From an uncultured Candidatus Saccharibacteria bacterium (GTDB lineage Bacteria > Patescibacteriota > Minisyncoccia > Phycocordibacterales > JAKAEA01): a DNA stretch of 64,000 bases. A model generated the notes under the pieces. That model had not been told where the DNA came from, made no database searches, and saw only the letters and a list, made by a program, of their open reading frames with translations. The DNA is taken from assembly GCA_964577595.1 (NCBI GenBank), contig CAZNZK010000003.1, forward strand, positions 4,261 through 68,260, written 5' to 3'. The position numbers were made by a program, and so were the translations under genes. Positions 1 to 64,000 of the stretch are shown here, piece after piece. Every line of letters begins with the position of its first letter. Within the stretch, counting starts at the first letter, position 1.

Positions 1-50
1 TCTCGTTAGGCTCATTCAAGGGAGGAATCCGCTGAAATAAAAAATAGATA

Positions 51-82
51 AAAATAAAATCACCTTTTGGTGATTTTATTTT
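51..82. terminator. Perfect 14-bp inverted repeat (aaaataaaatcacc/tttt/ggtgattttatttt), bidirectional terminator-like hairpin
   Basis: Perfect stem with A/T runs on both sides. Confidence 0.5.
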
Positions 83-331
83 ACTTCGAACCATTATCCG
101 CAAGGTGGACATGGTCATAGAAAGTTGGAACTCACTCCATCTGTGGGTTTTAGAGGCGTCTGAGGCGATTTTAGGGGTTCGGGAATTGAAAATAGCCTGA
201 TAAATCGGCGATAAAACCGGTCATCGGGGTCACAAGATGAGATTGGAATAATATCTAGTCTAGGTATAGACTGAACGTATCTTCAGAAGGAAAAGAAAAG
301 AATACTGTCCGGATAACAATTAAAATTATAA

Positions 332-589
332 ATGAATATTATGTTTGATTTTAGCAAGAAAATACAAAGACTAAGTAAGACAAAAATTCGAGCGGTCTCC
401 GATGTCGACCTTATTGTTGCGCTCGAAAAATTAAAACTTCTTGAAAAGATAAGTAAGGGTGAGATTAAGTGCATATACACGGGAGAGGTAATTACGTTAG
501 AAAACTTGCATGCAGTCATACCAACTGATGATGGGTTTAAATTTGTATCAGAAAACGCAGTAATTAGAGGGTTGGTCTCACCGGAATGA
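332..589 (+). CDS. hypothetical protein (85 aa), first gene of a two-gene island operon
   Basis: ORF whose stop overlaps the next start (ATGA at 586-589). No recognisable motif. Confidence 0.4.
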   Translation: MNIMFDFSKKIQRLSKTKIRAVSDVDLIVALEKLKLLEKISKGEIKCIYTGEVITLENLHAVIPTDDGFKFVSENAVIRGLVSPE

Positions 590-1665
590 TAAAAACCATC
601 TGGACATCACTGCATACTGTTTGGCATTTCTCTGAGCCTTATTTGGCTGCGCTGGCCGTATTGGGTGGGGCTTTGTATTTTCTCAGTCTGCTTATGGATG
701 TAGTGCCCAGACTTGCTTCGCTTAAGGCAAAATTTTTTGCTTGGTTTGCAAATACTTACAAGTATGAAGTATTCAAGCGTAAGGCCATAAGCAGTGATAT
801 TGAGGCTCTCGTCAATTCTATTGTTTTTAGTTTACAGGATGAATTGCCCAAGGGGTGGATAAAAAGAGCGTCGATTAAATGGGTAAGAGACATAACAAGA
901 AAAGACCAAGCGCCTCTGAATGAAATTATTTTAAGAATGAGGCCTATCGAAGACCAAAATACAAATCTGTTGTATAGCGTTCACGCTTTCTTCGGCGAGG
1001 CTTTGTTTCCTAAAATAGGCCATATTATTCCACTAAGTAAGAAAAACGCTGCCACGTTACTAATTACTCGACGAGCACTAGAAAGTCGAGGACCTTCTTT
1101 TAGGGACTTATTTGAGGAGCAATTATTAGAGAAAGCAATCCAGGAAAACTCTGATGTTCTAAGGGACTTTTCAAAATTCGAGAAATTAGACAATAAGGGA
1201 TTTTTCACTAGTGCATTGTTAAGAGAGGTGCATACCCTAACAAATCTGGCAAAATTTAATCCAATAAGAACCACTATCGATAATGAAATTAACTCGGTAA
1301 CAAAGCATATGCTGGACTTTTCGGGTGCACTTACTGGCCCTTCAGTTATTCCTGAGCCACTATGGTCCAGAAAAGGCCCGATAACAAATTACGCCTTTTT
1401 ATTGGTTGCAAGACCAGATAATAACGGCTCAAAAAATTATGTCCTGAGAGCAAAACAGAGATTTATAGAGGGTGTAACTAGACTCTATGTTCTCGCTAAG
1501 GAAGAGCAGCGTGATTTTGCTAAACAAGTAATAAAAGAGATAGGCAAATTGACTGAATGCAACCTTGAAGAAACATTTGAACTCAATAAAGACTACAGGT
1601 GTAATCAGGGTGGTCTGGGCGCAATCTTGACGGTAAGTCAGGGAGAACAACCCGCTACGAATTAA
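586..1665 (+). CDS. hypothetical protein (359 aa) with N-terminal transmembrane helix
   Basis: Long ORF translationally coupled to 332..589. N-terminal hydrophobic segment AALAVLGGALYFLSLL. No recognisable catalytic motif. Confidence 0.55.
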   Translation: MIKTIWTSLHTVWHFSEPYLAALAVLGGALYFLSLLMDVVPRLASLKAKFFAWFANTYKYEVFKRKAISSDIEALVNSIVFSLQDELPKGWIKRASIKWVRDITRKDQAPLNEIILRMRPIEDQNTNLLYSVHAFFGEALFPKIGHIIPLSKKNAATLLITRRALESRGPSFRDLFEEQLLEKAIQENSDVLRDFSKFEKLDNKGFFTSALLREVHTLTNLAKFNPIRTTIDNEINSVTKHMLDFSGALTGPSVIPEPLWSRKGPITNYAFLLVARPDNNGSKNYVLRAKQRFIEGVTRLYVLAKEEQRDFAKQVIKEIGKLTECNLEETFELNKDYRCNQGGLGAILTVSQGEQPATN

Positions 1666-2260
1666 AGGTTTTCCAAGCAATACGCACGTGTAGGATAAAT
1701 AAGACAGGGTTTGATACTGCATAACAGTATAAAAAGCAGTATAAGATTCACTTGTTAAACAGGCTAATAACAGGCGATAGCTCGCTGCTGAACAGTGTAA
1801 TAACAGCGTAAAGGCAACCGATTAAAACGGTGAATAATCGGTTAGGGAACGGTTTGAACTATCTTCCCAGCTAAACTAGCTAATAACTGGTGCTAAATAG
1901 CGAAATCGACAACGGAAAGGTTACCAAATAAATTGGTGGGTAATTGACTGAGGAACAGGCCAAGAACAGGCATCCGCTGCAACTGCTCATCAGTTAAATA
2001 ACAGTTAAAACCCGTGCCGCACACTTGAATTAAGGTCCTATTTGTGGGACTATTGGCTTACAACTAAATATGGAGAGTAGCCTAAACTAGCAAGCGATTG
2101 CTAGCATGGTGAAAAAGTCAGGACGTGCATAAAGAACCCATCATGGGGTCGCATGTCCTGCCACATCGGGAAACTGGTGTGAGTGGCTCCGGCTACTACC
2201 CGTGGTGGGCTTTTTGTAAGCTTGCTACGGGTATCTATAAGCTAAGTAGCTATAAATACC
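1666..2260. repeat. 600-bp non-coding region with repeated (A/T)AATAACAG / GAACAG motifs and several perfect hairpins; candidate origin/regulatory region or ncRNA
   Basis: No ORF of 60 aa or more on + strand. The 5-mer AACAG occurs 8 times; four copies sit in ...ATAACAG... context. Hairpins include aaccgatta/taatcggtt, ctagcaa/ttgctag and caggacgtgc/gcatgtcctg. A GC-rich stem plus T-run (..cccgtggtgggctttttgt) lies just before the next gene. Confidence 0.4.
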
Positions 2261-3094
2261 ATGTTCAATTTTTTTCATAGCGTTTTGTCTGCAGTGGGAA
2301 TGTTTATTATTTCTGTTGGCTTATTTTTTACAGGCTCTAGTGGGGTATCAAACAAAGTTGTTAATTTATCTGTTGTAAGCACTTCTACACAACAAATTGA
2401 GGTAGTTGCTACATCAAGTCAGAAAAGTGAAATTGGAGTTGATTCTTCTGTAAAAACTCCACCACAGCCTATCTCTAATACTATTTCAGTGCCACCACCA
2501 GTGGTTCCTAAAGAGACTCTAGTAAACTATCTACCTGCTTATCTAGGTTTTCTCAATTCGCAAAAAGATTTTTTTACTAAACAAAGAAGTATTCTAGACC
2601 CCTTAATCTCTGATGCACAAAGTAAATCAAATTCTTACGACATACAGGCAAGTTATTTTAGTGGGTTAACGGGCCAAGGACTTGCTGAACAGATATATCA
2701 AAGTTTTTCCAAATTAAGTAACGATACATCGCAATTATATATAGGTTCAATAGCGTCATTAAAAGCAAGACAGTCTCTAGACGATGATGTTATTAATACG
2801 ATTAATACTGAAGAAAACAATGATTCAGGATTGTTTTTATCGTCTGATGAATACACGACTAAATATAATTCAAGTAAAACTTATCTTAGTAATCAATACA
2901 ATCTAATTATGGGTGAGATAAGTGAAGCTGGAAATGCATATTTTGCACAAGATAAGGGGGCTAGAGATAACGAGGCTCAGCTACTCGGTCAATTACAGTC
3001 TTTGACCACAGCTCCTAGTCCGGTTTATTTACAACCGCCAACCCCGAAAATAACTATCTGTAACTTTTCAGGAAACGCTTTTATTTGCAACTAG
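2261..3094 (+). CDS. hypothetical membrane-anchored protein (277 aa), S/T/Q-rich
   Basis: ORF with an N-terminal TM segment (FIISVGLFFTG) followed by low-complexity Ser/Thr/Asn-rich sequence. Confidence 0.5.
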   Translation: MFNFFHSVLSAVGMFIISVGLFFTGSSGVSNKVVNLSVVSTSTQQIEVVATSSQKSEIGVDSSVKTPPQPISNTISVPPPVVPKETLVNYLPAYLGFLNSQKDFFTKQRSILDPLISDAQSKSNSYDIQASYFSGLTGQGLAEQIYQSFSKLSNDTSQLYIGSIASLKARQSLDDDVINTINTEENNDSGLFLSSDEYTTKYNSSKTYLSNQYNLIMGEISEAGNAYFAQDKGARDNEAQLLGQLQSLTTAPSPVYLQPPTPKITICNFSGNAFICN

Positions 3095-3107
3095 TTTTTT
3101 ACAAAAT

Positions 3108-3383
3108 ATGGGAGACTTAATTAAGGTGGGAATTGTTATTGTTTTAGCAAACTGGTTTAAAATATTAGTAGCAATATTACTTATTGTGGCGTGTGTTTAT
3201 TTGGCCAATATAAACAGTTCGCTAGGTGAATTAGACTATCAACTTATTCGGGTCGGAAATATGGCTAGCTACACTAGCGATAATACGTCTGGTATAGATG
3301 ATATCAAGTCAGATGTTTCCGATATAAAAGACAGCGTGTCTAATATAGAATATAGACTACAATATCCATCAATTCTTCGTTAG
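3108..3383 (+). CDS. hypothetical small membrane protein (91 aa)
   Basis: ORF with one strong TM helix (VGIVIVLANWFKILVAILLIVACVYL). Confidence 0.4.
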   Translation: MGDLIKVGIVIVLANWFKILVAILLIVACVYLANINSSLGELDYQLIRVGNMASYTSDNTSGIDDIKSDVSDIKDSVSNIEYRLQYPSILR

Positions 3384-3418
3384 TTGATTGAAAAAACCGT
3401 AAAAGAGAGTAAGTTTAG

Positions 3419-4168
3419 GTGACGGATATGGCACCTCTTGAACGCCTCAGTCCCAGCAATTTTTTTGCAGTCTGCGATGTTGCTATGGACATAAGAGAGA
3501 AACTACAAATGGTTATTGACAACACCGTTGTTATTCCCGTTATGCGGACAATCATAAGGGGTCAATTTAGTATTCTCCTACCCGCAAAAAGTGTAGAGCT
3601 AGTGGACAATTATTGTGAGCTACGATTGACCGCTATAAATTATATAAAGAGCCAAGGTTGTATTAAGGAAACGATACTACTTCGGTCTCATCAAAGATGG
3701 AGTGATAACATTAAAATAATTGTCGATAAGGACGCCTTTAATAAGTTCTATGACCAATTAATAAAGGTCTATGAAGTTAGGGTTGTTGAGCCAAATAAGA
3801 AACAAAAACAACAAGAACAAGGTGTTGTTTCTGGTCTGGAACAAAGTCCATTGCCCGTAATCTCCTACAATTCAATTACTGGTATGGGAATGACAAACAC
3901 AAAGAAATTTAAATTTAAAGACCCTAAACCTGAGTATAGGTTGTTCAAGCTACTCTTTGAGGGTTTAAACAAAAAAGTGTATCGTTATGATGTTTTAGTT
4001 GCAATTTGTTTTTATGAGGATGGTGAAGACCAAGACCCTGCTCGTCATGGTGCAGAAACTGAAAAAATCAATGATGTGGTCAAAAAAATAAGAGAAAAAA
4101 CTGGCTTAACCAGAACGCAGCTGGTAATTAATGGCGGCAATTTAACTTTGTTGGGTAGCAAACAATAA
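3419..4168 (+). CDS. hypothetical protein (249 aa), Lys-rich C-terminal half, possible DNA-binding/regulatory protein of the island
   Basis: ORF only. Basic C-terminal region (KKFKFKDPKPEYRLFKLLFEGLNKKVYRY). No confident domain assignment. Confidence 0.45.
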   Translation: MTDMAPLERLSPSNFFAVCDVAMDIREKLQMVIDNTVVIPVMRTIIRGQFSILLPAKSVELVDNYCELRLTAINYIKSQGCIKETILLRSHQRWSDNIKIIVDKDAFNKFYDQLIKVYEVRVVEPNKKQKQQEQGVVSGLEQSPLPVISYNSITGMGMTNTKKFKFKDPKPEYRLFKLLFEGLNKKVYRYDVLVAICFYEDGEDQDPARHGAETEKINDVVKKIREKTGLTRTQLVINGGNLTLLGSKQ

Positions 4169-4369
4169 ATCTACCAAAACTACCCCAAACTTACCCCAAA
4201 CCACCCCTAAATTTGATTGCTTGAGAAAGATAGGCTTAATCCAGCCTATTTTTTATTTGGTTAAATCTTGAACGTGATAAGTCTTTTGTTTACTTGGTGG
4301 GTTGTCCAACAGGGCGTTCAAGAACCTGCCAAGTGAAGAGTAGATTTATTAGTTAAGTCTATTTAATTT

Positions 4370-4591
4370 ATGGAAGGACAAATTACATGGAAAGCTGATG
4401 TGAAAAATTATCTTCTCATCACAATCAAGCTTGAGAATAGTGATAGTGGCAAGACGTATGTTGTCAAAGGATTTAAGAATGAGCCTCATTGGAGGCAACT
4501 CAAGATTGGAGACCGCATTGGTGGACTGGTTTGGTTTAACGAAAAGAAAAAAATCATCAGTGCCGATTCCCCAATCTATCCTCTAGATTGA
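4370..4591 (+). CDS. hypothetical protein (73 aa)
   Basis: ORF with a TGA stop that overlaps the next ORF. Confidence 0.35.
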   Translation: MEGQITWKADVKNYLLITIKLENSDSGKTYVVKGFKNEPHWRQLKIGDRIGGLVWFNEKKKIISADSPIYPLD

Positions 4592-4596
4592 TTTTT

Positions 4597-4833
4597 ATGT
4601 TGAGTATAGAAGAGTGTAAAAAGTATCTCGGTAATAATCTTACTGACAAGCAAATCGAAAATTTGCGAGGTGCTTTATATACTCTGGTCGAAAATATACT
4701 TGACGATTATTTTGCTCATTATGCTAGCATTGAGTCATGCAAAAATCTCTCATCTACTGCAGAGTCTCTTCTCAGCGTCAAAAAATTGAAGGACACGGTC
4801 TTGAAAGCCAGGAACACCGCTGTCAACAATTAG
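4597..4833 (+). CDS. hypothetical small protein, weak resemblance to phage gp6-like head-tail connector N-terminus; may be a remnant
   Basis: ATG at 4597 (MLSIEECKKYLGNNLTDKQIENLRGALYTLVENILDDYF). Overlaps the recombinase start by about 97 bp in another frame, so it may be degenerate. Confidence 0.25.
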   Translation: MLSIEECKKYLGNNLTDKQIENLRGALYTLVENILDDYFAHYASIESCKNLSSTAESLLSVKKLKDTVLKARNTAVNN

Positions 4834-6311
4834 CCGACCAGAAAGGTTACGAGGTAGAAAAAGTATTTAGAGATAGCTTCACTGGAAAAGGTGATTTCTT
4901 TGCCCGCCCAGCAATGGCTGAGCTATTGCGCTATCTCGATGCTCATCCTAGAGATTCCTACGTGGTTATTTTTGATGACTTGAAGCGGTTCGCCAGAGAT
5001 GTGGTCTTTCACTGGAAGCTAAAACAAGAATTTAGTTCCCGTGGCATCAAACTCGAATGTCTCAATTTTACCTTTGAAGATACGCCTGAGGGGAGATTCA
5101 TTGAAACAATTATGGCGGGGCAGGGGCAGCTTGAACGTGAACAAAACCGCAGACAGGTGCTGCAGAAAATGAAAGCGAGGTTGGAGGCGGGGTATTGGTG
5201 TTTTCCAGACTTGCCAGAAGGCTACGAGTTTATTAAAAGCCCTGTGCATGGCAAATTACCCGTTCTGGTGCAGCCTAAGGCGGCAATAGTGAAAGAGGCG
5301 CTTGAGAGTTTTGCCTCAGGGAGATTAATGGAGCAGGAGGATGTGCGAAAATTCCTAGAGCAAAAAGATATACGAGACGGTAAGCCCGTTTATCTTGATT
5401 ATGTAAAGAGGATGCTTATGAGAATCTTCTATACGGGCTATATCGAATACCCACTCTGGGAGGTGAGTAGGAGACAGGCTAGACACGAGGCCTTAATTGA
5501 TTCGGCAACATATGACCGCATTCAAGAGCGATTGAATGGCAAAACCACCACTCATACTAAAAATTATCTCAATCCTGATTTTCCACTACGCAGCTTTGTT
5601 CTTTGCTCGACATGTAAACAACCAATGACGGCAAGCTGGAGCACTGGTAGCAACGCCAAATTCGCTTATTACCGCTGTAAAACAAAAGGGTGCATAGAAC
5701 GGAACAAGAGTGTGGCTAAGGGGGTTATAGAGGGTGAGTTTGAGTCAATTCTAGGCAAAATAAATCCAAGCAGTGAAGTTCTGAATCTGACCAAAGCAAT
5801 TATTGCGGATGTGTGGCAGAAGAAAATTGCTAACCGTGTAAATGAGAAGAAAGAAATAGAGCAGAAGATTCAGAGATTGATTTCCGAAAAGGAAAAACTA
5901 GTTGGACTAGCTCTGAGGGCTGCTGACGACGGAGTGAGAATGGCATACGAAGAAAAAATATCGGAAATAGTCGGAATAAGCAGAGTTCTAAATAATTCTC
6001 TAGAGTCCTTTGATAGACATGTCCCAAACGTTGAAACCGCATTGAATATCGTATTCGACTTCTTAAAAAATCCTTTGAAACAATGGCAGAAGGGGAATAT
6101 CCATACCAAAAAGCTAGTTCTAAGACTAGTGTTTGAGCAGAATTTGGCATACAGCCGAAAAACTGGGTTTGAAACTGCTATTTTGTCGCTACCTCTAAGG
6201 GTATTTGGCCTCCCAGAGGCTCAAAAATCGATGCTAGTGGAGATGCGCGGAATCGAACCGCGGTGCAGGAGGGATTCAATGGATGATTCTACAGCGTGTA
6301 GCTGCCTTTGA
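4737..6311 (+). CDS. large serine recombinase / integrase
   Basis: N-terminal resolvase catalytic domain (MQKSLIYCRVSSQRQ..SLESQ). Recombinase domain present. Zinc-ribbon (CSTCKQPM...YYRCKTKGC) and coiled-coil C-terminus. The last about 25 codons are antisense of the tmRNA T-arm (..MRGIEPRC..), i.e. the ORF crosses the attachment junction. Confidence 0.9.
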   Translation: MQKSLIYCRVSSQRQKIEGHGLESQEHRCQQLADQKGYEVEKVFRDSFTGKGDFFARPAMAELLRYLDAHPRDSYVVIFDDLKRFARDVVFHWKLKQEFSSRGIKLECLNFTFEDTPEGRFIETIMAGQGQLEREQNRRQVLQKMKARLEAGYWCFPDLPEGYEFIKSPVHGKLPVLVQPKAAIVKEALESFASGRLMEQEDVRKFLEQKDIRDGKPVYLDYVKRMLMRIFYTGYIEYPLWEVSRRQARHEALIDSATYDRIQERLNGKTTTHTKNYLNPDFPLRSFVLCSTCKQPMTASWSTGSNAKFAYYRCKTKGCIERNKSVAKGVIEGEFESILGKINPSSEVLNLTKAIIADVWQKKIANRVNEKKEIEQKIQRLISEKEKLVGLALRAADDGVRMAYEEKISEIVGISRVLNNSLESFDRHVPNVETALNIVFDFLKNPLKQWQKGNIHTKKLVLRLVFEQNLAYSRKTGFETAILSLPLRVFGLPEAQKSMLVEMRGIEPRCRRDSMDDSTACSCL

Positions 6312-6650
6312 TCGGCGCATCACTTTTTGCAAAGTGGTACCCCATTTAAGCCTTACGGGTAAGAAAGAAGCAAAATTCCCGGAAGGCCGAGTCGCTTATT
6401 TCGGCAGGCGGCGCGACAGGCGCTTGCTATATTCCGAGTATGAGCATCGGGATGTGACTGATCGGACATCAATCACGCGATGTCGCTTAGGCCGTAGCGT
6501 AAGCGAATGCAGGGATCCCCTTAAAATAAGGAGAAGCTACTGCACCAAGTGCGTTTTTGGCACTTAAAAGGTTTGTGGCAGATTAAGGAGTTACCACAGC
6601 TCCACGTCGCTCATCCAAAGAGCAAACTCCTGTCTAGGCCGATCATCCCC
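6238..6650 (-). ncRNA. ssrA: tmRNA (ssrA)
   Basis: On the minus strand: 5' GGGGATGATCGGCCTAGACAGG... and 3' ...CGCGGTTCGATTCCGCGCATCTCCA (T-arm plus acceptor strand pairing with 5' GGGGATG). CCA is not encoded; the next bases are CTA. Adjacent to smpB. A candidate tag frame ends ...AFAYATA-TAA, but this is uncertain without a covariance model. Confidence 0.75.
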
Positions 6651-6788
6651 CAGAAAGGCGCAAGAAAATTCTTGTGCGTTTGTGGCGGAAGATTTCCCGA
6701 CAGTATGTAATTTTCAAAGACCCACTATCACTACGAGCGGGGCACTGAAAAGTGTCACTCGCGGACACTGTTCAAAAGTGGTGCTCCA

Positions 6789-7250
6789 CTACCTATCGCT
6801 AAATTCGCGGCGAATATTTCGCTCGGTGTCGCGCTTTTTGGTGGCTTGGCGCTTATCAAATTGTTTCTTGCCACGCGCCAAGGCGATATCCATCTTCAAC
6901 TTCCGGCCTTTATTATACACTGAAATAGGTACGATTGTCAACCCTTTTTGAGAGCCACTGCCAACGCCGGCCAGGCGCTTGAGTTCGGCTTGCGTAAGCA
7001 GAAGCTTGCGAGCGCGGTCACTACCAGCGTCGCTATTGCCGCCAGCAATATTGCCGGGTTGGTAGACCGGAATATCCATTTTTTCCAGCCAGGCTTCACC
7101 AGCGCGCAGGAGTACGTAGGCACCATCTAGGGAGCCGCGGCCAGCTCGGAGGGATTTTACTTCCGCACCCAAGAGTTCTATCCCAGCCTCAAAATGCTCC
7201 ACGAATTCGTAGTTGAAGCTCGCTTTGCGGTTGAAAATAAGGCTAGCCAT
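6789..7250 (-). CDS. smpB: SsrA-binding protein SmpB
   Basis: Translation MASLIFNRKASFNYEFVEHFEAGIELLGAEVKSLRAG... matches the SmpB family. Adjacent to tmRNA. Confidence 0.9.
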   Translation of the reverse strand: MASLIFNRKASFNYEFVEHFEAGIELLGAEVKSLRAGRGSLDGAYVLLRAGEAWLEKMDIPVYQPGNIAGGNSDAGSDRARKLLLTQAELKRLAGVGSGSQKGLTIVPISVYNKGRKLKMDIALARGKKQFDKRQATKKRDTERNIRREFSDR

Positions 7251-7317
7251 TGGTTGTTTTTGCGCGCGTATGTCTATCCTAGCAAATCTCGGGCTAATAT
7301 TGTAGAATGATGCTCCT

Positions 7318-9357
7318 ATGAAAGAACCTATCTCTGACGAACAACTTGATGAAATTCAATTGGAAGAGGAGGAGACTGATGCGGAAATAGAAAACCAAGA
7401 AGAAGAAAACGCCGAGCCGCAACAGCCTGTGCCGGGCTCGCAATTGCCGCCACCTCAAAAAAGCGGCCCACGCCCGCCAAATATGCGGCCAACCAATCAA
7501 TTCATCCGCAACCTGCTTACTGGTTTGTTCATCCTGCTTCTTATCGTGAGTGTGTATTCGCTCATTGTCGGCAACACTGGCTCCAAAAGTACACAAATTC
7601 CACTCTCGCAGGTTGCTACTGATATTACTGCCGGAAAGGTCACGGAAATTGACGTCAACGGTGATAATTTGACCGTGCATTACGACACCACGAATACATT
7701 AGTGAAAGATTCGCAGAAAGAAGACCAAAGCGCGCTTACTGATCAGCTTTCTTCACTCGGTGTGCCTACAAAAAATATTTCCGCGCTTACCATTAACATT
7801 GAAAGCCCAAGTGGCTGGAGCTATTGGCTGAATAATGTGGTTCTGCCATATATTCTGCCGCTGGTAGTGCTTTTGGCGCTGGCTTGGTTTATCACTCGGC
7901 AAATGCGTGGCGCGGGTATGCAAGCATTTACGTTCGGGCAGTCTAAGGCGCGCATTATTTCACCCGACGACACTAAGCAACGTGTCACGTTTAAAGATGT
8001 GGCCGGTGCAAAGGAGGCAAAGGAAGAATTAATGGAGATTGTGGATTTTTTGAAGAATCCGAAAAAGTTTATTGAGATTGGCGCGCGTATTCCGAAAGGC
8101 ATTCTTCTTATGGGGCCGCCAGGAAGTGGTAAGACGCTTTTGGCCCGGGCTGTCAGTGGGGAAGCACGCGTGGCCTTCTTCTCTATTTCCGGTTCTGAAT
8201 TCGTGGAAATGTTCGTGGGTGTTGGTGCCTCGCGTGTGCGCGACCTTTTCAAGCTGGCCAAACAAGCCGCTCCAGCCATTATTTTCGTAGATGAAATTGA
8301 CGCAGTAGGCCGGGTGCGCGGCACTGGCGTGGGTGGTGGCAACGATGAGCGCGAGCAAACCCTCAATCAAATTCTTGTTGAAATGGACGGCTTTGAGCCG
8401 AATGAAAAGGTCATTGTTATGGCCGCCACCAACCGGCCCGATGTTCTTGACCCAGCCCTTCTGCGCCCTGGTCGCTTTGACCGTCGCGTGGTTATTGATT
8501 TACCCGACAGACAGGATCGTTTTGATATTTTGCGCATTCATTCGCGCATGAAGCCTTTTGCTGAAGATGTGAACTTGGAGGTAATTGCTGAGCGCACGCC
8601 GGGCTTTAGCGGTGCCGACCTTTACTCGCTTATGAACGAAGGCGCTATTTTGGCGGCTCGCGAAAATCGCACCAAGGTTTCCCAATACGACCTTATCCGT
8701 TCTATTGAAAAGGTGATGCTTGGACCGGAGCGTAAGAGTCACATTTTGAGCCGCAAAGAAAAAGAAATTACCGCTTATCACGAAGCCGGTCACGCGGTAG
8801 TTGCTTCTGTTTTGCCACACGCTGACCCTGTTCATAAAATTTCTATTATTTCTCGTGGCCGAGCCGCTGGCTACACGCTGAAGCTCCCGCTTGAGGACCG
8901 CAAGCTCCAGTCGCGTCGCGAATTTTTGGACGACATTGCCATGTCACTTGGCGGTTATGTCACCGAAAAAATGATTTTTGGCGACATCACCACCGGCCCT
9001 TCCAACGACCTCCAGGTTTCCACGGCCATGGCTCGCGACATGGTTACTCGCTATGGCATGAGCGACAAGCTTGGCGCTATTGCTCTTGAAGGTGCCGACG
9101 GCCGGGCCCTTTTTGGCCGCGGCGTTGAGGATAGGGAGCACTCCGAAAAAGTCGCCAGCGACATTGACGGCGAAGTTTCTCGCATCATGAGCGAAGGCCT
9201 CCAGCGCGCCGAAGACATCATTAAAAAGAATCGCAAGCTCCTGGACACTATCGCCAGGCGCCTCATTGCGGTGGAAACTATTGAGCGCCAGGAATTTGAC
9301 CAAATACTCGTCGTTCATGGTATCCAGCCCAAGAAAAAAATAGAAGGAAATGTCTAG
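7318..9357 (+). CDS. ftsH: ATP-dependent zinc metalloprotease FtsH
   Basis: N-terminal TM segments, AAA+ Walker A GPPGSGKT, second region of homology, and the HEAGH zinc motif. Confidence 0.95.
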
Positions 9358-9429
9358 TTGCCTCTAGCGGCGCTTACTTGTATACTGCCGCCGGCTGTAT
9401 GATTGAATACCTTTGAAAGGAGGTTTTTC

Positions 9430-9900
9430 ATGCTTACACGTAACGAAGGATGTGCCCTGGAATTTGCCTCGGGCGCGGCACTTCTGCTAACGGTCTTTGT
9501 GTCCTGGTTCTGGCAGGCCTGGTGGCTTGGCCGGACTCTTGCGCGGGCAAGGTTTATACCGGCCGCCCGTAATCCTATTCGCGATCAGGTCAAAGCTGAA
9601 CACAGAATGTATGCGCGTAGGACATTTTGGGTCTTGCCTGTTTTGCTCGGTTTCATTGATGGTCACATTCGCGTATTCGGTTTAGGGCATGGCTGGACCC
9701 CGTTCATTATGGTGCACATCTTTTGTATCGCATCGCCAGCATTCATTTTGACGGGCGTGACGGCCTACTGGATTACCGGCGAAAGATATCCCAAGAAACA
9801 TCGTCGTATCGTATGGTGGACATTGGGATTTTTGCTCATCGCAATCAGTACGGGCCTGTATATTCTCATTCCCGACATCTGGCAACTCTGGAATCGCTAG
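9430..9900 (+). CDS. hypothetical polytopic membrane protein
   Basis: ORF 9403..9900. A strong SD (gaaaggagg) sits 7 nt before the internal ATG at 9430, so the start was moved. Four hydrophobic segments. Confidence 0.5.
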   Translation: MLTRNEGCALEFASGAALLLTVFVSWFWQAWWLGRTLARARFIPAARNPIRDQVKAEHRMYARRTFWVLPVLLGFIDGHIRVFGLGHGWTPFIMVHIFCIASPAFILTGVTAYWITGERYPKKHRRIVWWTLGFLLIAISTGLYILIPDIWQLWNR

Positions 9901-9934
9901 CGGCTACCACACCTTGGTAGCCGCTTTTCTTTTG
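9899..9934 (+). terminator. rho-independent terminator
   Basis: Perfect 11-bp stem agcggctacca/tggtagccgct, loop cacct, then TTTCTTTTG. Confidence 0.7.
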
Positions 9935-9953
9935 GCCGTGGTAAACTATTTCC

Positions 9954-11285
9954 ATGACTCCTAAGAAAATACTCGTTGTACAACATTTGCTCATTTCGTT
10001 TCTGGTGCTCGGCGTTTTGTTCGGCGCGTTTTTTCTGCTTCTGCCATTCGCTGAAAATATATTTCTTAATCCAGATATATTTTTTGCTGGGGCTGCTTGG
10101 TCGCCGGTACAAACTCAATTTTCTATCGTCTGCCTCGCTCTTCTGGTGGCGGCCGTGCTCTTTTCTTACGTCGTCTATTTACTGTTGACTCAAAAGACGC
10201 GCGCCGAGCTTTTGTTGTGGAAGCGTATGGGTGGCATTTTGGTTTCCCAAGAACAGTTTAAAGTGCTCTACGAGAGCGCGCCGGTGCCATACATGATGCT
10301 TAACGAAAGGGGCGAAGTGCAAAACCCGAATAAAGCGGCCCTACGTTTCTTTGGGGTTTTTCCGGAAGAAATTGAGGGCAAAATTCTTTTTTCATTCGCG
10401 CCGGTGGAAGAAAAAGAGCATAGCGACAAGCTTCTGCGTTTCTATAAATCCAAACTGCCCATTAATAGGGAAGAGATACAAATGGCCACGAAAAATGGGG
10501 CGGTGCGCTGGGCTCTACTCTCCGTTTTTGACATGAAGAATCCGGCGGGTGGTGCGCGCATCGGTTTGGCAACTATTGTTGATATCACTGAGGAAAAGAA
10601 TCTGAGCAAAGCAAAAACGGAATTCGTCTCGCTTGCTTCGCACCAGTTGCGCTCACCGCTGGCCACGCTTAAGTGGTATACCGACATGTTGCTTTCCAAT
10701 GGTATTGGCGAGCTCAACGCCAAGCAAAAGGAATACACGGGTAGGATTTTTCAGGTCAACGAGGAAATGATTGGGTTGGTGGACACGCTGCTCAATGTGT
10801 CGCGCATGGAAATCGGCTCGTTTGTGGTTGATAAAAAGGCGACTAATGTGCCGGAATTGTGTGAAAGCATTCTCGTGGAGTTGTCCTCGCAAATTGCCAC
10901 CAAAAAAATCAACGTGGAGAAAAAATATGGCGACGCGCTCAAGGATGTTTCCACCGATCCGAAGCTCTTGCGGATTGTCATTCAAAACCTAGTTTCCAAT
11001 GCCATTAAATACACGCCTGATGGGGGCACGGTTACCATTGCCTTGGAAGAATCGCGCGCCAGCAAACAAATCACCATTTCTGATACGGGTGTGGGTATTC
11101 CTAGGGCGCAACAGGAACGGGTGTTTTCCAAACTCTTCCGCGCGAGCAATGTGGCCTCCATGGGAGCCAATCGGAGTACGGGTTTGGGGCTGTATCTCAC
11201 CAAGTCTATTGTTGAGGCTTTAGGCGGCCATATTAGCTTTACCTCGGAGGAGAATAAGGGGAGCGCCTTTACTATTGTTCTTTGA
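9954..11285 (+). CDS. sensor histidine kinase (TM + PAS + HisKA + HATPase)
   Basis: N-terminal TM helices. H-box SHQLRSPL, N-box LVSNAIKYT, G-boxes DTGVGI and GLGLYL. Confidence 0.85.
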   Translation: MTPKKILVVQHLLISFLVLGVLFGAFFLLLPFAENIFLNPDIFFAGAAWSPVQTQFSIVCLALLVAAVLFSYVVYLLLTQKTRAELLLWKRMGGILVSQEQFKVLYESAPVPYMMLNERGEVQNPNKAALRFFGVFPEEIEGKILFSFAPVEEKEHSDKLLRFYKSKLPINREEIQMATKNGAVRWALLSVFDMKNPAGGARIGLATIVDITEEKNLSKAKTEFVSLASHQLRSPLATLKWYTDMLLSNGIGELNAKQKEYTGRIFQVNEEMIGLVDTLLNVSRMEIGSFVVDKKATNVPELCESILVELSSQIATKKINVEKKYGDALKDVSTDPKLLRIVIQNLVSNAIKYTPDGGTVTIALEESRASKQITISDTGVGIPRAQQERVFSKLFRASNVASMGANRSTGLGLYLTKSIVEALGGHISFTSEENKGSAFTIVL

Positions 11286-11323
11286 TGCGAGTATAATTAC
11301 CACTATTACTAAAAACCACTTTC

Positions 11324-11713
11324 ATGGAAATTCCAACTACCGCCAATACTGTTCTTATTGTTGACGACGACGCCGACTTGCGCAACGTGCTCAAAGACAA
11401 ATTTGAACTCTCCGGCTTCAAAACTCTGACCGCTGTTGATGGGGAAGACGGTCTTAAAAAAGCTCTGGCCAACCATCCCGACATCACCCTGCTTGATATT
11501 ATGATGCCCAAGATGACCGGCTGGCAGGCTCTTGATAAATTACGCGAAGATGCTTGGGGTAAAACCGCCAAAGTTATTATGCTCACCGTCCTTGAAGATT
11601 TGGACAATGTCGCCCAAGCGGTTGAAAAAAATAGTGTCGGCTATCTTATTAAAACCAGCCAAAGTTTGGATGGTATCGTCTTCCGGGTTAAGGAGGCACT
11701 TATCAAGAAGTAA
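11324..11713 (+). CDS. response regulator, stand-alone receiver domain
   Basis: LIVDDD..D..LLDIMMPKMTGW..K signature of a CheY-like receiver. No output domain. Confidence 0.8.
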   Translation: MEIPTTANTVLIVDDDADLRNVLKDKFELSGFKTLTAVDGEDGLKKALANHPDITLLDIMMPKMTGWQALDKLREDAWGKTAKVIMLTVLEDLDNVAQAVEKNSVGYLIKTSQSLDGIVFRVKEALIKK

Positions 11714-11721
11714 TATACCCA

Positions 11722-12027
11722 ATGGCCCAACCTGATTCACACGGCACTCCACCGCCCGCAACTTTGGTGCGAGAGAAAGCCGCAGATGGCTGGCAGTATG
11801 CCGGCACCGAAAATTTAACTATCGCCAATTCGCAAATAGACAGACGTTCCTTTGACGTTCCGTTGCAAACAGAAGTCAGTTTGCGGCACAAGTATGGCGG
11901 CCCCGATAAAGAACTCCAGTTTGTTCTTGTTTCCAGTGACGTCGTTTTTCCAACCGACGATCTTGCGCATCTTGATTCCCAAGCCGAAAACATGTTGTGC
12001 TATGTTTTTAGCAGAGTTAAGAAATAG
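11722..12027 (+). CDS. hypothetical protein (101 aa)
   Basis: ORF only. Confidence 0.35.
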   Translation: MAQPDSHGTPPPATLVREKAADGWQYAGTENLTIANSQIDRRSFDVPLQTEVSLRHKYGGPDKELQFVLVSSDVVFPTDDLAHLDSQAENMLCYVFSRVKK

Positions 12028-12033
12028 ACTTCT

Positions 12034-12252
12034 ATGTATATAAAAGTGCGGGTTTTTGCCGGTGCTAAAAAGGAGGAATTGACTCCGATTTCCAAAGATC
12101 ATTTTGAAGCAGAGGTTAAGGAAAAAGCCGAGCTCAACATGGCTAATCGCAAAGTGATCGCGCTTATTGCCAGTTACTATAAAAAGCCGATAGGTAGGGT
12201 GCGTATCGTGACTGGTCATCACGCTCCCGGTAAAATTCTTTCAGTTGATTGA
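12034..12252 (+). CDS. DUF167/YggU-family protein
   Basis: 72 aa. ..KAELNMANRKVIALIASYYKKPIGRVRIVTGHHAPGKILSV matches the YggU (UPF0235) pattern ..GkAN..li.flak.l....v.iv.G..sr.K. Confidence 0.55.
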   Translation: MYIKVRVFAGAKKEELTPISKDHFEAEVKEKAELNMANRKVIALIASYYKKPIGRVRIVTGHHAPGKILSVD

Positions 12253-12312
12253 ATAAAAGAGCGGGTATACTATATGGTATAAGCATTACTAATTTTTGTA
12301 CGCATCAAAACC

Positions 12313-12492
12313 ATGAATCCTAACAACAACACTCAACAAGACGAGGCGAATAGCAATGGTGTCGTTCAGCCGGTTAAGAACGTTTCTCCTATGGACACTA
12401 TGCAGAAAACCCAACAAGGCGCCACTAATGCCATGAATTTCGTCAGTCGCATCATTTCCTTTGTGAATATGATTAAGGGTCTTTTTAGGTAG
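12313..12492 (+). CDS. hypothetical small protein (59 aa)
   Basis: ATG..TAG ORF just under the 60-aa track cutoff (MNPNNNTQQDEANSNGVVQPV...FVSRIISFVNMIKGLFR). Hydrophilic N-terminus and hydrophobic C-terminus. Confidence 0.25.
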   Translation: MNPNNNTQQDEANSNGVVQPVKNVSPMDTMQKTQQGATNAMNFVSRIISFVNMIKGLFR

Positions 12493-12495
12493 TTC

Positions 12496-13233
12496 TTATA
12501 TTCCTTGCGTTAAGGAAACAATTCGGTAGCCGCGCGATTCAATGGTGGTGAAAACGGCGTCTAGGATTTTTCCTGTAATACTATCGCCGATATGCATGAG
12601 GTATATGTTGCCCGGAGCCAGTGAGGAGAGGATTCTTGATTGTACCGCGGTCGCTGTTTCGCCCTGTGGTTCTTCCCAATCAAGAGCGTCAACGGTCCAG
12701 TAGATAGAACGATAGCCATCTTGAGTGGCTACTGCCAGGACGTGACTATTTCGTGCTCCATAGGGCGCGCGAAAATAGGGTTTAGGCGAAAGGCCCGTTG
12801 CGGCCATAAGCGCGCTTTCAGTTTTGCTGAGCTCGGTTGTTATTTGCGCGTCGGAAAGGGTGGTGAGATCCAGGTGGTCGTACGTGTGGCTAAAAATCTC
12901 ATGGCCGGCCGCCACGATTTCTTTCACGAGGTTGGGGTGGGCCTCAATCATCTTGCCCGTAAAAAAGAATGTGCCCGTAACATGGTGCTTAGCTAGGACC
13001 GCTAAAATTTGCGGGGCGGATGTTATTAAGGTGCCGCCCGCGTCAAAGGTAAAAATTACCTGCTTCTTGTTGGTGTCGCCGTGGGTTATCTCTGTGGTGC
13101 CAGCGGGGTGAGGGTGGTTTGTCGACGGGATATTTCCCTGTAGTGCCGGCCACCACGTAAAAATAAAAATAGCCGCAATGACAACCAGTACTGCAAGCGC
13201 TATCCCCGCGTATATAATTTTTTTGGTCATCAT
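12496..13233 (-). CDS. polysaccharide deacetylase (NodB/CE4 family), membrane anchored
   Basis: N-terminal TM. FTFDAGG..., SHTYDH and RAPYG motifs of the NodB homology domain. Confidence 0.8.
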   Translation of the reverse strand: MMTKKIIYAGIALAVLVVIAAIFIFTWWPALQGNIPSTNHPHPAGTTEITHGDTNKKQVIFTFDAGGTLITSAPQILAVLAKHHVTGTFFFTGKMIEAHPNLVKEIVAAGHEIFSHTYDHLDLTTLSDAQITTELSKTESALMAATGLSPKPYFRAPYGARNSHVLAVATQDGYRSIYWTVDALDWEEPQGETATAVQSRILSSLAPGNIYLMHIGDSITGKILDAVFTTIESRGYRIVSLTQGI

Positions 13234-13247
13234 GATTTATATTAGTG

Positions 13248-13321
13248 TCCACCCCCTTGGAGTCGAACCAAGGACCGCCGAGGTATAAGCTCGGTGCTCT
13301 AACCAACTGAGCTAGGGGTGG
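13248..13321 (-). tRNA. tRNA-Ile with anticodon UAU (reads AUA)
   Basis: Hand-folded cloverleaf. Acceptor CCACCCC/GGGGTGG. D-arm GCTCAGTTGGTTAGAGC. Anticodon stem CCGAG/CTCGG with loop CTTATAC (anticodon TAT). T-arm CTTGG-TTCGACT-CCAAG. Discriminator A. CCA not encoded. Confidence 0.7.
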
Positions 13322-13412
13322 GTTGTGGGGCTTTCCCCGACTGCTTGTAAACTATACTATAGTGGCGTTATACTATCAGCAAGTCAGTATCTTATAAGCA
13401 TAAGTACTAATC

Positions 13413-13724
13413 ATGGATACAAACCAAAATAATAACGTGCTCATGGCAGTGTTGGCGTATATTGGGCCATTGGTTATCGTTTCATATTTGATGGCAAAAG
13501 GGGATTCGTTTGTGAAATTCCACATCAAGCAGGGGTTATTGCTTTTTATCATTGAGGTGGCTTTGTGGTTTTTCAGCTTTATTTTGTGGATACTGTTTCC
13601 GATTATCTTCATTATCAATATCGCTATTTTGGTTCTGGTTATTATTGGTATCATTAATGCCGTAGAGAAAAAAGAAAAAGAATTGCCGCTTATCGGTAAG
13701 TGGGCAAAGAATTTTACGTTCTAA
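13413..13724 (+). CDS. small membrane protein, DUF4870-like
   Basis: 103 aa with 3 TM segments. N-terminal NNNVLMAVLAYIGPL... and HIKQGLLLFI pattern reminiscent of the DUF4870 family. Low-confidence family call. Confidence 0.4.
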   Translation: MDTNQNNNVLMAVLAYIGPLVIVSYLMAKGDSFVKFHIKQGLLLFIIEVALWFFSFILWILFPIIFIINIAILVLVIIGIINAVEKKEKELPLIGKWAKNFTF

Positions 13725-13725
13725 A

Positions 13726-15906
13726 TTATTCAAAATGGATTTCGCCGGAGCGGCTTAGGGAGGCTGCTTTTAGTTTGGGGTTTTGGGTGAGGTCGGGATC
13801 GGCTTCTATAATAGCGCGGGCTTCGGTGCGGGCGGCTTCTACCATGGGTTGATTGCGGAGGGCTTCCATGGCCACGTCGGAAAGGCCCCATTGCTTGGCA
13901 CCGTAGAGCTGGCCGGAACCGCGAAGCTGGAGATCGGATTCGGCGAGTTCAAAGCCGTTTTTGGCGGTGGCCAGGGCTTTGAGGCGGTCAGCGGTTTTTT
14001 GCGAGCCGCTTTCGGTGAAAACGTAGCAGTAGGCTTGGTGATTGGAACGGATGACGCGGCCGCGAAGCTGGTGGAGCTGGGCGAGGCCGAAGCGCTCGGC
14101 ACCTTCTATTAAAATAACGGTGGCGTTGGGGACATTGACACCGACTTCAACGAGCGAGGTTGCCACGAGAATGTTTATTTTGTGTGCGGCAAAATCGGCC
14201 ATGGTTTTTTCTTTGGCGGCTGTAGTCATTTTGCTGTGAATGATCGCTATTTGATATTCAGGAAAAACGTCTTTTTTGAGGCGGCGGGCTTCTGCTTTGA
14301 CCGATTTTGTTTCCAAAGCTTCTTCTTTGTCGGGATCGGGTTCGTCTATTCTTGGGCAAATAATGTATGCTTGGCGGCCTTCTTGTAATTGCGTGCGGAC
14401 TTTTTCATAGACGTCGTCGCGGTGGTCGGGCCGAACAATTTCCGTGATGATGGGTTTGCGGCCGGCCGGCATCTCGTCCAAGAGCGTCAAGTCCAGGTCG
14501 CCAAAGATAGTGAGCGCCAGGGTGCGGGGAATAGGCGTGGCCGTCATAGAAAGAAGGTGGGGCAAGAGAGCGTCCTTGCGGGTGAGCTTTTGGCGTTGGG
14601 CGGTGCCGAAGCGGTGCTGTTCGTCAATAATGACGCAGGCAAGATGCTTGAATTTTACGGCTTTCTGGATGAGGGCGTGCGTGCCTATCAATATGGGGAT
14701 TTCGCCACTTTCTACCCATTTCAAGAGCTGGGTGCGGCTAATGTCGGTCCAACCTTGGCGGTTTACTTTTGACGGAAATTTTTTACAGCCGGAAGAGGTG
14801 ATGAGGCCGACCTGCGTGCCAAGGTGGAAAAAATATTTGATGAATGATTCAAAATGCTGATTGGCGAGGATTTCGGTGGGGCACATATAGGCCACTTGGA
14901 GGGCGCCGAAATTTTGCGACTGGCCGTTTATCTGCGGCTTACTACTCACAGTGGCATAGGTGATGGCGGCGGCCACGGCAGTTTTGCCCGAGCCAACGTC
15001 GCCTTCGAGGAGGCGCGACATGGGCTCGCCGCGCCGAAAATCGTCAAGGATTGTGGCCACGGCATGCTTTTGAGCGGCGGTTTCCTGAAAAGGAAAATGG
15101 CTGGTGAAATCGGTTAAGTCGGCCGGTGTTTTTTCAATAACAAAAGCGGGCTGGCGTTTGGCGGCGACACGCTCGGCTTGTTTGGCTAGTTGAATAAAAA
15201 ACACCTCTTCAAAAGCAAAGCGTTTGCGCGCGGCTTCGGCATCGCCGGCACGGCGGGGCATGTGAATCCACACCAGGGCAGTTTGAATGCCGGGCAAATT
15301 ATATTTTTTTAGGATTTCCGGCGGAATAGGCTCCGCGAGCGACTCCAGAAAATCGGCGGTGAGGATTTTTTTAATGGCATGGTAGAGCCAGCGTGAGCTT
15401 ACACCGCGGCTTTCGGGGTAAATAGGAAATAGAACGGCGGCATCGTGTTCGCCGGCGTCGCCTTTAAAAAGCGAAGTGCCAACGGTCTGGACTTTATCCA
15501 CCAGCTCGTATTCCGGGTTGGCGATATAGAGCTCGCCGGTTTTACGCGCGGTAATACGGCCGGAAAATTTTGCCGGCGTGCCCTCGCTCAACATTTTGGC
15601 GATATAGGGCTGGTGGAACCATATTGCTTCTATAGAGCCGCTTTCGTCGGTAATGGTGGCGGTGGCGCGAGTGATGTGGGTGCGGAAGCTTTTGCCGAGC
15701 TTAAGCTTGCTGACTTTGCCGTAAATTGCCGCCGACTCGCCGGCCACTACGTCGCGGATATTTTTGAGCGAGCTAGTGTCGCTGTAGCGGGCGGGGAAGT
15801 GATAGAGCAAATCGCCAACGGTGCGCACGCCCAGCTTAGCCAAGCCACGCCGCTCTATTTCAGCGACGCGCACAGCTACTTCGATTTTTGTGGTGAGCGT
15901 GTTCAT
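13726..15906 (-). CDS. recG: ATP-dependent DNA helicase RecG
   Basis: 726 aa. Wedge region, Walker A DVGSGKT, DEQHRFG (DEAH box), helicase C motifs. Confidence 0.93.
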   Translation of the reverse strand: MNTLTTKIEVAVRVAEIERRGLAKLGVRTVGDLLYHFPARYSDTSSLKNIRDVVAGESAAIYGKVSKLKLGKSFRTHITRATATITDESGSIEAIWFHQPYIAKMLSEGTPAKFSGRITARKTGELYIANPEYELVDKVQTVGTSLFKGDAGEHDAAVLFPIYPESRGVSSRWLYHAIKKILTADFLESLAEPIPPEILKKYNLPGIQTALVWIHMPRRAGDAEAARKRFAFEEVFFIQLAKQAERVAAKRQPAFVIEKTPADLTDFTSHFPFQETAAQKHAVATILDDFRRGEPMSRLLEGDVGSGKTAVAAAITYATVSSKPQINGQSQNFGALQVAYMCPTEILANQHFESFIKYFFHLGTQVGLITSSGCKKFPSKVNRQGWTDISRTQLLKWVESGEIPILIGTHALIQKAVKFKHLACVIIDEQHRFGTAQRQKLTRKDALLPHLLSMTATPIPRTLALTIFGDLDLTLLDEMPAGRKPIITEIVRPDHRDDVYEKVRTQLQEGRQAYIICPRIDEPDPDKEEALETKSVKAEARRLKKDVFPEYQIAIIHSKMTTAAKEKTMADFAAHKINILVATSLVEVGVNVPNATVILIEGAERFGLAQLHQLRGRVIRSNHQAYCYVFTESGSQKTADRLKALATAKNGFELAESDLQLRGSGQLYGAKQWGLSDVAMEALRNQPMVEAARTEARAIIEADPDLTQNPKLKAASLSRSGEIHFE

Positions 15907-16745
15907 TGAGCGAGGGCAATTTTTTTGCCGGTGTGTCTAATAAAACCTTCGGAAACTAAGGTTGTCACTATTTTTTTGAAAGCGTCCTGAGAAGGAGTAA
16001 GACCAGTTTTAGCCAATTTTCTTTTTAAGGTGGTAGTAGGAATAGGAAGAATACTTACGTGCTTTAGTACTGCCCCGCGCAATTGGCGATTGGAACCGGC
16101 GAAGCGACTTTGCTTTGCGTAGTGCGCGCTCTTGCGACCCAGGTTACCCACTTCTTTTTTAAGATGTGAGCCATAATCCATAAGCGCCCAGTACCATTCG
16201 CGGCTTTTGCCGCGGGGCAGCATTTTTTCTATGAGCGGCAGGAGCTCCTCGTCCCGCACATTTTTTCTGTCGGCGAAAAAGTGGTGGATGAAAACGGTAC
16301 GGATATTGGTTTCTAGCATCACTACCGGCTCATTAAAAGCAAAAGCGGCAATAGCGCTCGCGGTGTAGGGGCCGACGCCGGGCAACTCTAGAATTTTCTC
16401 CTGTTTCCGTGGAAATTTTCCCGCCGCGGCAATAGTTTCTGCCGCGCGCTTTAGAGCAAGAGCTCTCCGATTGTAACCTAAACCTCGCCAAGTTGTCAGC
16501 ACATCCGCGCGCCCCGCCGCCGCCAACGAAGCGGCGGTAGGCCAGCGCGCCAGCCATGCCGCGTATTTGGGAATAACCCTGTCAACTTGGGTTTGTTGAA
16601 GCATTATTTCCGAAACCAGGATTTTATAGGGGTCACGGGTATGCCGCCACGGCAAATCGCGCTTATTTTGAGCGAAAAAATGCCATATCAGTTTTTGAAA
16701 GCCTTGGGTGGTCATAAAATTATATCGCCTGTGGTATACTATCAT
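15903..16745 (-). CDS. HhH-GPD family DNA glycosylase (MutY/Nth-like, no Fe-S cysteine cluster evident)
   Basis: ..LPWR..DPY.ILVSEIMLQQTQV.., and the helix-hairpin-helix LPGVGPYTA. The C-terminal Cys4 cluster of MutY is not seen. Confidence 0.75.
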   Translation of the reverse strand: MIVYHRRYNFMTTQGFQKLIWHFFAQNKRDLPWRHTRDPYKILVSEIMLQQTQVDRVIPKYAAWLARWPTAASLAAAGRADVLTTWRGLGYNRRALALKRAAETIAAAGKFPRKQEKILELPGVGPYTASAIAAFAFNEPVVMLETNIRTVFIHHFFADRKNVRDEELLPLIEKMLPRGKSREWYWALMDYGSHLKKEVGNLGRKSAHYAKQSRFAGSNRQLRGAVLKHVSILPIPTTTLKRKLAKTGLTPSQDAFKKIVTTLVSEGFIRHTGKKIALAQ

Positions 16746-16790
16746 GCGTTAGGCCTACATTATTAAAACAATTTAAACGTAGAAGAAACC

Positions 16791-16904
16791 ATGCAAGCTG
16801 AACAATCATCCACCGCTTCTGCCGAGGTAAAAGCTAAGGCAAAGAAGCCGTTTGTTTGCCCCACAGATCCGGCCGAGCTCGCTCAGTGTGATTCTTGCCA
16901 GTAA
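16791..16904 (+). CDS. possible small Lys/Cys-containing protein (37 aa)
   Basis: MQAEQSSTASAEVKAKAKKPFVCPTDPAELAQCDSCQ. Ends 6 nt before the next gene start. Weak RBS. Confidence 0.2.
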   Translation: MQAEQSSTASAEVKAKAKKPFVCPTDPAELAQCDSCQ

Positions 16905-16910
16905 AAAGCG

Positions 16911-17555
16911 GTGACTTCTGCCGCTAACCCCGCTATCACCCATCGCCACCTTGTTTTTCACAGGTGGCGTTCGCTTTCATTGGGAATTTTTTTGATGCTC
17001 ATGGCTTTGGTTGTTCAAACGTATGCTTCCGCATATGTTGTTCGCACTGGTGGCAATTTCGTTGGCGATATCATTCTGGATAACCTTCCTATTATTAATC
17101 TAAGCTTCATTTACGTAGAGTGCGCTTTTTTACTTATTATTTTTACAACACTTCTGGTCATTGCCAAGCCGCGGTACATCCTTTTTACACTTAAGGCGGT
17201 TGCCTTTCTTATTATCATTCGTTCTTTTTTCATTTCAGTTACGCATCTCGGTATTTATCCGCACCAGATTATTTTGGATGGGGGATTTTTTGATCGCCTC
17301 TTCATTATTTTCGACCTACAGGCCGGGTACTTTTTCTCTGGTCATACCGCTTTTCCGCTTATGATGATGCTTATTTTTTGGCGTGAACCCCTTTGGCGCT
17401 ATTTCTTTCTGATTATGGCATTTGTCTTTGGTGCTTCTGTTTTGTTGTCGCATGTGCATTACTCAATTGATGTTTTTGCCGCGCCGTTCATGGTCTACAG
17501 TATCTTCAAATTAGCCGAATATTGGTTCCCTGGCGATAGAGCACTCTGCTCTTGA
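16911..17555 (+). CDS. PAP2-superfamily membrane phosphatase
   Basis: Motifs FSGHTAFP (PSGH) and SHVHYSIDV (SR..H...D) in a polytopic membrane protein. Confidence 0.7.
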   Translation: MTSAANPAITHRHLVFHRWRSLSLGIFLMLMALVVQTYASAYVVRTGGNFVGDIILDNLPIINLSFIYVECAFLLIIFTTLLVIAKPRYILFTLKAVAFLIIIRSFFISVTHLGIYPHQIILDGGFFDRLFIIFDLQAGYFFSGHTAFPLMMMLIFWREPLWRYFFLIMAFVFGASVLLSHVHYSIDVFAAPFMVYSIFKLAEYWFPGDRALCS

Positions 17556-17585
17556 CAGGCCATACCCTAAGAGTACTATTGCGGC

Positions 17586-18791
17586 ATGCAAACCCTTTCA
17601 AATGTCTTCAAAATAACGTTTTTTAGCGCTGTTTTGGCAATTTCTTTCGCTGTTGTCGCCACCCCCGCTCTGGCTTTTACGCCGACTCTTTCCGTGTCGT
17701 CGCTCAGTAACAACTCCGTCACCTTGACAGTTTCTGGCGACGCGAATTCCACTGTTCAGCTCTACTCGCAATATTCGTATGTCGCCGCGCTCGGCGTTAC
17801 AAATTCCAGCGGCTACCTATATGCCACGGTTTCCGCTACGAGCTACAATATTTCTTCGGGCGCTTCCGTGTATGTGGTTGTAAATGGCCAACAAAGCTCA
17901 GCCGTTATCTGGCCGAGCACGGGCAGTGTTTATTGCCCACTTAATTACCAAACTGGCACATCTTACCAGCAGTATCAAAATCAATATCAAAATTGTCCGC
18001 CGCTTCCCATTGTGCCGCCACCCTACGTTCCACCCGTTGTCACTCCGCCCATTTCCACGGGTTCTCTTTCCGTTGGCGTTAATCAGACATCAACCGTGTA
18101 TGGTCAGGGCAATGGTCCATATACCGTTACCTCCAACTCTAATCCTAATGTCGTTTCCGCAACAGCCAGCGGCAACACCATTACATTTACTGGCAGGCAG
18201 ATTGGCTCGGCCTCCATTATGGTTTGCCCGAACAATGGCTACAATAATTACCAGTATCCCTACAGTGGGATCTACAATGGTGGTACTTATAACAATAGTT
18301 ACAACTACAATTATACGGGCGGTTACGGCTACAACAACGCTCCTTGCGCCAGTTTTGTGATTACGGTTATTCCAGCAATTTCATTCAGTCAGAGCAACGT
18401 TACTCTTTATGGCTTGGGCGCTAGTCAGTCAATCAGCCTTTCGGGTGGTTCCTATAACAACTACTACCAGTATAATCCATACAATAGCGGCTATTACAAT
18501 AGTTATTTTGTCACCAATAACACTAACCCCGGTACCGTTTCTGCCAATGTGAATGGCAACAGTCTAGTAGTCTATGGCGTCGGTTATGGAGGTTCTACTA
18601 TCACCGTGTGTAGTACAAGCGGTGCTTGTGGCACGGTCTACGTTTCTGTTAATGGCTCCACTAATTACGGCTACCCAACCTATTACCAGCCGTATTCCTA
18701 CAACTACACCCAGCCTTCTTATGTTGCCCCGTCACAAAATTATTATCGTGCACCTACGCCCATTTCTGGCGGTTGGTATCGTCGCTGGTAA
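17586..18791 (+). CDS. secreted repetitive S/T/N/Y/G-rich protein
   Basis: Signal peptide ..ISFAVVATPALA. Two internally repeated about 120-aa modules (VTSNSNPNVVSATASGNTITF.. / VTNNTNPGTVSANVNGNSLVV..). Pro-rich linker. Confidence 0.6.
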   Translation: MQTLSNVFKITFFSAVLAISFAVVATPALAFTPTLSVSSLSNNSVTLTVSGDANSTVQLYSQYSYVAALGVTNSSGYLYATVSATSYNISSGASVYVVVNGQQSSAVIWPSTGSVYCPLNYQTGTSYQQYQNQYQNCPPLPIVPPPYVPPVVTPPISTGSLSVGVNQTSTVYGQGNGPYTVTSNSNPNVVSATASGNTITFTGRQIGSASIMVCPNNGYNNYQYPYSGIYNGGTYNNSYNYNYTGGYGYNNAPCASFVITVIPAISFSQSNVTLYGLGASQSISLSGGSYNNYYQYNPYNSGYYNSYFVTNNTNPGTVSANVNGNSLVVYGVGYGGSTITVCSTSGACGTVYVSVNGSTNYGYPTYYQPYSYNYTQPSYVAPSQNYYRAPTPISGGWYRRW

Positions 18792-18812
18792 TTCTCCCTT
18801 TTTTGGAGAATT

Positions 18813-19214
18813 CTACGCATTCAGCCAGCTACGAGCTTCTGCTTCGGTTGAAAAAATCTTAATATTTTCGCGTTGAGCAAGGGCAGTGATAACTTCTCCA
18901 GCCGTCTTTACTTTTTCGGATCCGCCAAAGCTGGCGGTTTTTGCCACGTAGGGCGCATTTGCTTGGGCAAATTTCGTAAGCAGTTGCAGACACTCCGCGC
19001 TGTATGCGCCGGTGAATTCGCGCATATCCAGAATGATTTTGATACGCTTTCCTTGCTTTATTGAGAGTTTGGCAATAACCATTTTACCGAGCTCGAGCTC
19101 TGAAGCAAAGGATTCCTCGTTTTCTTTGAGTAAATCACCCCAAAAGGTAATACGGAGAATACTATCCGCGTCAATATGGATTTTGATGGGCAGTCTGGGT
19201 GTGGTTTCTTCCAT
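18813..19214 (-). CDS. hypothetical protein, possible STAS-like fold
   Basis: Track ORF 18813..19454 extends N-terminally across tRNA-Ser. It is trimmed here to the Met at 19214 (MEETTPRLPIKIHID...). Domain guess is weak. Confidence 0.4.
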   Translation of the reverse strand: MEETTPRLPIKIHIDADSILRITFWGDLLKENEESFASELELGKMVIAKLSIKQGKRIKIILDMREFTGAYSAECLQLLTKFAQANAPYVAKTASFGGSEKVKTAGEVITALAQRENIKIFSTEAEARSWLNA

Positions 19215-19237
19215 ATTTTCAGTTGTTAATGAAATTG

Positions 19238-19326
19238 CGGAGACGATGGGATTCGAACCCATGAGGCCGTTTAACGGGCCTACCTCGTTAGCAGTGAGGC
19301 GCTTTCGACCACTCAGCCACGTCTCC
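19238..19326 (-). tRNA. tRNA-Ser (anticodon GCU)
   Basis: Acceptor GGAGACG/CGTCTCC. Anticodon loop CTGCTAA. Long variable arm. T-arm ATGGG-TTCGAAT-CCCAT. CCA not encoded. Confidence 0.8.
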
Positions 19327-19353
19327 AATTTCTGTGTGGCCAGCATAGCAGAT

Positions 19354-20010
19354 TTAATGGGCAATCGCCAGACAATAAACGTCGGTGAAGCCAGCCCGGA
19401 AAAAAGGCTTGAGGGCCTCAGCAAAGGTAGCGCCCGTGGTGGTGACGTCGTCAAAAAGAATAATGAGTGGATCGGCGGGCATCCGTTGGCGGAAGTTTTT
19501 GACTAGCGCGAAGCAATTTTTCAGATTAGTGAGGCGCTGGCGATTTTTGAGCCTGGCTTGCGGAATGGTGTGGTGGATTTTTTGAAGGATGTTGGTGCGG
19601 ATAGCGAAGTGGGGGATAGTCGGCGGAATTCGTGCGGCGATGAGCTCGGTTTGGTTCCAGCCGCGTTCGCGGCGCCGCGCAGCAGAGCTAGGCAGGGGAA
19701 TAAGAATAATTTCTTTGGGGCTTTGTTCGCGGATTTCTTCCAGTTTTGCGGCTACTGCTTCCGCAAAGAGCCGGGCAATTTTCGGATTGCCCCGGTATTT
19801 TAGTTCCCACATAGCTTCTCGGATGATTGGTTGGCGGTAGTGAAAAATGGCCGTGGCGGCCACTTGCGCGTTGTGTAGGGCCGGGAGGAGCATTTTGCTT
19901 GGTGGCGTGGCGGTGGCCCGAAGCTCCGCGAGGGAGAGCCGTTCAATTTTCGCCACGGGAAATGACCGTGGAAATATCCAATCCAGGAGTTTTGTAAGAA
20001 AATGGAGCAT
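19354..20010 (-). CDS. comFC: ComF-family protein (ComFC-like phosphoribosyltransferase domain)
   Basis: C-terminal PRTase motif LIILFDDVTTTGATFAEAL. Sits upstream of the pilus cluster. Confidence 0.75.
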   Translation of the reverse strand: MLHFLTKLLDWIFPRSFPVAKIERLSLAELRATATPPSKMLLPALHNAQVAATAIFHYRQPIIREAMWELKYRGNPKIARLFAEAVAAKLEEIREQSPKEIILIPLPSSAARRRERGWNQTELIAARIPPTIPHFAIRTNILQKIHHTIPQARLKNRQRLTNLKNCFALVKNFRQRMPADPLIILFDDVTTTGATFAEALKPFFRAGFTDVYCLAIAH

Positions 20011-20153
20011 GTTGTAATCATAATGGTGGATGATAAAATTGTGCTGAAGAAAAGTTAAAATATGTATGAAGGAAAACAGCTCTCTGAAGGCGTTCCCGTT
20101 ATGACTCCAGCCGAAGAGAGCTGTTTTCCGGTATATCTGTTATAATTATTTTA

Positions 20154-21272
20154 ATGGCAAGTTTTCTCTCCAGTATTTTTGGCAGTAAAAACACCAGCAT
20201 TATCGGCGTGGACATCGGCTCCTCCGCCATTAAAGTGGTGCAGTTGGCCCGCAAACATGGCCGGGCCGTTTTAGAAACCTATGGTGAGCTAGCCCTCGGC
20301 CCCTACGGTAATGTGGAAATAGGTCAGGCCACCAACCTTTTGCCGGAAAAATTAAGCGAAGCCTTAAACGACCTGATGCGTGAAGCTAAGGTAACTACCA
20401 GTGCCGCCGCCTTTTCCATTTCCTATGCTTCCAGCTTGATAACCGTTATTGAAATGCCGGCGGTGTCGGAAAAAGAGATGGCGTCAATGATTCCCATTGA
20501 AGCGCGAAAATATATTCCCGTGGCGCTTTCTGAGGTTGTGCTGGACTGGTCGGTTATTCCTAAGTCGCCGACCGTCGGAAGTGGCCGAAGTTTTAGTGAT
20601 CGCGAACCAGCACCTGCCATTGGCGACAAGCGCGATGTTCTACTGGTCGCCATTCATCAGGACACCATTAACCGTTATCAGGCAGTGGTGGAACAAGCAA
20701 AGCTCTCCGCTAGTTTTTTTGAGATTGAAATTTTCAGCACCATTCGTTCCGTGCTGGATCAGGACACTGCTAGCCATATGGTCATTGATCTTGGGGCCGC
20801 GTCAACTAAAGTCTACGTGGTGGAGCGGGGAGTGGTGCGTGTTTCGCACGTTATTAATCGTGGTTCGCAAGACATCACTCTAGCCCTTTCCGCTGGTCTG
20901 AATATCGCCTTGCGCGATGCAGAAACGATGAAGCGTGACCTCACCACGGTTCCTTCCGCCAATGCCGCTGGCGCGCAGGAAATCATCACTTTGGCCCTAG
21001 ATTACATTTTTTTGGAGGCCAACCGTGTCATGCTCAATTATCAGAAGCGCCAAAATAAGAATATCTCATTAGTAACACTGGTTGGTGGCGGTGCTCGCTT
21101 GCAGGGCGTATCTGAGGCGGCAAAAAACCATCTGCAAATTGACGTCACGGTCGGTGATCCTTTCGGCAAAACTCAAGCGCCGGCCTTTTTGACCGACGTG
21201 TTAAAGCGCACTGGTCCAGAATTTGCCGTGGCTATTGGTGTCGCCTTGCGCCGCTTACAGGAATTCGGTTAA
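20154..21272 (+). CDS. pilM: type IV pilus assembly protein PilM (actin-like ATPase fold)
   Basis: IIGVDIGSSAIKVVQL... actin/FtsA-like N-terminus. Position at the head of the pilM-N-O-B operon. Confidence 0.8.
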   Translation: MASFLSSIFGSKNTSIIGVDIGSSAIKVVQLARKHGRAVLETYGELALGPYGNVEIGQATNLLPEKLSEALNDLMREAKVTTSAAAFSISYASSLITVIEMPAVSEKEMASMIPIEARKYIPVALSEVVLDWSVIPKSPTVGSGRSFSDREPAPAIGDKRDVLLVAIHQDTINRYQAVVEQAKLSASFFEIEIFSTIRSVLDQDTASHMVIDLGAASTKVYVVERGVVRVSHVINRGSQDITLALSAGLNIALRDAETMKRDLTTVPSANAAGAQEIITLALDYIFLEANRVMLNYQKRQNKNISLVTLVGGGARLQGVSEAAKNHLQIDVTVGDPFGKTQAPAFLTDVLKRTGPEFAVAIGVALRRLQEFG

Positions 21273-21385
21273 TAGTCTTGGGCGCTAGCCTCGCACCATC
21301 TTGGTCACAAGTGGTGCGGGGTTGTCCACAGTTTGGGGCATACGATGGCTGAAGCTTGTTGTAAAGGTGATACAATAAGTGCCTG

Positions 21386-21967
21386 ATGGATGGCGCTCCT
21401 CAAACCACATTTATACCTCGTAAACCGGTCTCCGACGCGGCTACCGTTCGGGCGGCTGGCGGCAACATGTTCATTACGTTCGGTTCTTTAGTGCTGGCAG
21501 TAGCGGTGTTGGCGACCGGAGCTCTCTTCGCGTATCAAAATTTTTATCTGGCCAATACGCTTAAAAATGATCAAAACAATCTCGCGGCCGCTAGTGGGCA
21601 TTTTGACGCGACTTTTTTACAGAAGATGGCCACATTAAGCAATCAACTTTCTGCCGCCCGCGCTGTTCTTGGCCAACACACCGCCCTTTCTGGTTTTTTT
21701 GATTTTCTTGCCGCCAATACCGTTGTTTCCGTCCGTTTCAACAAGTTTTCCTACGTTTCTGCAAATAACGCCTTAACCGTAACGCTTAATGGTCAGGCCG
21801 CAAACTTCGCCGCTTTAGATGCACAGGTGGCGCAATTCAATCAGTCCACGAGTATCTTGCAAAATGCCAATTTCGGCAGTATCGCGGTGACCAAAACCGG
21901 CAATGTGACTTTCACGCTTACCGGCACAATTCCTGCCGCCAGTGTGTCGTATAAAAATACCCAATGA
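21386..21967 (+). CDS. pilN: PilN-like bitopic pilus assembly protein
   Basis: Single N-terminal TM followed by a periplasmic domain. Operon position after pilM. Confidence 0.5.
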   Translation: MDGAPQTTFIPRKPVSDAATVRAAGGNMFITFGSLVLAVAVLATGALFAYQNFYLANTLKNDQNNLAAASGHFDATFLQKMATLSNQLSAARAVLGQHTALSGFFDFLAANTVVSVRFNKFSYVSANNALTVTLNGQAANFAALDAQVAQFNQSTSILQNANFGSIAVTKTGNVTFTLTGTIPAASVSYKNTQ

Positions 21968-22482
21968 AAGCTATTACCTCAATCATATTCATAGGAGTGA
22001 GTGTCGGCCTATTTTTCTGGTACATGGAACCAGCTTGGGCCGCTATAAGTCAAACGCAAAGTCAGGCTAGCCAATACGCCGAAGACATTGCGCAGGCGGG
22101 CGCTGCCACGGCGAAATATAATCAACTCATCACTTCGTATAATACATTTACTCCCGACAATCTTGCTCAGTTGCAAAAATTCTTACCCGCAGGCATTGAT
22201 CCTATTCATTTTACCTTTGCCCTCAACAGCGTGGCCGCCAACTATAGCTCTGGTTTGACCAGTGTCTCTGTGGGCACTGCCGGGCCAGCCGCAGGTGCTA
22301 ATTACGACATTTTGCCGGTGACGTTTACGGTGGCCATGACCTATCCGAATTTCCTGCTTTTCCTGCATGATTTAGAGCACAGCTTACCCCCGACCGATGT
22401 TACCAGCTTGTCCTTTACACCGCCCGATATCGGCAGTCTGTACACCTTTACGGTCAGCGTCCAAACCTATTATTTGCAATAA
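21964..22482 (+). CDS. pilO: PilO-like bitopic pilus assembly protein
   Basis: Start overlaps the previous stop. N-terminal TM plus a periplasmic domain. Confidence 0.5.
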   Translation: MKAITSIIFIGVSVGLFFWYMEPAWAAISQTQSQASQYAEDIAQAGAATAKYNQLITSYNTFTPDNLAQLQKFLPAGIDPIHFTFALNSVAANYSSGLTSVSVGTAGPAAGANYDILPVTFTVAMTYPNFLLFLHDLEHSLPPTDVTSLSFTPPDIGSLYTFTVSVQTYYLQ

Positions 22483-22487
22483 AAACC

Positions 22488-22883
22488 ATGGTATATAAGC
22501 AAAAAAATCCTCTCGTACCGACATTCATCGCCTTAGCGGTGGTGGTAGGGGGCACGTGTGTCTTTGCCGCTTCAACCACAATTACCCCTTCCTCATTTGC
22601 CGCGGTCGTCACTGGCACTCCGGCTACGGGCGATATGAATCTGGCAGTCACTAATGCCAGCGGTACTCCGATAATTGGCGCGCCTAATCCCCAAGAGTCG
22701 TCACTTCTGGCCAACATTCAGGAAATTCAAAATATCAACCTGGACGCTTCTGTGCTTAACGACTCTTCGTTTACCAGCTTCACCGATTTCATTCGTGCTA
22801 GTTCCGTGCCAGCCGGCCGAGCTAATCCGTTTGCGCCGTTTGCTGGTCTTGTTGCCTCAAGTACGAGTATCGCGGGGCAGTAA
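22488..22883 (+). CDS. hypothetical secreted protein in pilus operon
   Basis: Signal/TM at N-terminus. Ala/Thr/Ser-rich. Confidence 0.45.
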   Translation: MVYKQKNPLVPTFIALAVVVGGTCVFAASTTITPSSFAAVVTGTPATGDMNLAVTNASGTPIIGAPNPQESSLLANIQEIQNINLDASVLNDSSFTSFTDFIRASSVPAGRANPFAPFAGLVASSTSIAGQ

Positions 22884-22897
22884 GTGTTTTTTATATT

Positions 22898-24658
22898 ATG
22901 ACGCTCCTTGAAGTTCTCGCTAAAAAGAATGTCATTTCGGCTAATGACGTGGTTGTCATACACGACGAAGCTGAGGGGTCACACATATCAATTGAGCAGG
23001 CCCTGGAGCGTCGTGGTATCGCCAGTGCAGTTATTCTCAAAGCCAAAGGCGAGGCGGCCGAATTACCGACGCGTACGGTGTTTGCCGATGAGGTGCCTTA
23101 CAGTGTCCTGCAGTATATTCCCGAAGAATCGGCTCGCTACTATCACTTCGTGCCCCTCGGTGTGAAGAGTGGTGTGTTGGAGGTTGGTATTGTTGATCCC
23201 GACAATTTGGAGGCTCGTGACGCTTTAAATTTTATTTCCGCAAAAATAAATCTGCCCTATAAGATTTTTTTAATATCCACACCCGATTTTGATAAGGTCG
23301 TTGGTATCTATCAAGGCCTTTCCGGTGAGGTTAATCAGGCTCTTTCCGATTTAGAAACGGAATTTATTCCTAATAAAGAAGATACTACTATTGAGGAGGA
23401 ATCGGGTGAAAAAGCTAAGAGTTCCGGGCCAATGGCCGGTGGTAAGGGTGGTGTTGTTATCCCAGACGCAAAAATCGTGGAAGATGCTCCGGTTACTAAA
23501 ATTGTTGCTACCGTTCTGCGCTATGCCACCGAGGGCAACGCAAGCGATATTCACATAGAGCCGATGCGTGAAAACATCCGCGTCCGTTTCCGTGTTGATG
23601 GCGTTCTGAGTACCAGCTTGCTCCTGCCGATTTCCGTGCACCCCGTGCTTGCCGCCCGTATCAAGATCCTTTCCAATATGCGTTTGGATGAAAAACGTAA
23701 GCCGCAGGACGGTCGCTTCTCCGCGAAGATAGATGGTCGAAAAATAGACTTTCGCGTTTCCACCTTTCCAACCTATTTCGGTGAGAAAGTGGAACTTCGT
23801 ATTTTGGATCAGGAAAAAGGTTTGCATCAGCTGGATGATGTCGGCCTGACGCCGCGCAATATGGAGATGATACATCGCGCTCTGAAGCGTCCTTACGGCA
23901 TCATTCTTATTTCGGGCCCAACCGGAAGCGGTAAAACCACCACGCTCTACTCCATGCTCGGGCTTATTGATAAGGAAAAAAATAACGTGCTCTCGCTTGA
24001 AGATCCTATTGAATACAATATTGAAGGCGTTAATCAATCGCAGGTGCGGCCGGAAATTGGCTACACCTTTGCCAACGGTTTGCGCACCACGTTGCGCCAG
24101 GACCCAAACATTATTCTCGTAGGTGAAATCCGTGATAAAGAAACGGCTCAGCTGGCTATTCAAGCCGCCCTTACCGGCCACTTAGTGCTTTCCACCATCC
24201 ACACCAATAATGCTGTCGGCATCATTCCGCGCTTGGTGGACATGGGTGTTGACCCCTACCTTATCGCGCCGACCTTGGTGCTTGGCATTGCTCAGCGTCT
24301 CGTTGGTTTACTGTGCGAAGATTCAGGTAAAGATGTGCCGCTGGAAGGCAGTATTAAAATGATGATAGACCGCCAGTTTGAAGATTTGCCGCATGAATTC
24401 CGTTCCCAAATAAAAATTCCTGCCAACATCAAAGAAATGACTCCGACGCCGACTTGTCCCGCCGGAACGCGTGGCCGGGTGGCTGTATTTGAAATGTTTG
24501 AGATGGACAAGGAGTTGGAGCAGGTCATTCTCACCAATGCTTCGGAGCTAGCTATCGGCAAGCACTTGCGTCAGAACGGCATGCTGTACATGAAAGAAGA
24601 CGCTCTCCTGAAGGTCTTCGCTGGCCAGGTGCCATTTGAGGAAATGAACAAACTATAG
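22898..24658 (+). CDS. pilB: type IV pilus assembly ATPase PilB (GspE family)
   Basis: Walker A GPTGSGKTT. Asp/His boxes. Tetracysteine-like CPAGTRG region. Confidence 0.9.
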   Translation: MTLLEVLAKKNVISANDVVVIHDEAEGSHISIEQALERRGIASAVILKAKGEAAELPTRTVFADEVPYSVLQYIPEESARYYHFVPLGVKSGVLEVGIVDPDNLEARDALNFISAKINLPYKIFLISTPDFDKVVGIYQGLSGEVNQALSDLETEFIPNKEDTTIEEESGEKAKSSGPMAGGKGGVVIPDAKIVEDAPVTKIVATVLRYATEGNASDIHIEPMRENIRVRFRVDGVLSTSLLLPISVHPVLAARIKILSNMRLDEKRKPQDGRFSAKIDGRKIDFRVSTFPTYFGEKVELRILDQEKGLHQLDDVGLTPRNMEMIHRALKRPYGIILISGPTGSGKTTTLYSMLGLIDKEKNNVLSLEDPIEYNIEGVNQSQVRPEIGYTFANGLRTTLRQDPNIILVGEIRDKETAQLAIQAALTGHLVLSTIHTNNAVGIIPRLVDMGVDPYLIAPTLVLGIAQRLVGLLCEDSGKDVPLEGSIKMMIDRQFEDLPHEFRSQIKIPANIKEMTPTPTCPAGTRGRVAVFEMFEMDKELEQVILTNASELAIGKHLRQNGMLYMKEDALLKVFAGQVPFEEMNKL

Positions 24659-24688
24659 CCATTTCTCCACGTGCCGCATGATATACTT

Positions 24689-25132
24689 ATGAACATGAAT
24701 CTTACCGACAACAACAGTGCGCCGGCGGTCCAGGCCGTTGTTGGCAAGAAACTGGCGATTGTTGACGACGATGCATTTTTACTCAGTATCTATGCCAACC
24801 GTTTTGTTAAAACGGGCTTTGCCGTTAACTCATTTCCCAGCGCCGTCATCGCCTTGGAAAAACTTCGCGGTGGTTTAGTGCCGGATATTCTCGTGCTTGA
24901 TGTTTTAATGCCCGGCATGAGTGGCCTTGATCTTCTGGAAAAAATTCGCGCTGAAAAACTCTTGCCACCCACCACAACCGTGGTTATTCTTACTAATCAA
25001 AGCGACTCGGTGGATAAGGAACGGGGCAAAAGTTTCGGTGTTGACGGGTATATCGTCAAAGCCACCAGCATCCCGGCCGAAGTAGTGGATTCCGTTGTCG
25101 CGTTTATGACTAAACATCAATCAAAAAATTAA
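24689..25132 (+). CDS. response regulator receiver domain protein (PilH/CheY-like)
   Basis: KKLAIVDDD...LDVLMPGMSGLDLLEKIR. Could also start at GTG 24671. Confidence 0.75.
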   Translation: MNMNLTDNNSAPAVQAVVGKKLAIVDDDAFLLSIYANRFVKTGFAVNSFPSAVIALEKLRGGLVPDILVLDVLMPGMSGLDLLEKIRAEKLLPPTTTVVILTNQSDSVDKERGKSFGVDGYIVKATSIPAEVVDSVVAFMTKHQSKN

Positions 25133-26191
25133 ATGGCTCACGAACACCTCATCAATGACCTTGTCGCGGTAGTGGAAAAGGAAGACGCTTCCGACCTGCA
25201 TTTGTGCGAAGGTCGCATGCCATTCACCCGTATTTCCGGCCTGCTCATTCCTTTGGAGAAGTTTGCGCCACTGACTCGCGCCGATATCGGCGGCATCCTT
25301 GACGATCTTCTGCCTGATGGCAAAAAGGATGAATTTCTTAAAAACAAGGAGGTAGATTTTTCCTATGCCGCCAACAGCGTCCGTTTTCGTGGCAATGCTT
25401 TTTTCCAGCAGGGTCTTATGGCTATTGCTCTGCGTCTCATCCCTAAGCGCATTCGCTCGTTGCAAGAATTACGCCTGCCTTCTTTACTGGAGACATTCAC
25501 CAAGCAAACGCAGGGATTTTTTCTGGTGGTTGGCCCTATCGGCCAAGGAAAATCAACCACCCTCGCTTCCATGATAGAGCTTATTAACACCGACCGACCC
25601 GCGCACATTCTCACTATTGAAGACCCAATTGAGTATCAGTATGAGTCAAAAAAGGCCATCATTGACCAGCGTGAAATCGGGCTGGATACCAGCAGTTTTC
25701 ACCAGGCGCTTGTTTCTATGGTTCGTGAGGACATCAACGTGGTGCTGGTGGGGGAGATGCGCGATTCGGAAACTATGTCGGCCGCCGTGACCGCCGCCGA
25801 AACCGGCCACCTGGTGTTTTCCACCCTACATACCAACAACGCTCCACAAACCATTGACCGTATTATTGACTCTTTCCCCGCTGGTCAACAGCCGCAAATC
25901 CGCACTCAGCTGGCCGGCTCGCTTTCGGGCATTTTCTCCCAACGTCTCATTCCGCGCATTGCCGGCGGCGTCATTCCAGCCTTTGAGCTTCTCATTAGCA
26001 ATACTGCCGTTTCCAATCTTATTCGCGAAAGCCGCACGCACGAAATTCCTTCAGTCATTGAAACCGGTTCGCAGAGCGGTATGATAGATTTCAATCGCTC
26101 ATTGGCCGATTTAGTGCGCGCGGGCGAAATTACCATTGAGAACGCCTACCACTACTCGCTTAATCCAAAAATTCTGGAAAAGTTACTTTAA
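25133..26191 (+). CDS. pilT: twitching motility ATPase PilT
   Basis: Walker A GPIGQGKSTT. PilT-type Asp/His boxes. 352 aa. Confidence 0.9.
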   Translation: MAHEHLINDLVAVVEKEDASDLHLCEGRMPFTRISGLLIPLEKFAPLTRADIGGILDDLLPDGKKDEFLKNKEVDFSYAANSVRFRGNAFFQQGLMAIALRLIPKRIRSLQELRLPSLLETFTKQTQGFFLVVGPIGQGKSTTLASMIELINTDRPAHILTIEDPIEYQYESKKAIIDQREIGLDTSSFHQALVSMVREDINVVLVGEMRDSETMSAAVTAAETGHLVFSTLHTNNAPQTIDRIIDSFPAGQQPQIRTQLAGSLSGIFSQRLIPRIAGGVIPAFELLISNTAVSNLIRESRTHEIPSVIETGSQSGMIDFNRSLADLVRAGEITIENAYHYSLNPKILEKLL

Positions 26192-26195
26192 TACT

Positions 26196-27404
26196 ATGCT
26201 CTTTTCTTACAAAGCTCTTGATACTAGCGGTGTTACTCGCGAAGGCAGTATTGAAGCCATTAATCAGGACGTAGCCATTTCCTCGCTGCAACGGCGCGGC
26301 TTAGTTATTGTTTCCATAAAGTCGCCGGAGGATTCCTGGCTGGCCAAGCTCAATGCCATTTCGGTTTTCAGTCACGTTAGCACCAAGGACGTGGTGGTGC
26401 TTTCGCGCCAAATGGCCGTGCTTTTTGACGCTCAAGTGCCGGCTCTACGCATTTTCGGCCTCCTGGCCGCCGAATCGGAAAACACCGCTCTTCGCAAAGT
26501 GCTCGGGCGAATTTTTGATGATATCCAGGGTGGCAGTTCCATTTCCAAAGCTTTGGAGCGGCACCCAAAAGTGTTCTCCAACTTCTACGTCAATGTTGTT
26601 AGGGCTGGTGAAGAATCCGGCAAGCTTCAGGATTCCTTGCTCTATTTAGCCGACTATTTGGACCGCAACTACGCCATCACCACTAAGGCTCGCAACGCGC
26701 TCATCTACCCGGCTTTCGTTATTTGTACTTTTGTTGTGGTTATGGTCCTTATCTTTATTTACGTTATTCCCGAAGTGAGCAGTATTATTGAGCAGTCCGG
26801 CGCCACTATTCCTTGGTATACCGGTGTGGTTATCAACATCTCGGCTTTTCTAGTGAACTACGGTCTTTATCTCGGTATTTTCGCCGTCCTCGCCATTATT
26901 GTTGGCATCTGGTATGCCCGCACGCCGGAAGGGGGAGCACAAATGGATCAATTAAAGGTGCGCACGCCCATCATTAGTACGCTTTTCAATAAGCTCTACC
27001 TCGCCCGCATTGCCGACAACATGTACACCATGCTTATCTCCGGCATTACTGCCATTAAGGCGTTGGAAATTACCGCCTCGGTGGTAGACAACGCCGTGTA
27101 CAACCGCATCCTTTTGGATAGCTTAAATGAAGTGAAGGCCGGCAAGGCCATGTCCGACGTATTCGCCACTCACCCCGAAATTCCCGGCATTATGGTGCAA
27201 ATGGTTAAAGTCGGCGAAGAAACCGGCCAGCTTGGCCCCATCCTTAAAACTCTCGCTAAGTTCTACGAGCGGGAAGTGGACACCACTGTTGACACTCTCG
27301 TTGACCTCATTGAGCCGGTTATGATTGTGGTGCTCGGCGTCGGCGTGGGCATCCTCATGGCTTCCGTCCTTGTGCCTATTTACAACCTCGCTGGCAGTTT
27401 GTAA
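26196..27404 (+). CDS. pilC: type IV pilus inner-membrane platform protein PilC (GspF family)
   Basis: Start moved to MLFSYKALDTSG... at 26196, because the track ORF from 26136 overlaps pilT. Two GspF repeats with 3 TMs. Confidence 0.85.
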   Translation: MLFSYKALDTSGVTREGSIEAINQDVAISSLQRRGLVIVSIKSPEDSWLAKLNAISVFSHVSTKDVVVLSRQMAVLFDAQVPALRIFGLLAAESENTALRKVLGRIFDDIQGGSSISKALERHPKVFSNFYVNVVRAGEESGKLQDSLLYLADYLDRNYAITTKARNALIYPAFVICTFVVVMVLIFIYVIPEVSSIIEQSGATIPWYTGVVINISAFLVNYGLYLGIFAVLAIIVGIWYARTPEGGAQMDQLKVRTPIISTLFNKLYLARIADNMYTMLISGITAIKALEITASVVDNAVYNRILLDSLNEVKAGKAMSDVFATHPEIPGIMVQMVKVGEETGQLGPILKTLAKFYEREVDTTVDTLVDLIEPVMIVVLGVGVGILMASVLVPIYNLAGSL

Positions 27405-27497
27405 ATTAGGGTTAGTCACCACCTTCTCTTTTATTTCGCAACAAAAACGGCAGAGGGGTAAGTTTTCTGAACTCTTTTACGGGTGTAAAATTGTGGC

Positions 27498-28514
27498 GTG
27501 AAAGAAAAAAATCTCTCTCAAAATACAACCGCGGAATTTCTCATCTTTACTGCCGAAGCGGGCAGTCCTCGCATCGAAGTTCTGGTGGAAGACGAAATGG
27601 TTTGGTTGACACAGAAACTCATGGCGGTACTTTTTGATACCACCGTGCCGAATGTGAATATGCACCTAGCGGCTATCTTTGAAAGCGGGGAACTCACGGA
27701 AATTTCAGTTATTAAGGATTTCTTAATAACTGCCGATGACGGAAAAACCTATAAAACTAGGCATTATTCTCTAGATGCGGTTATTGCTATTGGGTACAGG
27801 GTTAATTCCAAGCGAGCTACACACTTTCGTATTTGGGCGGCAAAAGTTCTTCGGGAGTACATTATTAAAGGCTTTGTTCTAGACGACGAACGCCTAAAAC
27901 AGGGCAAAAAATTCTTCAAGCAAGATTATTTTCGTGAATTATTGGAACGTGTCCGCTCTATCCGTGCCAGCGAGCGACGCATTTACCAGCAAATCACCGA
28001 TATTTTCGCGGAGTGCAGTACCGATTACGATCCCGTTTCAAAAATTACTCGAGATTTTTACGCGCTGGTGCAGAATAAATTTCACTTTGCCATTACCGGC
28101 AAAACCGCTCCGGAAATAATTCACGAAGCGGCAAGCGCCACAAAACCGCACATGGGCCTCGCTACTTGGAAACACACGCCGGCCGGCCGAGTTCTGCGAT
28201 CCGACGTTACTGTTGCTAAGAACTATCTTCCTGAAAAAGAAATCAAACGGCTCGAAAGAACCATTACCGGTTTCTTTGACTACGTTGAAAATCTCATTGA
28301 GCGCGAAAATACATTTACTATGAAAGAATTTGCCGCCAGTGTTGATAAATTTCTAGCTTTCAATGAATACAAAATTCTTACCAACAAGGGTGGCGTTTCA
28401 AAAACCGTCGCTGATAAGAAGGCTACGGCCGAATACGAGCTATTCAATAAGCACCAAAAAATAGAGTCCGATTTTGATAAGGAAGTGAAAAAAATACTCG
28501 GTAAAGACCAATAA
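27498..28514 (+). CDS. RhuM-family protein (COG3943)
   Basis: N-terminal ..IEVLVEDEMVWLTQKLMAVLF....IKDFLITADDGKTYKTRHYSLDAVIAIGYRVNS..ATHFRIWAAKVLREYIIKGFVLDDERLK is the hallmark RhuM-family block. Confidence 0.75.
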   Translation: MKEKNLSQNTTAEFLIFTAEAGSPRIEVLVEDEMVWLTQKLMAVLFDTTVPNVNMHLAAIFESGELTEISVIKDFLITADDGKTYKTRHYSLDAVIAIGYRVNSKRATHFRIWAAKVLREYIIKGFVLDDERLKQGKKFFKQDYFRELLERVRSIRASERRIYQQITDIFAECSTDYDPVSKITRDFYALVQNKFHFAITGKTAPEIIHEAASATKPHMGLATWKHTPAGRVLRSDVTVAKNYLPEKEIKRLERTITGFFDYVENLIERENTFTMKEFAASVDKFLAFNEYKILTNKGGVSKTVADKKATAEYELFNKHQKIESDFDKEVKKILGKDQ

Positions 28515-28522
28515 ACATATGT

Positions 28523-29215
28523 ATGACAAGCAAGACACTCTCCATTATCGTCCCTGTTTTTAACGAAAAAGCGACGCTCGCGGAAGTGGTGGCGCGTCTT
28601 AATGAGGCCGATTTTCTCGGTTGGCAAAAGGAAATTATTATCATTAATGACGCCTCCACCGATGGCACCACCGAAATTATCAAAGCCCTGCCGAGTACCA
28701 TCAAGAAAGTATTTCTACCGCGCAATTCCGGCAAAGGCTCGGCGGTGAAAGCTGGCCTGGCAAAGGCCACGGGCTCGCACTGCCTCATTCAGGATGCCGA
28801 CTTGGAATATAACCCTAAGGACATCCCCATGCTCCTGGCGGCAATCAAGAACGAAAACGATGTGGTTTTTGGCTCGCGCAACCTCTCGGAAAAACGCCAC
28901 GGCGCGCTCATCCCGCGGGCAGGTGTTTGGTTTATCACGTTCCTTATCAACACTCTTTTTAGAACTAAACTTACCGACGTTTGGACGTGCTACAAACTCT
29001 TTCCTAAAACAGCCGCCGCTTTTTTCACGGAGGGCCGTTTTGAGAGTGAGATTGTTTTTACGATAGCGCTGGTCACGCACGGTTTTCACATCAAAGAGGT
29101 ACCCATTTTCTATACCCCACGCGACGTTCTTGGTGGCAAGAAAATAAAAAATTGGGACGGTATTGTGGCGATTTTTAGTATTCTACGGCTGTATTTTACT
29201 TATCCACAGCCATAG
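28523..29215 (+). CDS. GT2-family glycosyltransferase (polyprenyl-phosphate sugar synthase-like)
   Basis: LSIIVPVFNE...IIIINDASTDGT...DAD pattern and a C-terminal membrane hairpin, as in DPM1/ArnC/GtrB-like enzymes. Confidence 0.75.
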   Translation: MTSKTLSIIVPVFNEKATLAEVVARLNEADFLGWQKEIIIINDASTDGTTEIIKALPSTIKKVFLPRNSGKGSAVKAGLAKATGSHCLIQDADLEYNPKDIPMLLAAIKNENDVVFGSRNLSEKRHGALIPRAGVWFITFLINTLFRTKLTDVWTCYKLFPKTAAAFFTEGRFESEIVFTIALVTHGFHIKEVPIFYTPRDVLGGKKIKNWDGIVAIFSILRLYFTYPQP

Positions 29216-29246
29216 TTGCGTCTTTTGGCGACTAGAGGCGTATAAT
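29216..29246 (+). promoter_or_regulatory. candidate promoter of the major pilin gene (TTGCGT..19 nt..TATAAT)
   Basis: Perfect -10 hexamer TATAAT at 29241-29246. The spacer is somewhat long at 19 nt. Confidence 0.3.
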
Positions 29247-29330
29247 GGTTCTTATAGCAATCAGGCATGTCGCCGCGCGCGTCGGCGCTACGGCAAGCCA
29301 GGATTTATTAATCAGTTAATTACCAAGTAA

Positions 29331-29864
29331 ATGAAAACAACGAAGTCTAAGGGTTTCACCCTCATCGAACTCTTGGTGGTCATCGCCATCATCGGCATCC
29401 TGGCCGCCATCGTTCTCGCCTCGCTCAGTACAGCTCGCACCAAAGCTCAGGCCGCTAAGGTGACAGGTCAGTTGGATGAAATGCGTAATGCTGCTGAGAT
29501 TTATTACAGCGCACAGGGTAGCTACTCAAATACAGTTGGTACTCAGGTTGCCGGTTTGGATTGTAATGTATCAACAAACTCAGGTAATCTTTTCTTGGAG
29601 ACGAGCTCAGGCATGAATGCTCTTGTTGCCGGCACCATTGCTGTTCCTGGTGTAGGTAATGCGAATATTGATTGCGGTGTTAGCGGTGCTAACGCTACGG
29701 CTTGGTCAGTAGCGAGCGCTCTTCCTGGTGGCGGTTTCTTCTGTGTTGATAGTACTGGAGTAGCCCGGTCTACCCTAGCTAACGGAGTTGCCTACAGTAA
29801 CTTGGTAAATGCTCTTGCTAATAACGGTGCACACAATACGGCAGGAAATTCTGCCTGTCAGTAA
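29331..29864 (+). CDS. type IV major pilin (prepilin with class III signal peptide)
   Basis: MKTTKSKGFTLIELLVVIAIIGILAAIVLASL: G|FTLIEL cleavage/methylation motif. Followed by a strong terminator. Confidence 0.9.
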   Translation: MKTTKSKGFTLIELLVVIAIIGILAAIVLASLSTARTKAQAAKVTGQLDEMRNAAEIYYSAQGSYSNTVGTQVAGLDCNVSTNSGNLFLETSSGMNALVAGTIAVPGVGNANIDCGVSGANATAWSVASALPGGGFFCVDSTGVARSTLANGVAYSNLVNALANNGAHNTAGNSACQ

Positions 29865-29885
29865 ACGAGTTAAGATTTGTGAAGA

Positions 29886-29913
29886 AAAAGCCCCTGATGG
29901 GGCTTTTTCTTTG
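29886..29913 (+). terminator. rho-independent terminator after pilin gene
   Basis: aaaaaGCCCCtgatGGGGCttttttctttg. Confidence 0.8.
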
Positions 29914-29979
29914 TACGGAATTAGAATTTATTCCACACCCTAGATTCTGTGTTATTATACAGGTTAACTTTTACTATTC

Positions 29980-31728
29980 ATGAAAGCACTAATGAAGTCA
30001 TATAATCGGTTGAAAGTGTTTTTCATCACAATTTTTAAGCGTACAAATAACTATTTAGAATCGCGCAGTCGGTTACGTACTTTTGTGGTTTTTTCTTTCT
30101 TTTTTCTAGTATTTTTTTGGGCATACTTTTACGTAAGCACTGTTTCGTCGTCTGATGATCAGTTTTTCCATTTCCGTTTTGCCCAGCAAATGCTCCAGAA
30201 CGGCGTCCTCAATTCATTTTGGCATTTTAAGGCGATTTATTTTACCAACAACGCAATCGATCATAGTTGGTTTATCTATTACAATTTTCTCTTCTATATT
30301 GTTCTCATTCCATTTACGTTCATCGTGCCGCTCTTCCTGGGTATGAAATTGTTCGCGGTTTTGAGCGCGGCATTCGTGTTTACGACACTTTACTGGTGTG
30401 CCAAGCGTTTTGGCGTGCGCTATCCGTTCGCGGGCACGATGGTGGTTTTTGCCATAATCAGCTCGTTTTCTATATGGCGTTTTTTCCTTTCACGGCCGTA
30501 TACCGTCGCTCCGGCCCTCATGCTTATCTTGCTCTATTTTCTCTATCGCCGGTGGTATACGGCGCAGTTCGTTCTCAGTTTCCTGTATCTCTACTGGCAC
30601 TGCTCAACGTTTTTCTTTCCGCTCATCGTGGTGGTTTCGTATTTTCTGTTCTCGGCAATCTATGGCGAGAAAATTGATTGGAAAAGTATTTTTGCGGTGT
30701 TTGGTGGCGTTGCGGCGGCTATTGGCTTTTCGTATGTTATCTCTCCCGGGTTTTTAACATTCGTTAAAGACACGGAAATCGGGATTTATTGGGAGACTAT
30801 CATCGGCAAGAAGGTACCTTTGCCGGAGGGTGGAGAGCTCTACCCCGTGGATTTTTTCAGTTTTCTTCAGCAGAATACGCTGTTGGTTTCCGGCATGCTC
30901 ATCGGCGTGGTGGTGGAAATCAAAAAGTATTTTATTTTTCGTAAGAAAAAACAAAATAGGGAAGTGCCGGCCGAATCAGTTTCCGCCGATTCTAAACAGT
31001 TAGCGGTGTTGCGGGCCACCCTCTTTTTTCTTTCCATAGGATTCTTTTTGGGTGTGATTGTCGTAAGTATGCGCTTTGCTGATTTCTTCGTGTTTTTCGC
31101 CGGCTTCTATCTGATTATGGCCTTCGGGGCGATCCTTGCCGATATTAAAATCAGTACCGACTATATCCGTAAAAGCATAGTAGTTGGACTATGCGTCGTT
31201 ATCTGTTACTTATTCATTTCTAATATTCTTCTACTTCAAACACAATTTGCTTTAGGGGGTATAGCGCCGGACATGATGGAACAAACGGGGGAATGGCTCG
31301 CCGCTCATACCCAGAAAGGTGACGTTGTCTTTAATGCCAGTTGGAATTGGTTCCCACAACTTTATTATTGGAGCCCTAATAATAATTATGTCATTGGTTT
31401 GGAGCCGCGCTTTTTATACGTCTATAACCCGCAGCTCTACTGGGAATGGTGGCATATGACTACCGACGGCTACATATGCACTACTCAAAACTGCCCCACC
31501 CAGGATGCGGCCCAGAAAACAGGCTACACCAACGCCGGTATAAAGGGCTGGGAGAAAACGGAAGGGGATTTGGTGGCCAAAACAATCCTTACTGATTTTC
31601 ACTCAAAATATATTGTCACGGCGCAGGGGCTTTATCAGCGATTCGGTATTCTATTGGCCAATAACAGTCACTTCAAACTCGTTCTCACGGATACGCACGG
31701 GTATCAGATCTATCAGGTATTACCGTAA
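29980..31728 (+). CDS. GT-C fold membrane glycosyltransferase (ArnT/PMT-like, YkcB-like)
   Basis: 582 aa with about 12 TM segments. The first extracytoplasmic loop carries SSDDQFFHFRFAQQMLQNG, matching the D-E/D..Y...A..M..G signature of GT39/GT83 enzymes. Confidence 0.6.
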   Translation: MKALMKSYNRLKVFFITIFKRTNNYLESRSRLRTFVVFSFFFLVFFWAYFYVSTVSSSDDQFFHFRFAQQMLQNGVLNSFWHFKAIYFTNNAIDHSWFIYYNFLFYIVLIPFTFIVPLFLGMKLFAVLSAAFVFTTLYWCAKRFGVRYPFAGTMVVFAIISSFSIWRFFLSRPYTVAPALMLILLYFLYRRWYTAQFVLSFLYLYWHCSTFFFPLIVVVSYFLFSAIYGEKIDWKSIFAVFGGVAAAIGFSYVISPGFLTFVKDTEIGIYWETIIGKKVPLPEGGELYPVDFFSFLQQNTLLVSGMLIGVVVEIKKYFIFRKKKQNREVPAESVSADSKQLAVLRATLFFLSIGFFLGVIVVSMRFADFFVFFAGFYLIMAFGAILADIKISTDYIRKSIVVGLCVVICYLFISNILLLQTQFALGGIAPDMMEQTGEWLAAHTQKGDVVFNASWNWFPQLYYWSPNNNYVIGLEPRFLYVYNPQLYWEWWHMTTDGYICTTQNCPTQDAAQKTGYTNAGIKGWEKTEGDLVAKTILTDFHSKYIVTAQGLYQRFGILLANNSHFKLVLTDTHGYQIYQVLP

Positions 31729-31763
31729 TCCGCCCCTCATTTGCTATAATTGACGGGCGTATT

Positions 31764-32543
31764 ATGCCTCTGGCCCTTATTATTTTATTCGCCTTTATTC
31801 TGGGCACTATCATCGGTAGTTTTTTGAATGTCATCATTTTGCGCTGGAATACGGGCGCGAGTATTGCCGTTGACCGGTCGCGTTGTTTTTCCTGCGGTAA
31901 AACACTGACGTGGTATGAACTCGTGCCGCTTTTCAGTTTCTTGGTGCAGGGCGGGAAGTGTCGCGGCTGTGGTTCGCGCATAAGCTGGCAATACCCGCTG
32001 GTGGAATGTGTGACAGGCCTGCTCTTTGCCCTCACAGCGTGGCTTTTTCCGCCTTTGACCGCTTTGGCTATGGCGACCGACGCTCTCTACTTTGCGGCCT
32101 GGAGCGTGTTGGTGATTATTACGGTCTACGATTTGCGCCATAAAATTATTCCTGACACCTTCAGCTATCTTTTTGCCCTCATTGGGTTAGCGGTGCTGGT
32201 TTTGCATGTTGCTAGCGGCGGCACGCTTGATTGGTGGAATGTGGCGGCCGGCCCTCTGCTCGCATTGCCGCTATTTCTCCTGTGGCTCGTTTCTGGCGGC
32301 CGTTGGATGGGCTTGGGCGACCCGAAGCTCGTGCTGGGCATTGGCTGGCTCCTGGGCCTAGATGGCGGGGGAGCCGCGCTGGTGTTGGCGTTCTGGATAG
32401 GGGCGATTGTTGGCATCGGGCTCATTATCGCTCGCCGAGTGGGCCTTAAGAGCGAGATTCCTTTCGCCCCATTCCTTATTGCCGGCACGCTCATTTGTTT
32501 TGCCACAGGTCTCACTTTCACCGGCTTAGTGGCGCTCATATAA
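31764..32543 (+). CDS. pilD: prepilin peptidase PilD (A24 family)
   Basis: N-terminal tetracysteine (CFSCGK...CRGCG). Catalytic Asp motifs (..VYDLRHKIIPD.. and GLGDPKL). Confidence 0.85.
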   Translation: MPLALIILFAFILGTIIGSFLNVIILRWNTGASIAVDRSRCFSCGKTLTWYELVPLFSFLVQGGKCRGCGSRISWQYPLVECVTGLLFALTAWLFPPLTALAMATDALYFAAWSVLVIITVYDLRHKIIPDTFSYLFALIGLAVLVLHVASGGTLDWWNVAAGPLLALPLFLLWLVSGGRWMGLGDPKLVLGIGWLLGLDGGGAALVLAFWIGAIVGIGLIIARRVGLKSEIPFAPFLIAGTLICFATGLTFTGLVALI

Positions 32544-32547
32544 AATC

Positions 32548-33225
32548 ATGAATTTTTTCAAGAAAAACGGATTTACGCTCGTGGAGCTCATGGTGGCCAT
32601 CAGTATCTACATTATTATGTCGGTGCTTCTTTTGGCCAGTCAGGATAAATTCAACAGCGGCATTTCTTTTTCCAACCTGGGCTACGATATTGCCCTTACA
32701 ATGCGCCAGGCTCAAACCTATGGCTACGCGGTGCGAGCCACTAGTGGCGGGACATTCGCCAATGCCTACGGCCTGCATTTTGCCGCTAATAATTCCAACA
32801 GCTTCGCGCTCTTTTATGAGCCGATTCTTACGGCTGGAGGGGCGTCAACCGGCGTTTTGCCCGCTACTAATCAGCCTTACCCGTACACCAATAATTTACA
32901 AACCGTTTCCACCTACGCTCTGCAAAATGGCTATCAGATCTCCCGGCTTTGCTATGCCGCAATCAACGATTGTGGTAAAAATGTCACCACGCCCCAAGGC
33001 TGTACCTCTATGAGTCCGGGGAATTCGCTGGATACCGACTACTTGGACATTGTCTTTCAGCGCCCGAATACCACAGCATTTATGTTTAGTTCCGCTCAAA
33101 ATGGAACCCTTCTCACAGAAGGAGCGATTGAACTAACTTCGCCAGTCGGCGAGAAAGAATGTATTAGCGTTTTTCAAAGCGGCGATATTGAGGTGAGTCC
33201 AATTTCCGCAGCCGTGCCTTCATAA
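32548..33225 (+). CDS. minor pilin / pseudopilin
   Basis: MNFFKKNGFTLVELMVAISIYIIMSV prepilin N-terminus. Confidence 0.8.
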   Translation: MNFFKKNGFTLVELMVAISIYIIMSVLLLASQDKFNSGISFSNLGYDIALTMRQAQTYGYAVRATSGGTFANAYGLHFAANNSNSFALFYEPILTAGGASTGVLPATNQPYPYTNNLQTVSTYALQNGYQISRLCYAAINDCGKNVTTPQGCTSMSPGNSLDTDYLDIVFQRPNTTAFMFSSAQNGTLLTEGAIELTSPVGEKECISVFQSGDIEVSPISAAVPS

Positions 33226-33226
33226 T

Positions 33227-33859
33227 ATGATTTTTCATCCTTCTCAACCAAATAAAAAGAATGTAAACGGCGGCTTTACTCTGGTGGAGGTGCTTGTGTC
33301 ACTCATTATTTTTTCCGTGGTGGTGGTGATGGCCGTGGGTGCCGTCTTCTCATTAGTGGATGCCGGTGAAAAAGCCCGCTCACTCAATTCCGTCATGGGC
33401 AACCTCAACACCGCTCTGGAAACCATGGCCGACACGGTGCGTTTTGGTAATACTTTTTCGGGTTTTAGTGCAGTGACCGTTGACTCCGGCTCGTGTCAGA
33501 ATGGTCAACCAGTATCGGCGCTGTATTTTGTGCCAGCTCCCAACACGGTGCTCACTGCTCCGGTGGGCAATGACAACACGGGTGGTTTGGGTGTTACTGG
33601 TATGGTCTACGGGCTTGATAACAATCAAATAGTGGAAAGAGTTAGTTATGGAAACACTGGTGGTGGTCAGTGGTCACCAACTCCTATCCCTGTCACCGCA
33701 AATGAAGTACATATTCAAAGTATGACGTTTTGGATTTATAACTGTTATCCAACGGCTCCCCTTAAATCCTATGTCCTCATGTCGGTTGCTGGCTACGCTG
33801 AAACTCGCCAGAACGACAAGGTGAGTTTTAATATTCAAACCACAATGACCGCCCGCTAA
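33227..33859 (+). CDS. minor pilin / pseudopilin
   Basis: ..NGGFTLVEVLVSLIIFSVVV prepilin N-terminus. Confidence 0.8.
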   Translation: MIFHPSQPNKKNVNGGFTLVEVLVSLIIFSVVVVMAVGAVFSLVDAGEKARSLNSVMGNLNTALETMADTVRFGNTFSGFSAVTVDSGSCQNGQPVSALYFVPAPNTVLTAPVGNDNTGGLGVTGMVYGLDNNQIVERVSYGNTGGGQWSPTPIPVTANEVHIQSMTFWIYNCYPTAPLKSYVLMSVAGYAETRQNDKVSFNIQTTMTAR

Positions 33860-33860
33860 T

Positions 33861-34538
33861 ATGTTTTTACGCAATTCACCACAAAAAAAAGGATGCGCCG
33901 CTAAAAAAGGATTTACGTTGCTGGAAACCCTGGTGGCTATTTCCATTATCGGCATCGCTCTGGTGGCAGCCACGGCGGCCTTACAAAATAGTTTGCAAAC
34001 GTCCAATTTCGTGAAGGATCAAATTTCAGCTTATTACCTGGCCGAAGATGCTATGGAATATGTTGTCGCTTTGCGTGATGCGGGCGCGGCTACGCAGGGT
34101 TGGACAAGTAGTCTTTTGCCGTGTATCACCACTATCGACGTGACAGCGGCAAATGCCAGTCTTTTTTGCGCGACGGACACGTTTAATAATACAATCCAAA
34201 ATTACTACGATCACACTAAAACCGCCATTAGCTCGGGTGTACTTGGGGTTTCTGGTACGCCGCTCTCAGACGTATTCTTTACTCCTTTATACTCGTGCCT
34301 CGATGCGGCATCGGGAGCGACTGTTTTTGAACAGCCTGCATCTCCCATTCCTGGTAATTGCCAGGTTACGAAATTCACGCGAAAAGTCACCATCACGCCC
34401 ATCCAACTCACGTCAGTCGGTACCGGCGATGCAAATGCTTATAGCGAAATGATTGTTACTGTGACGGTGTCGTGGGGGAGTGGGCCGCAGAAGTATGTGC
34501 TTTCAGAAGATTTGTATAATTGGCAGCCGGCGTCATAA
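33861..34538 (+). CDS. minor pilin / pseudopilin
   Basis: ..KKGFTLLETLVAISIIGIALVA prepilin N-terminus. Confidence 0.8.
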   Translation: MFLRNSPQKKGCAAKKGFTLLETLVAISIIGIALVAATAALQNSLQTSNFVKDQISAYYLAEDAMEYVVALRDAGAATQGWTSSLLPCITTIDVTAANASLFCATDTFNNTIQNYYDHTKTAISSGVLGVSGTPLSDVFFTPLYSCLDAASGATVFEQPASPIPGNCQVTKFTRKVTITPIQLTSVGTGDANAYSEMIVTVTVSWGSGPQKYVLSEDLYNWQPAS

Positions 34539-34539
34539 T

Positions 34540-35880
34540 ATGAAAAATTCTTTTCAAAAAAACGGTTTTGCTCTTCTCTACGCTGTTCTAGTAACGGGGG
34601 CGCTTATGAGCTTGGTTTTTGCCACGCTTAATATCGTGTACAAACAAGCCGCACTTTCTAATTTGACTAAAAATTCCGCAGTCGCTTTTTACGCTGCCGA
34701 CAGCGGTATAGAGTGTGGTCGTTACTGGAGCGCTTACGGCGCGTTTAATACTGGCAACCCCGCGGTTAACAATAATCCTGTCAGTAGTGGCCCATTTTCC
34801 ACTCTTGATTGTGCGGGGAATACGCCATCCTCCCTTTCCATCAATGCGGCGCTGGTTAATCCTCTCACGCTTAATTCCGGTTCTTCTCCTTTGTATGATC
34901 CTGCTTTTCCATTTTCCAATCCTGCTGAGTTGTCGTACTCGTTGAGTAACGTGTACTCCGGTGTCTCTAATGCGCCGCAGGCCGACGTAACTATTTGGCA
35001 GAATGGCCAGTTTGCTCCCGACGCAACACAGAGTTATTTTACTACCGCCATTCTTTCTACTGGTTCAAATAATAACAATTCAAGTGATCCCTTGCGCGTT
35101 CAGCGTGGTGTGGGTACGGAAGCGGCTATCACGCAATGCCTGGCGCCGGCGTTTACCTTTGGGCTAAATGGAAAGTATCCAAACTCACTATGGACAGGCT
35201 ACCAGACTTTCACTTCAATTGTCACACCATTTTTTCCTGGTATGGGCATCAACGCTCTTGGTGTTCGTCTCGGCGCCACTCTGGTAAATAACAAAACACT
35301 CCTTCCGTCAAATTTTTTTCCGTATCTATCATATTTTTCGGCGGATAATTGGAAGTTTACTCCCCAAAGTGTCGCTAATGCTCCGGCAGTGATTTCTGTG
35401 ACGGCGACCTTGCTGCAAGTGCCCTCTAGTCCTCATTATCAGTTTGGTTATTATGTTGGAGACGGATTAAATACTGCGGCGGCGGTAAGCTCTTTTGTGC
35501 CGATTGCGGATAATGAAAATGGTTCTTTTACGGTTGCCATACCAGCAAGTCAAGATGTGCATTTTGCCGTCTGTACGTTTACGGATAGTGACACTATTGC
35601 TTCGTGTCATGACAGTTATGCAAGCGGTAGTGATGCCTCATTTGCGTTTTGGTCTACGGATTTTTCGGCTAATACGACCGACTCTGCTCACGCACACACT
35701 ATTTCTCTTTCGTTGCCGATGCCTAATACCCCTTCTGGGCTGATTCAAAATCCAGGAGATCCAACCAATACTAGAATAGGGGGAAAATATGTCTTCGGTT
35801 TCGATACTGGTAGTAGTATTAGCAATGCATCTACCTACGCTAACGTGGTTGTTTTGTTACAGCTTGTCGGTTGCCCATAG
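34540..35880 (+). CDS. minor pilin (PilX-like, large)
   Basis: Start moved to MKNSFQKNGFALLYAVLVTGALMSL at 34540. The track ORF from 34480 overlaps the previous gene. Confidence 0.7.
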   Translation: MKNSFQKNGFALLYAVLVTGALMSLVFATLNIVYKQAALSNLTKNSAVAFYAADSGIECGRYWSAYGAFNTGNPAVNNNPVSSGPFSTLDCAGNTPSSLSINAALVNPLTLNSGSSPLYDPAFPFSNPAELSYSLSNVYSGVSNAPQADVTIWQNGQFAPDATQSYFTTAILSTGSNNNNSSDPLRVQRGVGTEAAITQCLAPAFTFGLNGKYPNSLWTGYQTFTSIVTPFFPGMGINALGVRLGATLVNNKTLLPSNFFPYLSYFSADNWKFTPQSVANAPAVISVTATLLQVPSSPHYQFGYYVGDGLNTAAAVSSFVPIADNENGSFTVAIPASQDVHFAVCTFTDSDTIASCHDSYASGSDASFAFWSTDFSANTTDSAHAHTISLSLPMPNTPSGLIQNPGDPTNTRIGGKYVFGFDTGSSISNASTYANVVVLLQLVGCP

Positions 35881-35932
35881 GGCGCGGCTCAAAATCGCGC
35901 TGTGCATAACTTTAAAAGTGCTGCGGGGTATA

Positions 35933-38900
35933 ATGAACCTACTTATTAAAGGGGCGGTTTCGCTATTATTCATAATTTTTATCATGATGTTCACTAAATT
36001 TTTGAAGATTGTCACGGGAGCAGCTCTGTCGTTTGTAGTTGTAGCGGTAGCGGGGCAAACGAGTGTTGCTCAGGCGCAAAGTATTGCGACCCCCTCAATT
36101 TTCATAAGCAATCTTAGCTTAAACCAATCTTCGGTGGCGGCCGGCGGCATCATCACCGGTTCATTCCTGGCTACTAACGGTTCAGCCAATAGTGCTGCCA
36201 ACATCACGTACTCAGTGTCGTTGGTGGGAAATATAGAAAAAAATGGCCTTATCGCCGATAGTACCTATGATAGTAAAAATTTTGGCCCGCTCTTTTTTAC
36301 AGCGCACGAAAAAAAGCAGGTGAAATTTAGCTACACCTTACCATCTGGCACGAGCGGTGCCAAGCTCGGTATTGAAATACTGATTTCTCAGGCGGGCAAC
36401 GAGCCGCTTGGTTGGGACATCGCTTCGCTGGCCGTAACGGGTGGTAGTTCGGTCGTGCCCGCAGTAACCATCACCACAGTTTCTTTGAAGGTGGCCAGTA
36501 GTACTTTTGATGTTCTCTCTGGTCCTACGGTTCAGAGCGGCCAGCCAATCGCCCTTCAGTTTTCCGCAAAAAGTAGTGTGGCAACAACACTTATTCCTAA
36601 AATCAGTATCTATTCTTTTGATTATTCTGGCCAGCCGATAGTTGTTTCCAATATGCCGGCGATACCGGTGACGGCGGCCTCGGCGCCGCAGAATTTTTCT
36701 GTGGACATGAGCTCGCTCGTTTCCAAGCCGCAAGTGTATGCCGGCCAGGCGGTTTTGACCACAACTGATGGCGTTGCGGTTAGTCCAATTATTTTTTTCC
36801 GCTACATTGTTGGTGGCTCGGTTTACAACCTGCGCTCAGTTACTGCTGACAAAACGGCCGTGGTTAATGGGGGTACTGTGGCGATTACAGTAAGCTACAG
36901 TGGTACGCCAGCCGTCCTCACATCAAATGGTGACATGGCTTCTTCCTCTGTTTCTTCGGGTACTGCAACAGTCGCCGCTACGCTTTACAACGAACACAAC
37001 CAAGAAATTGGCAGTGCAAAGCAAGATGTTGATTTTAGCCAGAGTGGCAATGTAACTTTGCCTGTTATAGTAAACGCTAGTGCCAACGCTTTACGAACCG
37101 TAGTGACCGTAACGAAAAATGGTGTGGTTGTTGTTAATTATGGTGGCGATCTTTCTCCCAACTTTGCCGCGGAAGCACAAGAAGCAATCGCTGCCGGTCC
37201 CGCGACGACCGCGGGTTCCCAGGGAACGCAAGCGATGCTTGAAGATGTGGGATTTTTGGTTTTGGCGATTTTTATTCTCTGCTCTGTCTGGTATTTAAAA
37301 CGGCGCTCGCGAAACAATGACGACACAAACCAACCGCCATTTTCGCCAATCGCTATGCTCCTAGCTATTTTGATCGGTACGAGCTTTCTGGCTGGCGGAG
37401 TAACTGTTTCTCATGCCGATCTTAGTCAAAACATTACTTCGTGTGGCGGTACAAATTTAAAATGCACAGTTTTGGATGGTCACTATAACGCTTCTTCGTA
37501 TGTCAGTGGCTACAACATGAATTTCCAACTCAATAAGCCTACCGACAACGTTCCGGTCGGAGTGCAATTTCCATTGAGCTTTATTCTCGACGACTCCACT
37601 TGCCAAAATAAGGCATACAACGTGGTGTATTATGTTCAATACGGCGCACCAACCGGAGCAAATAATCCTTACGATGCTTCAATACCGGTATATAGCCAGG
37701 ATGCCTGGGGCACTATTGGCACAGCATCGGGCGGCACTAATAAGCACGTGGGTCGAATTCTCACTGGTGGAACATACGTGATTGGGCCCAATAGTGCTGG
37801 TGGCGCGCAGAACAATAGCGATGATTCGGCTTCTTCTGGTCAGGAATTTACCGCTCTTGACGCTCAGCAAGTAGCATCTTATGGCGGCAAAAACACCATG
37901 ACAATTTATTTTGCCGAGGAGCCGGTAGGGTTTGATGCGAAAAAACTTCCTCACATGTATGCTCAAGCCAAGGCAAGTGGTGATTTTAGTGCTTTCAGGC
38001 CTATTGTTAGTGGCGGCTATAGTAACAACTACGCATACCTAATTCTTACAGTCGCCCCCATCACCGACACGATGCCGGTGGGGGCGCTTGGGACTGTAAT
38101 AAATCCTCTCTTGCCATCGGCGGCTATTGCCGGTTGGGCGTGTGATATTGACGATCCGTCTGCTACAGCATTGGTTGATATTTATATGGCCACTTCCACT
38201 AATTCTTTTGAGATTGTCTATCCAAGTTATCCAGCAAATGCGCAAAACTCCGACCCGAACACCTCCTCTGCCACCATAGCCAGTAATTGCGGTGGTACTA
38301 CGGTCCACGCTTTTCTGATTCCAATCCCACCACGGTGGCAAGAGGATGGTCCAACTACGCTTAGTGTTAAGGCGTTTGCACGGAATATTAATTCTTCTGG
38401 CAATACACCATATGACTACATAAATACTACTAAAGGTCCAGGTTCTGACCCAGAGCCATTCCCGGTGTATGGTGGCTCGCACGTCTTGCCTATACAAACA
38501 TTTACCCCTCCCACACCCATCGCCCCAACAGCTTCCGGCGTCTGCGTGAATAATATTCCCGTCCTCTCGCTCAGCTGGAGTTCTATGACCGATAGTCAAA
38601 GTGTTAATGGTGACACTCTAAGTCAGGGTGTGGCCGGATACCAATTACAGATTTCCACAGATTCAGCATTTGGTTCAGAATCGACGAAAAAAATTGGTAG
38701 CCAAAATACGACCCAAGCGACCATTTCTGGTACAGATAGCGGTTTCACTCCAGCATTAACTATTGCTCTGAACACACAGTATTATGCCCGCATTGTGTAT
38801 ATAGCCACGGGTGCCGTGGGTGCAACCGCTAATGCTACTACTCCGGCATCGTGCGGTAGTGGTGGCGGTGGTGCGCCGGTAGTCAATTTTGGCACCTCGG

Positions 38901-39631
38901 CCAGTATCTATCCTGGCGGCTCAATAGCATTAACGTGGACCGCGGTGAATCCAACGCAAGGCATCGCTCCCACGCATTGGTGGAATTGGTTCTTGCCTTC
39001 CGCATATGCTGATAGTAGCGGAATTACCTGCACTGCTTCAAATAGTTCCGGCGGATTAACCGACTCGACGACAGGCTGGAGCGGTAACGTTTCTGCGAAC
39101 GGTTCGCGCGAGGTTGGTCCATTAAGTGACAATGTTAGTCATAAAATTACCTTTAACTTAACCTGTACAAATTCAAGCGGCTCAACAACTCCTCCGCCTG
39201 TGATTGGAACTATCATTACCACTAATGGTGGTGGAACTGTACCGACTTTCAGTTTGTCATTCGCGCAAAATGGAAACCCTTGTCCGGCGAGCGGCAGTGG
39301 GCCATGCACTCCCGTCTGCAATGCTCCACTTACTATTGGTGCGCAGCAAATCAACGACTCAGATACCAGTAAAACAGATGGAACTAACTATTGCGTGGAA
39401 ACAAATGGTAGTTCGGGCTGGCCGGGCGAAACGGTATGGGAAAATTATAGTACCCTTCAGGGTGTGTCTATTCCAGTACCAAGTAAAACGCTGCAATATA
39501 CGCTCACTTGTTATAACTCGGCTGGTGCCAGTCAGCCGGCTAATGCCACAGTGAATGCGCCTACGGGGGGCTGTACTACGCAAAATCCTGGCAATGGTGG
39601 TACTACGGGCGGTAACTCGTTCCCATTCTAG
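35933..39631 (+). CDS. giant surface protein (about 1232 aa) with signal peptide and an internal TM pair, possibly pilus-associated
   Basis: Start moved to MNLLIKGAVSLLFIIFIMMFTKFL..AQA (signal peptide). Two adjacent hydrophobic helices lie near residue 450 (FLVLAIFILCSVWYL / IAMLLAILIGTSFLAGG). Both large domains are S/T/G/N-rich. Confidence 0.75.
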   Translation: MNLLIKGAVSLLFIIFIMMFTKFLKIVTGAALSFVVVAVAGQTSVAQAQSIATPSIFISNLSLNQSSVAAGGIITGSFLATNGSANSAANITYSVSLVGNIEKNGLIADSTYDSKNFGPLFFTAHEKKQVKFSYTLPSGTSGAKLGIEILISQAGNEPLGWDIASLAVTGGSSVVPAVTITTVSLKVASSTFDVLSGPTVQSGQPIALQFSAKSSVATTLIPKISIYSFDYSGQPIVVSNMPAIPVTAASAPQNFSVDMSSLVSKPQVYAGQAVLTTTDGVAVSPIIFFRYIVGGSVYNLRSVTADKTAVVNGGTVAITVSYSGTPAVLTSNGDMASSSVSSGTATVAATLYNEHNQEIGSAKQDVDFSQSGNVTLPVIVNASANALRTVVTVTKNGVVVVNYGGDLSPNFAAEAQEAIAAGPATTAGSQGTQAMLEDVGFLVLAIFILCSVWYLKRRSRNNDDTNQPPFSPIAMLLAILIGTSFLAGGVTVSHADLSQNITSCGGTNLKCTVLDGHYNASSYVSGYNMNFQLNKPTDNVPVGVQFPLSFILDDSTCQNKAYNVVYYVQYGAPTGANNPYDASIPVYSQDAWGTIGTASGGTNKHVGRILTGGTYVIGPNSAGGAQNNSDDSASSGQEFTALDAQQVASYGGKNTMTIYFAEEPVGFDAKKLPHMYAQAKASGDFSAFRPIVSGGYSNNYAYLILTVAPITDTMPVGALGTVINPLLPSAAIAGWACDIDDPSATALVDIYMATSTNSFEIVYPSYPANAQNSDPNTSSATIASNCGGTTVHAFLIPIPPRWQEDGPTTLSVKAFARNINSSGNTPYDYINTTKGPGSDPEPFPVYGGSHVLPIQTFTPPTPIAPTASGVCVNNIPVLSLSWSSMTDSQSVNGDTLSQGVAGYQLQISTDSAFGSESTKKIGSQNTTQATISGTDSGFTPALTIALNTQYYARIVYIATGAVGATANATTPASCGSGGGGAPVVNFGTSASIYPGGSIALTWTAVNPTQGIAPTHWWNWFLPSAYADSSGITCTASNSSGGLTDSTTGWSGNVSANGSREVGPLSDNVSHKITFNLTCTNSSGSTTPPPVIGTIITTNGGGTVPTFSLSFAQNGNPCPASGSGPCTPVCNAPLTIGAQQINDSDTSKTDGTNYCVETNGSSGWPGETVWENYSTLQGVSIPVPSKTLQYTLTCYNSAGASQPANATVNAPTGGCTTQNPGNGGTTGGNSFPF

Positions 39632-39647
39632 GCCGTTAGAACGTGAG

Positions 39648-39677
39648 AAAAAGCCCTCTATCGCGGGGGCTTTTTTC
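39648..39677 (+). terminator. rho-independent terminator after giant protein gene
   Basis: aaaaaGCCCtctatcgcgGGGGCttttttc. Confidence 0.6.
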
Positions 39678-39694
39678 TTGGTAGAAATGCAATG

Positions 39695-39728
39695 AAAAAC
39701 CCCGCACAGCGAACTGTGCGGGGAAGAT
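39695..39728. terminator. bidirectional terminator hairpin (serves the convergent minus-strand gene)
   Basis: Perfect 10-bp stem ccccgcacag/cgaa/ctgtgcgggg, flanked by A-run upstream and T-run on the minus strand. Confidence 0.7.
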
Positions 39729-39777
39729 TCATTTACTTATATACATAAATACGCCACAAAGAACTTGTTTGCTCGTT

Positions 39778-41874
39778 CTAGGATTTTGACGTAGCGATCT
39801 GGATGAATGCGTAGAGGTCTGAGACGAGAGCGTCGGTCAAGTCGCTGCCGTTTAATTGAGGAACAGTAGCACCGTTGGGAATCAGGAACGCCCCAATCTC
39901 CATGTTGCTACCACTTGTTAGGGCACTAGTATCAATAGTGCCGCTCCAAGTGCCGTCAGCGTTGATTTTGTAGACTGACCCTGAGGGTTGAGGTCCTGTC
40001 CACCCTCCTATTTGAGGGGAGTAGATGTACACAGCAACACCTTGATACTGAGTAGGGTCAACATCAACGACTCGTCCAGCTATGTCCATGGTTGGATTTG
40101 CGAAAGTCGGAACGGGTGTGAACAACACTTCGGGTGGGGGTTCAAGAACCGTGTAGGACACCGGGTCGCTTAAAAGCGGTGCGCCCGGAGACAGAATCTC
40201 AACCCAGACGGTGACGGTGCCGAGCGTGTCCGTGGGCAGATCAAACTCTGGGAGTTGATATCCTAGTGTGCCCAGACTAGGTTCTACGTCAGTGGTATAC
40301 ACGCCGCCTACTTGGTGAGGGGAGGAGTCGTTGGGGCCTTGGATCAGCCACACATAGGTATATGTGCCGGCACCAGTGCAGGAAGTGATGGCACCAAAGG
40401 CCTCATCGGGCGCATATTGGTTAATATGAGTACCGTCGCTCACGTTCACACTAACGCCCGTTATGACGAATGGCGTAACTACGTCGTATGTGCCTGTGCC
40501 TGTGCCGTATTCGGGAGCATACGGCATGCTCACAATCTTCAGCAAGACCGTACAACTGCCCTTCAGGTTGCTGGGCAAACCGGTAAAGGTCGGCACTGTT
40601 GCTACGCCATTGACCATGGCGGTGGTTAATGTGCCACTGACTTGCTGGGTAATCAGGCTAGATGTGGAACCATTAGGGATGATGCCGCATTCCCAAACAT
40701 AACTCACGGGCCCACTGCCGGTACCGTTGATGGTGCCCGAGGCCGTGATGATTTCGCCCTGGCCAAAAACCAGAGATCCGTTCGCGTATGTAGGATCCGG
40801 AGTGATGTTGATAGTCACCCCGGTTACATCGGTCACTTTGGATGTGTCCGCCGACATTACCGTGTAGGAACTCGCACTGCTGATGAACCCTTTGGAGGCG
40901 CCGGAGTCGATAACCAACTGCACATTGCAGTTGCCCAAGCAAGACTTGAGTAGGCTAGCAGGGGGAACGGTTGCGACGCCGTTGACCATCTTTGCGGTGT
41001 GGACGCTTCCAACTCGCTTGAAGGTGCCGCCGGGCATCTCCACGTCCCACTCATAGGTGAATGGGCCAGTGCCTGTGCCGGTAGCATTGCCAGAGGCAAT
41101 AGGGGCGGTTTTGTTCTGAATGACCGACGTGGTGTTCAGAACAAAAGAGACGTCGCTCACAGTGATGGGCAGGGTGAGTGCCTTGGCCGTCACGGAATAC
41201 TTGCCGGCATGGCCGAACGAGTCTTCCGTGATTACCTTGTAGGAATACCAGGTGGCGGCGTTGAGGCCGGAATCCACATACGTGGGGCTGGTTTGCCAGC
41301 CGCTGGTGTGGCCGCCTTTGGTGCCGCAGACGAAATCGTACAGCAGAGCGCCTGCCGCAGGGTCGTCGGTGGCGAGGGTGGCCGTCATGGTGATGGACGA
41401 ATTGTCCACCGCCACGGGGAGCGTGTCCCAGGTGCTGGGGTTGGGTGTTGGGCTTGGCGGAATGACGGAAAAGTTCACGACATTGCTCACCAACCCTGCT
41501 CCAACGCCGGAGTCAATAACGACTTCTGCGCTGGAGCTACCCACCGTTGCCGTTGACAGGCCTTTGTAGCCGGTCAGCGTCACGGAACCATTCCTCATGG
41601 TGGCCGTGCCATCGCGGGTGCCGATTCTCATGAAGTCGTTACTGCCGGGTGTTTGAATGGCCCAGTAGTAGAGGACTTTGCCGGAATCGCCCGTGGCACT
41701 GGTGAGAGTGACGGAGGCGACGTCGCCTTTCTTTTGGACGACGACGTCGGCCTTGATGCCCAGTGTGACATTGGTCACGGTTGGGGGAACAATTGGCGCG
41801 GTGCTGAGGAGCACTCGCGATTCTAGCGCTTCAAGGGTAAGGAAGCGCTCCTGCGGCAAACGTGCGCGCTTCAT
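39778..41874 (-). CDS. secreted protein with tandem Ig-like/beta-sandwich repeats; GC-rich, probably horizontally acquired
   Basis: Start set at MKRARLPQERF.. (GGAG SD 5 nt upstream; the track ORF starts 17 codons earlier). Repeated ..MVNGVATVP.. modules. Codon usage is strongly GC3-rich compared with the neighbours. N-terminal RFLTLEALESRVLLS motif. Confidence 0.8.
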   Translation of the reverse strand: MKRARLPQERFLTLEALESRVLLSTAPIVPPTVTNVTLGIKADVVVQKKGDVASVTLTSATGDSGKVLYYWAIQTPGSNDFMRIGTRDGTATMRNGSVTLTGYKGLSTATVGSSSAEVVIDSGVGAGLVSNVVNFSVIPPSPTPNPSTWDTLPVAVDNSSITMTATLATDDPAAGALLYDFVCGTKGGHTSGWQTSPTYVDSGLNAATWYSYKVITEDSFGHAGKYSVTAKALTLPITVSDVSFVLNTTSVIQNKTAPIASGNATGTGTGPFTYEWDVEMPGGTFKRVGSVHTAKMVNGVATVPPASLLKSCLGNCNVQLVIDSGASKGFISSASSYTVMSADTSKVTDVTGVTINITPDPTYANGSLVFGQGEIITASGTINGTGSGPVSYVWECGIIPNGSTSSLITQQVSGTLTTAMVNGVATVPTFTGLPSNLKGSCTVLLKIVSMPYAPEYGTGTGTYDVVTPFVITGVSVNVSDGTHINQYAPDEAFGAITSCTGAGTYTYVWLIQGPNDSSPHQVGGVYTTDVEPSLGTLGYQLPEFDLPTDTLGTVTVWVEILSPGAPLLSDPVSYTVLEPPPEVLFTPVPTFANPTMDIAGRVVDVDPTQYQGVAVYIYSPQIGGWTGPQPSGSVYKINADGTWSGTIDTSALTSGSNMEIGAFLIPNGATVPQLNGSDLTDALVSDLYAFIQIATSKS

Positions 41875-41883
41875 GGTGACTCC

Positions 41884-41898
41884 TTGCCCTAAGGGCAA
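41884..41898. promoter_or_regulatory. perfect 15-bp palindrome TTGCCCTAAGGGCAA just upstream of the SD of the minus-strand gene
   Basis: ttgccct-a-agggcaa. Position is consistent with an operator or 5'-UTR hairpin. Confidence 0.35.
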
Positions 41899-42007
41899 AA
41901 ATTGTAAAAGAACTTCTAACGACAACGTGTCGTCAGAAAGTGTTTCCTTACAAATTATACCGCATAGCTAAAGAAAGTCAAGGGCTCGAAGGGGATAATG
42001 GGGGAGT

Positions 42008-42037
42008 GAAAAAGGCCCTAATATAGGGGCTTTTTGT
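42008..42037. terminator. terminator-like hairpin with T/A runs on both sides
   Basis: aaaaaGGCCCTAatatAGGGGCttttt. Confidence 0.5.
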
Positions 42038-42106
42038 GCTATTTTTAGGACTTGCGACAAGATAACTTTAAGTATATTCTTTTCCGTAGAAAGGAGGTGA
42101 TATGCC

Positions 42107-42268
42107 ATGAGTAAAAGAATGGATAATTTTCAGACCGTCGTGGCCGCTATTCTTGTTGCTATACTGTTTTGCGCCATTGCAATTCGTGGATTCGGCATGG
42201 TCGCGGCGAACAATTCCATTCCCGACTCTCCATTCAATCTCAGTGTTCAACAAATGGCTAATCACTAA
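42107..42268 (+). CDS. small membrane peptide (53 aa) with very strong SD
   Basis: AAAGGAGGTGA 7 nt before the ATG. MSKRMDNFQTVVAAILVAILFCAIAIRGFGMVAANNSIPDSPFNLSVQQMANH has one TM helix. Followed by its own terminator. Below the 60-aa track cutoff. Confidence 0.5.
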   Translation: MSKRMDNFQTVVAAILVAILFCAIAIRGFGMVAANNSIPDSPFNLSVQQMANH

Positions 42269-42275
42269 ACCCCAG

Positions 42276-42310
42276 AACGCCTGGCTCGGAAACGGGTCGG
42301 GCGTTTTTTA
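42276..42310 (+). terminator. rho-independent terminator
   Basis: AACGCCtggctcggaaacgggtcGGGCGTTtttta. Confidence 0.6.
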
Positions 42311-42431
42311 GGTCCTCTTGATTTCCGTCGATATTTGAGTTAATCTTTGGTCGGATTAAGAAAGGAGGTTATTAAAAAAGTTCTTTGTTGTTCTTTGTCA
42401 CATTTTTCAAACCCACAGAAAGGTCCCCGTT

Positions 42432-42575
42432 ATGAAGAAAGAAGCGTTTGATCCGAAGGAAATTGTGGCGTTGCCGTTGGAGCCAACACCGCTCAAAAAT
42501 AACTGTGCGATGCCGTGTCCAAGTCCCGACCCGCAGACTGTTGTGTCGCTGGGATACAAGGTCAAGATTTCATAA
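42432..42575 (+). CDS. candidate RiPP precursor peptide (47 aa)
   Basis: ATG..TAA ORF not in the track: MKKEAFDPKEIVALPLEPTPLKNNCAMPCPSPDPQTVVSLGYKVKIS. Weak SD gaaagg 8 nt upstream. Acidic/helical leader-like N-half, and a Cys/Pro-rich C-half. Immediately followed by a perfect hairpin and a radical-SAM/RRE enzyme gene. Confidence 0.5.
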   Translation: MKKEAFDPKEIVALPLEPTPLKNNCAMPCPSPDPQTVVSLGYKVKIS

Positions 42576-42587
42576 CCATCAACCCAA

Positions 42588-42617
42588 GAGGCGTCTCCGC
42601 AATTGCGGAGACGCCTC
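42588..42617 (+). terminator. perfect 13-bp stem-loop (gaggcgtctccgc/aatt/gcggagacgcctc) between precursor and maturase genes; attenuator-like
   Basis: Perfect inverted repeat, followed only by gATTATT (a weak U-tract). This matches the read-through terminators that set precursor:enzyme stoichiometry in RiPP operons. Confidence 0.55.
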
Positions 42618-42638
42618 GATTATTAGGAGTAAGTTAAA

Positions 42639-43922
42639 ATGTTGTATCGTTTGATAGACGATGTTCTGTACAGAAAAGAAGTTTTTGGTTCCATTATTTT
42701 TAATCGGAGAAATCGTCGGTATCATCACTTCAATAGATCAGCATCGGAGGTTATTGAGCAGTGTGTGTTGCCCAGCTCCTCCTCAGATATCGCACATGCG
42801 ATATCTGAAAAAGAAAGATTCGTCGATGTGAGTAGCGAAAATGTCGCAAGCTTTCTTGAATACCTGACCAGTATCGGACTTCTAGTTGAAATGCCAGAAG
42901 GTAGCCGGTGCGCAAAAAGCGGCGCGGAGATGTTTTTCGTTGAAAGAGAAATCTTCCCGAAAAATTATCTAGCATCTCCGACAACGGTTGCGCTTTATGT
43001 GACGTACAAATGCCACAGACATTGTCGACATTGTATATCCGATGCGAATTCGGAAACGAAAAATGGTCTCCACGAATTGTCGACCAAGGAGTGGTTTCGC
43101 ATAATCGACACTCTAAAGAGTAAGGGTGTCGTACAATTAGTTATTACCGGCGGCGAACCATTTTTCCGCAAAGACCTCGTGCAAATCCTAGACTATGCAG
43201 ACCGTTGCAGGTTCCGGATGTTTGTTCTAACAGAAGCAGGGTTGTTGAACGAAGGGTTGGTACGCAGTGTTGTTGCTCTGAAGCACCTTGATCAGTTGCA
43301 AATTAGCATGGATGGACACACTGCCGAATTACACGACTTCATTAGGGGTGAGGGAGCGTTTGCTACCCTGATGTCGAAGTTGCAAATTTTGAAAGACGCA
43401 GGCGTGAAATTTACGACTGCTACCCTAATGCATAGAGAAAATTACCTCTATTTGCCGGAAATTGCTAAGCTGGCAAAGGAAACGGGAGCAGGGAAGCTCT
43501 GGATAACACCTCTGACGCCTTTTGGTCGCGGACGAGATATCAACGACCTGGTTCTTTCTAACGAACAGTTGGCTGCTGTTTCTCGGGAATACTGTCAACT
43601 GATCAGAGACGGAATCGTGGAACCTGCCAATGACTTCTGGAAAATTGCCAGTCAGGAACAGGGATCTTTCGGGGGAGACTTCAATCCGTTGAAAGATAAC
43701 CCGTTTGAATTCAGTCGTGCTATATATACGCTATCGATTGATCCGTCCGGAAACTGCTATGTGGATAGCAAGTCCAGATCGTTGGACGTTTTGGCTCTTG
43801 GAAATATTTTAACCAACGATTTTGATAGCATATGGCATAATTCTGTTCTTGAAGGCGTGCGTAAGGGTTACGAATTTGGCGATTGGACATTCTTCGATTA
43901 TCTCGGCAAGATAGCAGAATGA
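42639..43922 (+). CDS. radical SAM enzyme with N-terminal PqqD-like RiPP recognition element, no SPASM/twitch cysteines
   Basis: Residues about 10-90: ..VFGSIIFNRRNRRYHHFNRSASEVIEQ...SSENVASFLEYLTSIGLLVE, PqqD/RRE-like. CxxxCxxC = YKCHRHCRHC. GGEP motif LVITGGEPFF. The C-terminal about 150 aa contains only two isolated Cys. Confidence 0.8.
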   Translation: MLYRLIDDVLYRKEVFGSIIFNRRNRRYHHFNRSASEVIEQCVLPSSSSDIAHAISEKERFVDVSSENVASFLEYLTSIGLLVEMPEGSRCAKSGAEMFFVEREIFPKNYLASPTTVALYVTYKCHRHCRHCISDANSETKNGLHELSTKEWFRIIDTLKSKGVVQLVITGGEPFFRKDLVQILDYADRCRFRMFVLTEAGLLNEGLVRSVVALKHLDQLQISMDGHTAELHDFIRGEGAFATLMSKLQILKDAGVKFTTATLMHRENYLYLPEIAKLAKETGAGKLWITPLTPFGRGRDINDLVLSNEQLAAVSREYCQLIRDGIVEPANDFWKIASQEQGSFGGDFNPLKDNPFEFSRAIYTLSIDPSGNCYVDSKSRSLDVLALGNILTNDFDSIWHNSVLEGVRKGYEFGDWTFFDYLGKIAE

Positions 43923-44009
43923 CACAGTAGCCCGATTTGAAAACCAAACACCAACCTCTTAGCTTACTGTTAGGCGAAGAGGTTTTTTATTAGGAAAAAT
44001 CGTCTTTTA

Positions 44010-45503
44010 GTGTTAAAATGGCAATTACGTATGGAACTCGTCGATAATTATGATCAAAAGAAAAACGCCACTCGCATACTTGATGAGTTGCGAAATTCTG
44101 GTGTGAATCCGTACCCCGAAAAGTTTGATAAACAGGCCACGCTAGCACAAGTCCGAGAATTAGAATCTGGTACTCCAGTCGCAACAGCTGGTCGAATCGT
44201 GTTGTTGCGCACTATGGGTAAGCTCACATTTGCCCATATTCAGGATTTTTCCGGACGTATGCAAATAGTTGTGAAAGAAGATAGTCTTGGCAAGGAAAAA
44301 TATACACGGTTTCTGAAAGTCTTTGGGCTCGGCGACCACGTTGGCTGTAAAGGAAAGATATTTATTACCAAGGTTGGTGAGAAATCAATTTTGGTGGACG
44401 AACTCGTTTTTCTCGCCAAGTCTTTTTTGAAAATGCCAGAGAAGTGGGTTGGAATTAAGGATCAGGAGGTTAAATATCGTCAACGATACCTTGATCTAAT
44501 CGCTCACCCAGATACTATGAAGGCCTTTATTTTTCGCAGTGACCTCATAAGGCATATCAGAGAGTTCTACTGGAAAAATGATTTTTTTGAAGTTGAAACA
44601 CCGGCCTTGATGCATCAAGCAACGGGCGCAATTGCGCGGCCGTATATCACAAAAAATAATGCCCTCGATATAGACTTATTCCTTCGTATTTCCCATGAAC
44701 TACCGCTCAAAGAGCTTATTGTCGGGGGATTTGATCGTGTTTTTGAGCTTGGTAAGGCTTTTCGCAACGAGGGGGTTGATGTATCTCACTTGCCAGAGCA
44801 TACGCATCTGGAACACTACGTTGCCTATTGGAATTATGAAGACAATATGGATTTTACGGAAAAAATGTTTCGGTACCTGTTCGAAGAGTTACATATTCCA
44901 GAAAGAATATCCACTGAAGATGGTGGCTCAATTAGCCTCGGGTTTCCATGGCGGAGAGAGAATTTTATTGATTTAGTAGAAAAGGAAACCGGAATACGTG
45001 TGGGTGATTTTCACGAGGCCGACGCGCTTCGTTTAGAAATCAAAAATAAAAAATTTCATTTTGAGGGCATCGACACGTTGTCTTTGGCGGGGCTCGTAGA
45101 TAATCTCTACAAGAAGATAGTTCGACCTAGGTTAATAAATCCGACCTTCTTGTACTATTATCCAATTGAACTTCAACCTCTAGCGCGAAGGAATGATACA
45201 GACCCTAATATAGCCGATCAATTTCAGTTGGTTATAAATGGTTGGGAAATTGTGAAAGCTTATAGCGAGCTTGTTGATCCGTTAGATCAAGAACAGAGAT
45301 TCATGGGGCAAGCGGATGCAAAGAAAAAAGGTGCCGATGAGGTCATGGAAATTGATCGCGACTACATTAAAGCCATGTCGTATGGGATGCCTCCGATTTC
45401 AGGATTTGGCATGGGTGTTGATAGGTTGGTTGCTCTTTTGCTTGGCAAATCGAATCTTCGCGATGTCGTGTTGTTCCCGTTATTGAGGCCGGAAGGGGAT
45501 TAA
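44010..45503 (+). CDS. lysS: lysyl-tRNA synthetase (class II)
   Basis: OB-fold anticodon-binding N-terminus. Class II motifs (..FRNEG.., ..GGFDRVFE.., GMGVDRLV). Could start at MELVDNYDQ, 7 codons in. Confidence 0.9.
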   Translation: MLKWQLRMELVDNYDQKKNATRILDELRNSGVNPYPEKFDKQATLAQVRELESGTPVATAGRIVLLRTMGKLTFAHIQDFSGRMQIVVKEDSLGKEKYTRFLKVFGLGDHVGCKGKIFITKVGEKSILVDELVFLAKSFLKMPEKWVGIKDQEVKYRQRYLDLIAHPDTMKAFIFRSDLIRHIREFYWKNDFFEVETPALMHQATGAIARPYITKNNALDIDLFLRISHELPLKELIVGGFDRVFELGKAFRNEGVDVSHLPEHTHLEHYVAYWNYEDNMDFTEKMFRYLFEELHIPERISTEDGGSISLGFPWRRENFIDLVEKETGIRVGDFHEADALRLEIKNKKFHFEGIDTLSLAGLVDNLYKKIVRPRLINPTFLYYYPIELQPLARRNDTDPNIADQFQLVINGWEIVKAYSELVDPLDQEQRFMGQADAKKKGADEVMEIDRDYIKAMSYGMPPISGFGMGVDRLVALLLGKSNLRDVVLFPLLRPEGD

Positions 45504-45643
45504 AGCATTCGGATTAACGTGGCTAGGGAGAGTGGAGGCTTTTTCCGGGTTATAAATACGGATGAAAAAACATCGGAAGAAGTGGCTAAAGAAATAGTAA
45601 AGATGGGTAAACCATTAATAACAAAAAGAAACCGTTAAGTTAG

Positions 45644-47713
<2,070 letters not shown>

Positions 47714-47807
47714 CAAGTTTTCTTGGCTTGCTATCATTATGTCGTAATCACCCGGTGCGCAGCTACGACTAATCGGCCGGGGAAAAGTACCCCTTAGGGA
47801 CGTATCC

Positions 47808-48350
47808 TTAAGGGGCTTTTCGTTTTTCAAATTGTAATTCTTCTCCAAGTCCATTCATATGAAAAATCTTTTCTTTTGCTGATCGTTGTAAAAGGGCAGA
47901 ACAATTTTCCATACATGGACTGAGCACTATTTCTAATTTGCATTGACTATACAAGTGGTCAACTAAAGAACAGAAATCTCCGTCGCCTGAAACTATTACT
48001 GCTTGGTGAAAGTGGTGCCAATCAATCAGTACTTGTAGAACCAGATCTGTGTCAATGTTTCCTTTAATTTTACCATCACCACGATATGTAATCGGTCTAA
48101 AAATAAGTGTGAAGCCGACTGCTTCCAGAAAACTATACATACTTTGATTAGTAGATACAAAGCCCATAAATATATAGGCTTTTTGAGTATTATATTTTTC
48201 CTGTAGGTACAATCTAAATTTTTTATAATCAAGGTTCCAGCCAAGAGTTTTGATGCCCAAATTAAGATTTTGGCCATCTATAAAGGCGTAATTGTTGGGT
48301 AATTTTTCCACGCAGGGAGAATAACATACAGCAGTTAAAATTCTCATCAA
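47808..48350 (-). CDS. NYN/LabA-like (PIN-related) domain protein
   Basis: ..NYAFIDGQNLNLG....VIVSGDGDF motif pattern of COG1432/NYN domains. Lies in a short AT-rich segment flanked by a hairpin terminator. Confidence 0.6.
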   Translation of the reverse strand: MMRILTAVCYSPCVEKLPNNYAFIDGQNLNLGIKTLGWNLDYKKFRLYLQEKYNTQKAYIFMGFVSTNQSMYSFLEAVGFTLIFRPITYRGDGKIKGNIDTDLVLQVLIDWHHFHQAVIVSGDGDFCSLVDHLYSQCKLEIVLSPCMENCSALLQRSAKEKIFHMNGLGEELQFEKRKAP

Positions 48351-48416
48351 TTTTTCTTAAATCTTTTATGAATTCCGAGTTGAAAATAACGCTCCAGGCT
48401 GGTATGATGCGCAGGT

Positions 48417-48713
48417 ATGATTTCTAAAGAAGATGTGAAGAAATTGGCCACCTTGGCCCGTATCAAGCTCACGCCGGAGGAAGAGGGGTCGTTGGCTGCT
48501 GATATGGAGAATATTCTGGGCTATGTAAAGCAGATTCAGGAGGTTTCGGCCGCGCAGGATTCGGGTGCTACAAAAAAACAGGGCCACCCGGCGGCTAAAA
48601 ATGTCCTGCGGGCTGATGGCGAACCGCATAAAAGTGGTGAGTATACTGAAGATCTTTTGGCCGCGGCACCAGCGCGCCAGGGTCAGTATGTAAAAGTCAA
48701 AAAAATCCTCTAA
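48417..48713 (+). CDS. gatC: Asp/Glu-tRNA amidotransferase subunit C
   Basis: MISKEDVKKLATLARIKLTPEEEGSLAADMENILGYVKQIQEV matches the GatC family. Directly precedes gatA. Confidence 0.85.
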   Translation: MISKEDVKKLATLARIKLTPEEEGSLAADMENILGYVKQIQEVSAAQDSGATKKQGHPAAKNVLRADGEPHKSGEYTEDLLAAAPARQGQYVKVKKIL

Positions 48714-48718
48714 ATTTT

Positions 48719-50143
48719 ATGACCATCGCTGAAGCTCGAAAAAAACTTGATAGCGGGGAAATTACGGCTGTTGAATTAGCCAAGGGTTATTTAGCGCGGA
48801 TTGAAAAAGAAAATCCCAAACTCAACGCCTACCTAGAGGTGTACGATGACGTCCTAGAGCAAGCTAAGGCCGCCGACAAGCTTATTGCCGCCAAAAAGCA
48901 GGGACCGATGACTGGTATTCCCATTTCCGTTAAAGACAATATTTTAATTAAAGGTAAAGTTGCCTCATCGGCATCAAAGATGCTGGAAAAATACGTGGCA
49001 AGCTACGATGCTACTGTTATCACGAAACTGAAAAAGCAGGGCGCCGTTTTTCTGGGCCGCACCAATATGGATGAATTCGCCATGGGCGGCTCCACGGAAA
49101 ATTCCGCGTATGGGCCGACAAAAAATCCGCACGATGTGGGGCGCGTTCCAGGCGGCTCTTCTGGCGGGGCGGCGGCTTCGGTGGCTGCCGACTTGGCCGT
49201 GGCGGCGCTTGGCTCCGACACAGGCGGCTCCATACGCCAGCCAGCGAGCTTTTGTGGCGTGGTAGGCCTCAAGCCCACCTATGGCGCGGTTTCGCGCTCG
49301 GGTGTGATGGCGATGGCCTCTTCGCTGGATCAAATTGGCCCGATAGCAAAAACCGTAGAGGATGCTGAAACGCTTTTTAACGCCATTGCCGGCCGCGACC
49401 CGCTCGACTCCACCAGTATTGACAGGCCTGCTTCACCAAAATCCGACGAGAAAACGGATGCGAAAAAATTTGTTATTGGCGTGCCGCGTGACTTTATTAA
49501 GGAAGGCGTTGATGCTGATGTATTAGCTAATTTCAACGCTTCGCTCGAAGCGCTTAAAGGCGCTGGTGCGGAAATCCGCGACGTGAGCCTGCCCAATTTA
49601 AAATATTCTCTCGCTGTTTATTACGTGCTCATGCCCGCGGAAGTTTCCTCCAACCTAGCCCGCTTTGATGGTGTGCGCTACGGCCTGCATAAGGACGCGG
49701 CCACGGGGATTGAGGAGTATTTTGCTACCCGCCGTGAAGGCTTTGGAGCGGAAAGCCGCCGACGCATCATGCTCGGCACCTACGTGCTTTCTACTGGCTA
49801 CTACGACGCCTACTACAGCAAAGCCAATGCCGTGCGCGAGCTTCTCATAAAAGATTTTGAAAAAGTGTTTGCGAGCGGAGTAGATTTCATTCTTACGCCA
49901 ACCTCGCCCGTGCCGGCATTCAAAATAGGGGAGAAGTCAGCCGATCCGCTCTCTATGTATCTTGCCGACATCTTCACTGTTTCCGCTAACATTGTTACTC
50001 TGCCTGCAATTTCTGTGCCATCAGGCACCACGGAGCGTGACGGTAAAAAACTGCCGCTCGGTATTCAATTCACCGCGCCCTATGCCCGCGAGGACACTCT
50101 TTTTGCTATCGGTACGCTTTTTGAAAAGGCAAACATTGTATAA
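48719..50143 (+). CDS. gatA: Asp/Glu-tRNA amidotransferase subunit A (amidase signature)
   Basis: Amidase signature GGSSGGAAASVAADLAVAALGSDTGGSIRQPASFCG and catalytic Ser-cisSer-Lys context. Confidence 0.95.
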   Translation: MTIAEARKKLDSGEITAVELAKGYLARIEKENPKLNAYLEVYDDVLEQAKAADKLIAAKKQGPMTGIPISVKDNILIKGKVASSASKMLEKYVASYDATVITKLKKQGAVFLGRTNMDEFAMGGSTENSAYGPTKNPHDVGRVPGGSSGGAAASVAADLAVAALGSDTGGSIRQPASFCGVVGLKPTYGAVSRSGVMAMASSLDQIGPIAKTVEDAETLFNAIAGRDPLDSTSIDRPASPKSDEKTDAKKFVIGVPRDFIKEGVDADVLANFNASLEALKGAGAEIRDVSLPNLKYSLAVYYVLMPAEVSSNLARFDGVRYGLHKDAATGIEEYFATRREGFGAESRRRIMLGTYVLSTGYYDAYYSKANAVRELLIKDFEKVFASGVDFILTPTSPVPAFKIGEKSADPLSMYLADIFTVSANIVTLPAISVPSGTTERDGKKLPLGIQFTAPYAREDTLFAIGTLFEKANIV

Positions 50144-50152
50144 TGAAGCCAT

Positions 50153-51010
50153 ATGGCAGATGGCGACGCCAAACCTGGCGATAAAAAAGACGACAAAAAA
50201 GAAGGTTCCGCTTTGAGCGATTTTGTTGGCCTCGGCGCTTTAGAGTGGGGCGTTATTGGCATTATTTTTTTTGCCGCGGTTTTGCGAATTGAGCGTTTTT
50301 TTGCGGGCACCTCGGCGAGTGGTTCTGTCGGCGGCGCGACAAGCCAGTTCACTTCTTGGTTGGCCGCAAATCCAGGCGTTACTGTTGCGGTTGACACGGC
50401 CCGTCTTTGGGCTTCAGAAACCTACCGCTCTTTCGTTGCTGTTTCCACCGGTTTCTCTGTGCTTATGGTTGCTATGATTAGCTACATTAGTTTTCGCCAG
50501 TATGAAATCTACAAAGAATGGCGGGCGAAAATATATCCCCAAGTACCCACGCCATCTACGCGGGTGGCGGCTTCCGAAATCCCAATGAGCGCCGGCCAAG
50601 GTGCGCCTATTCCCGCCAATTTACCTACCGGCTTGCCAACCGATTTTCCGGCGGGCGTGCCACTTTTCTCCCGTTCCGACCAGCATTCTCAAGCACCTAA
50701 TCCGCGCTGGAAGCAGGTGCTCGCGCATATTGGTTCCGACAATCCGAGCGATTGGCGTCTCGCTATTTTGGAGGCCGACATTGTTCTTGAAGAAACGCTT
50801 GATCGCGCCGGTTATGTTGGCGAAACCCTCGGTGATAAGCTTAAAAGTGCTGAACGTCGCCCGTTCAATTCGCTCAATGCCGCCTGGGAGGCACACAAAA
50901 TCCGCAACGCTATTGCTCACCAAGGTCAGGGTTTTGAACTCAATCAACGCGAAGCTTCCCGTGTTGTTGGACTTTTTGAAGCTGTTTTTCGCGAATTTGG
51001 CTCGGCCTAA
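50153..51010 (+). CDS. membrane protein with C-terminal HEPN-like domain (Rx4H motif)
   Basis: Two TM segments. The C-terminal about 100 aa, ..AWEAHKIRNAIAHQGQ.., contains an R-N-x3-H motif. Family assignment is tentative. Confidence 0.45.
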   Translation: MADGDAKPGDKKDDKKEGSALSDFVGLGALEWGVIGIIFFAAVLRIERFFAGTSASGSVGGATSQFTSWLAANPGVTVAVDTARLWASETYRSFVAVSTGFSVLMVAMISYISFRQYEIYKEWRAKIYPQVPTPSTRVAASEIPMSAGQGAPIPANLPTGLPTDFPAGVPLFSRSDQHSQAPNPRWKQVLAHIGSDNPSDWRLAILEADIVLEETLDRAGYVGETLGDKLKSAERRPFNSLNAAWEAHKIRNAIAHQGQGFELNQREASRVVGLFEAVFREFGSA

Positions 51011-51051
51011 TATTGCGTTTGCCGCTTTTTCTGGTATAGTATAAACCCCAT

Positions 51052-51125
51052 AGCGGGGTAGTGGAACGGCACCACGTCAGGCTCATAACCTGAAGAAATA
51101 GGTTCAACTCCTGTCCCCGCCACCA
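51052..51125 (+). tRNA. initiator tRNA-fMet (anticodon CAU), CCA encoded
   Basis: Acceptor AGCGGGG/CCCCGCC with an unpaired 1:72 (A.C). U8 and A9 present. D-arm GTGG-AACGGCA-CCAC. Anticodon loop CTCATAA, the initiator-type loop. T-arm ATAGG-TTCAACT-CCTGT. Discriminator A plus CCA. Confidence 0.7.
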
Positions 51126-51198
51126 GATTTTTGGTACTATCACAATAGTTTTTAAATGTCGGAGTAGCTGTCTTGGCAGGGCAGGAAAGGACAAAAAC

Positions 51199-51271
51199 GT
51201 CGGAGTAGCTCAGTTGGTAGAGCACAGGACTCATAAGCCTGGGGTCGTGGGTTCGATCCCCACCTCCGACA
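51199..51271 (+). tRNA. tRNA-Met (CAU anticodon; elongator, or possibly tRNA-Ile2/lysidine type)
   Basis: Acceptor GTCGGAG/CTCCGAC fully paired. D-arm GCTCAGTTGGTAGAGC. Anticodon loop CTCATAA. T-arm GTGGG-TTCGATC-CCCAC. Confidence 0.7.
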
Positions 51272-51284
51272 CATTTGCTTTTTG

Positions 51285-51712
51285 TAAGAAAATAGGGTAT
51301 ATTATCAGTGGGACCGAGGGTTCGGCTGAAATTGTAGGGTATGGATATCCTCCAGCTATTCCCTTCGAATCTGTCCCAGTCGGGTCTACTTTTCATGGAG
51401 GTAGACATGTTCCACTCACTTCTTTCCGTATCAGGCTCCTGTGCAACGCAGGAGGGGACCGCCCGGTCCCAAACGAGTTTCAGTTGCTCCTCAAAACAGG
51501 AGGAACTGAAAGCGGTTCACCGGAATCGCGCACTTCGGATGCGTAAGGCCGCAGAGGGTCGCTCCTCGCGCCTTACTCAACGTTTCGGTGTGCGGATGCC
51601 GGCGGACATGGAAATGTCGGTTGTCGCAACATTCTGACAACTGACACGCCAGGAGGGGGAATAAGGGGGTTTCGTGCAGAATCGATGTGCACGAGACCCC
51701 TATTTTTATGGT
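51285..51712 (+). ncRNA. candidate structured ncRNA (about 430 nt), family unknown; ends in a strong intrinsic terminator
   Basis: No protein-like ORF; the track ORFs here have non-protein composition. Many perfect local helices: ctcctg/caggag, gggacc/ggtccc, tttcagttgctcctc..gaggaactgaaa, gtaaggc..gccttac, gacat-GGAA-atgtc, ggttgtc..gacaacc. Terminal nested hairpin gggggtt-tcgtgca...tgcacga-gacccc is followed by TATTTTTAT. No RNase P P4 or SRP domain IV motifs were seen. Confidence 0.35.
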
Positions 51713-51891
51713 TGATTTTTTTGACACACAGAAGTATGATTTAATTGGGTGGAAAGATTGCGCGCGCAGTCTACTATCCAGGTTTCTTACTAAGGAGAGA
51801 CAGGCATGAGGTCTTCTCTTACTTCACACAATCAGGGGGAGCTTCGTCGCTCCTCTTTCTTTTTGTCAAAAATCTGATATATTTTAAAAAT

Positions 51892-51965
51892 GCGCTCGTG
51901 GTGTAGCCTGGTAGCACGTTCCCCTGTCACGGGAAAGGTCGTGGGTTCAAATCCCATCGAGCGCG
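51892..51965 (+). tRNA. tRNA-Asp (anticodon GUC)
   Basis: Acceptor GCGCTCG/CGAGCGC. Anticodon stem TTCCC/GGGAA with loop CTGTCAC. T-arm GTGGG-TTCAAAT-CCCAT. Discriminator G. Confidence 0.8.
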
Positions 51966-51968
51966 CCC

Positions 51969-52664
51969 ATGATGTTATTGCTAATTGGCTTGGCTGCGGG
52001 TATTGCTACTTTTATCGGTGGCTCGCTGGCTCTGCGCTTGCGTGATCGTTTGCATTTGATTCTTGGCTTTACGGCCGGTGCCATTATTGCCGTGGCCTTT
52101 TTTGACTTATTGCCGGAAGCACTTTCACTTGGGGAAAAAATCTACAGCCCACTTGCCATCACTACAGTACTGGCACTCGGCTTCTTGTTATACATGTTGC
52201 TTGATCGGGCTCTTTTGAGCGCACGCATGGGTACCCGTGGACATGTGGGTGCGGCGAGCTTGACGATGCATAGTTTTTTGGATGGCTTGGCTATTGGTCT
52301 CGCATTTCAAGTTTCCAGCGCTGTCGGCATGGTAGTGGCAATTGCGGTGTTGGTGCATGATTTTTCCGATGGTATCAATACGGTTAATTTGAGCATGACG
52401 GGTGGGGCAAGTGCAAAAATTGCTCGGCGCTGGCTTATTGCCGATGCGGTAGCGCCTCTGGTTGGGATCGGTGCCACCTTGCTCGTTTCTGTACCACAAC
52501 AATCACTCGCCCTCATTTTGGCGCTTTTTTCAGGGTTCTTTTTATATATTGGTGCCAGCGAGCTATTGCCGGAAAGCTATCATAATCATCCACGTCTCTG
52601 GACGAGCGTGGCCACCGTCCTCGGTATGCTCGTGCTTTTAATCGCCATCCGGGTTGCTGGTTAA
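51969..52664 (+). CDS. ZIP-family metal (zinc) transporter (ZupT-like)
   Basis: HSFLDGLAIG and VLVHDFSDG metal-binding TM motifs. 8 TM segments. Confidence 0.8.
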   Translation: MMLLLIGLAAGIATFIGGSLALRLRDRLHLILGFTAGAIIAVAFFDLLPEALSLGEKIYSPLAITTVLALGFLLYMLLDRALLSARMGTRGHVGAASLTMHSFLDGLAIGLAFQVSSAVGMVVAIAVLVHDFSDGINTVNLSMTGGASAKIARRWLIADAVAPLVGIGATLLVSVPQQSLALILALFSGFFLYIGASELLPESYHNHPRLWTSVATVLGMLVLLIAIRVAG

Positions 52665-52692
52665 TTTCTATTAATTTCTAAATAATCCACCA

Positions 52693-53928
52693 ATGAAAAT
52701 TCTGTACATCATTACTCAGGGCGAATGTGGCGGGGCGCAAAAGAACGTTCTTGATTTGGCCATTGGTGCGCGGCAGGCAGGGCATCAAGTGGTTGTGGCT
52801 ACTGGCCGGCAAGATACGGTGGGTAGCCAATGGCTTTTCAATGAATTGCGACCCTTAGGCTTCCGTGGCGCACCCGCTACCCGGCTCGGCGGCCTTCGTC
52901 GCGAGCAATCAATAAAAAACGTACCCGATCTCGTTGTTCTCTCAGCTCTTAGCCGAAGTATTCATCCTCTTCGGGAATTAATCGCATTTTTCCAGATATG
53001 GCGGCTGGTGCGGCGTCTACAACCCGATATTGTTCATTTACATAGCAGTAAAGCGGGAAGCGTTGGGGCGGTGGCCGCCAAACTAGCTTTTACGGGTACA
53101 AAGGTTGTCTACACTGTGCATGGTTTTGTTACTGCCGAGCCGCTTTCTTGGCCGGCAAAACTTTTTTATCGTGTTTCCGAATACGTCGCTTCTTTTTTCC
53201 GTGATCTTGTTATTACTGTTTCCGCCCGTGACCTAGAAATCGGTATGAAGGAAAAACTCATTCACAGTCCGAGCGTGGTTATTTATAACGGTCTTGATCA
53301 GGCAAAAAAATCCGACATCCTGCCTTTTTCGCAAGCCCGGGAAGCGCTCGGCCAACTTTTGCCGGAAGGGGTGAGTTTTGCTAGTAACGAGCGGGTCATT
53401 GGTGTTGTGGCTAATCTCTATCCTAGTAAGGGCATTACGCACCTCCTGGATGCTATGGCGCTTTTGCGGCGTAACAGCACGCCCGACGACGATGCGAGGC
53501 AGGTACCCGTTGTTATAATTGGCGACGGCGATTTGCGCTTGGCACTTATAGCTAAAACTGAAGCACTTGGCCTTGCCTCACAGGTTTTCTTTGTTGGCGC
53601 GGTGGACGATGCTTATCGCTATCTTTCCGCTTTTAATCTGATGGTTTTGCCGTCGGTCAAAGAAGGGTTTCCCTATGCACTTTTGGAAGCCTTACTTGCG
53701 GGCAGGCCTTTTATTGCCACTCGTGTGGGCGGTATTCCCGAATTGCTTGATGTGTTGCCGCCCCACGTTGGTCGCTTGGTGCCACCAGGCGATCCGCGCG
53801 CCCTGGCCGCCGCTCTGGCAAAATTTCTGCACGAAACGCCACCTACTGCCGTCCGCTTGCCGGAGCTTTTTAGCCTGGAACACATGCGCGCCTCCACTTT
53901 CGCGGAGTATAAAAAACTGCTGGCATAA
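52693..53928 (+). CDS. GT4-family glycosyltransferase (GT-B)
   Basis: C-terminal EGFPYALLEALLAGRPFIATRVGGIPELL (E-X7-E motif). Confidence 0.8.
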   Translation: MKILYIITQGECGGAQKNVLDLAIGARQAGHQVVVATGRQDTVGSQWLFNELRPLGFRGAPATRLGGLRREQSIKNVPDLVVLSALSRSIHPLRELIAFFQIWRLVRRLQPDIVHLHSSKAGSVGAVAAKLAFTGTKVVYTVHGFVTAEPLSWPAKLFYRVSEYVASFFRDLVITVSARDLEIGMKEKLIHSPSVVIYNGLDQAKKSDILPFSQAREALGQLLPEGVSFASNERVIGVVANLYPSKGITHLLDAMALLRRNSTPDDDARQVPVVIIGDGDLRLALIAKTEALGLASQVFFVGAVDDAYRYLSAFNLMVLPSVKEGFPYALLEALLAGRPFIATRVGGIPELLDVLPPHVGRLVPPGDPRALAAALAKFLHETPPTAVRLPELFSLEHMRASTFAEYKKLLA

Positions 53929-53972
53929 AGAGAAAAAATATATTACTATGCAGGCTTAATAAACAGATTTAT

Positions 53973-54048
53973 TAGTAAACCGCCGTTGTAGCTGTTTTGG
54001 TAGATAGTGCTAGTAAATTGCCGTTGTAGCTGTTTTGGTAGATAGTGC
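53973..54048 (+). repeat. two tandem 38-bp degenerate copies of the 5' half of the downstream tRNA-Thr gene
   Basis: agtaaa(c/t)(c/t)gccgttgtagctgttttggtagatagtgct appears twice, then agtaaattGCCGTTGTAGCTCAGTTGGTAGAGCAC (the real tRNA). The copies replace CTCAGTTGGTAGAGCAC with CTGTTTTGGTAGATAGTGC. Confidence 0.8.
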
Positions 54049-54056
54049 TAGTAAAT

Positions 54057-54132
54057 TGCCGTTGTAGCTCAGTTGGTAGAGCACGTCATTGGTAATGACG
54101 AGGTCGACAGTTCAATCCTGTCCAACGGCTCC
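54057..54132 (+). tRNA. tRNA-Thr (anticodon GGU), CCA encoded
   Basis: Acceptor GCCGTTG/CAACGGC. Anticodon stem CGTCA/TGACG with loop TTGGTAA. T-arm GACAG-TTCAATC-CTGTC. Discriminator T plus CCA. Confidence 0.85.
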
Positions 54133-54168
54133 ACGTCAGCGCATTTTTTATGGTATACTTTTAGTCAT

Positions 54169-55053
54169 ATGCACCCGTCTGAAAACCAGCCTGTCCCTCT
54201 GCCACCCATAGGCCAGCTTGCGCCCGTGGTTGAGCTTGTTGAACGCATGTGGCGTCGTTTCTCGCGTCTCTTTTCCGGCATGTTTCCCTGGATGGTGCTT
54301 TCTTGCATTGGCAGTATTGCTTTAGGAGTAGTGAAGGCGAAAGGCACGCTTCCTGGAACTTTGCCTGTTTGGGTAATTCTTTTAATAGCTCTTGCGGGAG
54401 GCATTATTACTCTTATTTCTTATTTGGCACTTATCAGAATAACGTCGGAAGCGGAAAAGGACCCTAAAGACATTCTTGGTAATGGTCGGGTTTCGCTCAG
54501 GCTTTTTTTCCCATACATCTGGCTCATTATAATTCAAGGCCTCATTCTTTTGGGTGGCTTTATTTTTCTCATTTTTCCCGGCTTCATTTTCAGCATCTAC
54601 ATGACCATTCTGGTTTTTGTGTTCGTGGTTGAGGATAAACGCGGCCTGGATGCTATTACGCGTTCCTGGGGCTATATTGCTGGCCGCTGGTGGGAGACAC
54701 TTTGGCGTATGTTTGTGGCTGTTTTCCTTATGGCCATAGCAACCCTTTTGCTTGGTATTATTCTTTCACTCAGTTTTGGCGGCTCCGCCAACTGGGGCAT
54801 GACCATAATTCAAAACGTCGTGGAAGCGTTCTTTTTTGGTCCTCTTCTACTCTGCTATCTTTTTGAGCTGTATAACGACCTGCGTATCACCAAGCCCGCA
54901 TCTGACGCGGTTGCCGAAAAAACGGCAAAGCTCTGGCTGGTTATTTTCCTGATTATTGGTATTATGCTAGCGCTCCTCATTGCTTTTGGGGCCGTGACGC
55001 AAACGGCCGCTCATGGCTATCGGGAGTTTCCAAGAGTGCATAGTTCTCAATAA
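54169..55053 (+). CDS. hypothetical polytopic membrane protein
   Basis: Track ORF 54073.. begins inside the tRNA. Trimmed to MHPSENQPVPLP... at 54169. At least 6 TM segments. Confidence 0.55.
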   Translation: MHPSENQPVPLPPIGQLAPVVELVERMWRRFSRLFSGMFPWMVLSCIGSIALGVVKAKGTLPGTLPVWVILLIALAGGIITLISYLALIRITSEAEKDPKDILGNGRVSLRLFFPYIWLIIIQGLILLGGFIFLIFPGFIFSIYMTILVFVFVVEDKRGLDAITRSWGYIAGRWWETLWRMFVAVFLMAIATLLLGIILSLSFGGSANWGMTIIQNVVEAFFFGPLLLCYLFELYNDLRITKPASDAVAEKTAKLWLVIFLIIGIMLALLIAFGAVTQTAAHGYREFPRVHSSQ

Positions 55054-55068
55054 TTTTTTAATTTTTAC

Positions 55069-55102
55069 GTCGCCAGCGTAGCTGTTTTGGTAGAATGCAC
55101 TA
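55069..55102 (+). repeat. degenerate copy of the 5' half of the downstream tRNA-Thr(CGU) gene
   Basis: cgccagcgtagctgttttggtagaatgcacta versus the tRNA 5' gccagcgtagctcagttggtagagcac. Same CTCAGTTGG to CTGTTTTGG change as at the other tRNA-Thr locus. Followed by TATATAAT. Confidence 0.75.
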
Positions 55103-55109
55103 TATAATC

Positions 55110-55185
55110 GCCAGCGTAGCTCAGTTGGTAGAGCACCGCTTTCGTAAAGCGGGGGTCGTCGGTTCAATCCCGACCGCTGGCTCCA
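55110..55185 (+). tRNA. tRNA-Thr (anticodon CGU), CCA encoded
   Basis: Acceptor GCCAGCG/CGCTGGC. Anticodon stem CCGCT/AGCGG with loop TTCGTAA. T-arm GTCGG-TTCAATC-CCGAC. Discriminator T plus CCA. Confidence 0.85.
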
Positions 55186-55285
55186 GTACCATTTTTTTCT
55201 AGAAAATCACAATCAAGCAATAAAAAACAGCCGCTCCTTTTGAGGGGAACGGCTGTACTGGGAGGGGAGTACGTCGGATTCAGGT

Positions 55286-55831
55286 TTACGCGGCAGATGC
55301 GGCAATTGAGTAAGGCGTGTCCTTTATTGCTCGACGGGTGCCGAAGGGTAAGCCGAGTTGATTTTCCTCAGCCTTTTGACAGATCCGCTTTACTGCCGGA
55401 TCGTTGCCGTCGCCTATGTAGGCGAGCCATTGACCCTTCAGTAACTCGTCGATGTAGAGCAGAAACTCCTTAACTAATCGTTCTCCATAGTGTCTTCCGC
55501 GAAGGTGTTTTTCAACCTCAAGGGAAAACATGAAGAAGCAGGTGCCGATCTTCTGCCAGAACAGATACCCTACAGCTTTGCCGTTCTCAAAGAAAATGAG
55601 ACCGTCGTAGCCGTCTGTTATCAGTTTGCGGAAGAGTTCACTATCGTCCTTGATGGATTCGCGTAGATGGCGTGTTCGTTTGTCGAACACCGATCCTGTG
55701 TCGGGGTTACGAGCGCGCTTAACAACAGCGCCCCTCATGAATTGGTCATTACCAGTCCTTGCCAGCTTGCTTACTACCCGAAAGGTAAGCACCGCCGTCA
55801 AACCGGCTGTTTTCGTTACGTCCATGCTCAT
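55286..55831 (-). CDS. GNAT-family N-acetyltransferase
   Basis: Start set at MSMDVTKTAG... The acetyl-CoA binding core ..LEVEKHLRGRHYGERLVKEFL.. matches the motif A pattern (R/Q-x-x-G-x-G/A). Located about 100 bp past the tRNA-Thr 3' end and divergent from prfB. Confidence 0.6.
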   Translation of the reverse strand: MSMDVTKTAGLTAVLTFRVVSKLARTGNDQFMRGAVVKRARNPDTGSVFDKRTRHLRESIKDDSELFRKLITDGYDGLIFFENGKAVGYLFWQKIGTCFFMFSLEVEKHLRGRHYGERLVKEFLLYIDELLKGQWLAYIGDGNDPAVKRICQKAEENQLGLPFGTRRAIKDTPYSIAASAA

Positions 55832-55912
55832 AGGCACTCCTTTCGTGTAAGAACTAGGGTATGGACTACTCCTGGTACTATAGCAAAAAGTAGGGTACAT
55901 TTCAATGATCAT

Positions 55913-56803
55913 ATGACTGTTCAAAACAATGAAGAAAACGCTGAAAAAATCGCCGAATTGGAGGCGAAAATGGCCGAGCCGGAGTTTTGGGCCGACAAAA
56001 CCGCTGCTCAGGCGGTGATTGCTGAATTACAGGCGCTGAAAGATAAGGCGGCCAACCCCGGCGGGGGAGAATATGATCGCGGCAATGCGGTTATGAGCAT
56101 TCTTTCCGGCGCGGGTGGTGACGACGCTGAAGATTTTTCCGCTATGCTCTTTGGTATGTACCGAAAATTCATTGAGAAGCGCGGCTGGAGCTACCGCTTG
56201 GTGCATCAGAATGAAAATGATCACGGCGGCTACCGTAATCTCACTTTTGATATTGTTGGTCGCGACGCCTACGGCACGCTCAAGAATGAATCCGGCGTGC
56301 ACCGCTTAGTGCGCATTTCGCCGTTCAATGCCAAGCAATTGCGACACACTTCTTTTTCACTGGTGGAGGTGGTGCCGAAATTTGACAAAGAACCGCCGAT
56401 AGAAATTCGGCCGGAGGATATTCGGGTGGAATTTTCGCGCTCTGGTGGCCCGGGTGGGCAAAACGTGAATAAGCGGGAAACGGCGGTGCGGGTGGTGCAT
56501 ATTCCTACCAACTTGGCAGTACATGTGACGAGCGAACGCTCGCAAGCTCAAAATCGCGAACGGGCCATGTCTATTTTGAAAGGCAAGCTCTATAAACGCG
56601 CCGAGGAAGAACGGCTGGCTAAGGAAAAAGGCATGCAATTCAACAGGTCCACTGAAATTGAGTGGGGAAGCCAGATTCGCTCCTATGTGCTTCATCCCTA
56701 TAAAATGGTTAAGGATCACCGCACTGATGTAGAGGTGAGTAATGCAGAAAAGGTGCTAGCGGGCGACCTGGATAAATTCATTGAGGCGGAAAAGATGCTA
56801 TAA
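55913..56803 (+). CDS. prfB: peptide chain release factor 2 (N-terminally short form, no programmed frameshift site)
   Basis: SPF tripeptide (RISPFNAKQ). GGQ motif (GGPGGQNVNK). Start at MTVQNNEENAEK... The track ORF's 82-codon upstream extension has no RF2 similarity and overlaps the divergent GNAT gene. No CTT-TGA-C frameshift cassette upstream. Confidence 0.85.
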   Translation: MTVQNNEENAEKIAELEAKMAEPEFWADKTAAQAVIAELQALKDKAANPGGGEYDRGNAVMSILSGAGGDDAEDFSAMLFGMYRKFIEKRGWSYRLVHQNENDHGGYRNLTFDIVGRDAYGTLKNESGVHRLVRISPFNAKQLRHTSFSLVEVVPKFDKEPPIEIRPEDIRVEFSRSGGPGGQNVNKRETAVRVVHIPTNLAVHVTSERSQAQNRERAMSILKGKLYKRAEEERLAKEKGMQFNRSTEIEWGSQIRSYVLHPYKMVKDHRTDVEVSNAEKVLAGDLDKFIEAEKML

Positions 56804-56814
56804 TTTAACGTCGC

Positions 56815-57495
56815 ATGATTTATTTTGATAATGTCTCCAAGCAGTATCCCGACACTTCTATGGCGCTAGACGGGGTGACGTTCGCGGTAGAGCCAAGGGA
56901 ATTTGTCTCCATTGTTGGCCACTCCGGCGCGGGGAAGACGACGCTGGTAAAAATGCTTCTTGCGGAAGAGCGGCCGAGCGACGGCAATGTTTACTTTCAA
57001 TCGGTCAACATTCACGACTTGCGTCGCAATGCTCTCAACCTTTATCGTCGCCGCGTTGGCGTGGTTTTTCAGGACTTTCGCCTTTTGCCCTATAAAACCG
57101 CCTATGAAAATATCGCTTTTGCTATGGAGGCTGCGGGTCGCACGGACACGCAAATTCAATCCGATGTGCCGCACGTCCTGGAGCTTGTAGACCTTGGCGA
57201 TAAAATGTGGAATTTTCCGCACCAGCTTTCCGGCGGCGAAAAACAGCGTGTGGCTATAGCCCGGGCTATCGTCAATCAACCCGATGTATTGGTAGCCGAC
57301 GAACCCACTGGCAATCTCGATCCTCTGAACACGTATGACATCGTGCAGATTCTGAAAAAAATTAACGACTTGGGCACAACGGTTCTCCTCACCACGCACA
57401 ACCGCGGCGTGGTTGATTCCATCGGTGGCCGGGTGATTTCCATGGAAGGCGGTCGCATAGTGCGCGATGATCGTAATGGCAAGTATGTTTTTTAG
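56815..57495 (+). CDS. ftsE: cell-division ABC ATPase FtsE
   Basis: Walker A GHSGAGKTT. ABC signature LSGGEKQRVAIARAI. Walker B VLVADEPTGNLD. Followed by ftsX. Confidence 0.9.
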   Translation: MIYFDNVSKQYPDTSMALDGVTFAVEPREFVSIVGHSGAGKTTLVKMLLAEERPSDGNVYFQSVNIHDLRRNALNLYRRRVGVVFQDFRLLPYKTAYENIAFAMEAAGRTDTQIQSDVPHVLELVDLGDKMWNFPHQLSGGEKQRVAIARAIVNQPDVLVADEPTGNLDPLNTYDIVQILKKINDLGTTVLLTTHNRGVVDSIGGRVISMEGGRIVRDDRNGKYVF

Positions 57496-57507
57496 AATTT
57501 TTTAACC

Positions 57508-58434
57508 ATGTTCTGGACTACCAACAAACGCATCATTAAAGCCGGCTTCGTCAATTTTTGGCGCAATGGTTTTGTATCGCTTTCTTCTATTGTGGTGATG
57601 ACGGTGACATTGCTGGTCATTATCGCTGCGCTTTTTGCCAGCATTATTTTGAATGCAACGCTGACCCAGGTGAAAAGCCAGGTTGATATCACCGTTTATT
57701 TTGTCACGTCTGCCAATGAAAACGACATTTTAGCTTTGCAGAAATCAGTGCAAGCCCTGCCTGAAGTGGCCAGCGCCACCTATATCTCTGCCGATGAAGC
57801 TTTGGCTAATTTTAAGAATCGCCACTCCTCAGATGCCCTTACCCTGCAAGCGCTGGATGAAATCAGCGACAATCCGCTTGGTGCCGAGCTCAATATAAAA
57901 GCCAATGATCCTTCGCAATATGCCGACATTGCCACCTTCCTGCAATCTAAAAGCGTTTCCGCCACCAACGGTTTACCGATAGTTGACACTATCAATTACA
58001 ACCAGAACCAGGCGGCGATTGATAAGCTCACCGAGCTCATTGCCGGCAGTCAGCGTGTGGCATTCATTATTATCATCGGCATGGTTTTGCTCTCCTTGCT
58101 CATTACCTACAACACTATCCGCCTGGCTATTCACGCTTCGCGCGAGGAAATCGCCGTGGAGCGGCTGGTGGGCGCCAGCTCGCGCTTCGTACGCGGGCCG
58201 TTTGTTATTGTTGGCATCATGGCCGGCATTATTTCGGCCATAGCCAGCGCGGCTGTTCTTTTTCCGGCCACCTATTATCTGGGCCGGGCCACCGCCAGCT
58301 TTTTTATAGGCTTTGACGTTTTCCAATACTATCAGGCTAATTTTTCCCAGGTCTTCCTTGTCCTCCTGGCCGGTGGTATTGTTATTGGCGGCATTTCAAG
58401 TTGGCTTGCGGTGCGGCGGTACCTACAAGTGTGA
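57508..58434 (+). CDS. ftsX: cell-division permease FtsX
   Basis: TM1, a large extracytoplasmic loop, and three C-terminal TMs typical of FtsX. Gene order ftsE-ftsX. Confidence 0.8.
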   Translation: MFWTTNKRIIKAGFVNFWRNGFVSLSSIVVMTVTLLVIIAALFASIILNATLTQVKSQVDITVYFVTSANENDILALQKSVQALPEVASATYISADEALANFKNRHSSDALTLQALDEISDNPLGAELNIKANDPSQYADIATFLQSKSVSATNGLPIVDTINYNQNQAAIDKLTELIAGSQRVAFIIIIGMVLLSLLITYNTIRLAIHASREEIAVERLVGASSRFVRGPFVIVGIMAGIISAIASAAVLFPATYYLGRATASFFIGFDVFQYYQANFSQVFLVLLAGGIVIGGISSWLAVRRYLQV

Positions 58435-58442
58435 AAACCTTA

Positions 58443-58477
58443 GCAAGTTTAAAAATCTTAGCAAGTTTAAAATTTTT
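58443..58477 (+). repeat. 16-bp direct repeat CTTAGCAAGTTTAAAA x2 upstream of pyrG
   Basis: ccttagcaagtttaaaaat/cttagcaagtttaaaat, just before the pyrG start. Confidence 0.6.
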
Positions 58478-58482
58478 CTGAA

Positions 58483-60171
58483 ATGAATAAGAATCACAAA
58501 TACGTTTTTGTGGTCGGCGGCGTCATGAGCGGCGTCGGCAAAGGCATCGCCACCTCCGCCATCGGCCAAATCCTCCAGGCAAAAGGTTTCAGGGTCAATC
58601 CAATCAAGATTGACCCTTATTTAAATGTGGACGCGGGCACCATGAACCCTACTGAACACGGCGAGGTTTTTGTGTTGGATTCCGGCCTGGAAACCGATCA
58701 AGACATGGGCAACTACGAGCGTTTTTTAAATATGGATTTAACCAGCGAGGATTACATGACTAGCGGTATGGTCTATAAGCACGTCATTGAAAAAGAGCGT
58801 AACCTCGGCTACAACGGCAAGTGTGTGGAGGCCATTCCGCACATTACCGGCGACATCACTCGGCGCATCCTTTTGGCCGCGGAAAAGACTCGTTCCGACA
58901 TTTCCCTTATTGAAATTGGCGGCACGGTTGGCGACTATCAAAACATGATGTTTTTGGAAGCGGCGCGTATTTTGCGCTTAAAACACCCCAACAGCGTGTG
59001 CTTCGTGCTGGTGAGTTACTTGCCGGTGCCGGCCAAGCTTGGGGAAATGAAAACCAAGCCGACCCAAACGGCGGTGCGTCAGCTTAATAGTTACGGTATC
59101 CAACCCGATATCATTATTGCCCGTGGCGCTGTGCCGCTAGACGCGCGCCGCAAGGAAAAAATCGGCATTTCCTGCAACGTTACTGGTGAACGGGTTATTT
59201 CCGCGCCCGACATTAGCTCGGTTTATGATGTGCCCATCAATTTTGAAAAGGATAAGCTCGGCGACACCGTGCTTGGTGTGTTGGCGCTAAAGGCAAAAAA
59301 GAATGGCTCAGCCCTTAAAGAATGGAAAAAATTTGTCGTCAAAACCAAAGACACCAAGCATGAAGTGAGAATTGCTGTGGTGGGGAAGTATTTTGATACC
59401 GGTGAATTTGTTCTTTCTGATGCGTATCACTCCGTAATAGAGGCGGTTAAAATTTCCGCCTTCTGGAATAAGGCGCGGCCCGTGCTTACGTGGATTAATG
59501 CCAAGGAATATGAAACCGGCACACGCGATGTGAGCGAGCTGGCCAATTTTGATGGCGTTATTGTGCCGGGTGGTTTCGGTTCCTCTGGTATTGAAGGCGT
59601 TATTTCTGCCATTCAATACGCCCGTGAGCATAAAATTCCGTACTTCGGCTTGTGCTACGGCATGCAGCTCATGGTGGTGGAATACGCGCGCCACGTGGCT
59701 AAAATGAAAAATGCCCACACTACCGAAATTGACCCGGCTACGTCGCAACCCGTCATTGATATTATGCCGGAGCAAAAACAACTTCTCGCCGATGGCCATT
59801 ACGGCGCCAGTATGCGTCTCGGTGCCTACAAGGCCAAGCTTAAGAAGGGTACTATTGCCCGCGACGCGTACGGCAAGGACATTATTTCCGAGCGCCATCG
59901 TCACCGCTACGAAGTCAATCCGAAATTCATTGAAAAAATTACCGCCGCTGGCCTCATTTTTTCCGGTATGTCACCCTCAGGTGAACTCATGGAAATTGCC
60001 GAGCTTCCCACTGAAGCGCATCCATTCATGCTTGGTACGCAATTCCACCCCGAATTCAAATCCCGCCCCCTGGCTCCACATCCTTTATTTAATCGCTTTA
60101 TTGCTGCCGCCATCAAAAACAGCAAATCAGTCCCCGTGCTCACGCCGTTTGTTTCTGTGCGGAGAATGTAA
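58483..60171 (+). CDS. pyrG: CTP synthase
   Basis: N-terminal synthetase domain (VFVVGGVMSGVGKGI..). C-terminal class I glutamine amidotransferase (GLCYGMQ, catalytic His/Glu). Confidence 0.95.
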   Translation: MNKNHKYVFVVGGVMSGVGKGIATSAIGQILQAKGFRVNPIKIDPYLNVDAGTMNPTEHGEVFVLDSGLETDQDMGNYERFLNMDLTSEDYMTSGMVYKHVIEKERNLGYNGKCVEAIPHITGDITRRILLAAEKTRSDISLIEIGGTVGDYQNMMFLEAARILRLKHPNSVCFVLVSYLPVPAKLGEMKTKPTQTAVRQLNSYGIQPDIIIARGAVPLDARRKEKIGISCNVTGERVISAPDISSVYDVPINFEKDKLGDTVLGVLALKAKKNGSALKEWKKFVVKTKDTKHEVRIAVVGKYFDTGEFVLSDAYHSVIEAVKISAFWNKARPVLTWINAKEYETGTRDVSELANFDGVIVPGGFGSSGIEGVISAIQYAREHKIPYFGLCYGMQLMVVEYARHVAKMKNAHTTEIDPATSQPVIDIMPEQKQLLADGHYGASMRLGAYKAKLKKGTIARDAYGKDIISERHRHRYEVNPKFIEKITAAGLIFSGMSPSGELMEIAELPTEAHPFMLGTQFHPEFKSRPLAPHPLFNRFIAAAIKNSKSVPVLTPFVSVRRM

Positions 60172-60214
60172 AGAAGCTTGAAATAAAGCTATTTTTACAG
60201 TATCGTAAGGTCAT

Positions 60215-60285
60215 TGCGGGATCGTCTAATGGTAGGACATATGCCTCTGGAGCATAGTATCTTGGTTCGAGTCCAAGTCCCGCAG
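60215..60285 (+). tRNA. tRNA-Gln (anticodon CUG)
   Basis: Acceptor TGCGGGA/TCCCGCA (U1:A72, as in bacterial tRNA-Gln). Anticodon stem TATGC/GCATA with loop CTCTGGA. T-arm CTTGG-TTCGAGT-CCAAG. Discriminator G. Confidence 0.7.
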
Positions 60286-60313
60286 CCCGTTAATCCAACA
60301 CCCACAGTATGGT

Positions 60314-60613
60314 ATGATTCCAGGGGTGAAATCAATCTTAAAAAAACTATGGAATTGGAAGGTGCTCGTGCCGCTGGCGCTTATTATCTTGGCACTTTTT
60401 GCGGTGGCCGCGTATCAGGTGTATACGCTCAAAATTGCTCACAGTACATTTGAAAACTACTATAATTTCAGGGGCTGTGTTCAACTGCTTGAGCGCACCG
60501 ACACGTATGGTCTCTGTAAGACTTCCTCGGGAGCGGTCATTAAAATTGTGAAGTTTCAAAATAAATGGTATCTGGATGGCGATTTGCCGTATCCGGGTTT
60601 TAATTTTCTATAA
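60314..60613 (+). CDS. hypothetical membrane-anchored small protein (99 aa)
   Basis: N-terminal TM (VLVPLALIILALFAVAAYQVY), then a soluble domain. Confidence 0.45.
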   Translation: MIPGVKSILKKLWNWKVLVPLALIILALFAVAAYQVYTLKIAHSTFENYYNFRGCVQLLERTDTYGLCKTSSGAVIKIVKFQNKWYLDGDLPYPGFNFL

Positions 60614-60675
60614 AGGTCCCAACGTCGTCCCGCACGCCTGGCATTTTTTCCTATCTAAAATGTTAGAATCAGGGC

Positions 60676-61263
60676 ATGACCGACACACGCGTGCTCGTTG
60701 CGATAGTTGCCTCAATTCTGGCTTTCATTGGTAATATTTCTTACATTAAAGATATTTTTAAAGAACGGGTACGGCCGCACCCGTATACGTGGTTTATTTG
60801 GGCTATTGTTTCCATGGTTACTTTTTTCGGAGGATTGGTAAAGGGGGCGGGGATAGGCGCTCTGCCAACTGGTATTTCCGAAGGTTTTACTATTCTGATT
60901 TTTCTTTTTTCGCTTAAATATCTTTTTCAGGGTCAAGTGAGGCATATCCGAAAAATAGATAATTATTTTCTTGTCATCGCTTTTCTCGGCCTCATTCCCT
61001 GGGCGCTAACCAAGGACCCAACTATTTCGGTGGTTATTGTGGTTGCTATGGACGTCGTTGCCTTTATCCCAACTCTTCGTAAAACCTGGACACGTCCTGA
61101 AACAGAGAAGCCGCTTCTTTTTGGTACGAATGTGTTACGACATATTCTCACCCTCTTTTCACTGCAGGCATACAATATTGCTACCACCATTCACTCCGTA
61201 GCCATGATTTGCACGAATACGCTCATGGTAGTATTCATAGCAAGAAAAAAGCGCACCCGATGA
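60676..61263 (+). CDS. hypothetical polytopic membrane protein (195 aa)
   Basis: ORF with at least 5 hydrophobic segments. Stop overlaps the next start (ATGA). Confidence 0.5.
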   Translation: MTDTRVLVAIVASILAFIGNISYIKDIFKERVRPHPYTWFIWAIVSMVTFFGGLVKGAGIGALPTGISEGFTILIFLFSLKYLFQGQVRHIRKIDNYFLVIAFLGLIPWALTKDPTISVVIVVAMDVVAFIPTLRKTWTRPETEKPLLFGTNVLRHILTLFSLQAYNIATTIHSVAMICTNTLMVVFIARKKRTR

Positions 61264-62393
61264 AAACTCCAATCACTCATATTCGTAACTGGTATTTTCG
61301 TTACGAGCGGCCGATTTCGTCGTTGTCGCTCGTGGGCGGTTTCGTTTTTGACGCGCTCACTCTGCAACGCGTTGATTCGTTCTGGGACAACTTGTGGGTG
61401 GTGGGGCATTTCGTTATCATTGGCACGTGCATTATCGTTATCAATTTCCGCGAAAATAAGCGGCTGGCGAAAAGCGGCGGCACGGCGGGCGGAGAACGGG
61501 CGGCGGAGCGGAAAATTGAAGAAGATCGCTGGCATTTTTGGCTCATTCTTGCCTTACAGTTTTTCTTCGGCGGCCTTTTGAGCACGTTTTTGGTGTTTTA
61601 TTTCCGGAGTGGGGCTTGGAGTGTAACCTGGCCGTTCCTTTTACTGCTGGTAGCGGCCTTTGTGGCCAACGAGTCGTTCAAGAAGCACTATGCGCGTTTG
61701 GTATTTCAAATAAGCCTGTTCTACGTCTCGCTCATTTCGTTCGCCATTTTCATCGTGCCGGTGCTGGTGCATGAGATAGGCCCAGGGATTTTCCTTTTGA
61801 GTGGGGCGGTCAGCCTGCTGGCGCTCGGTCTATTTATTTTGTGCTTGCGTTTTTTTGCTAACGAGACGTTCAAAAAAAGCGCCAATTTAGTGCGCGTTTC
61901 GGTGGCGGCGATTTTTGTGGTTACCAATATTCTCTATTTTTTCAATCTCATTCCGCCTCTGCCGCTTTCGCTCAAGGACGGTGGTATCTATCACAGCTTA
62001 ACGCATACGGCCGGCGGCTATACGGTAACCGAAGAGCCTGGTAGTTGGTTTGATTATTTTTCTTTCTCCCAACCGTTCAATGAAGTGGCGGGTAATCCTG
62101 TGTATGCCTATAGCGCCGTGTTTTCTCCGGCCTTACTGGACACAACAATAATCCACGAATGGCAATATTATGACACGGCTACGAGCCGGTGGGTAACGTA
62201 TGGTCGCATACCGCTTACTATTGTGGGCGGCCGGCCGGGCGGCTACAATACTTATTCCATAGAGGACAATGTCGCGCCGGGGGAGTGGCGGGTCAATGTA
62301 GAAACGCAAACCGGCCAAATTATCGGCCGCCTGCGCTTCACGGTCATTGCCGCTACCGCCACGCCGCCACTCATTACTGAAATTAAAAGCTGA
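61260..62393 (+). CDS. hypothetical membrane protein with C-terminal extracytoplasmic domain
   Basis: Start set at MKTPITHIRNW... (ATGA overlap with the upstream gene). 6-7 TM segments, then a 150-aa beta-rich domain. Confidence 0.55.
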   Translation: MKTPITHIRNWYFRYERPISSLSLVGGFVFDALTLQRVDSFWDNLWVVGHFVIIGTCIIVINFRENKRLAKSGGTAGGERAAERKIEEDRWHFWLILALQFFFGGLLSTFLVFYFRSGAWSVTWPFLLLLVAAFVANESFKKHYARLVFQISLFYVSLISFAIFIVPVLVHEIGPGIFLLSGAVSLLALGLFILCLRFFANETFKKSANLVRVSVAAIFVVTNILYFFNLIPPLPLSLKDGGIYHSLTHTAGGYTVTEEPGSWFDYFSFSQPFNEVAGNPVYAYSAVFSPALLDTTIIHEWQYYDTATSRWVTYGRIPLTIVGGRPGGYNTYSIEDNVAPGEWRVNVETQTGQIIGRLRFTVIAATATPPLITEIKS

Positions 62394-62516
62394 TACAATC
62401 AAGCCCCGTGTTTTAAGCTTTTTTGGTGGAATGTCCTCGGTACATCTTAGCTACACAAATAGGGAAATGCTATACTTGTGGTAAGTAATTAATTACTAAT
62501 CATTTTGCCTATTGCC

Positions 62517-64000
62517 ATGAAAAAATACCTTACTATTCTTGCTTTGACGGTTGCGTTTGTTCTGCCGTTTGTCAGCCACGCCCAAACTCTCCCTACCGCC
62601 ATAAAGGTAGTTACTCCTGTAATAGGACAAAACATTAAAGCGGGCGACACGGTTACGGTTAATTGGGTACCACCGGCTATGGCAACAGCTGGTACGCGCG
62701 CAAAAATCACTCTGGAAAGCAGTTTTACTTTACCGATCACGTCGCTCACTTCCTCGGCCTGTACGTCTCATGTCAGCGTTGAGGGTTGGATCCGTATCTC
62801 GGTTTATAACTGCGGTGGTTCTTCGGTCACTTCTCAAAAACAAACTGTTGATCTCGTTACTCTTACCTGCGATGTTACTAGCACACTGTGCCCGCTCCTA
62901 TCGGCGGGTAGTTTCCAGTTTGTTATGCCATCCACGAGCGACATTGTTACTGGCGATTACAAGATCAAGGTTGAATCCCTGGCACCGGACGCGAGTGGTG
63001 CTTCCTATAGCGGCGAAAGTCCCGTCTTTAAAATTACCAGCATCTCAGCGACCCTCTCGGCTTCTCTTTTGGCAAACGGTTCCGCCAGTTCAGTAACGGT
63101 TCCTTACGGCAGTTCCGCCAACTTATCCTGGTCTTCTGCGAATACTTGGGGCTGTTCCGTAACATATCCGTCTCAAAACACTGATAACACCGTTAGTTCG
63201 GTGACACTCGGGGTAGGTGGTTCCGGCACGCAAACAACCGCTCCATTAACGTCGGCAACGTATGTGCCAGCGCTTTCATGTCAAGACAATCAAGGCCACA
63301 CAGCTAAAAGCTCGGTAATCATAAATGTCACTCAACCAACGCTCATACTGAGTAAGAGTACTACTCCACTCGCGTGCACGGCTCTTTCAAATGACATCGT
63401 GGTTGGCGCCGTAAATTCCGACGTGTCCCTGGTGCAGAAGTTTCTGGCCGCCGAAGGATATTACAGTGGCGCACAGGGAATCGTTTTGGACGCCACTACC
63501 CAAAATGCTCTCAAGGCGTTTCAAAAGGCAAATAAGCTTACGGTGACAGGCGCTCTCTTCTCTGGCGATCGGGCCGCACTACGGGCGGCAAGTTGCTCTG
63601 TCGCGGTGCCTGAAAACACCTCGTCGGCCGTGACTGCCAACCTTACTCAGGGTCAGCCACAAGATACGACCTCCACGCTTGATAGTATCTCGGCAAGCGG
63701 TATTGTCCGGGGAACCATAAAAACACCCGGCACTTCTTTCATAGGAACGGTTACTATTGATAGTGACTCCGCGGATACTTTTGCCGGCAATGGCAGTTCC
63801 TACTCATATCAAATTCCTCAAAAATATTTTGACGGTCAGCCGCACACCATCACTATCAAACACCTTACTCTTGGATTCCCGGTGGTGACGGGTTCACCTA
63901 AAGTATTCGTTCTATCCGCTTCCACGTTGTCTTCGCCAAGCGGGGTGTTTTTAGCGAGTACACCACTTAGTGGCGACACTTCAGACACAGTGACTCCCGG
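62517..64000 (+). CDS. secreted protein with peptidoglycan-binding domain (partial, runs off window end)
   Basis: Hand translation from ATG 62517 is open to the window end (at least 494 codons). Not in the track because no stop is reached. Signal peptide MKKYLTILALTVAFVLPFVSHA. A PG_binding_1-like block ..LVQKFLAAEGYYSGAQGIVLDATTQNALKAFQKANKLTVTG.. Confidence 0.6.
   Translation, partial: MKKYLTILALTVAFVLPFVSHAQTLPTAIKVVTPVIGQNIKAGDTVTVNWVPPAMATAGTRAKITLESSFTLPITSLTSSACTSHVSVEGWIRISVYNCGGSSVTSQKQTVDLVTLTCDVTSTLCPLLSAGSFQFVMPSTSDIVTGDYKIKVESLAPDASGASYSGESPVFKITSISATLSASLLANGSASSVTVPYGSSANLSWSSANTWGCSVTYPSQNTDNTVSSVTLGVGGSGTQTTAPLTSATYVPALSCQDNQGHTAKSSVIINVTQPTLILSKSTTPLACTALSNDIVVGAVNSDVSLVQKFLAAEGYYSGAQGIVLDATTQNALKAFQKANKLTVTGALFSGDRAALRAASCSVAVPENTSSAVTANLTQGQPQDTTSTLDSISASGIVRGTIKTPGTSFIGTVTIDSDSADTFAGNGSSYSYQIPQKYFDGQPHTITIKHLTLGFPVVTGSPKVFVLSASTLSSPSGVFLASTPLSGDTSDTVTP

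What the first reader, a model, noticed from the sequence alone, without database searches (positions are those of the whole stretch)
1..6650. AT-rich integrative element with large serine recombinase inserted into the 3' end of tmRNA (ssrA)
Positions 1-6311 are visibly AT-richer than the rest of the window. The block carries co-oriented genes of unknown function. It ends with a large serine recombinase whose last about 25 codons are the antisense of the ssrA T-arm, so the ORF crosses the attachment junction. The tmRNA 3' end has no encoded CCA; CTA follows the discriminator. This suggests the 3' terminus is reconstituted by element DNA. A short ORF just upstream of the recombinase faintly resembles a phage head-tail connector N-terminus (prophage remnant?). 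The other junction is not in the window. tmRNA-targeted islands are known, but this cargo is entirely uncharacterised.
Basis: partly seen in the sequence, partly recalled or inferred. Interest (0 to 1): 0.6.

Follow-up and report, generated by a model that had tools for sequence, protein, structure and literature searches.

The report
Serine-integrase element splitting its own gene
A 6.1-kb mobile element sits at the very end of the tmRNA gene of a Patescibacteria bacterium. It was inserted by a serine integrase whose own gene contains the attachment site, so each insertion swaps the enzyme's last ~30 amino acids; this arrangement recurs across a large family that targets tmRNA and tRNA genes.

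Summary
Window 105-6241 is a 6,132-bp AT-rich element (GC 39.2% vs 48.9%) that ends with an intact large serine recombinase (LSR, 4737-6311). Its last 75 nt are antisense to the 3' end of ssrA.

Three points need correcting:
- The second junction is inside the window, at 105-109.
- No ssrA direct repeat exists. attL and attR share only GTGGA, which corresponds to tmRNA ...UCC, the discriminator A and the first C of CCA.
- The T-arm is host DNA. The element replaces only the trailer, and the native ssrA terminator now lies at 51-82.

The main result is that attP lies inside the integrase ORF. Integration detaches the last 30 codons (now at 105-200) and fuses the ORF to antisense tmRNA. The detached tail matches the C-termini of homologues on circular 4.2-7.6-kb contigs, and it sits at the far end of nine other integrated elements. 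Its distal part is under purifying selection (pN/pS 0.32).

Among the 120 closest homologues, about 70 end in antisense tmRNA and at least 16 in antisense tRNA. The attP arm carries TGGAAC 5 bp further out than TCGAAC (T-loop) in attB, which is the canonical LSR geometry.

Whether the tail swap controls directionality is inference. The cargo is uncharacterised and includes a LOOT RNA. No phage genes were found.

The parts
51..82 (-). Native rho-independent terminator of ssrA, now separated from ssrA by the 6.1-kb insertion
   Evidence: Terminator scan: 14-bp stem followed by a U-run on the - strand. It lies 22 nt beyond the attL core. Equivalent hairpins abut attL in L006, L095, L106, L091 and L112.
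105..109 (.). attL core GTGGA (left junction; B arm to its left, P' arm to its right)
   Evidence: This is the only sequence shared with attR in this element, and the minimal core shared by the six other tmRNA-targeting elements in which both junctions were compared.
105..200 (+). Displaced 3' end of the integrase ORF (VDMVIESWNSLHLWVLEASEAILGVRELKIA*). It also forms the P' arm of attP, with TGGAAC at 126-131.
   Evidence: hmmsearch with a profile of free-form tails gives E = 9.4e-16. It aligns without gaps to the C-termini of 12 homologues. Distal codons show pN/pS 0.32.
332..589 (+). Cargo ORF, 85 aa, unknown function
   Evidence: ORF list; called as a gene in public contigs; no significant family match.
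586..1665 (+). Cargo ORF, 359 aa, with an N-terminal hydrophobic stretch that reads as a transmembrane segment. It belongs to an uncharacterised family whose relatives are fused to RNA-binding domains.
   Evidence: 390 representatives at E<=1e-3 among 1.84 billion proteins. Longer relatives carry C-terminal OST-HTH/LOTUS, S1 or KH domains. No PDB or PADLOC match.
2079..2197 (+). LOOT RNA (Rfam RF03000), followed by a hairpin and U-run at 2196-2218
   Evidence: Rfam 81.4 bits against a gathering score of 46.4, full-length. Also present in L006, L011, L092, L093, L095 and L104, plus an L106 copy that lies outside the mapped element. Its context is conserved.
2261..3094 (+). Cargo ORF, 277 aa, with an N-terminal hydrophobic segment that reads as a membrane or secreted protein; immediately downstream of LOOT
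   Evidence: no family match.
3108..3383 (+). Cargo ORF, 91 aa, with one hydrophobic stretch that reads as a transmembrane helix
   Evidence: no family match.
3419..4168 (+). Cargo ORF, 249 aa (246 aa as called publicly), unknown function, followed by a terminator-like hairpin at 4225-4254
   Evidence: no family match.
4370..4591 (+). o73: small protein conserved next to the integrase; candidate accessory or directionality factor
   Evidence: tblastn: 67% identity in circular L167, 33-37% in L169, L168 and L086.
4588..4833 (+). o81: small helical protein. Its conserved N-terminal ~55 aa lie upstream of int and its 3' end overlaps the int start. Candidate directionality factor or regulator.
   Evidence: Conserved in L167, L169, L086, L168, L087 and L011. 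AF2 predicts helices. No PDB or Pfam homologue.
4737..6311 (+). Large serine recombinase, integrated form (524 aa). Residues 1-501 are element-encoded. The last 23 residues (from E in LVEM) are encoded by antisense ssrA.
6237..6241 (.). attR core GTGGA (right junction; P arm to its left inside int, B' arm = tmRNA 3' end to its right)
6237..6650 (-). ssrA (tmRNA), intact up to the discriminator and first C; tag AKNALGAVASPYFKGIPAFAYATA
   Evidence: ARAGORN; Rfam RF00023 at 88.2 bits, model positions 1-374.
6789..7250 (-). smpB (host gene, upstream partner of ssrA)
   Evidence: Pfam SmpB 2.1e-45; smpB-ssrA synteny in more than 30 Patescibacteria loci.

Best explanation
Window 105-6241 is a 6,132-bp integrative element in a Patescibacteria (Paceibacteria-like) chromosome.

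Shown:
- A large serine recombinase (LSR) recombined an attP that lies inside the 3' end of its own ORF with an attB at the extreme 3' end of ssrA.
- The crossover falls within the 5-bp core GTGGA. This core is the reverse complement of tmRNA ...UCC, the discriminator A and the first C of CCA.
- The tmRNA gene therefore stays intact up to its mature end. Only its trailer and terminator are displaced, to window 1-104.
- The recombinase ORF loses its last 30 codons, which remain intact at window 105-200. The ORF instead runs 23 codons further into antisense ssrA.
- Excision would rebuild a 531-aa protein that ends in a short linker and an amphipathic helix.
- The same split architecture recurs in a large clade of LSRs (35-73% identity) that target tmRNA or tRNA-Ile, -Leu, -Ala and -Thr genes at the same sublocation. 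Circular 4.2-7.6-kb forms carrying the contiguous ORF exist.
- The inner ~9 bp of the P' arm resemble the B' arm. The P' arm carries TGGAAC 5 bp further from the core than TCGAAC (the T-loop) in B', as the LSR zinc-ribbon-domain model requires.

Inferred:
- The C-terminal helix is a functional part of the free-form enzyme. Removing it on integration would alter the enzyme's activity or directionality, or its interaction with a directionality factor. The candidates for that factor are the conserved small proteins o73 and o81.
- ssrA transcription, now lacking its terminator, would read antisense into int and damp its expression in the integrated state.
- The cargo (membrane proteins, a LOOT RNA and an RNA-associated 359-aa protein) has unknown function.
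For: Boundaries and core:
- The GC step coincides with the element ends.
- attL and attR share GTGGA.
- The host terminator lies immediately left of attL.
- A related genome, L005 (SmpB 80% identical), has an uninterrupted ssrA with an encoded CCA and no recombinase.

The enzyme is an LSR.

The tail:
- The left-end ORF fragment matches the free-form tail profile at E = 9.4e-16. The same holds at the far end of L011, L109, L006, L095, L093, L106, L091 and L112.
- The reconstructed C-terminus aligns with 12 homologues.
- Circular contigs L105 (127-nt terminal overlap), L167 (77 nt) and L169 (30 nt) carry int with a contiguous tail and no t(m)RNA gene.
- The 14 distal tail codons have pS 0.62 and pN 0.20.

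Family-wide targeting:
- tmRNA or tRNA genes overlap the ORF end in 17 metagenome loci plus L006 and L011.
- Among the 120 best homologues, about 70 have antisense-tmRNA tails, at least 16 antisense-tRNA tails and 15 free tails.

The 5-bp shift:
- TGGAAC sits at core+21 in 12 of 12 P' arms. In the window's B' arm, TCGAAC sits at core+16.
- This fits the shift documented by Rutherford et al. 2013 (PMC3783163).

Precedents for a role of the C-terminus:
- The extreme C-terminus of the SPbeta integrase (F532) contacts the directionality factor and affects directionality (PMC11722253, citing Abe 2021).
- The AF2 model gives a disordered linker (491-505, pLDDT<50) followed by helix 511-530.
Against: - No excision product or empty site of this particular element was found. 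All public contigs carrying these proteins show the integrated state, and the reconstructed attP is absent from IMG/VR.
- The tail helix is predicted with only modest confidence (pLDDT about 50-70), and its contacts could not be inspected.
- Part of the tail's conservation (S-W-N = TGGAAC) can be explained by the att site at the DNA level.
- The integrated form keeps every recognised LSR domain, so the swap may have little functional effect.
- The B arm (ssrA trailer) is not conserved between hosts, which is unusual for an LSR attB half-site.
- One circular relative, L086, has an unexplained ~200-nt insert between the core and the tail.
Confidence: 0.85

Rival explanations
1. The element uses a tyrosine-integrase-like strategy: it carries its own copy of the ssrA 3' segment (T-arm and acceptor) that replaces the host's, and the displaced host fragment forms a direct repeat at a far junction outside the window.
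For: The ORF overlaps 75 nt of ssrA. The T-stem differs from that of L005 by a compensatory pair.
Against: No repeat of the ssrA 3' segment occurs in the 1.5 kb to the left. The far junction is at 105-109, with only GTGGA shared. The host terminator abuts it. The enzyme is a serine recombinase, which needs no long identity. The displaced sequence at the far end is the integrase tail, not a tmRNA fragment.
Confidence: 0.03
2. The architecture is real but the tail swap is functionally neutral. attP overlaps the 3' end of int only because the genome is compact. The tail is dispensable, and its conservation reflects the DNA requirements of the P' arm.
For: All known LSR domains lie upstream of the crossover. 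The integrated-form tails vary in length and sequence. TGGAAC in the tail is an att motif. The tail has low-to-moderate pLDDT.
Against: Conservation extends 32-73 bp beyond the core, past a normal half-site, with synonymous change far exceeding non-synonymous change (pN/pS 0.32). The amphipathic pattern is kept across homologues of 35-70% identity. The displaced tail stays open and intact in all nine integrated elements examined. There is a precedent for an LSR extreme C-terminus acting in directionality.
Confidence: 0.3
3. The copy in this window is an immobile, fixed remnant (domesticated or decaying) and no longer an active mobile element.
For: Every public contig with these exact proteins shows the integrated state, in three independent samples. 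No attP form was found.
Against: The integrase is full-length and retains the conserved YCRVSS serine motif and zinc-ribbon cysteines. Both att cores, the displaced tail and the o73-o81-int module are intact. GC remains 10 points below the host. The closest free-form relative (69% identity) is on a circular contig.
Confidence: 0.15
4. The element is a small temperate virus or a phage satellite that relies on a helper for packaging, rather than a plasmid-like integrative element.
For: It is small (4-8 kb) and exists in circular and integrated forms. It encodes several small proteins with hydrophobic stretches that read as membrane segments, which could be virion components of a membrane-containing virus. 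One distant relative, L165, is in IMG/VR.
Against: No capsid, terminase, portal, Zot-like or replication-initiator family is detected with Pfam, PHROGs or NCBIfam. The cargo is not conserved between elements apart from o73, o81 and int.
Confidence: 0.15

Closest known systems
Large serine recombinases / serine integrases of phages and mobile elements (SPbeta SprA, Bxb1, PhiC31, A118/LI)
   Same: Same domain set: Resolvase catalytic domain, recombinase domain and zinc ribbon with an embedded coiled coil. Full-length fold match. Short att sites with a tiny common core. The ZD-type motif lies 5 bp further out in attP than in attB.
   Different: The target is the mature 3' end of tmRNA or tRNA genes. 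In 2020 use of a t(m)RNA gene by a serine integrase was said not to have been reported, with only 14 of 297 predicted cases (PMC7192596). attP lies inside the integrase ORF, so integration exchanges the C-terminal ~30 residues. I found no description of this for any LSR in the searches I could run.
'Suicidal' SSV1/pTN3/pT26-2-type archaeal tyrosine integrases (attP within the int gene)
   Same: The recombination site lies within the recombinase's own gene. Integration splits the gene into two pieces at opposite ends of the element, and excision restores it. Targets are tRNA genes (PMC8371274).
   Different: Those are tyrosine recombinases, reported only in Archaea. They split near the 5' end into two inactive fragments. 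Here the enzyme is a bacterial serine recombinase, only the last 6% of the ORF is detached, and the remaining ORF stays open and keeps all catalytic and DNA-binding domains.
tRNA/tmRNA-targeting genomic islands (Islander/TIGER type; Williams 2002 sublocation classes)
   Same: Integration at the 3' end of a t(m)RNA gene with the int gene adjacent to the junction and the target gene preserved.
   Different: There is no displaced t(m)RNA fragment and no direct repeat (5-bp core only), and the integrase is of the serine family. Islander-type detection, which relies on the displaced fragment, would miss these elements.
Integration-dependent switches of mycobacteriophages (attP inside the repressor gene; my own recollection of Broussard et al. 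2013, not checked here)
   Same: Integration changes the C-terminus of a phage-encoded protein because attP lies inside its ORF, giving different protein forms in the free and integrated states.
   Different: In those phages the affected gene is the repressor and the integrase is a tyrosine recombinase. Here the integrase itself is modified.
LOOT RNA motif (Rfam RF03000)
   Same: The window 2079-2197 sequence matches the whole model well above the gathering score.
   Different: Rfam classes LOOT as an sRNA gene. I could not retrieve any published genomic context for it. Here it is cargo of LSR elements, always upstream of a gene whose product has an N-terminal hydrophobic segment.

Membership tests
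Large serine recombinase (serine integrase) | N-terminal resolvase-type catalytic domain with a nucleophilic serine | tested here: met
   Pfam PF00239 at 2.9e-25, residues 6-153. The motif IYCRVSSQRQ is present, and R9, S11 and S12 are nearly invariant in the family alignment.
Large serine recombinase (serine integrase) | C-terminal recombinase domain plus zinc-ribbon domain with an embedded coiled coil | tested here: met
   PF07508 at 3.7e-06. PF13408 at 2.1e-05, scoring 25.2 bits, marginally below its 25.3 curated cut-off. Four invariant Cys residues (C290, C293, C314, C319). AF2 helices 346-394 and 398-427. Foldseek matches to 9dxh (5e-18), 9iu2 and 4kis.
Large serine recombinase (serine integrase) | Short att sites with minimal identity; the attP half-site carries the ZD motif 5 bp further from the centre than attB | tested here: met
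   The common core is only GTGGA. TGGAAC lies at core+21 in 12 of 12 P' arms, against TCGAAC at core+16 in the window's B' arm. The rule is from PMC3783163. This rests on sequence only; binding was not tested.
Large serine recombinase (serine integrase) | Catalyses attP x attB alone and needs a directionality factor for attL x attR | not testable with these tools
tRNA/tmRNA-gene genomic island (Islander type) | Inserted in a t(m)RNA gene, with the integrase gene next to the junction and the target gene preserved | tested here: met
   The tmRNA is intact through the discriminator and first C.
tRNA/tmRNA-gene genomic island (Islander type) | A displaced fragment of the t(m)RNA gene forms a direct repeat at the far end | tested here: not met
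   The best local alignment between the junction region and the 1.1 kb around the left end is 11 nt, and it is unrelated to the junction. Only the 5-bp core is shared.
tRNA/tmRNA-gene genomic island (Islander type) | Tyrosine-family integrase | tested here: not met
   The only recombinase in the element is of the serine family.
'Suicidal' (SSV-type) integrases | attP located within the integrase's own ORF, so the gene is split on integration | tested here: met
   The contiguous ORF is seen on circular contigs.
'Suicidal' (SSV-type) integrases | [quoted passage not shown] | tested here: not met
   The enzyme is a serine recombinase in a bacterial (Patescibacteria) host. The larger fragment retains all domains. 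Its activity is unknown.
Prophage / prophage remnant | Genes for capsid, portal, terminase, tail or phage replication | tested here: not met
   No such hit in Pfam, PHROGs or NCBIfam for any of the seven cargo ORFs. The 'head-tail connector' resemblance of o81 is not significant.
LOOT RNA (RF03000) | Covariance-model score above the curated gathering threshold over the full model | tested here: met
   81.4 bits against 46.4, model positions 1-121.

The most novel reading that the evidence does not exclude
The C-terminal tail swap is a built-in state sensor and directionality toggle. The linker-plus-amphipathic-helix tail is present only when the element is excised. It would act in cis on the zinc-ribbon/coiled-coil hinge, the surface that RDFs and the SprA extreme C-terminus use. 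The free-form enzyme would then be committed to integration, and the prophage-form enzyme, with the helix replaced by antisense-tmRNA-encoded residues, would have different directionality or RDF dependence. If so, this would be the first self-splitting recombinase gene outside Archaea and outside the tyrosine family. It would also define a large clade of serine integrases whose natural attB is the universally conserved 3' end of tmRNA and tRNA genes.
Probability: 0.35. Interest if true: 0.85.

Novelty: new variant of a known kind. Interest (0 to 1): 0.72.

Why it matters
1. t(m)RNA genes have been regarded as targets of tyrosine integrases. A 2020 survey stated that serine-integrase use of a t(m)RNA gene had not been reported and needed proof (PMC7192596). 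Here a whole clade of serine integrases in Patescibacteria does this systematically, at one precise sublocation.

2. A recombinase whose attachment site lies in its own ORF was said to exist only in archaeal tyrosine integrases (PMC8371274). This is a bacterial, serine-family counterpart. It leaves the enzyme largely intact but with a different C-terminus in each state, which makes a directionality mechanism directly testable.

3. These elements leave no t(m)RNA direct repeat, so tools that rely on a displaced t(m)RNA gene fragment (Islander-type) will miss them. Public gene calls treat the chimeric ORFs as ordinary proteins.

4. Serine integrases are genome-engineering tools. Enzymes whose attB half-site is the conserved acceptor and T-arm of tmRNA or tRNA could offer landing sites already present in many bacteria.

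5. The work gives the orphan LOOT RNA a genomic home.

Tried and rejected
- Direct repeat: I looked for a repeat of the ssrA 3' end in the 1.5 kb upstream (L001) and found none. I rejected this as a criterion once the enzyme class was clear.
- Empty site and excised form: exact-protein look-ups of SmpB, Int and o359 gave only integrated copies. The reconstructed attP was not found in IMG/VR.
- Cargo annotation: Pfam, PHROGs, NCBIfam and PADLOC scans of the cargo ORFs gave nothing significant.
- o81: the protein search found one homologue. The profile against PDB gave nothing. AF2 with two sequences gave plain helices, and Foldseek gave nothing.
- o359: the profile against PDB gave nothing.
- LOOT literature: the main text of the discovery paper does not mention it, and no supplements are held.
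- B arm: I considered whether the TCGAACC in the window's B arm marks a decayed tmRNA fragment. It is not seen in other hosts' B arms, so I treat it as chance.
- L086: its ~200-nt insert in attP remains unexplained.
- Tail contacts: I could not inspect AF2 coordinates to see where the tail docks, because no model file is exposed.

Full report
**Observation**

The left part of the window is AT-rich. GC is 0.36-0.39 per kb up to 5 kb, against about 0.49 afterwards. With the boundaries derived below (105-6241), the element has GC 0.392 and the remaining 57.8 kb has 0.489. None of 207 equal-length windows elsewhere drops below 0.458.

- ARAGORN and Rfam place a full-length tmRNA at 6237-6650 on the minus strand. 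smpB lies just upstream at 6789-7250.
- The ORF at 4737-6311 (+) has Resolvase, Recombinase and zinc-ribbon domains.
- Its AF2 model (mean pLDDT 80) matches the SPbeta, Bxb1, PhiC31 and LI integrases over its full length. It is a large serine recombinase (LSR).
- Its last 75 nt, 25 codons, are antisense to the tmRNA 3' end.
- The tmRNA ends ...CAUCUCC-A-C and is followed by TAG.

**Finding the other junction**

An 8.9-kb public contig (L001) is identical to the window apart from 2 mismatches, and extends 1,495 nt further left. No copy of the ssrA 3' segment occurs there. That is expected for a serine recombinase.

The C-termini of the 120 closest homologues (48-100% identical) fall into three kinds:
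- About 70 end in ...LVEMxGIEPxC..., which is antisense tmRNA.
- At least 16 end in ...VDPTGLEPATPSLQMRCSTR, which is antisense tRNA.
- 15 end in a conserved ...LVDxxxxSWNQLxSWxFEASEAIL... tail.

The plus strand at window 105-200 encodes VDMVIESWNSLHLWVLEASEAILGVRELKIA*. This is the third kind of tail. A profile of free-form tails finds it at E = 9.4e-16.

The sequence around it, CCGCAAG-GTGGA-CATGGTC, shares only GTGGA with the right junction, ATGCTA-GTGGA-GATGCGC. The cores therefore lie at 105-109 (attL) and 6237-6241 (attR), and the element is 6,132 bp. The second junction is inside the window.

Immediately left of attL lies a strong terminator on the minus strand (51-82). This is the native ssrA terminator, now displaced.

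**What integration did**

GTGGA is the reverse complement of tmRNA UCC (end of the acceptor stem), the discriminator A and the first C of CCA.

- The whole tRNA-like domain, including the T-arm, is host DNA. Only the trailer is replaced.
- The reconstructed native gene ends ...CAUCUCCACC-U. The integrated gene ends ...CAUCUCCAC-U.
- Five of the eight tRNA genes in the window also lack an encoded CCA. The cell must therefore add CCA enzymatically, and losing one encoded C is harmless.
- The closest available relative, L005 (SmpB 80% identical), has an uninterrupted ssrA ending in CCA, followed directly by infC, with no recombinase.

**attP is inside the integrase ORF**

Joining the right end to the left end restores a 531-aa ORF. 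Its C-terminus aligns without gaps to 12 free-form homologues.

The architecture is general:
- In 17 metagenome loci, plus L006 and L011 from reference genomes, a homologous LSR (35-73% identical) has its ORF end overlapping the 3' end of a tmRNA or a tRNA-Ile, -Leu, -Ala or -Thr gene on the opposite strand.
- In nine integrated elements, including the window's own copy on L001, the displaced tail lies 4.1-10.7 kb away at the other end, directly after a host terminator.
- Contigs L105 (7.6 kb), L167 (4.2 kb; Int 69% identical to the window's) and L169 (5.0 kb) have terminal overlaps of 127, 77 and 30 nt. They carry int with the contiguous tail and contain no t(m)RNA gene. These are the circular forms.
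- The minimal core shared by all tmRNA-targeting pairs is GTGGA. The tRNA-Ile-targeting L093 uses the equivalent position (TGTCC).

**Fit to the serine-integrase paradigm**

- The inner 9-10 bp of the P' arm resemble the B' arm. GTGGAGATGG is identical in L006, and GTGGAGATG is identical in L109.
- The P' arm carries TGGAAC at core+21 in 12 of 12 elements. In the window's B' arm, the tmRNA T-loop read on the other strand carries TCGAAC at core+16.
- A 5-bp inward shift of the zinc-ribbon-domain motif in attB relative to attP is the feature that distinguishes the two sites (Rutherford et al. 2013, PMC3783163).
- This assignment rests on sequence alone.
- The B arm (ssrA trailer) is not conserved between hosts.

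**Is the tail a functional protein segment?**

Evidence that it is:
- The S-W-N codons coincide with the att motif. Conservation nevertheless continues for another ~15 codons, 32-73 bp from the core and beyond a normal half-site.
- In that stretch, five related elements show pS 0.62 against pN 0.20, a ratio of 0.32.
- The hydrophobic periodicity is kept across the family.
- The displaced tail is open and intact in every integrated copy.
- AF2 predicts a disordered linker across the crossover (491-505, pLDDT<50), followed by a helix at 511-530 with modest confidence.

By contrast, the integrated-form tails are whatever antisense t(m)RNA encodes, and they vary in length.

Precedents:
- The extreme C-terminus of the SPbeta integrase SprA participates in directionality control and contacts the RDF (PMC11722253, citing Abe et al. 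2021).
- Fusing an RDF to an integrase C-terminus through a flexible linker is functional.

I therefore infer, at roughly one chance in three, that the swap changes activity, directionality or RDF dependence. It may equally be neutral. This step is not shown.

**Other parts of the element**

Only three genes are conserved between elements: int, o81 (4588-4833) and o73 (4370-4591).
- o81 has a conserved N-terminal ~55 aa, and its 3' end overlaps the int start. It is helical and has no detectable homologue in PDB or Pfam.
- Because of their position and conservation, o73 and o81 are the candidates for a directionality factor. This is inference.

The rest of the cargo is variable and has no match in Pfam, PHROGs, NCBIfam or PADLOC. 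There is no evidence for a prophage.
- The 359-aa protein belongs to a family of at least 390 representatives. Longer members are fused to OST-HTH/LOTUS, S1 or KH domains, which points to an RNA-related role.
- A LOOT RNA (RF03000) lies at 2079-2197. It recurs in seven other LSR loci. It is always followed by a hairpin and U-run, and then by a gene whose product has an N-terminal hydrophobic segment.

After integration, no terminator-like signal follows ssrA on the minus strand for about 850 nt. ssrA transcription probably reads antisense into int. This is inference.

**Comparison with what is known**

- The enzyme is a member of the LSR family; all sequence-testable features are met.
- The element works like a t(m)RNA-targeting island but fails two defining features of that class: it has no displaced gene fragment and no tyrosine integrase.
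- Mageeney et al. 2020 wrote that use of a t(m)RNA gene by a serine integrase had not been reported, and found only 14 of 297 candidates.
- The closest analogue of the split gene is the archaeal 'suicidal' SSV-type tyrosine integrase, which a 2021 review describes as exclusive to Archaea. Here the family and domain of life differ, and only the last 6% of the ORF is detached.
- My literature searches found no description of this architecture or of this clade. The library is incomplete, so prior description cannot be excluded.

**Verdict**

The finding is real and more interesting than stated. It is a new variant of a known kind: a serine-integrase integrative element with an unusual target (the mature 3' end of tmRNA and tRNA genes) and an attP embedded in the integrase ORF. 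It belongs to a widespread Patescibacteria family. The anatomy is well supported (confidence about 0.85). The functional meaning of the tail swap, the identity of the directionality factor and the role of the cargo remain open.

Noticed in passing
window 2079-2197 (+); also L006 5777-5896, L011 10839-10950, L092 455-573, L093 7397-7521, L095 3338-3453, L104 2228-2344, L106 16881-17002: The LOOT RNA (Rfam RF03000) is recurrent cargo of these serine-integrase elements. It is always preceded by an ACAATTTAA-like box. It is followed by a hairpin and U-run, and then within 40-60 nt by a gene whose product has an N-terminal hydrophobic segment. Its orientation relative to int varies. The L106 copy lies outside the mapped element.
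   Followed up: partly
window 586-1665 (+): The 359-aa cargo protein belongs to an uncharacterised family of at least 390 representatives. Longer members carry C-terminal OST-HTH/LOTUS, S1 or KH RNA-binding domains, suggesting an RNA-directed function. It has no PDB, Pfam or PADLOC match.
   Followed up: partly
L086 4880-5092 joined to 1-200 (circular contig, 94-nt terminal overlap): In this circular relative the integrase body and its tail are separated by a ~200-nt insert and lie in different frames. The insert is bounded by inverted copies of a tmRNA-3'-end-like sequence (GTGGAGATGGCGGGAGTTG ... CAACTCCCG..CCATCTCCAC) and followed by a terminator. It may be a captured host fragment, a palindromic insertion in attP or an assembly artefact. 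Unexplained.
   Followed up: partly
window 6283-6567 (+): A 94-aa ORF called as a gene on the public contigs (L001 7778-8062) is entirely antisense to the tmRNA gene and is almost certainly spurious. The chimeric integrase ORFs are likewise stored in public protein sets with their antisense-t(m)RNA tails.
   Followed up: yes
window 6912-6941 (-): A perfect sigma-70 consensus (TTGACA, 18 nt, TATAAT; 12 of 12) lies inside the 3' part of smpB, 262 nt upstream of the tmRNA 5' end. It could be an ssrA promoter.
   Followed up: no
window 13247-13321 (-); many loci: A tRNA-Ile gene with anticodon TAT lies near smpB-ssrA in this genome and in most related Patescibacteria loci. This is a conserved neighbourhood.
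   Followed up: no
L023 10517-12462: A distant serine recombinase (about 20% identical) ends 174 nt from the 3' end of a tmRNA gene in convergent orientation. It may be a second, independent tmRNA-associated LSR lineage whose attP lies outside the ORF.
   Followed up: no
window 84-91 (B arm, left of attL): The native ssrA trailer contains TTCGAACC, a T-loop-like palindrome-containing motif, 14-20 nt from the core. It is not present in the B arms of other hosts, so I treat it as chance.
   Followed up: partly
L001 29-1057 (outside the window, left flank): A 342-aa Thr/Gly/Asn/Val-rich repetitive ORF with Cys-rich ends lies upstream of a DUF6496 gene and a 50-aa ORF with hydrophobic stretches that reads as a membrane protein. 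This is host flank, at about 55% GC.
   Followed up: no

What the first reader, a model, noticed from the sequence alone, without database searches (positions are those of the whole stretch)
1666..2260. 600-bp coding desert in the island with AATAACAG iteron-like repeats and multiple perfect hairpins
No plausible ORF. The pentamer AACAG occurs 8 times, four of them as (A/T)AATAACAG. There are several perfect stem-loops (aaccgatta..taatcggtt; ctagcaa..ttgctag; caggacgtgc..gcatgtcctg) and a GC stem plus T-run just before the next gene. This is consistent with a replication origin/partition or recombination-directionality site of the element, or a structured ncRNA. The island's putative DNA-binding protein (3419..4168) could be the cognate binder.
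Basis: seen in the sequence. Interest (0 to 1): 0.5.

Follow-up and report, generated by a model that had tools for sequence, protein, structure and literature searches.

The report
LOOT RNA leader plus AACAG repeat array
The 600-base gap holds a copy of LOOT, a known structured RNA of unknown function, with its own promoter at the head of the gene row that ends in the integrase of a small mobile element in a Patescibacteria genome; in front of it lies a real repeat array that occurs in this element only.

Summary
The gap 1666-2260 has no credible ORF. AACAG occurs 8 times on one strand against about 1 expected (0/5000 shuffles), mostly as doublets 11 nt apart.

The region has two unrelated parts.

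(1) 2060-2232 is a LOOT RNA (Rfam RF03000, 81 bits against a cut-off of 46). The "GC stem plus T-run" is the 3' strand of a conserved long-range helix that pairs with the top of P2.

Across about 150 LOOT loci, mostly Patescibacteria MAGs and groundwater metagenomes, LOOT has its own promoter and a conserved 5' leader. It points at the next gene in 88 of 97 assessable cases. About half of the loci of 5 kb or more carry a large serine recombinase. I read it as a cis-acting attenuator-like leader of mobile-element operons, which is an inference.

(2) 1717-2004 holds six 22-nt units (CTGnnnAACAGnnnAAnAACAG) around a perfect palindrome, ending 20 bp before the LOOT promoter. The array is absent from every homologous element and every other LOOT locus. 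It is probably a set of protein-binding sites; the protein is unknown. An origin or partition role is not supported.

The parts
1717..2004 (+). Array of six 22-nt units, consensus CTGCTnAACAGnnTAATAACAG, at 1717, 1752, 1785, 1868, 1948 and 1983. Each is an AACAG doublet with 11-nt periodicity. All lie on one strand, with irregular spacing of 35, 33, 83, 80 and 35 nt.
   Evidence: 0/5000 shuffles. Absent from all related loci.
1816..1843 (.). Perfect palindrome AACCGATTA-N10-TAATCGGTT in the middle of the array. No T-run follows it on either strand.
   Evidence: (I6). My rough estimate of the chance expectation is 0.02 per 600 bp (inference).
2025..2053 (+). Predicted LOOT promoter: -35 TTGAAT (2025-2030), 17-nt spacer containing TG at 2045-2046, -10 GACTAT (2048-2053). 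The predicted start is near A2060.
   Evidence: A -35/-10 pair ending 20-29 nt before CCTAAAC is the best-scoring match in about half of the 27 genome and viral LOOT loci, including L193 and the window. Not shown experimentally.
2060..2070 (+). Conserved 5' leader motif ACAAYTnAATA (here ACAACTAAATA). It lies outside the Rfam model.
   Evidence: Used as a search pattern, it returned 120 metagenome loci (more exist).
2079..2197 (+). LOOT RNA core (Rfam RF03000). P1 is 2080-2082/2108-2110 plus 2087-2093/2098-2104. The A-rich linker follows. P2 lower stem is 2119-2128/2151-2160. P3 is 2162-2169/2174-2181 (GAAA loop). P4 is 2182-2187/2192-2197.
   Evidence: 81.4 bits, gathering score 46.4, model positions 1-121. 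Covariation.
2129..2147 (+). Segment X, the top of P2 (AUAAAGAACCCAUCAUGGG). It is the 5' strand of the long-range helix X:Y.
   Evidence: 16 pairs, 93.6% of cells paired in 110 sequences, 15 pairs with changes on both sides, 40-43% when slid.
2199..2217 (+).
2218..2232 (+). Segment Z (AAGCUUGCUACGGGU). It pairs with 2198-2212, which excludes X:Y, and puts the T-run in the hairpin loop.
   Evidence: 15-bp hairpin in the minimum-energy fold; 22/26 loci at -8 kcal/mol or better, p = 4e-4 against a cross-locus null, with compensatory differences between loci.
2261..3094 (+). orf277, the first gene downstream of LOOT on the same strand. It has an N-terminal membrane helix and matches no known family.
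586..1665 (+). orf359, directly upstream. It has N-terminal membrane helices and a C-terminal domain with weak Alba-like fold matches. Its homologues in L193 and L195 are also followed by LOOT.
4737..6311 (+). Large serine recombinase, the last gene of the row headed by LOOT. It abuts the tmRNA gene (6235-6650, - strand).

Best explanation
The gap is the control region of a low-GC integrative element of about 6 kb. The element runs from about window 100-300 to the tmRNA gene and sits in a Patescibacteria (Parcubacteria/Paceibacterota-like) genome. The region has two parts.

(a) LOOT RNA, about 2060-2232. It is transcribed from its own promoter and sits at the head of the row orf277-orf91-orf249-orf73-orf81-integrase. 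I propose that it acts in cis as an attenuator-like leader:
- The top of helix P2 (segment X) can pair with segment Y, whose T-run then follows a long G+C-rich helix. That resembles a terminator.
- Alternatively Y pairs with the downstream segment Z, which leaves P2 intact and lets the transcript continue.
- Which state forms would depend on an unknown factor bound by the conserved core (the P1 loop CCUAAAC/GCAUGG, the A-rich linker, and P3 and P4).

Shown: family membership, the helices and their covariation, the orientation bias, and the link to serine recombinases. Inferred: the promoter, termination, the switching and the cis role.

(b) The AACAG array and its central palindrome, 1717-2004. 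These are DNA sites for a sequence-specific protein, placed just upstream of the LOOT promoter. The 11-bp doublets suit a protein that binds head-to-tail to tandem repeats. This part is an acquisition of this element alone. Its role is inferred only.
For: LOOT membership.

Folding: z = -7.4.

Helices: P1, P3, P4 and X:Y covary in sequence-based alignments of 26 and 110 sequences. Y:Z is supported.

Promoter and 5' leader.

Orientation: the next gene is on the same strand in all 26 genome and viral loci examined (window included), by eye from ORF maps, and in 88 of 97 metagenome loci where an ORF could be called. The upstream neighbour is 50:50.

Cis signature in a subset of loci:
- An exact copy of 9 nt or more of the P2 5' strand sits at the start codon in 9/27 and 12/104 loci, against a null of about 1%.
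- The duplex between the P2 3' strand and the downstream region is -14 kcal/mol or better in 19% of loci, against 3% in the null.

Link to serine recombinases:
- 14/27 genome loci and 31/59 metagenome loci of 5 kb or more carry one.
- Those upstream of LOOT are divergent in 25 of 26 cases. Those downstream are on the same strand in 12 of 12.

Synteny: orf85-orf359-LOOT-...-integrase is shared with L193 and L195.

Array: enrichment, unit structure. The motif positions are conserved between units while the spacers are not (by eye). The array ends 20 bp before the -35 box.

Host: the nearest named FtsH homologues are from Parcubacteria, Paceibacterota and Patescibacteria.
Against: Against the cis role of LOOT:
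- Rfam files LOOT as an sRNA gene, and its own promoter plus a T-run fit a stand-alone RNA equally well.
- Downstream genes are very diverse, so no metabolite-type signal is suggested.
- 9 of 97 loci have an opposite-strand neighbour.
- In the window itself there is no complementarity between P2 and the start region of orf277: -7.6 kcal/mol, which is typical of the null.
- X:Y and the P2 lower stem may coexist as a pseudoknot rather than alternate, and X and Y are each partly self-complementary.

Against a function for the array:
- No comparative support exists, because it occurs in one element population only.
- No DNA-binding family is recognised in any island protein.
- The spacing of the units is irregular.
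Confidence: 0.5

Rival explanations
1. LOOT is a stand-alone trans-acting small RNA of the mobile element, with its own promoter and the X:Y helix plus T-run as its terminator. The neighbouring gene is merely co-oriented. The AACAG array is unrelated to it.
For: Rfam type is 'Gene; sRNA'. A promoter is predicted directly upstream in many loci. The T-run after Y is nearly invariant. Downstream genes are very diverse. A few loci lack segment Z.
Against: The orientation bias towards the next gene is strong, while the upstream neighbour is 50:50. Y:Z spans the T-run and covaries. Copies of the P2 5' strand sit at start codons in 10-30% of loci. The gap to the next start codon is short, with the start codon at a median of about 170 nt after the LOOT start.
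Confidence: 0.3
2. The AACAG units are iterons or a centromere-like site. They would make the region the replication origin or partition site of the excised element.
For: Six 22-nt direct repeats on one strand plus a perfect palindrome. Relatives L193 and L195 encode a RepL/HTH_36-type protein. One other LOOT locus (L218) also has loosely repeated units in a 738-nt gap upstream of LOOT (by eye; not confirmed).
Against: No Rep, ParA, ParB or relaxase family is found in the island. The spacing is irregular. GC of 1666-2057 is 0.41, higher than the flanking island genes at 0.36-0.39, so there is no AT-rich unwinding stretch. The array is absent from the homologous elements, including those with the RepL-like gene.
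Confidence: 0.12
3. The array has no function. It is a decaying local duplication, or the remnant of an insertion between orf359 and the LOOT promoter.
For: It is present in a single element population only. Blocks 1752-1812 and 1948-2012 look like a segmental duplication (by eye). The closest relatives have only about 80 nt at this junction.
Against: The six units share the motif positions but not the spacers or flanks. All lie on one strand with a strict 11-nt sub-period. A perfect 9-bp palindrome survives in the middle.
Confidence: 0.25

Closest known systems
LOOT RNA motif (Rfam RF03000; from the Weinberg et al. 2017 comparative screen, PMC5737381; added to Rfam as a metagenome-based family, PMC7779021)
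   Same: Full-length match well above the gathering score. It has the same four hairpins, the same conserved CCUAAAC/GCAUGG loop and the same A-rich linker.
   Different: Three features lie outside the 121-nt Rfam model: the conserved 5' leader ACAAYTnAATA, the X:Y long-range helix to a 3' segment, and the alternative Y:Z hairpin. The context found here is Patescibacteria genomes and serine-recombinase elements with a co-oriented downstream gene. I found this in none of the papers that mention LOOT. The 2017 supplement was not available to me.
Transcription attenuators of the ON type, in which the sensor sequesters the 5' strand of the terminator (for example adenine riboswitches, or BglG/LicT RAT-terminator leaders). 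From established knowledge.
   Same: A structured 5' domain whose internal segment (X) is also the 5' strand of a helix followed by a T-run. A competing alternative pairing exists. The element sits directly before a co-oriented gene.
   Different: No ligand or binding protein is known. Downstream genes share no function. The competing segment Z lies after the T-run, not before it. Termination was not tested.
Tandem direct-repeat operators of OmpR/PhoB-type winged-helix regulators, such as the PHO box (most conserved motif CTGTCAT in E. coli, PMC4415409; 7-bp direct repeats with a 4-bp spacer for M. tuberculosis PhoP, PMC4832192)
   Same: Seven-base repeats with a 4-bp spacer and 11-bp period. 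Read on the minus strand, the units are CTGTTAT-N4-CTGTT, one base away from CTGTCAT.
   Different: No OmpR/PhoB-type domain was detected in the island. The orientation is opposite to that expected for activating the LOOT promoter. The resemblance may be coincidence.
Iteron arrays of theta-replicating plasmids and parC-type centromeres (established knowledge)
   Same: Multiple direct repeats of about 22 bp on one strand, next to a palindrome, in a non-coding stretch of a mobile element.
   Different: No Rep or Par gene, irregular spacing, no AT-rich stretch, and no conservation in related elements.

Membership tests
LOOT RNA (RF03000) | Covariance-model score at or above the curated gathering score, over the whole model | tested here: met
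   81.4 bits against 46.4, model positions 1-121 of 121, E = 1e-15 on the local search.
LOOT RNA (RF03000) | P1 with the conserved CCUAAAC / GCAUGG internal loop, followed by an A-rich linker | tested here: met
   Window 2081-2087, 2105-2110 and 2112-2116. These positions are invariant in alignments of 26 and 110 sequences.
LOOT RNA (RF03000) | Hairpins P2, P3 and P4, kept by compensatory changes among homologues | tested here: met
   P3 is 94.7% paired with 8/8 pairs showing changes on both sides. P4 is 88-90% paired. The P2 lower stem is 78.6% paired on a sequence-based alignment.
LOOT RNA (RF03000) | Acts in trans as a small RNA (the Rfam type) | not testable with these tools
   Context argues for at least a cis component, but no transcript data are available.
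Riboswitch / transcription attenuator | Conserved structured domain directly upstream of a co-oriented gene | tested here: met
   88 of 97 metagenome loci with a callable ORF, and all 26 genome and viral loci examined, window included. The upstream neighbour is 50:50.
Riboswitch / transcription attenuator | Mutually exclusive pairings that involve a terminator or the ribosome-binding region | tested here: inconclusive
   X:Y and Y:Z both covary and share Y. Pairing of the P2 3' strand with the start region occurs in 15-20% of loci but not in the window. Termination was not measured.
Riboswitch / transcription attenuator | Downstream genes share a pathway that points to a ligand | tested here: not met
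   The genes are membrane proteins, restriction-modification enzymes, proteases, zinc-ribbon proteins and unknowns.
Iteron-type replication origin | Several direct repeats of about 17-22 bp in regular helical phase | tested here: inconclusive
   Six 22-nt units with an internal 11-nt period, but spacings of 35, 33, 83, 80 and 35 nt.
Iteron-type replication origin | Cognate initiator (Rep) gene in the element | tested here: not met
   No Rep family in Pfam, PHROGs or PADLOC for any island protein. The orf249 model gave only a weak RepE match, E = 0.28.
Iteron-type replication origin | Adjacent AT-rich unwinding stretch | tested here: not met
   GC is 0.41 in 1666-2057 against 0.36-0.39 in the neighbouring island genes. 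DnaA boxes were not searched for.
Partition centromere (parC / parS type) | Repeat array next to genes for a partition NTPase and its adaptor | tested here: not met
   No ParA, ParM or ParB family in the island.
OmpR/PhoB-type tandem operator | Direct repeats of about 7 bp with a 4-bp spacer (11-bp period) | tested here: met
   Three exact AACAG-N6-AACAG doublets and one with a single mismatch; two further degenerate units.
OmpR/PhoB-type tandem operator | A winged-helix effector protein that binds them | tested here: inconclusive
   No Trans_reg_C hit. The C-terminal domain of orf249 modelled below pLDDT 50. Fold matches of the N-terminal domain are weak: E of 0.03 or worse, TM below 0.5.
Intrinsic terminator | G+C-rich stem immediately followed by a T-run | tested here: inconclusive
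   The pattern scan finds one at 2196-2217. However, that strand and the T-run belong to the conserved X:Y helix and also to the Y:Z hairpin. Function was not tested.

The most novel reading that the evidence does not exclude
LOOT is a new class of cis-acting sensor RNA, a riboswitch or a protein-dependent attenuator, specific to mobile elements of Patescibacteria. It would gate transcription and, in some elements, translation of cargo and integrase operons through the X:Y / Y:Z / P2 exchange. In this element an added array of AACAG operators would couple that promoter to a dedicated DNA-binding protein.
Probability: 0.3. Interest if true: 0.7.

Novelty: new member of a known kind. Interest (0 to 1): 0.45.

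Why it matters
LOOT is an orphan RNA family with no known function, and in the papers I could search it appears only in database and method descriptions. This window places a full-length copy in a complete and very small (about 6 kb) integrative element of a Patescibacteria genome.

The comparison with about 150 other loci gives three testable leads:
- LOOT has its own promoter.
- It points at the next gene.
- It travels with large serine recombinases and carries an unmodelled 3' helix with an alternative partner.

If LOOT is a switch, it would be one of the few regulatory RNAs known for mobile elements of these poorly understood bacteria.

The AACAG array is of local interest only, unless a binding protein is found.

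Tried and rejected
- Whole region as one structured RNA: rejected. 1666-2057 folds no better than shuffles and is not homologous to any other locus.
- Other Rfam families in the region: none near threshold.
- Similar DNA in phage or plasmid collections: no match.
- Search for the AACAG doublet architecture in viral contigs: only unrelated 11-nt tandem repeats, several of them coding.
- AACAG arrays near homologues of orf359 or orf249, or upstream of 148 other LOOT copies: none.
- orf359 as a replication initiator: rejected. It is membrane-anchored, with only a weak Alba-like C-terminal domain and no sequence match to solved structures.
- orf249 as a recognisable DNA binder: unresolved.
- Attachment-site repeats between the left end of the island and the tmRNA region: none of 12 nt or more. 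This is expected for a serine recombinase.
- My first automatic definition of segment Y gave meaningless Y:Z statistics. I redid it with alignment-anchored coordinates.
- Supplement of the 2017 paper that describes LOOT: not held.
- Exact look-up of orf277: failed because the public copy differs at two bases.

Full report
**The observation**

The stretch 1666-2260 lies between orf359 (586-1665, +) and orf277 (2261-3094, +). It holds only short, implausible ORFs.

AACAG occurs eight times, always on the + strand, between 1723 and 2004. Dinucleotide-preserving shuffles of the region give a mean of 1.0, and none of 5000 reaches 8. The exact doublet AACAG-N6-AACAG occurs three times against 0.002 expected. 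No other 300-nt stretch of the window has more than three copies.

The repeats form six 22-nt units, consensus CTGCTnAACAGnnTAATAACAG, at 1717, 1752, 1785, 1868, 1948 and 1983.

Two details of the finding need correcting. Exact AATAACAG occurs three times, not four. The stem 2119-2128/2151-2160 contains one G-T pair.

The sequence is identical in an independently assembled contig. L190 has two mismatches in 7400 nt, both inside orf277.

**The 3' part is a known RNA family**

Rfam finds a full-length LOOT RNA (RF03000) at 2079-2197 on the + strand. It scores 81.4 bits against a gathering score of 46.4.

The segment 2058-2240 folds far better than shuffles (z = -7.4). The segment 1666-2057 does not: z = -1.6 on the + strand and -2.7 on the - strand.

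The papers that mention LOOT list it only as a metagenome-derived family or as a test case for structure prediction. None gives a function. The supplement of the 2017 paper was not available.

**Where LOOT occurs**

A pattern scan of one genome per species gave about 27 true LOOT copies. Almost all are in Patescibacteria MAGs: Saccharibacteria, Levy-, Gottesman-, Uhr-, Parcu-, Paceibacteria and others.

A second scan of metagenomes used the leader motif found here.

The window's host is of the same kind. The nearest named FtsH homologues, at 72-77% identity, are from Parcubacteria, Paceibacterota and 'Patescibacteria group'.

**Anatomy beyond the Rfam model**

A sigma-70-like -35/-10 pair ending 20-29 nt before CCTAAAC is the best match in about half of the 27 loci. 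In the window it is TTGAAT-17-GACTAT with an upstream TG, at 2025-2053.

The predicted start falls on a conserved motif ACAAYTnAATA, here 2060-2070.

Downstream of P4, segment Y (2199-2217, CCCGUGGUGGGCUUUUUGU) pairs with segment X, the top of P2 (2129-2147). In a sequence-based alignment of 110 copies, this helix has:
- 16 pairs;
- 93.6% of cells paired;
- 15 pairs with changes on both sides;
- only 40-43% pairing when the partner columns are slid.

The 26-sequence set agrees.

Y can also pair with a segment Z after the T-run. In the window this is 2198-2212 with 2218-2232, a 15-bp hairpin in the minimum-energy fold. Z is present in 22 of 26 loci and differs between loci in a compensatory way.

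X:Y and Y:Z cannot form together.

**Evidence on how LOOT works**

The next gene is on LOOT's strand in all 26 genome and viral loci examined, window included. The same holds in 88 of 97 metagenome loci with a callable ORF, whereas the upstream neighbour is 50:50.

The downstream genes are unrelated to one another.

In 9 of 27 and 12 of 104 loci, an exact copy of 9 nt or more of the P2 5' strand lies at or just before the start codon. The null rate is about 1%. In those loci the P2 3' strand could mask the ribosome-binding region. The window does not have this feature.

A large serine recombinase lies within the fetched DNA in 14 of 27 loci and in 31 of 59 loci of 5 kb or more. It is divergent when upstream (25 of 26) and co-directional when downstream (12 of 12).

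I conclude that LOOT belongs to serine-recombinase mobile elements and most likely acts in cis at the head of an operon. I favour attenuator logic: X:Y plus the T-run as the off state, and P2 plus Y:Z as the on state. The sensor is unknown, and termination and switching are inferred. A stand-alone sRNA remains a serious rival.

**The element in the window**

GC is 0.36-0.44 from about position 100 to 6300. It is 0.50 to the right of that and 0.53 in the 1.5 kb to the left, which L190 supplies.

The element carries orf85, orf359, the non-coding region, orf277, orf91, orf249, orf73, orf81 and a 524-aa serine recombinase. The end of the recombinase ORF overlaps the 3' end of the tmRNA gene.

Homologues of orf359 at 56% identity in L193 and L195 keep the order orf85-orf359-LOOT-small ORFs-recombinase. 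There, only about 80 nt separate orf359 from LOOT, and there are no AACAG repeats.

**The AACAG array**

The array is absent from every related element and from all other LOOT loci, which have 0-2 AACAG in the 400-450 nt upstream.

The upstream gap is 394 nt here, against a median of 82 nt.

Four properties are compatible with a protein-binding array:
- The units share motif positions but not spacers.
- All units lie on one strand.
- They surround a perfect palindrome at 1816-1843.
- They end 20 bp before the -35 box.

The 7+4+7 layout with an 11-bp period is that of tandem sites for head-to-tail dimers such as OmpR/PhoB proteins. Read on the minus strand, the units are CTGTTAT-N4-CTGTT, close to the E. 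coli PHO-box motif CTGTCAT (PMC4415409; 7-bp repeats with a 4-bp spacer in PMC4832192).

No such protein could be identified. orf249 has no family match. Its C-terminal domain did not model, and its N-terminal domain gives only weak matches to nucleic-acid-binding folds.

An origin or partition function is not supported. There is no Rep or Par gene, the spacing is irregular, there is no AT-rich stretch, and the array is not conserved.

A non-functional duplication cannot be excluded.

**Verdict**

The finding is real. Its main structured part is a new copy of a known but unexplained RNA family, seen in an unusually informative context. The repeat array is an element-specific addition of unknown function.

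Noticed in passing
window 6235-6650 (-) and 4737-6311 (+): The tmRNA gene has the predicted tag AKNALGAVASPYFKGIPAFAYATA. The serine recombinase ORF runs 77 nt into the tmRNA 3' end from the opposite strand, so the element appears to have inserted at or in the tmRNA 3' end. SmpB lies just beyond, at 6789-7250 (-).
   Followed up: partly
window 586-1665 (+); model mb2c22fc65dbd: orf359 models well (pLDDT 82). It has N-terminal membrane helices and a C-terminal domain whose top 25 PDB matches are nearly all Alba-family or Alba-like (Rpp20/Rpp25) DNA/RNA-binding proteins, though weakly (E about 0.01, TM to target up to 0.79). It sits directly before LOOT in three elements, but many LOOT loci lack it.
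   Followed up: partly
L193 4502-4514 and 4642-4654: The 13 nt GTCGGATAAGGCA of the LOOT P2 5' strand recur exactly at codons 1-5 of the downstream ORF. The same kind of copy lies next to the start codon in about 10-30% of LOOT loci.
   Followed up: yes
L218 3873-4611: Another LOOT locus has a 738-nt gap upstream of LOOT with loosely repeated units of about 100 nt (...TTCACCCTTTCTT...). The gap lies between LOOT and a divergent MerR-like gene followed by a serine recombinase 43% identical to the window's. The repeat finder did not confirm a clear family.
   Followed up: partly
L230 (365-411 +, 1568-1614 -) and L325 (two copies about 1.35 kb apart, same strand): Some contigs carry two LOOT copies close together, so an element can have more than one.
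   Followed up: no
L197 about 7250-7370: In a more distant relative of the element (orf359 homologue at 40% identity, no LOOT), the 813-nt gap after the homologue seems to contain a decayed N-terminal fragment of a serine recombinase gene. This is by eye from the sequence.
   Followed up: no
L204 725-773, L205 4663-4711, L208 about 4975, L209 87-135 (viral contigs): Non-coding tandem arrays of 11-nt units containing AACAG (for example AACAGGCTAAA, AACAGTATAAA) occur in unrelated viral contigs. They have the same period and core as the window's doublets, with no other similarity.
   Followed up: no
window 41-80: A symmetric hairpin flanked by A-runs and T-runs (aaaataaaatcaccttttggtgattttatttt) lies close to where GC drops. 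It looks like a two-way terminator near the left end of the element.
   Followed up: no
window 51052-55185: A loose cluster of tRNA genes on the + strand (two Met, Asp, two Thr), with tRNA-Gln further on at 60214.
   Followed up: no

Follow-up and report, generated by a model that had tools for sequence, protein, structure and literature searches.

A short reading frame followed by a radical SAM gene, as found in the 64,000-nt stretch of DNA analyzed here (the window), raises the question of whether the two form a peptide-modification system and, if so, what chemistry such a system might perform. We favor, with a probability of roughly 0.7, the view that the locus is a self-contained two-gene RiPP-type cassette made up of a promoter, a 5' UTR, a 47-aa precursor, a hairpin, an RRE-radical SAM enzyme and a terminator (Table 1). 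The gene pair, the fold of the RRE, the loss of the cluster ligands and the conservation of peptide and hairpin are the observed parts of this reading, and the cassette is probably a genuine peptide-modification unit with unusual chemistry; in kind, it is a variant within the known radical SAM RiPP systems. The first-pass annotation of this DNA had let the RiPP reading depend on a match of the N-terminal domain to RREs, on adjacency of the small ORF to related enzyme genes and on conservation of that ORF; all three points were checked, and the reading withstood each of them.

Table 1. Features of the cassette and its flanks, in window coordinates
Feature	Coordinates	Strand	Basis or remarks
53-aa ORF	42107..42268	+	SD AAAGGAGGT at 42090-42098; terminator-like site at 42284-42302, then T run
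Putative promoter	42318..42346	+	-35 TTGATT 42318-42323, 17-nt spacer, -10-like TAATCT 42341-42346; read from sequence
SD-like AAAGGAGGT in 5' UTR	42361..42369	+	Read from sequence
Precursor peptide gene, 47 aa	42432..42575	+	Homologous peptides beside family enzymes; purifying selection
Perfect 13-bp hairpin	42588..42617	+	Between peptide gene and enzyme gene; 42588-42600 pairs with 42605-42617, 4-nt loop
Shine-Dalgarno AGGAG of radical SAM gene	42625..42629	+	9 nt before ATG; read from sequence
Radical SAM gene, 427 aa	42639..43922	+	ORF
RRE, PqqD-like winged helix, residues 1 to ~90	42639..42908	+	Fold and sub-threshold profiles
Radical SAM core, residues ~110-300	42966..43538	+	C125/C129/C132 and GGEP SAM-binding motif; Pfam match
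C-terminal domain, residues ~301-427	43539..43922	+	SPASM/twitch remnant without cluster ligands
Intrinsic terminator closing cassette	43953..43988	+	AACCTCTT...AAGAGG, then TTTTTT
lysS (lysine-tRNA ligase)	44031..45503	+	NCBIfam lysS_bact 489 bits versus cut-off of 428

The small ORF encodes exactly the 47-aa peptide that had been quoted for it. It has no family match in Pfam or NCBIfam, and a word-indexed search for peptide homologues returned the identical peptide only; relatives were instead recovered by inspecting the DNA beside relatives of the enzyme. In this way, peptide and enzyme genes were found to adjoin in the window and at the loci of two enzyme orthologues, L001 (74% identity to the window enzyme) and L005 (56%), where the peptide gene directly precedes that of the enzyme, and the same pairing with a homologous peptide was seen at L054, L055, L051, L058 and L059, whose enzymes are ~30 to 37% identical. 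One of the enzyme orthologues comes from a MAG labelled Bdellovibrionales. A metagenome scan with a five-sequence alignment yielded a single full-length locus. Several gene callers missed the small ORF (L002 to L004 and L006), which, together with its lack of a Pfam or NCBIfam family, could suggest a chance frame, a leader or a regulatory element next to a radical SAM enzyme with some other substrate. However, 41 of the 47 peptide residues are identical, 19 of these through a different codon, and many synonymous changes separate the orthologues, as expected under purifying selection. As the peptide is conserved in this manner beside every orthologue, it is more than a chance ORF; in addition, each copy has its own SD, and the neighboring enzyme carries a peptide-binding RRE. 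By these conservation data, the small ORF is a genuine gene and the chance-frame reading is effectively refuted; we consider it scarcely credible.

Across eight precursors, which range from 33 to 70 aa within the family, only P8, N23, P30 and P32 are invariant in the alignment. The leader probably corresponds to about residues 1 to 22 (with F6, P8, EIV and EP), and the core, which would start at N23, follows the pattern N23-[N/H/Y]-x5-P30-[S/A]-P32; in seven of the eight precursors it begins with N-[N/H/Y]-[C/S/T]. An N-x-S/T/C "sequon" in the core was considered and ruled out, as L058 has Gly at that position.

The enzyme that accompanies this peptide combines an RRE with a radical SAM core. 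The modelled RRE consists of four strands followed by three helices (residues 2 to 78, pLDDT of ~90 or higher) and resembles MftB and PqqD, and while all profile matches of the N-terminal region are below threshold, they are exclusively to RRE families; the RRE proposed from the sequence is therefore upheld by its fold. The core was also as first described, with C125-x3-C129-x2-C132 (CHRHCRHC) and TGGEP; it matches Pfam Radical_SAM (PF04055) at 74.9 bits against a cut-off of 29.5 (1.1e-20, residues 120 to 278), and the enzyme fold matches radical SAM structures.

Among the orthologues, conservation of the enzyme is highest in the C-terminal domain, and here the first reading, which had seen only two isolated cysteines and no SPASM or twitch auxiliary cluster, was borne out column by column. 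In an alignment with 49 SPASM relatives, the positions at which 44 to 47 of them have a conserved cysteine are occupied by F358, D376, a gap, W416, a gap and a gap in all three orthologues, and neither the motif CX9-15GX4C ... CX2CX5CX3C ... C nor a twitch subset of it is present. Every cysteine position of the SPASM/twitch type has thus been substituted or deleted, so that the enzyme is not expected to carry an auxiliary cluster. Its cysteines outside the CX3CX2C motif are limited to C42, C91, C190, C319 and C373, of which just the last two fall in the C-terminal third. A remnant of the fold, a β-hairpin and a helix, is retained in the model, and Pfam SPASM gives sub-threshold matches to the window enzyme (13.2 bits versus a cut-off of 21.5, E of 0.12, residues 365 to 408) and to P0003 (2.5e-4).

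These properties are shared by a family, whose members fall into about 40 clusters at E < 1e-40. In an alignment of 27 members, no cysteine other than those of CX3CX2C is invariant, and a family HMM separates the members (447 to 559 bits, 0 to 3 C-terminal cysteines) from the next best proteins, which score at most 177 bits and nearly all of which have 4 to 10 cysteines. None of the members reaches any NCBIfam cut-off, the C-terminal domain scanned alone matched no NCBIfam family, and a word-indexed profile search with the 27-member alignment returned, among the matches listed, mostly one distant subfamily. The enzyme is thus a member of a rare, discrete cluster-less RRE-radical SAM clade outside all curated families. 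To our knowledge, auxiliary Fe-S clusters are required by nearly all peptide maturases of the RRE-fused radical SAM type characterized so far, and a discrete clade in which the fold is kept and every ligand is lost must perform different chemistry.

Among the closest known systems, the RRE-fused radical SAM RiPP maturases of the SPASM/twitch group (SkfB, SuiB/StrB, CteB and AlbA) have the same three-domain layout of an N-terminal RRE, a radical SAM core and a C-terminal extension, an adjoining small precursor gene and a hairpin between the two genes. The window enzyme differs from them in having lost all auxiliary-cluster cysteines, in sharing only 14 to 18% identity with them, in having a substrate without a conserved cysteine or Lys/Trp pair and in the absence of a dedicated protease or exporter. 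A maturase of the sactipeptide or ranthipeptide type, linking Cys25 and/or Cys29 by a thioether to a carbon of another residue, would fit the three close orthologues, which retain both cysteines within NNCAxPCPSP. These are, however, the only precursors to do so: in the wider family, Cys25 is replaced by T, S or G and Cys29 by A or V, and four of the eight precursors contain no cysteine at all, so that the conserved donor cysteines of a sactipeptide or ranthipeptide core are missing and the cysteines, which the first-pass annotation had taken to be chemically relevant, are unlikely to be crosslinked. Moreover, formers of thioethers and ethers activate Cys or Thr via an auxiliary cluster (PMC9389541), all of whose SPASM/twitch ligands are lost here. 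With neither an auxiliary cluster nor conserved substrate cysteines, the product should not be a sacti- or ranthipeptide-type thioether, and we regard such a maturase as very unlikely. A related comparison concerns the streptococcal RaS-RiPP enzymes NxxcB (Asn β-thioether) and TqqB (Thr-Gln ether), which act on small peptides at short conserved motifs containing Asn or Thr/Cys; in NxxcB and TqqB, the auxiliary cluster activates Cys or Thr, and swaps between Cys, Ser and Thr are not accepted (PMC9389541), whereas the corresponding position in our family varies among C, T, S and G and no auxiliary cluster is present.

On the cassette reading, the RRE would bind the conserved precursor leader, roughly from F6 to P20, the single [4Fe-4S] cluster at C125/C129/C132 would cleave SAM to a 5'-deoxyadenosyl radical, and this radical would abstract a hydrogen from the core; the binding mode, the type of reaction and the fate of the product are steps that we infer. 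Our best guess for the chemical step is a reaction that would not need a second cluster. A first candidate is C-alpha epimerization with C373, which the model places on the retained twitch-like β-hairpin (strand 372 to 374), as the putative hydrogen donor. Epimerization is the reaction of the proteusin epimerases, and no other RiPP radical SAM enzymes are known to us to be cluster-less. The proteusin epimerases (PoyD, OspD and AvpD), which we liken to the window enzyme by description and not by sequence, modify peptides and lack a twitch or SPASM auxiliary cluster (PMC13012085). They use a cysteine in the C-terminal part as hydrogen donor, for which C373 is the candidate counterpart. The donor cysteine of known epimerases is strictly conserved (PMC8326336), whereas C373, although invariant in the three orthologues, is present in 19 of the 27 family members and replaced by V, A, Y or S in the other 8. 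The precursors described here are also distinguished from theirs by their length and by the lack of an NHLP or Nif11 leader in Pfam and NCBIfam. The PoyD family (IPR030950) was absent among the NCBIfam matches listed, a profile-level result. As a second candidate, we consider a new type of crosslink with the invariant Asn and Pro residues as its anchors. The invariance of N and P-x-P speaks for a site-specific reaction over generic epimerization.

Two further chemistries were considered and rejected. Triceptide formation, which installs an aromatic-x-x cyclophane, uses SPASM enzymes, and the subgroup of the window has Asn where the aromatic residue would stand. Formylglycine formation of the anSME type was dismissed because a C/S-x-P-x-R motif and the clusters are lacking.

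The surroundings of the cassette bear on a different use of the peptide. It is flanked in the window by a minus-strand gene for a 715-aa protein without a Pfam match and by the genes for LysRS and LigA, which confirms the earlier statement that no protease or exporter gene is adjacent. This absence counts against the cassette explanation, in which removal of the leader and export of the product are only presumed. It would be accounted for if the peptide were a sacrificial scaffold for a cofactor or small molecule, as in PQQ or mycofactocin biosynthesis, since such a scaffold is used inside the cell. The housekeeping neighbors, the size of the source contigs (at most ~500 kb) and the likeness of the RRE to MftB and PqqD would agree with this, as would the best NCBIfam scores, which are those of MftC and AhbD (~3e-34), with PqqE at 3e-25; MftC and PqqE, which rank high among the curated profiles, also have a small peptide as substrate and engage it via an RRE, which is MftB or PqqD. 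Their RRE is, however, a separate protein and not fused as it is here, they need SPASM clusters, and the window enzyme scores less than half of the family cut-offs (119 bits versus 265 for MftC and 88.7 versus 381 for PqqE). Accessory genes for MftD/E/F and PqqB/C are absent from the cassette and its vicinity, and the conserved residues lie in the middle of the peptide and not in a C-terminal Val-Tyr or an E-x3-Y motif. We therefore think a cofactor role unlikely and continue with the two-gene RiPP-type cassette.

The hairpin between the two genes is exactly the perfect 13-bp structure described at first, and it recurs in related loci. The intergenic region folds at -29.5 kcal/mol compared to -12.3 ± 3.0 for shuffled sequences (z = -5.7), and a stable hairpin is found at the same place in six of seven family loci (z of -3.4 to -5.7). 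Between the window and L001 the stem contains one compensatory pair, while the hairpins of L005, L054 and L058 are formed by unrelated sequences. It probably serves to hold the level of precursor mRNA above that of enzyme mRNA; a clear U tract follows the hairpin in L055 only, and it may act as a partial terminator or a stabilizer. At the 3' end of the cassette, L001 has a homologous terminator with compensatory changes in the stem, after which homology ends, and a terminator also follows the enzyme gene in L005.

Beyond this terminator, lysS lies directly downstream of the cassette in the window, in L001 to L004 and in L005, that is, in three lineages in which the other flanks of the cassette all differ. 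The linkage is a so far unexplained finding. The trees of the enzyme and LysRS are incongruent, with 74% identity for the enzyme and 34% for LysRS between the window and L001 and 56% and 51%, respectively, between the window and L005, and the adjacency is nevertheless the same. This could indicate that the cassette is tied to aminoacyl-tRNA synthetases, either through a tRNA-dependent step or because the modified peptide acts on LysRS, in which case the linked lysS would encode its target or else a resistant version of it. Further observations in this direction are that the cassette of L001 has a GC3 of 0.41 to 0.63 compared to 0.25 to 0.27 for lysS and the DUF2268 gene, that a LeuRS gene abuts the enzyme gene in L055, and that a distant subfamily has a cluster with two TrpRS-like paralogues, a GNAT and an MFS transporter. 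However, the terminator together with a promoter of its own makes lysS a separate transcription unit, its product passes the equivalog cut-off for the housekeeping enzyme, no synthetase gene is found beside the enzyme in L054, L051, L058, L059 or L057, and the cassette contains no transferase. The linkage is also limited to three lineages, and the difference in composition is a modest one, given that another L001 gene has a GC3 of 0.39. A tie to synthetases is thus unlikely, and it is equally improbable that the clade installs a hitherto unseen modification on an Asn/Pro-x-Pro core and that the linkage was selected because the product acts on, or depends on, a synthetase. One form of this reading would be a LysRS-directed modified peptide whose target gene is kept linked. 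If this were true, RiPPs would gain a new functional class, one that is passed between distant bacteria as a unit of 1.6 kb, and a functional lysS linkage would tie the translation machinery to a RiPP cassette.

For the two-gene cassette as such, the interest lies in a clade whose substrates have conserved Asn and Pro and not Cys. For natural-product enzymologists, a pair of genes with a 47-aa substrate is a compact test case; for genome miners, the motif of the precursors and the profile of the enzyme give access to systems that are likely to escape SPASM-based rules.

Upstream of the cassette, the 53-aa membrane ORF has the strong SD and the terminator-like site of its own that had been described, but its suggested role as a partner was not sustained, as it is absent beside the orthologues. 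The promoter of the cassette is proposed by inference, given that a consensus promoter scanner made no call there; the equivalent place in L001 reads TTGACA, 17 nt, TAATCT. As the upstream DNA of the window and L001 gave no convincing alignment, the assignment depends solely on a short shared TAATCTTT(T)GG element. The orphan SD noted in the 5' UTR is present, and ATG, GTG and TTG are all absent from a usable position downstream of it. This site has no equivalent in L001. In L005, AAAGGAGGG occupies a similar place and precedes a uORF that starts with TTG and stops 16 nt inside the peptide gene. In the window, AAAGGAGGT could act as a 5' mRNA stabilizer or could belong to a uORF with a noncanonical start (ATT at 42371).

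The peptide and radical SAM genes upstream of lysS make up a genuine RiPP-type cassette that is rare and uncurated, a variant of a known radical SAM RiPP kind (see the table). The core of the first-pass annotation, a precursor peptide with an RRE-radical SAM enzyme lacking an auxiliary cluster, holds. The 47-codon ORF that it proposed is present exactly as described. A search of 5.8 billion proteins returned just two clusters of enzyme orthologues, P0002 (74% identity, at loci L001 to L004) and P0003 (56%, at L005), and in both a small ORF lies directly 5' of the enzyme gene, encoding MTKEIFDPKEIVALPLEPTPLKNNCAMPCPSPSPDTIASLGYKVKIS and MKSEIFDPREIVALVPEPTPLKNNCATPCPSPDSERIANLSLDK, respectively. 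The window and L001 peptides share 41 of 47 residues, and 19 of these 41 are encoded by a different codon, which shows purifying selection on the peptide rather than carry-over of the DNA. When 1.84 billion representatives were searched exhaustively with HMMER, full-length enzyme relatives appeared at 25 to 37% identity, and those with readable contigs yielded the more distant precursors listed in the table. Such adjacency beside both orthologues and more distant relatives indicates that the ORF is a real, conserved gene. On the Logan contig L003, 100% identity to L001 begins inside the peptide gene, and the unrelated 5' part gives a shorter peptide start (MKKEIVALP...), whether from an assembly join or from a genuine rearrangement.

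Features of the cassette, its relatives and the surrounding window
Feature	Sequence	Position (strand)	Details
LOOT RNA	Window	2079-2197 (+)	Rfam RF03000; 81.4 bits, gathering score 46.4
tmRNA	Window	6235-6650 (-)	Long tag peptide AKNALGAVASPYFKGIPAFAYATA
tRNA-Ile	Window	13247-13321 (-)	Anticodon TAT
Prepilin peptidase	Window	31764-32543	
Very large ORF	Window	35789-39631 (+)	1280 aa
Very large ORF	Window	39778-41925 (-)	715 aa
Membrane ORF	Window	42107..42268	53 aa, single TM
SD-like element	Window	42361-42369	AAAGGAGGT
Possible uORF	Window	42361-42451	Possible start ATT at 42371
Precursor ORF	Window	42432..42575	MKKEAFDPKEIVALPLEPTPLKNNCAMPCPSPDPQTVVSLGYKVKIS
Intergenic hairpin	Window	42588-42600 pairing 42605-42617	3' of precursor ORF
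Radical SAM ORF	Window	42639..43922	427 aa; C125-x3-C129-x2-C132, TGGEP; Pfam Radical_SAM 1.1e-20
Strong terminator	Window	43953-43988	3' of enzyme gene
lysS	Window	44031-45503	Immediate downstream neighbor
lysS	L001	7425-8885	Immediate downstream neighbor
Possible uORF	L005	2583-2691	Possible start TTG
lysS	L005	4291-5787	Immediate downstream neighbor
Contig matching L001	L003	1-1803	
Precursor	L051		MKRKLKPVAVQFIAPQPAVMLNYSKSSVPAPKG; adjoins enzyme
Precursor	L054		MQKKAFKPAEIVIVPQEPSPLINHTAAPCPAPNLDSMKRILKGKN; adjoins enzyme
Precursor	L055		...FFAPREIAVITPEPSILLNHSVGTAPAPSAEVILSLEEK; adjoins enzyme
Precursor	L058		...MRILKPSTVNVVRPQPSVMINHGEISAPAPGAHIAKEPKK; adjoins enzyme
Precursor	L059		...ALLLNYTKQGGSIAPIPE...; 3' of enzyme
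Leucyl-tRNA-synthetase-like gene	L055	2242-5046 (-)	934 aa
Tandem radical SAM paralogues	L057	3-1514	First cut by contig end
Distant-subfamily cluster	L047	1873-8640	
Distant-subfamily cluster	L048	753-6102	
Distant-subfamily cluster	L049	1912-8219	

The radical SAM assignment is borne out by the cluster motif and the Pfam match. Several lines of evidence show that the N terminus is, as had been proposed, a PqqD-type RRE. Pfam PqqD matches it at 1.7e-3 in the window protein and 5.8e-4 in P0002, and residues 1 to 105, scanned alone against NCBIfam, gave just two matches, the lasso-peptide PqqD chaperone (3e-4) and MftB (0.012). These matches are weak yet specific. In a PDB profile search, SuiB aligned from query residue 5, across its own RRE, and in the AlphaFold2 model (pLDDT, 91; pTM, 0.90), residues 2 to 78 fold as four strands followed by three helices.

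The C-terminal domain, the best-conserved region of the enzyme among the orthologues, retains the twitch/SPASM β-hairpin and helix (residues 364 to 408). Aligned column by column with 49 SPASM-bearing relatives, it has no set of auxiliary-cluster ligands left: columns with cysteine in 44 to 47 of the 49 hold F358, D376 and a gap in all three orthologues, and the other SPASM motif cysteine columns hold W416 or gaps. Only the CX3CX2C cysteines are invariant across the 27-member family alignment. Members score 447 to 559 bits with the family HMM and have 0 to 3 cysteines in their last 130 residues, while all other fetched proteins score ≤177 bits and nearly all have 4 to 10, which sets the cluster-less RRE-radical SAM family apart as a discrete clade. 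No member reached an NCBIfam cutoff, the best scores (MftC and AhbD) being below half the threshold, and the C-terminal domain scanned alone gave no match.

The emphasis initially placed on the precursor cysteines was not sustained: both are retained solely in the three close orthologues, and four of the eight aligned precursors are cysteine free. Beyond the initiator Met, only P8, N23, P30 and P32 (window numbering) are invariant. The data favor radical SAM modification, guided by the leader, at the conserved core N23-[N/H/Y]-x5-P-[S/A]-P. In thioether- and ether-forming relatives, an auxiliary cluster activates Cys or Thr (PMC9389541). As the family has neither such a cluster nor a conserved precursor cysteine, chemistry of the sacti- or ranthipeptide type is improbable. 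Among RiPP radical SAM enzymes, the proteusin epimerases alone are known to be cluster-less (PMC13012085), and their hydrogen donor is an enzyme cysteine (PMC8326336). A candidate counterpart is C373, which lies on the β-hairpin that is retained, three positions ahead of D376, and is invariant in the orthologues. On this basis, epimerisation is our leading guess for the chemical step; it could instead be a new crosslink, given that C373 is incompletely conserved (19 of 27 family members) and that the precursors have invariant Asn and Pro residues.

The perfect 13-bp stem reported earlier was confirmed, and the intergenic fold has an energy of -29.5 kcal/mol, versus -12.3 ± 3.0 in shuffles. A stable hairpin separates the peptide stop and enzyme start at six of seven loci (z, -3.4 to -5.7). 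The stems of the window and L001 show a single compensatory pair, and the hairpins of L005, L054 and L058 are built from unrelated sequences. A clear U tract follows only in L055, so the hairpins, although conserved as structures, are not all canonical terminators. By analogy with other RiPP operons, the hairpin may set the precursor-to-enzyme mRNA ratio. Strong terminators also follow the enzyme gene in L001 and L005. The window and L001 have homologous terminators that carry compensatory changes in the stem, and beyond this point homology ceases, giving a unit of ~1.6 kb. The orphan SD-like element is indeed present, in the 5' UTR, where it closely follows a putative promoter (TTGATT, 17 nt, TAATCT); a similar one occurs in L005 and none in L001. 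Its role may be to stabilise the 5' end or to act as the SD of a non-canonically started uORF. The possible uORFs would stop 16 to 19 nt inside the peptide gene.

In three lineages (the window, L001 to L004 and L005), the cassette lies directly 5' of lysS, with the opposite flank and the genes past lysS all different. lysS encodes a bona fide lysine-tRNA ligase in a separate transcription unit. Enzyme identities are 74% (window-L001), 56% (window-L005) and 55% (L001-L005), versus 34%, 51% and 40% for LysRS, so the two trees are incongruent, implying that the cassette (or lysS) has moved horizontally with the same adjacency kept. The composition of L001 (GC3, 0.41 to 0.63 in the cassette versus 0.25 to 0.27 in its immediate neighbors) is only mildly supportive of transfer, as host genes reach 0.39. 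The CPR framing of the first-pass annotation was not supported: L001 and L008 belong to a MAG labelled "uncultured Bdellovibrionales," and one distant-subfamily member comes from Chryseobacterium oryctis. At L055 (the P0079 locus), the leucyl-tRNA-synthetase-like gene is convergent with the enzyme gene and ends 45 nt after it; other family loci have no synthetase neighbor. With few samples, the lysS linkage could be coincidental, or it could mark a real functional tie. The cassette is compact and a good target for experiment; a specialist would be greatly surprised only if its chemistry or the link to the synthetase turned out to be new.

A distant subfamily (~27% identity), including a member from Chryseobacterium oryctis, lies in larger clusters encoding a ClpB-N-like AAA ATPase, the cluster-less radical SAM enzyme, a GNAT protein, two divergent paralogues resembling TrpRS (66 and 44 bits; trpS cutoff, 177) and one or two ~66-aa peptides with DSDIKQDCE as their C terminus. 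L048 and L049 add a fatty-acid hydroxylase and L047 an MFS transporter, and L049 is flanked by NRPS genes. Some family loci do carry tailoring or export genes. SAM methyltransferases occur at family loci L005, L054 and L051. At L057, an MFS transporter follows the tandem paralogues, and in P0085 (595 aa) the radical SAM enzyme is fused at its C terminus to a GNAT acetyltransferase domain.

The 53-aa membrane ORF and a terminator-like site are present as annotated, but the suggested partner role was rejected because the ORF is absent beside the orthologues, where the upstream genes encode DUF2268 (L001) and a methyltransferase (L005). It contains NNSIPDSP, loosely like the precursor core NNCAMPCPSP. 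The products of the two very large ORFs just 5' of the cassette are Ser/Thr/Gly rich by eye, and the 715-aa product has no Pfam match. Elsewhere in the window are a LOOT RNA and a tmRNA. The tRNA-Ile with anticodon TAT is uncommon, as AUA is decoded in most bacteria by a CAT tRNA carrying lysidine.
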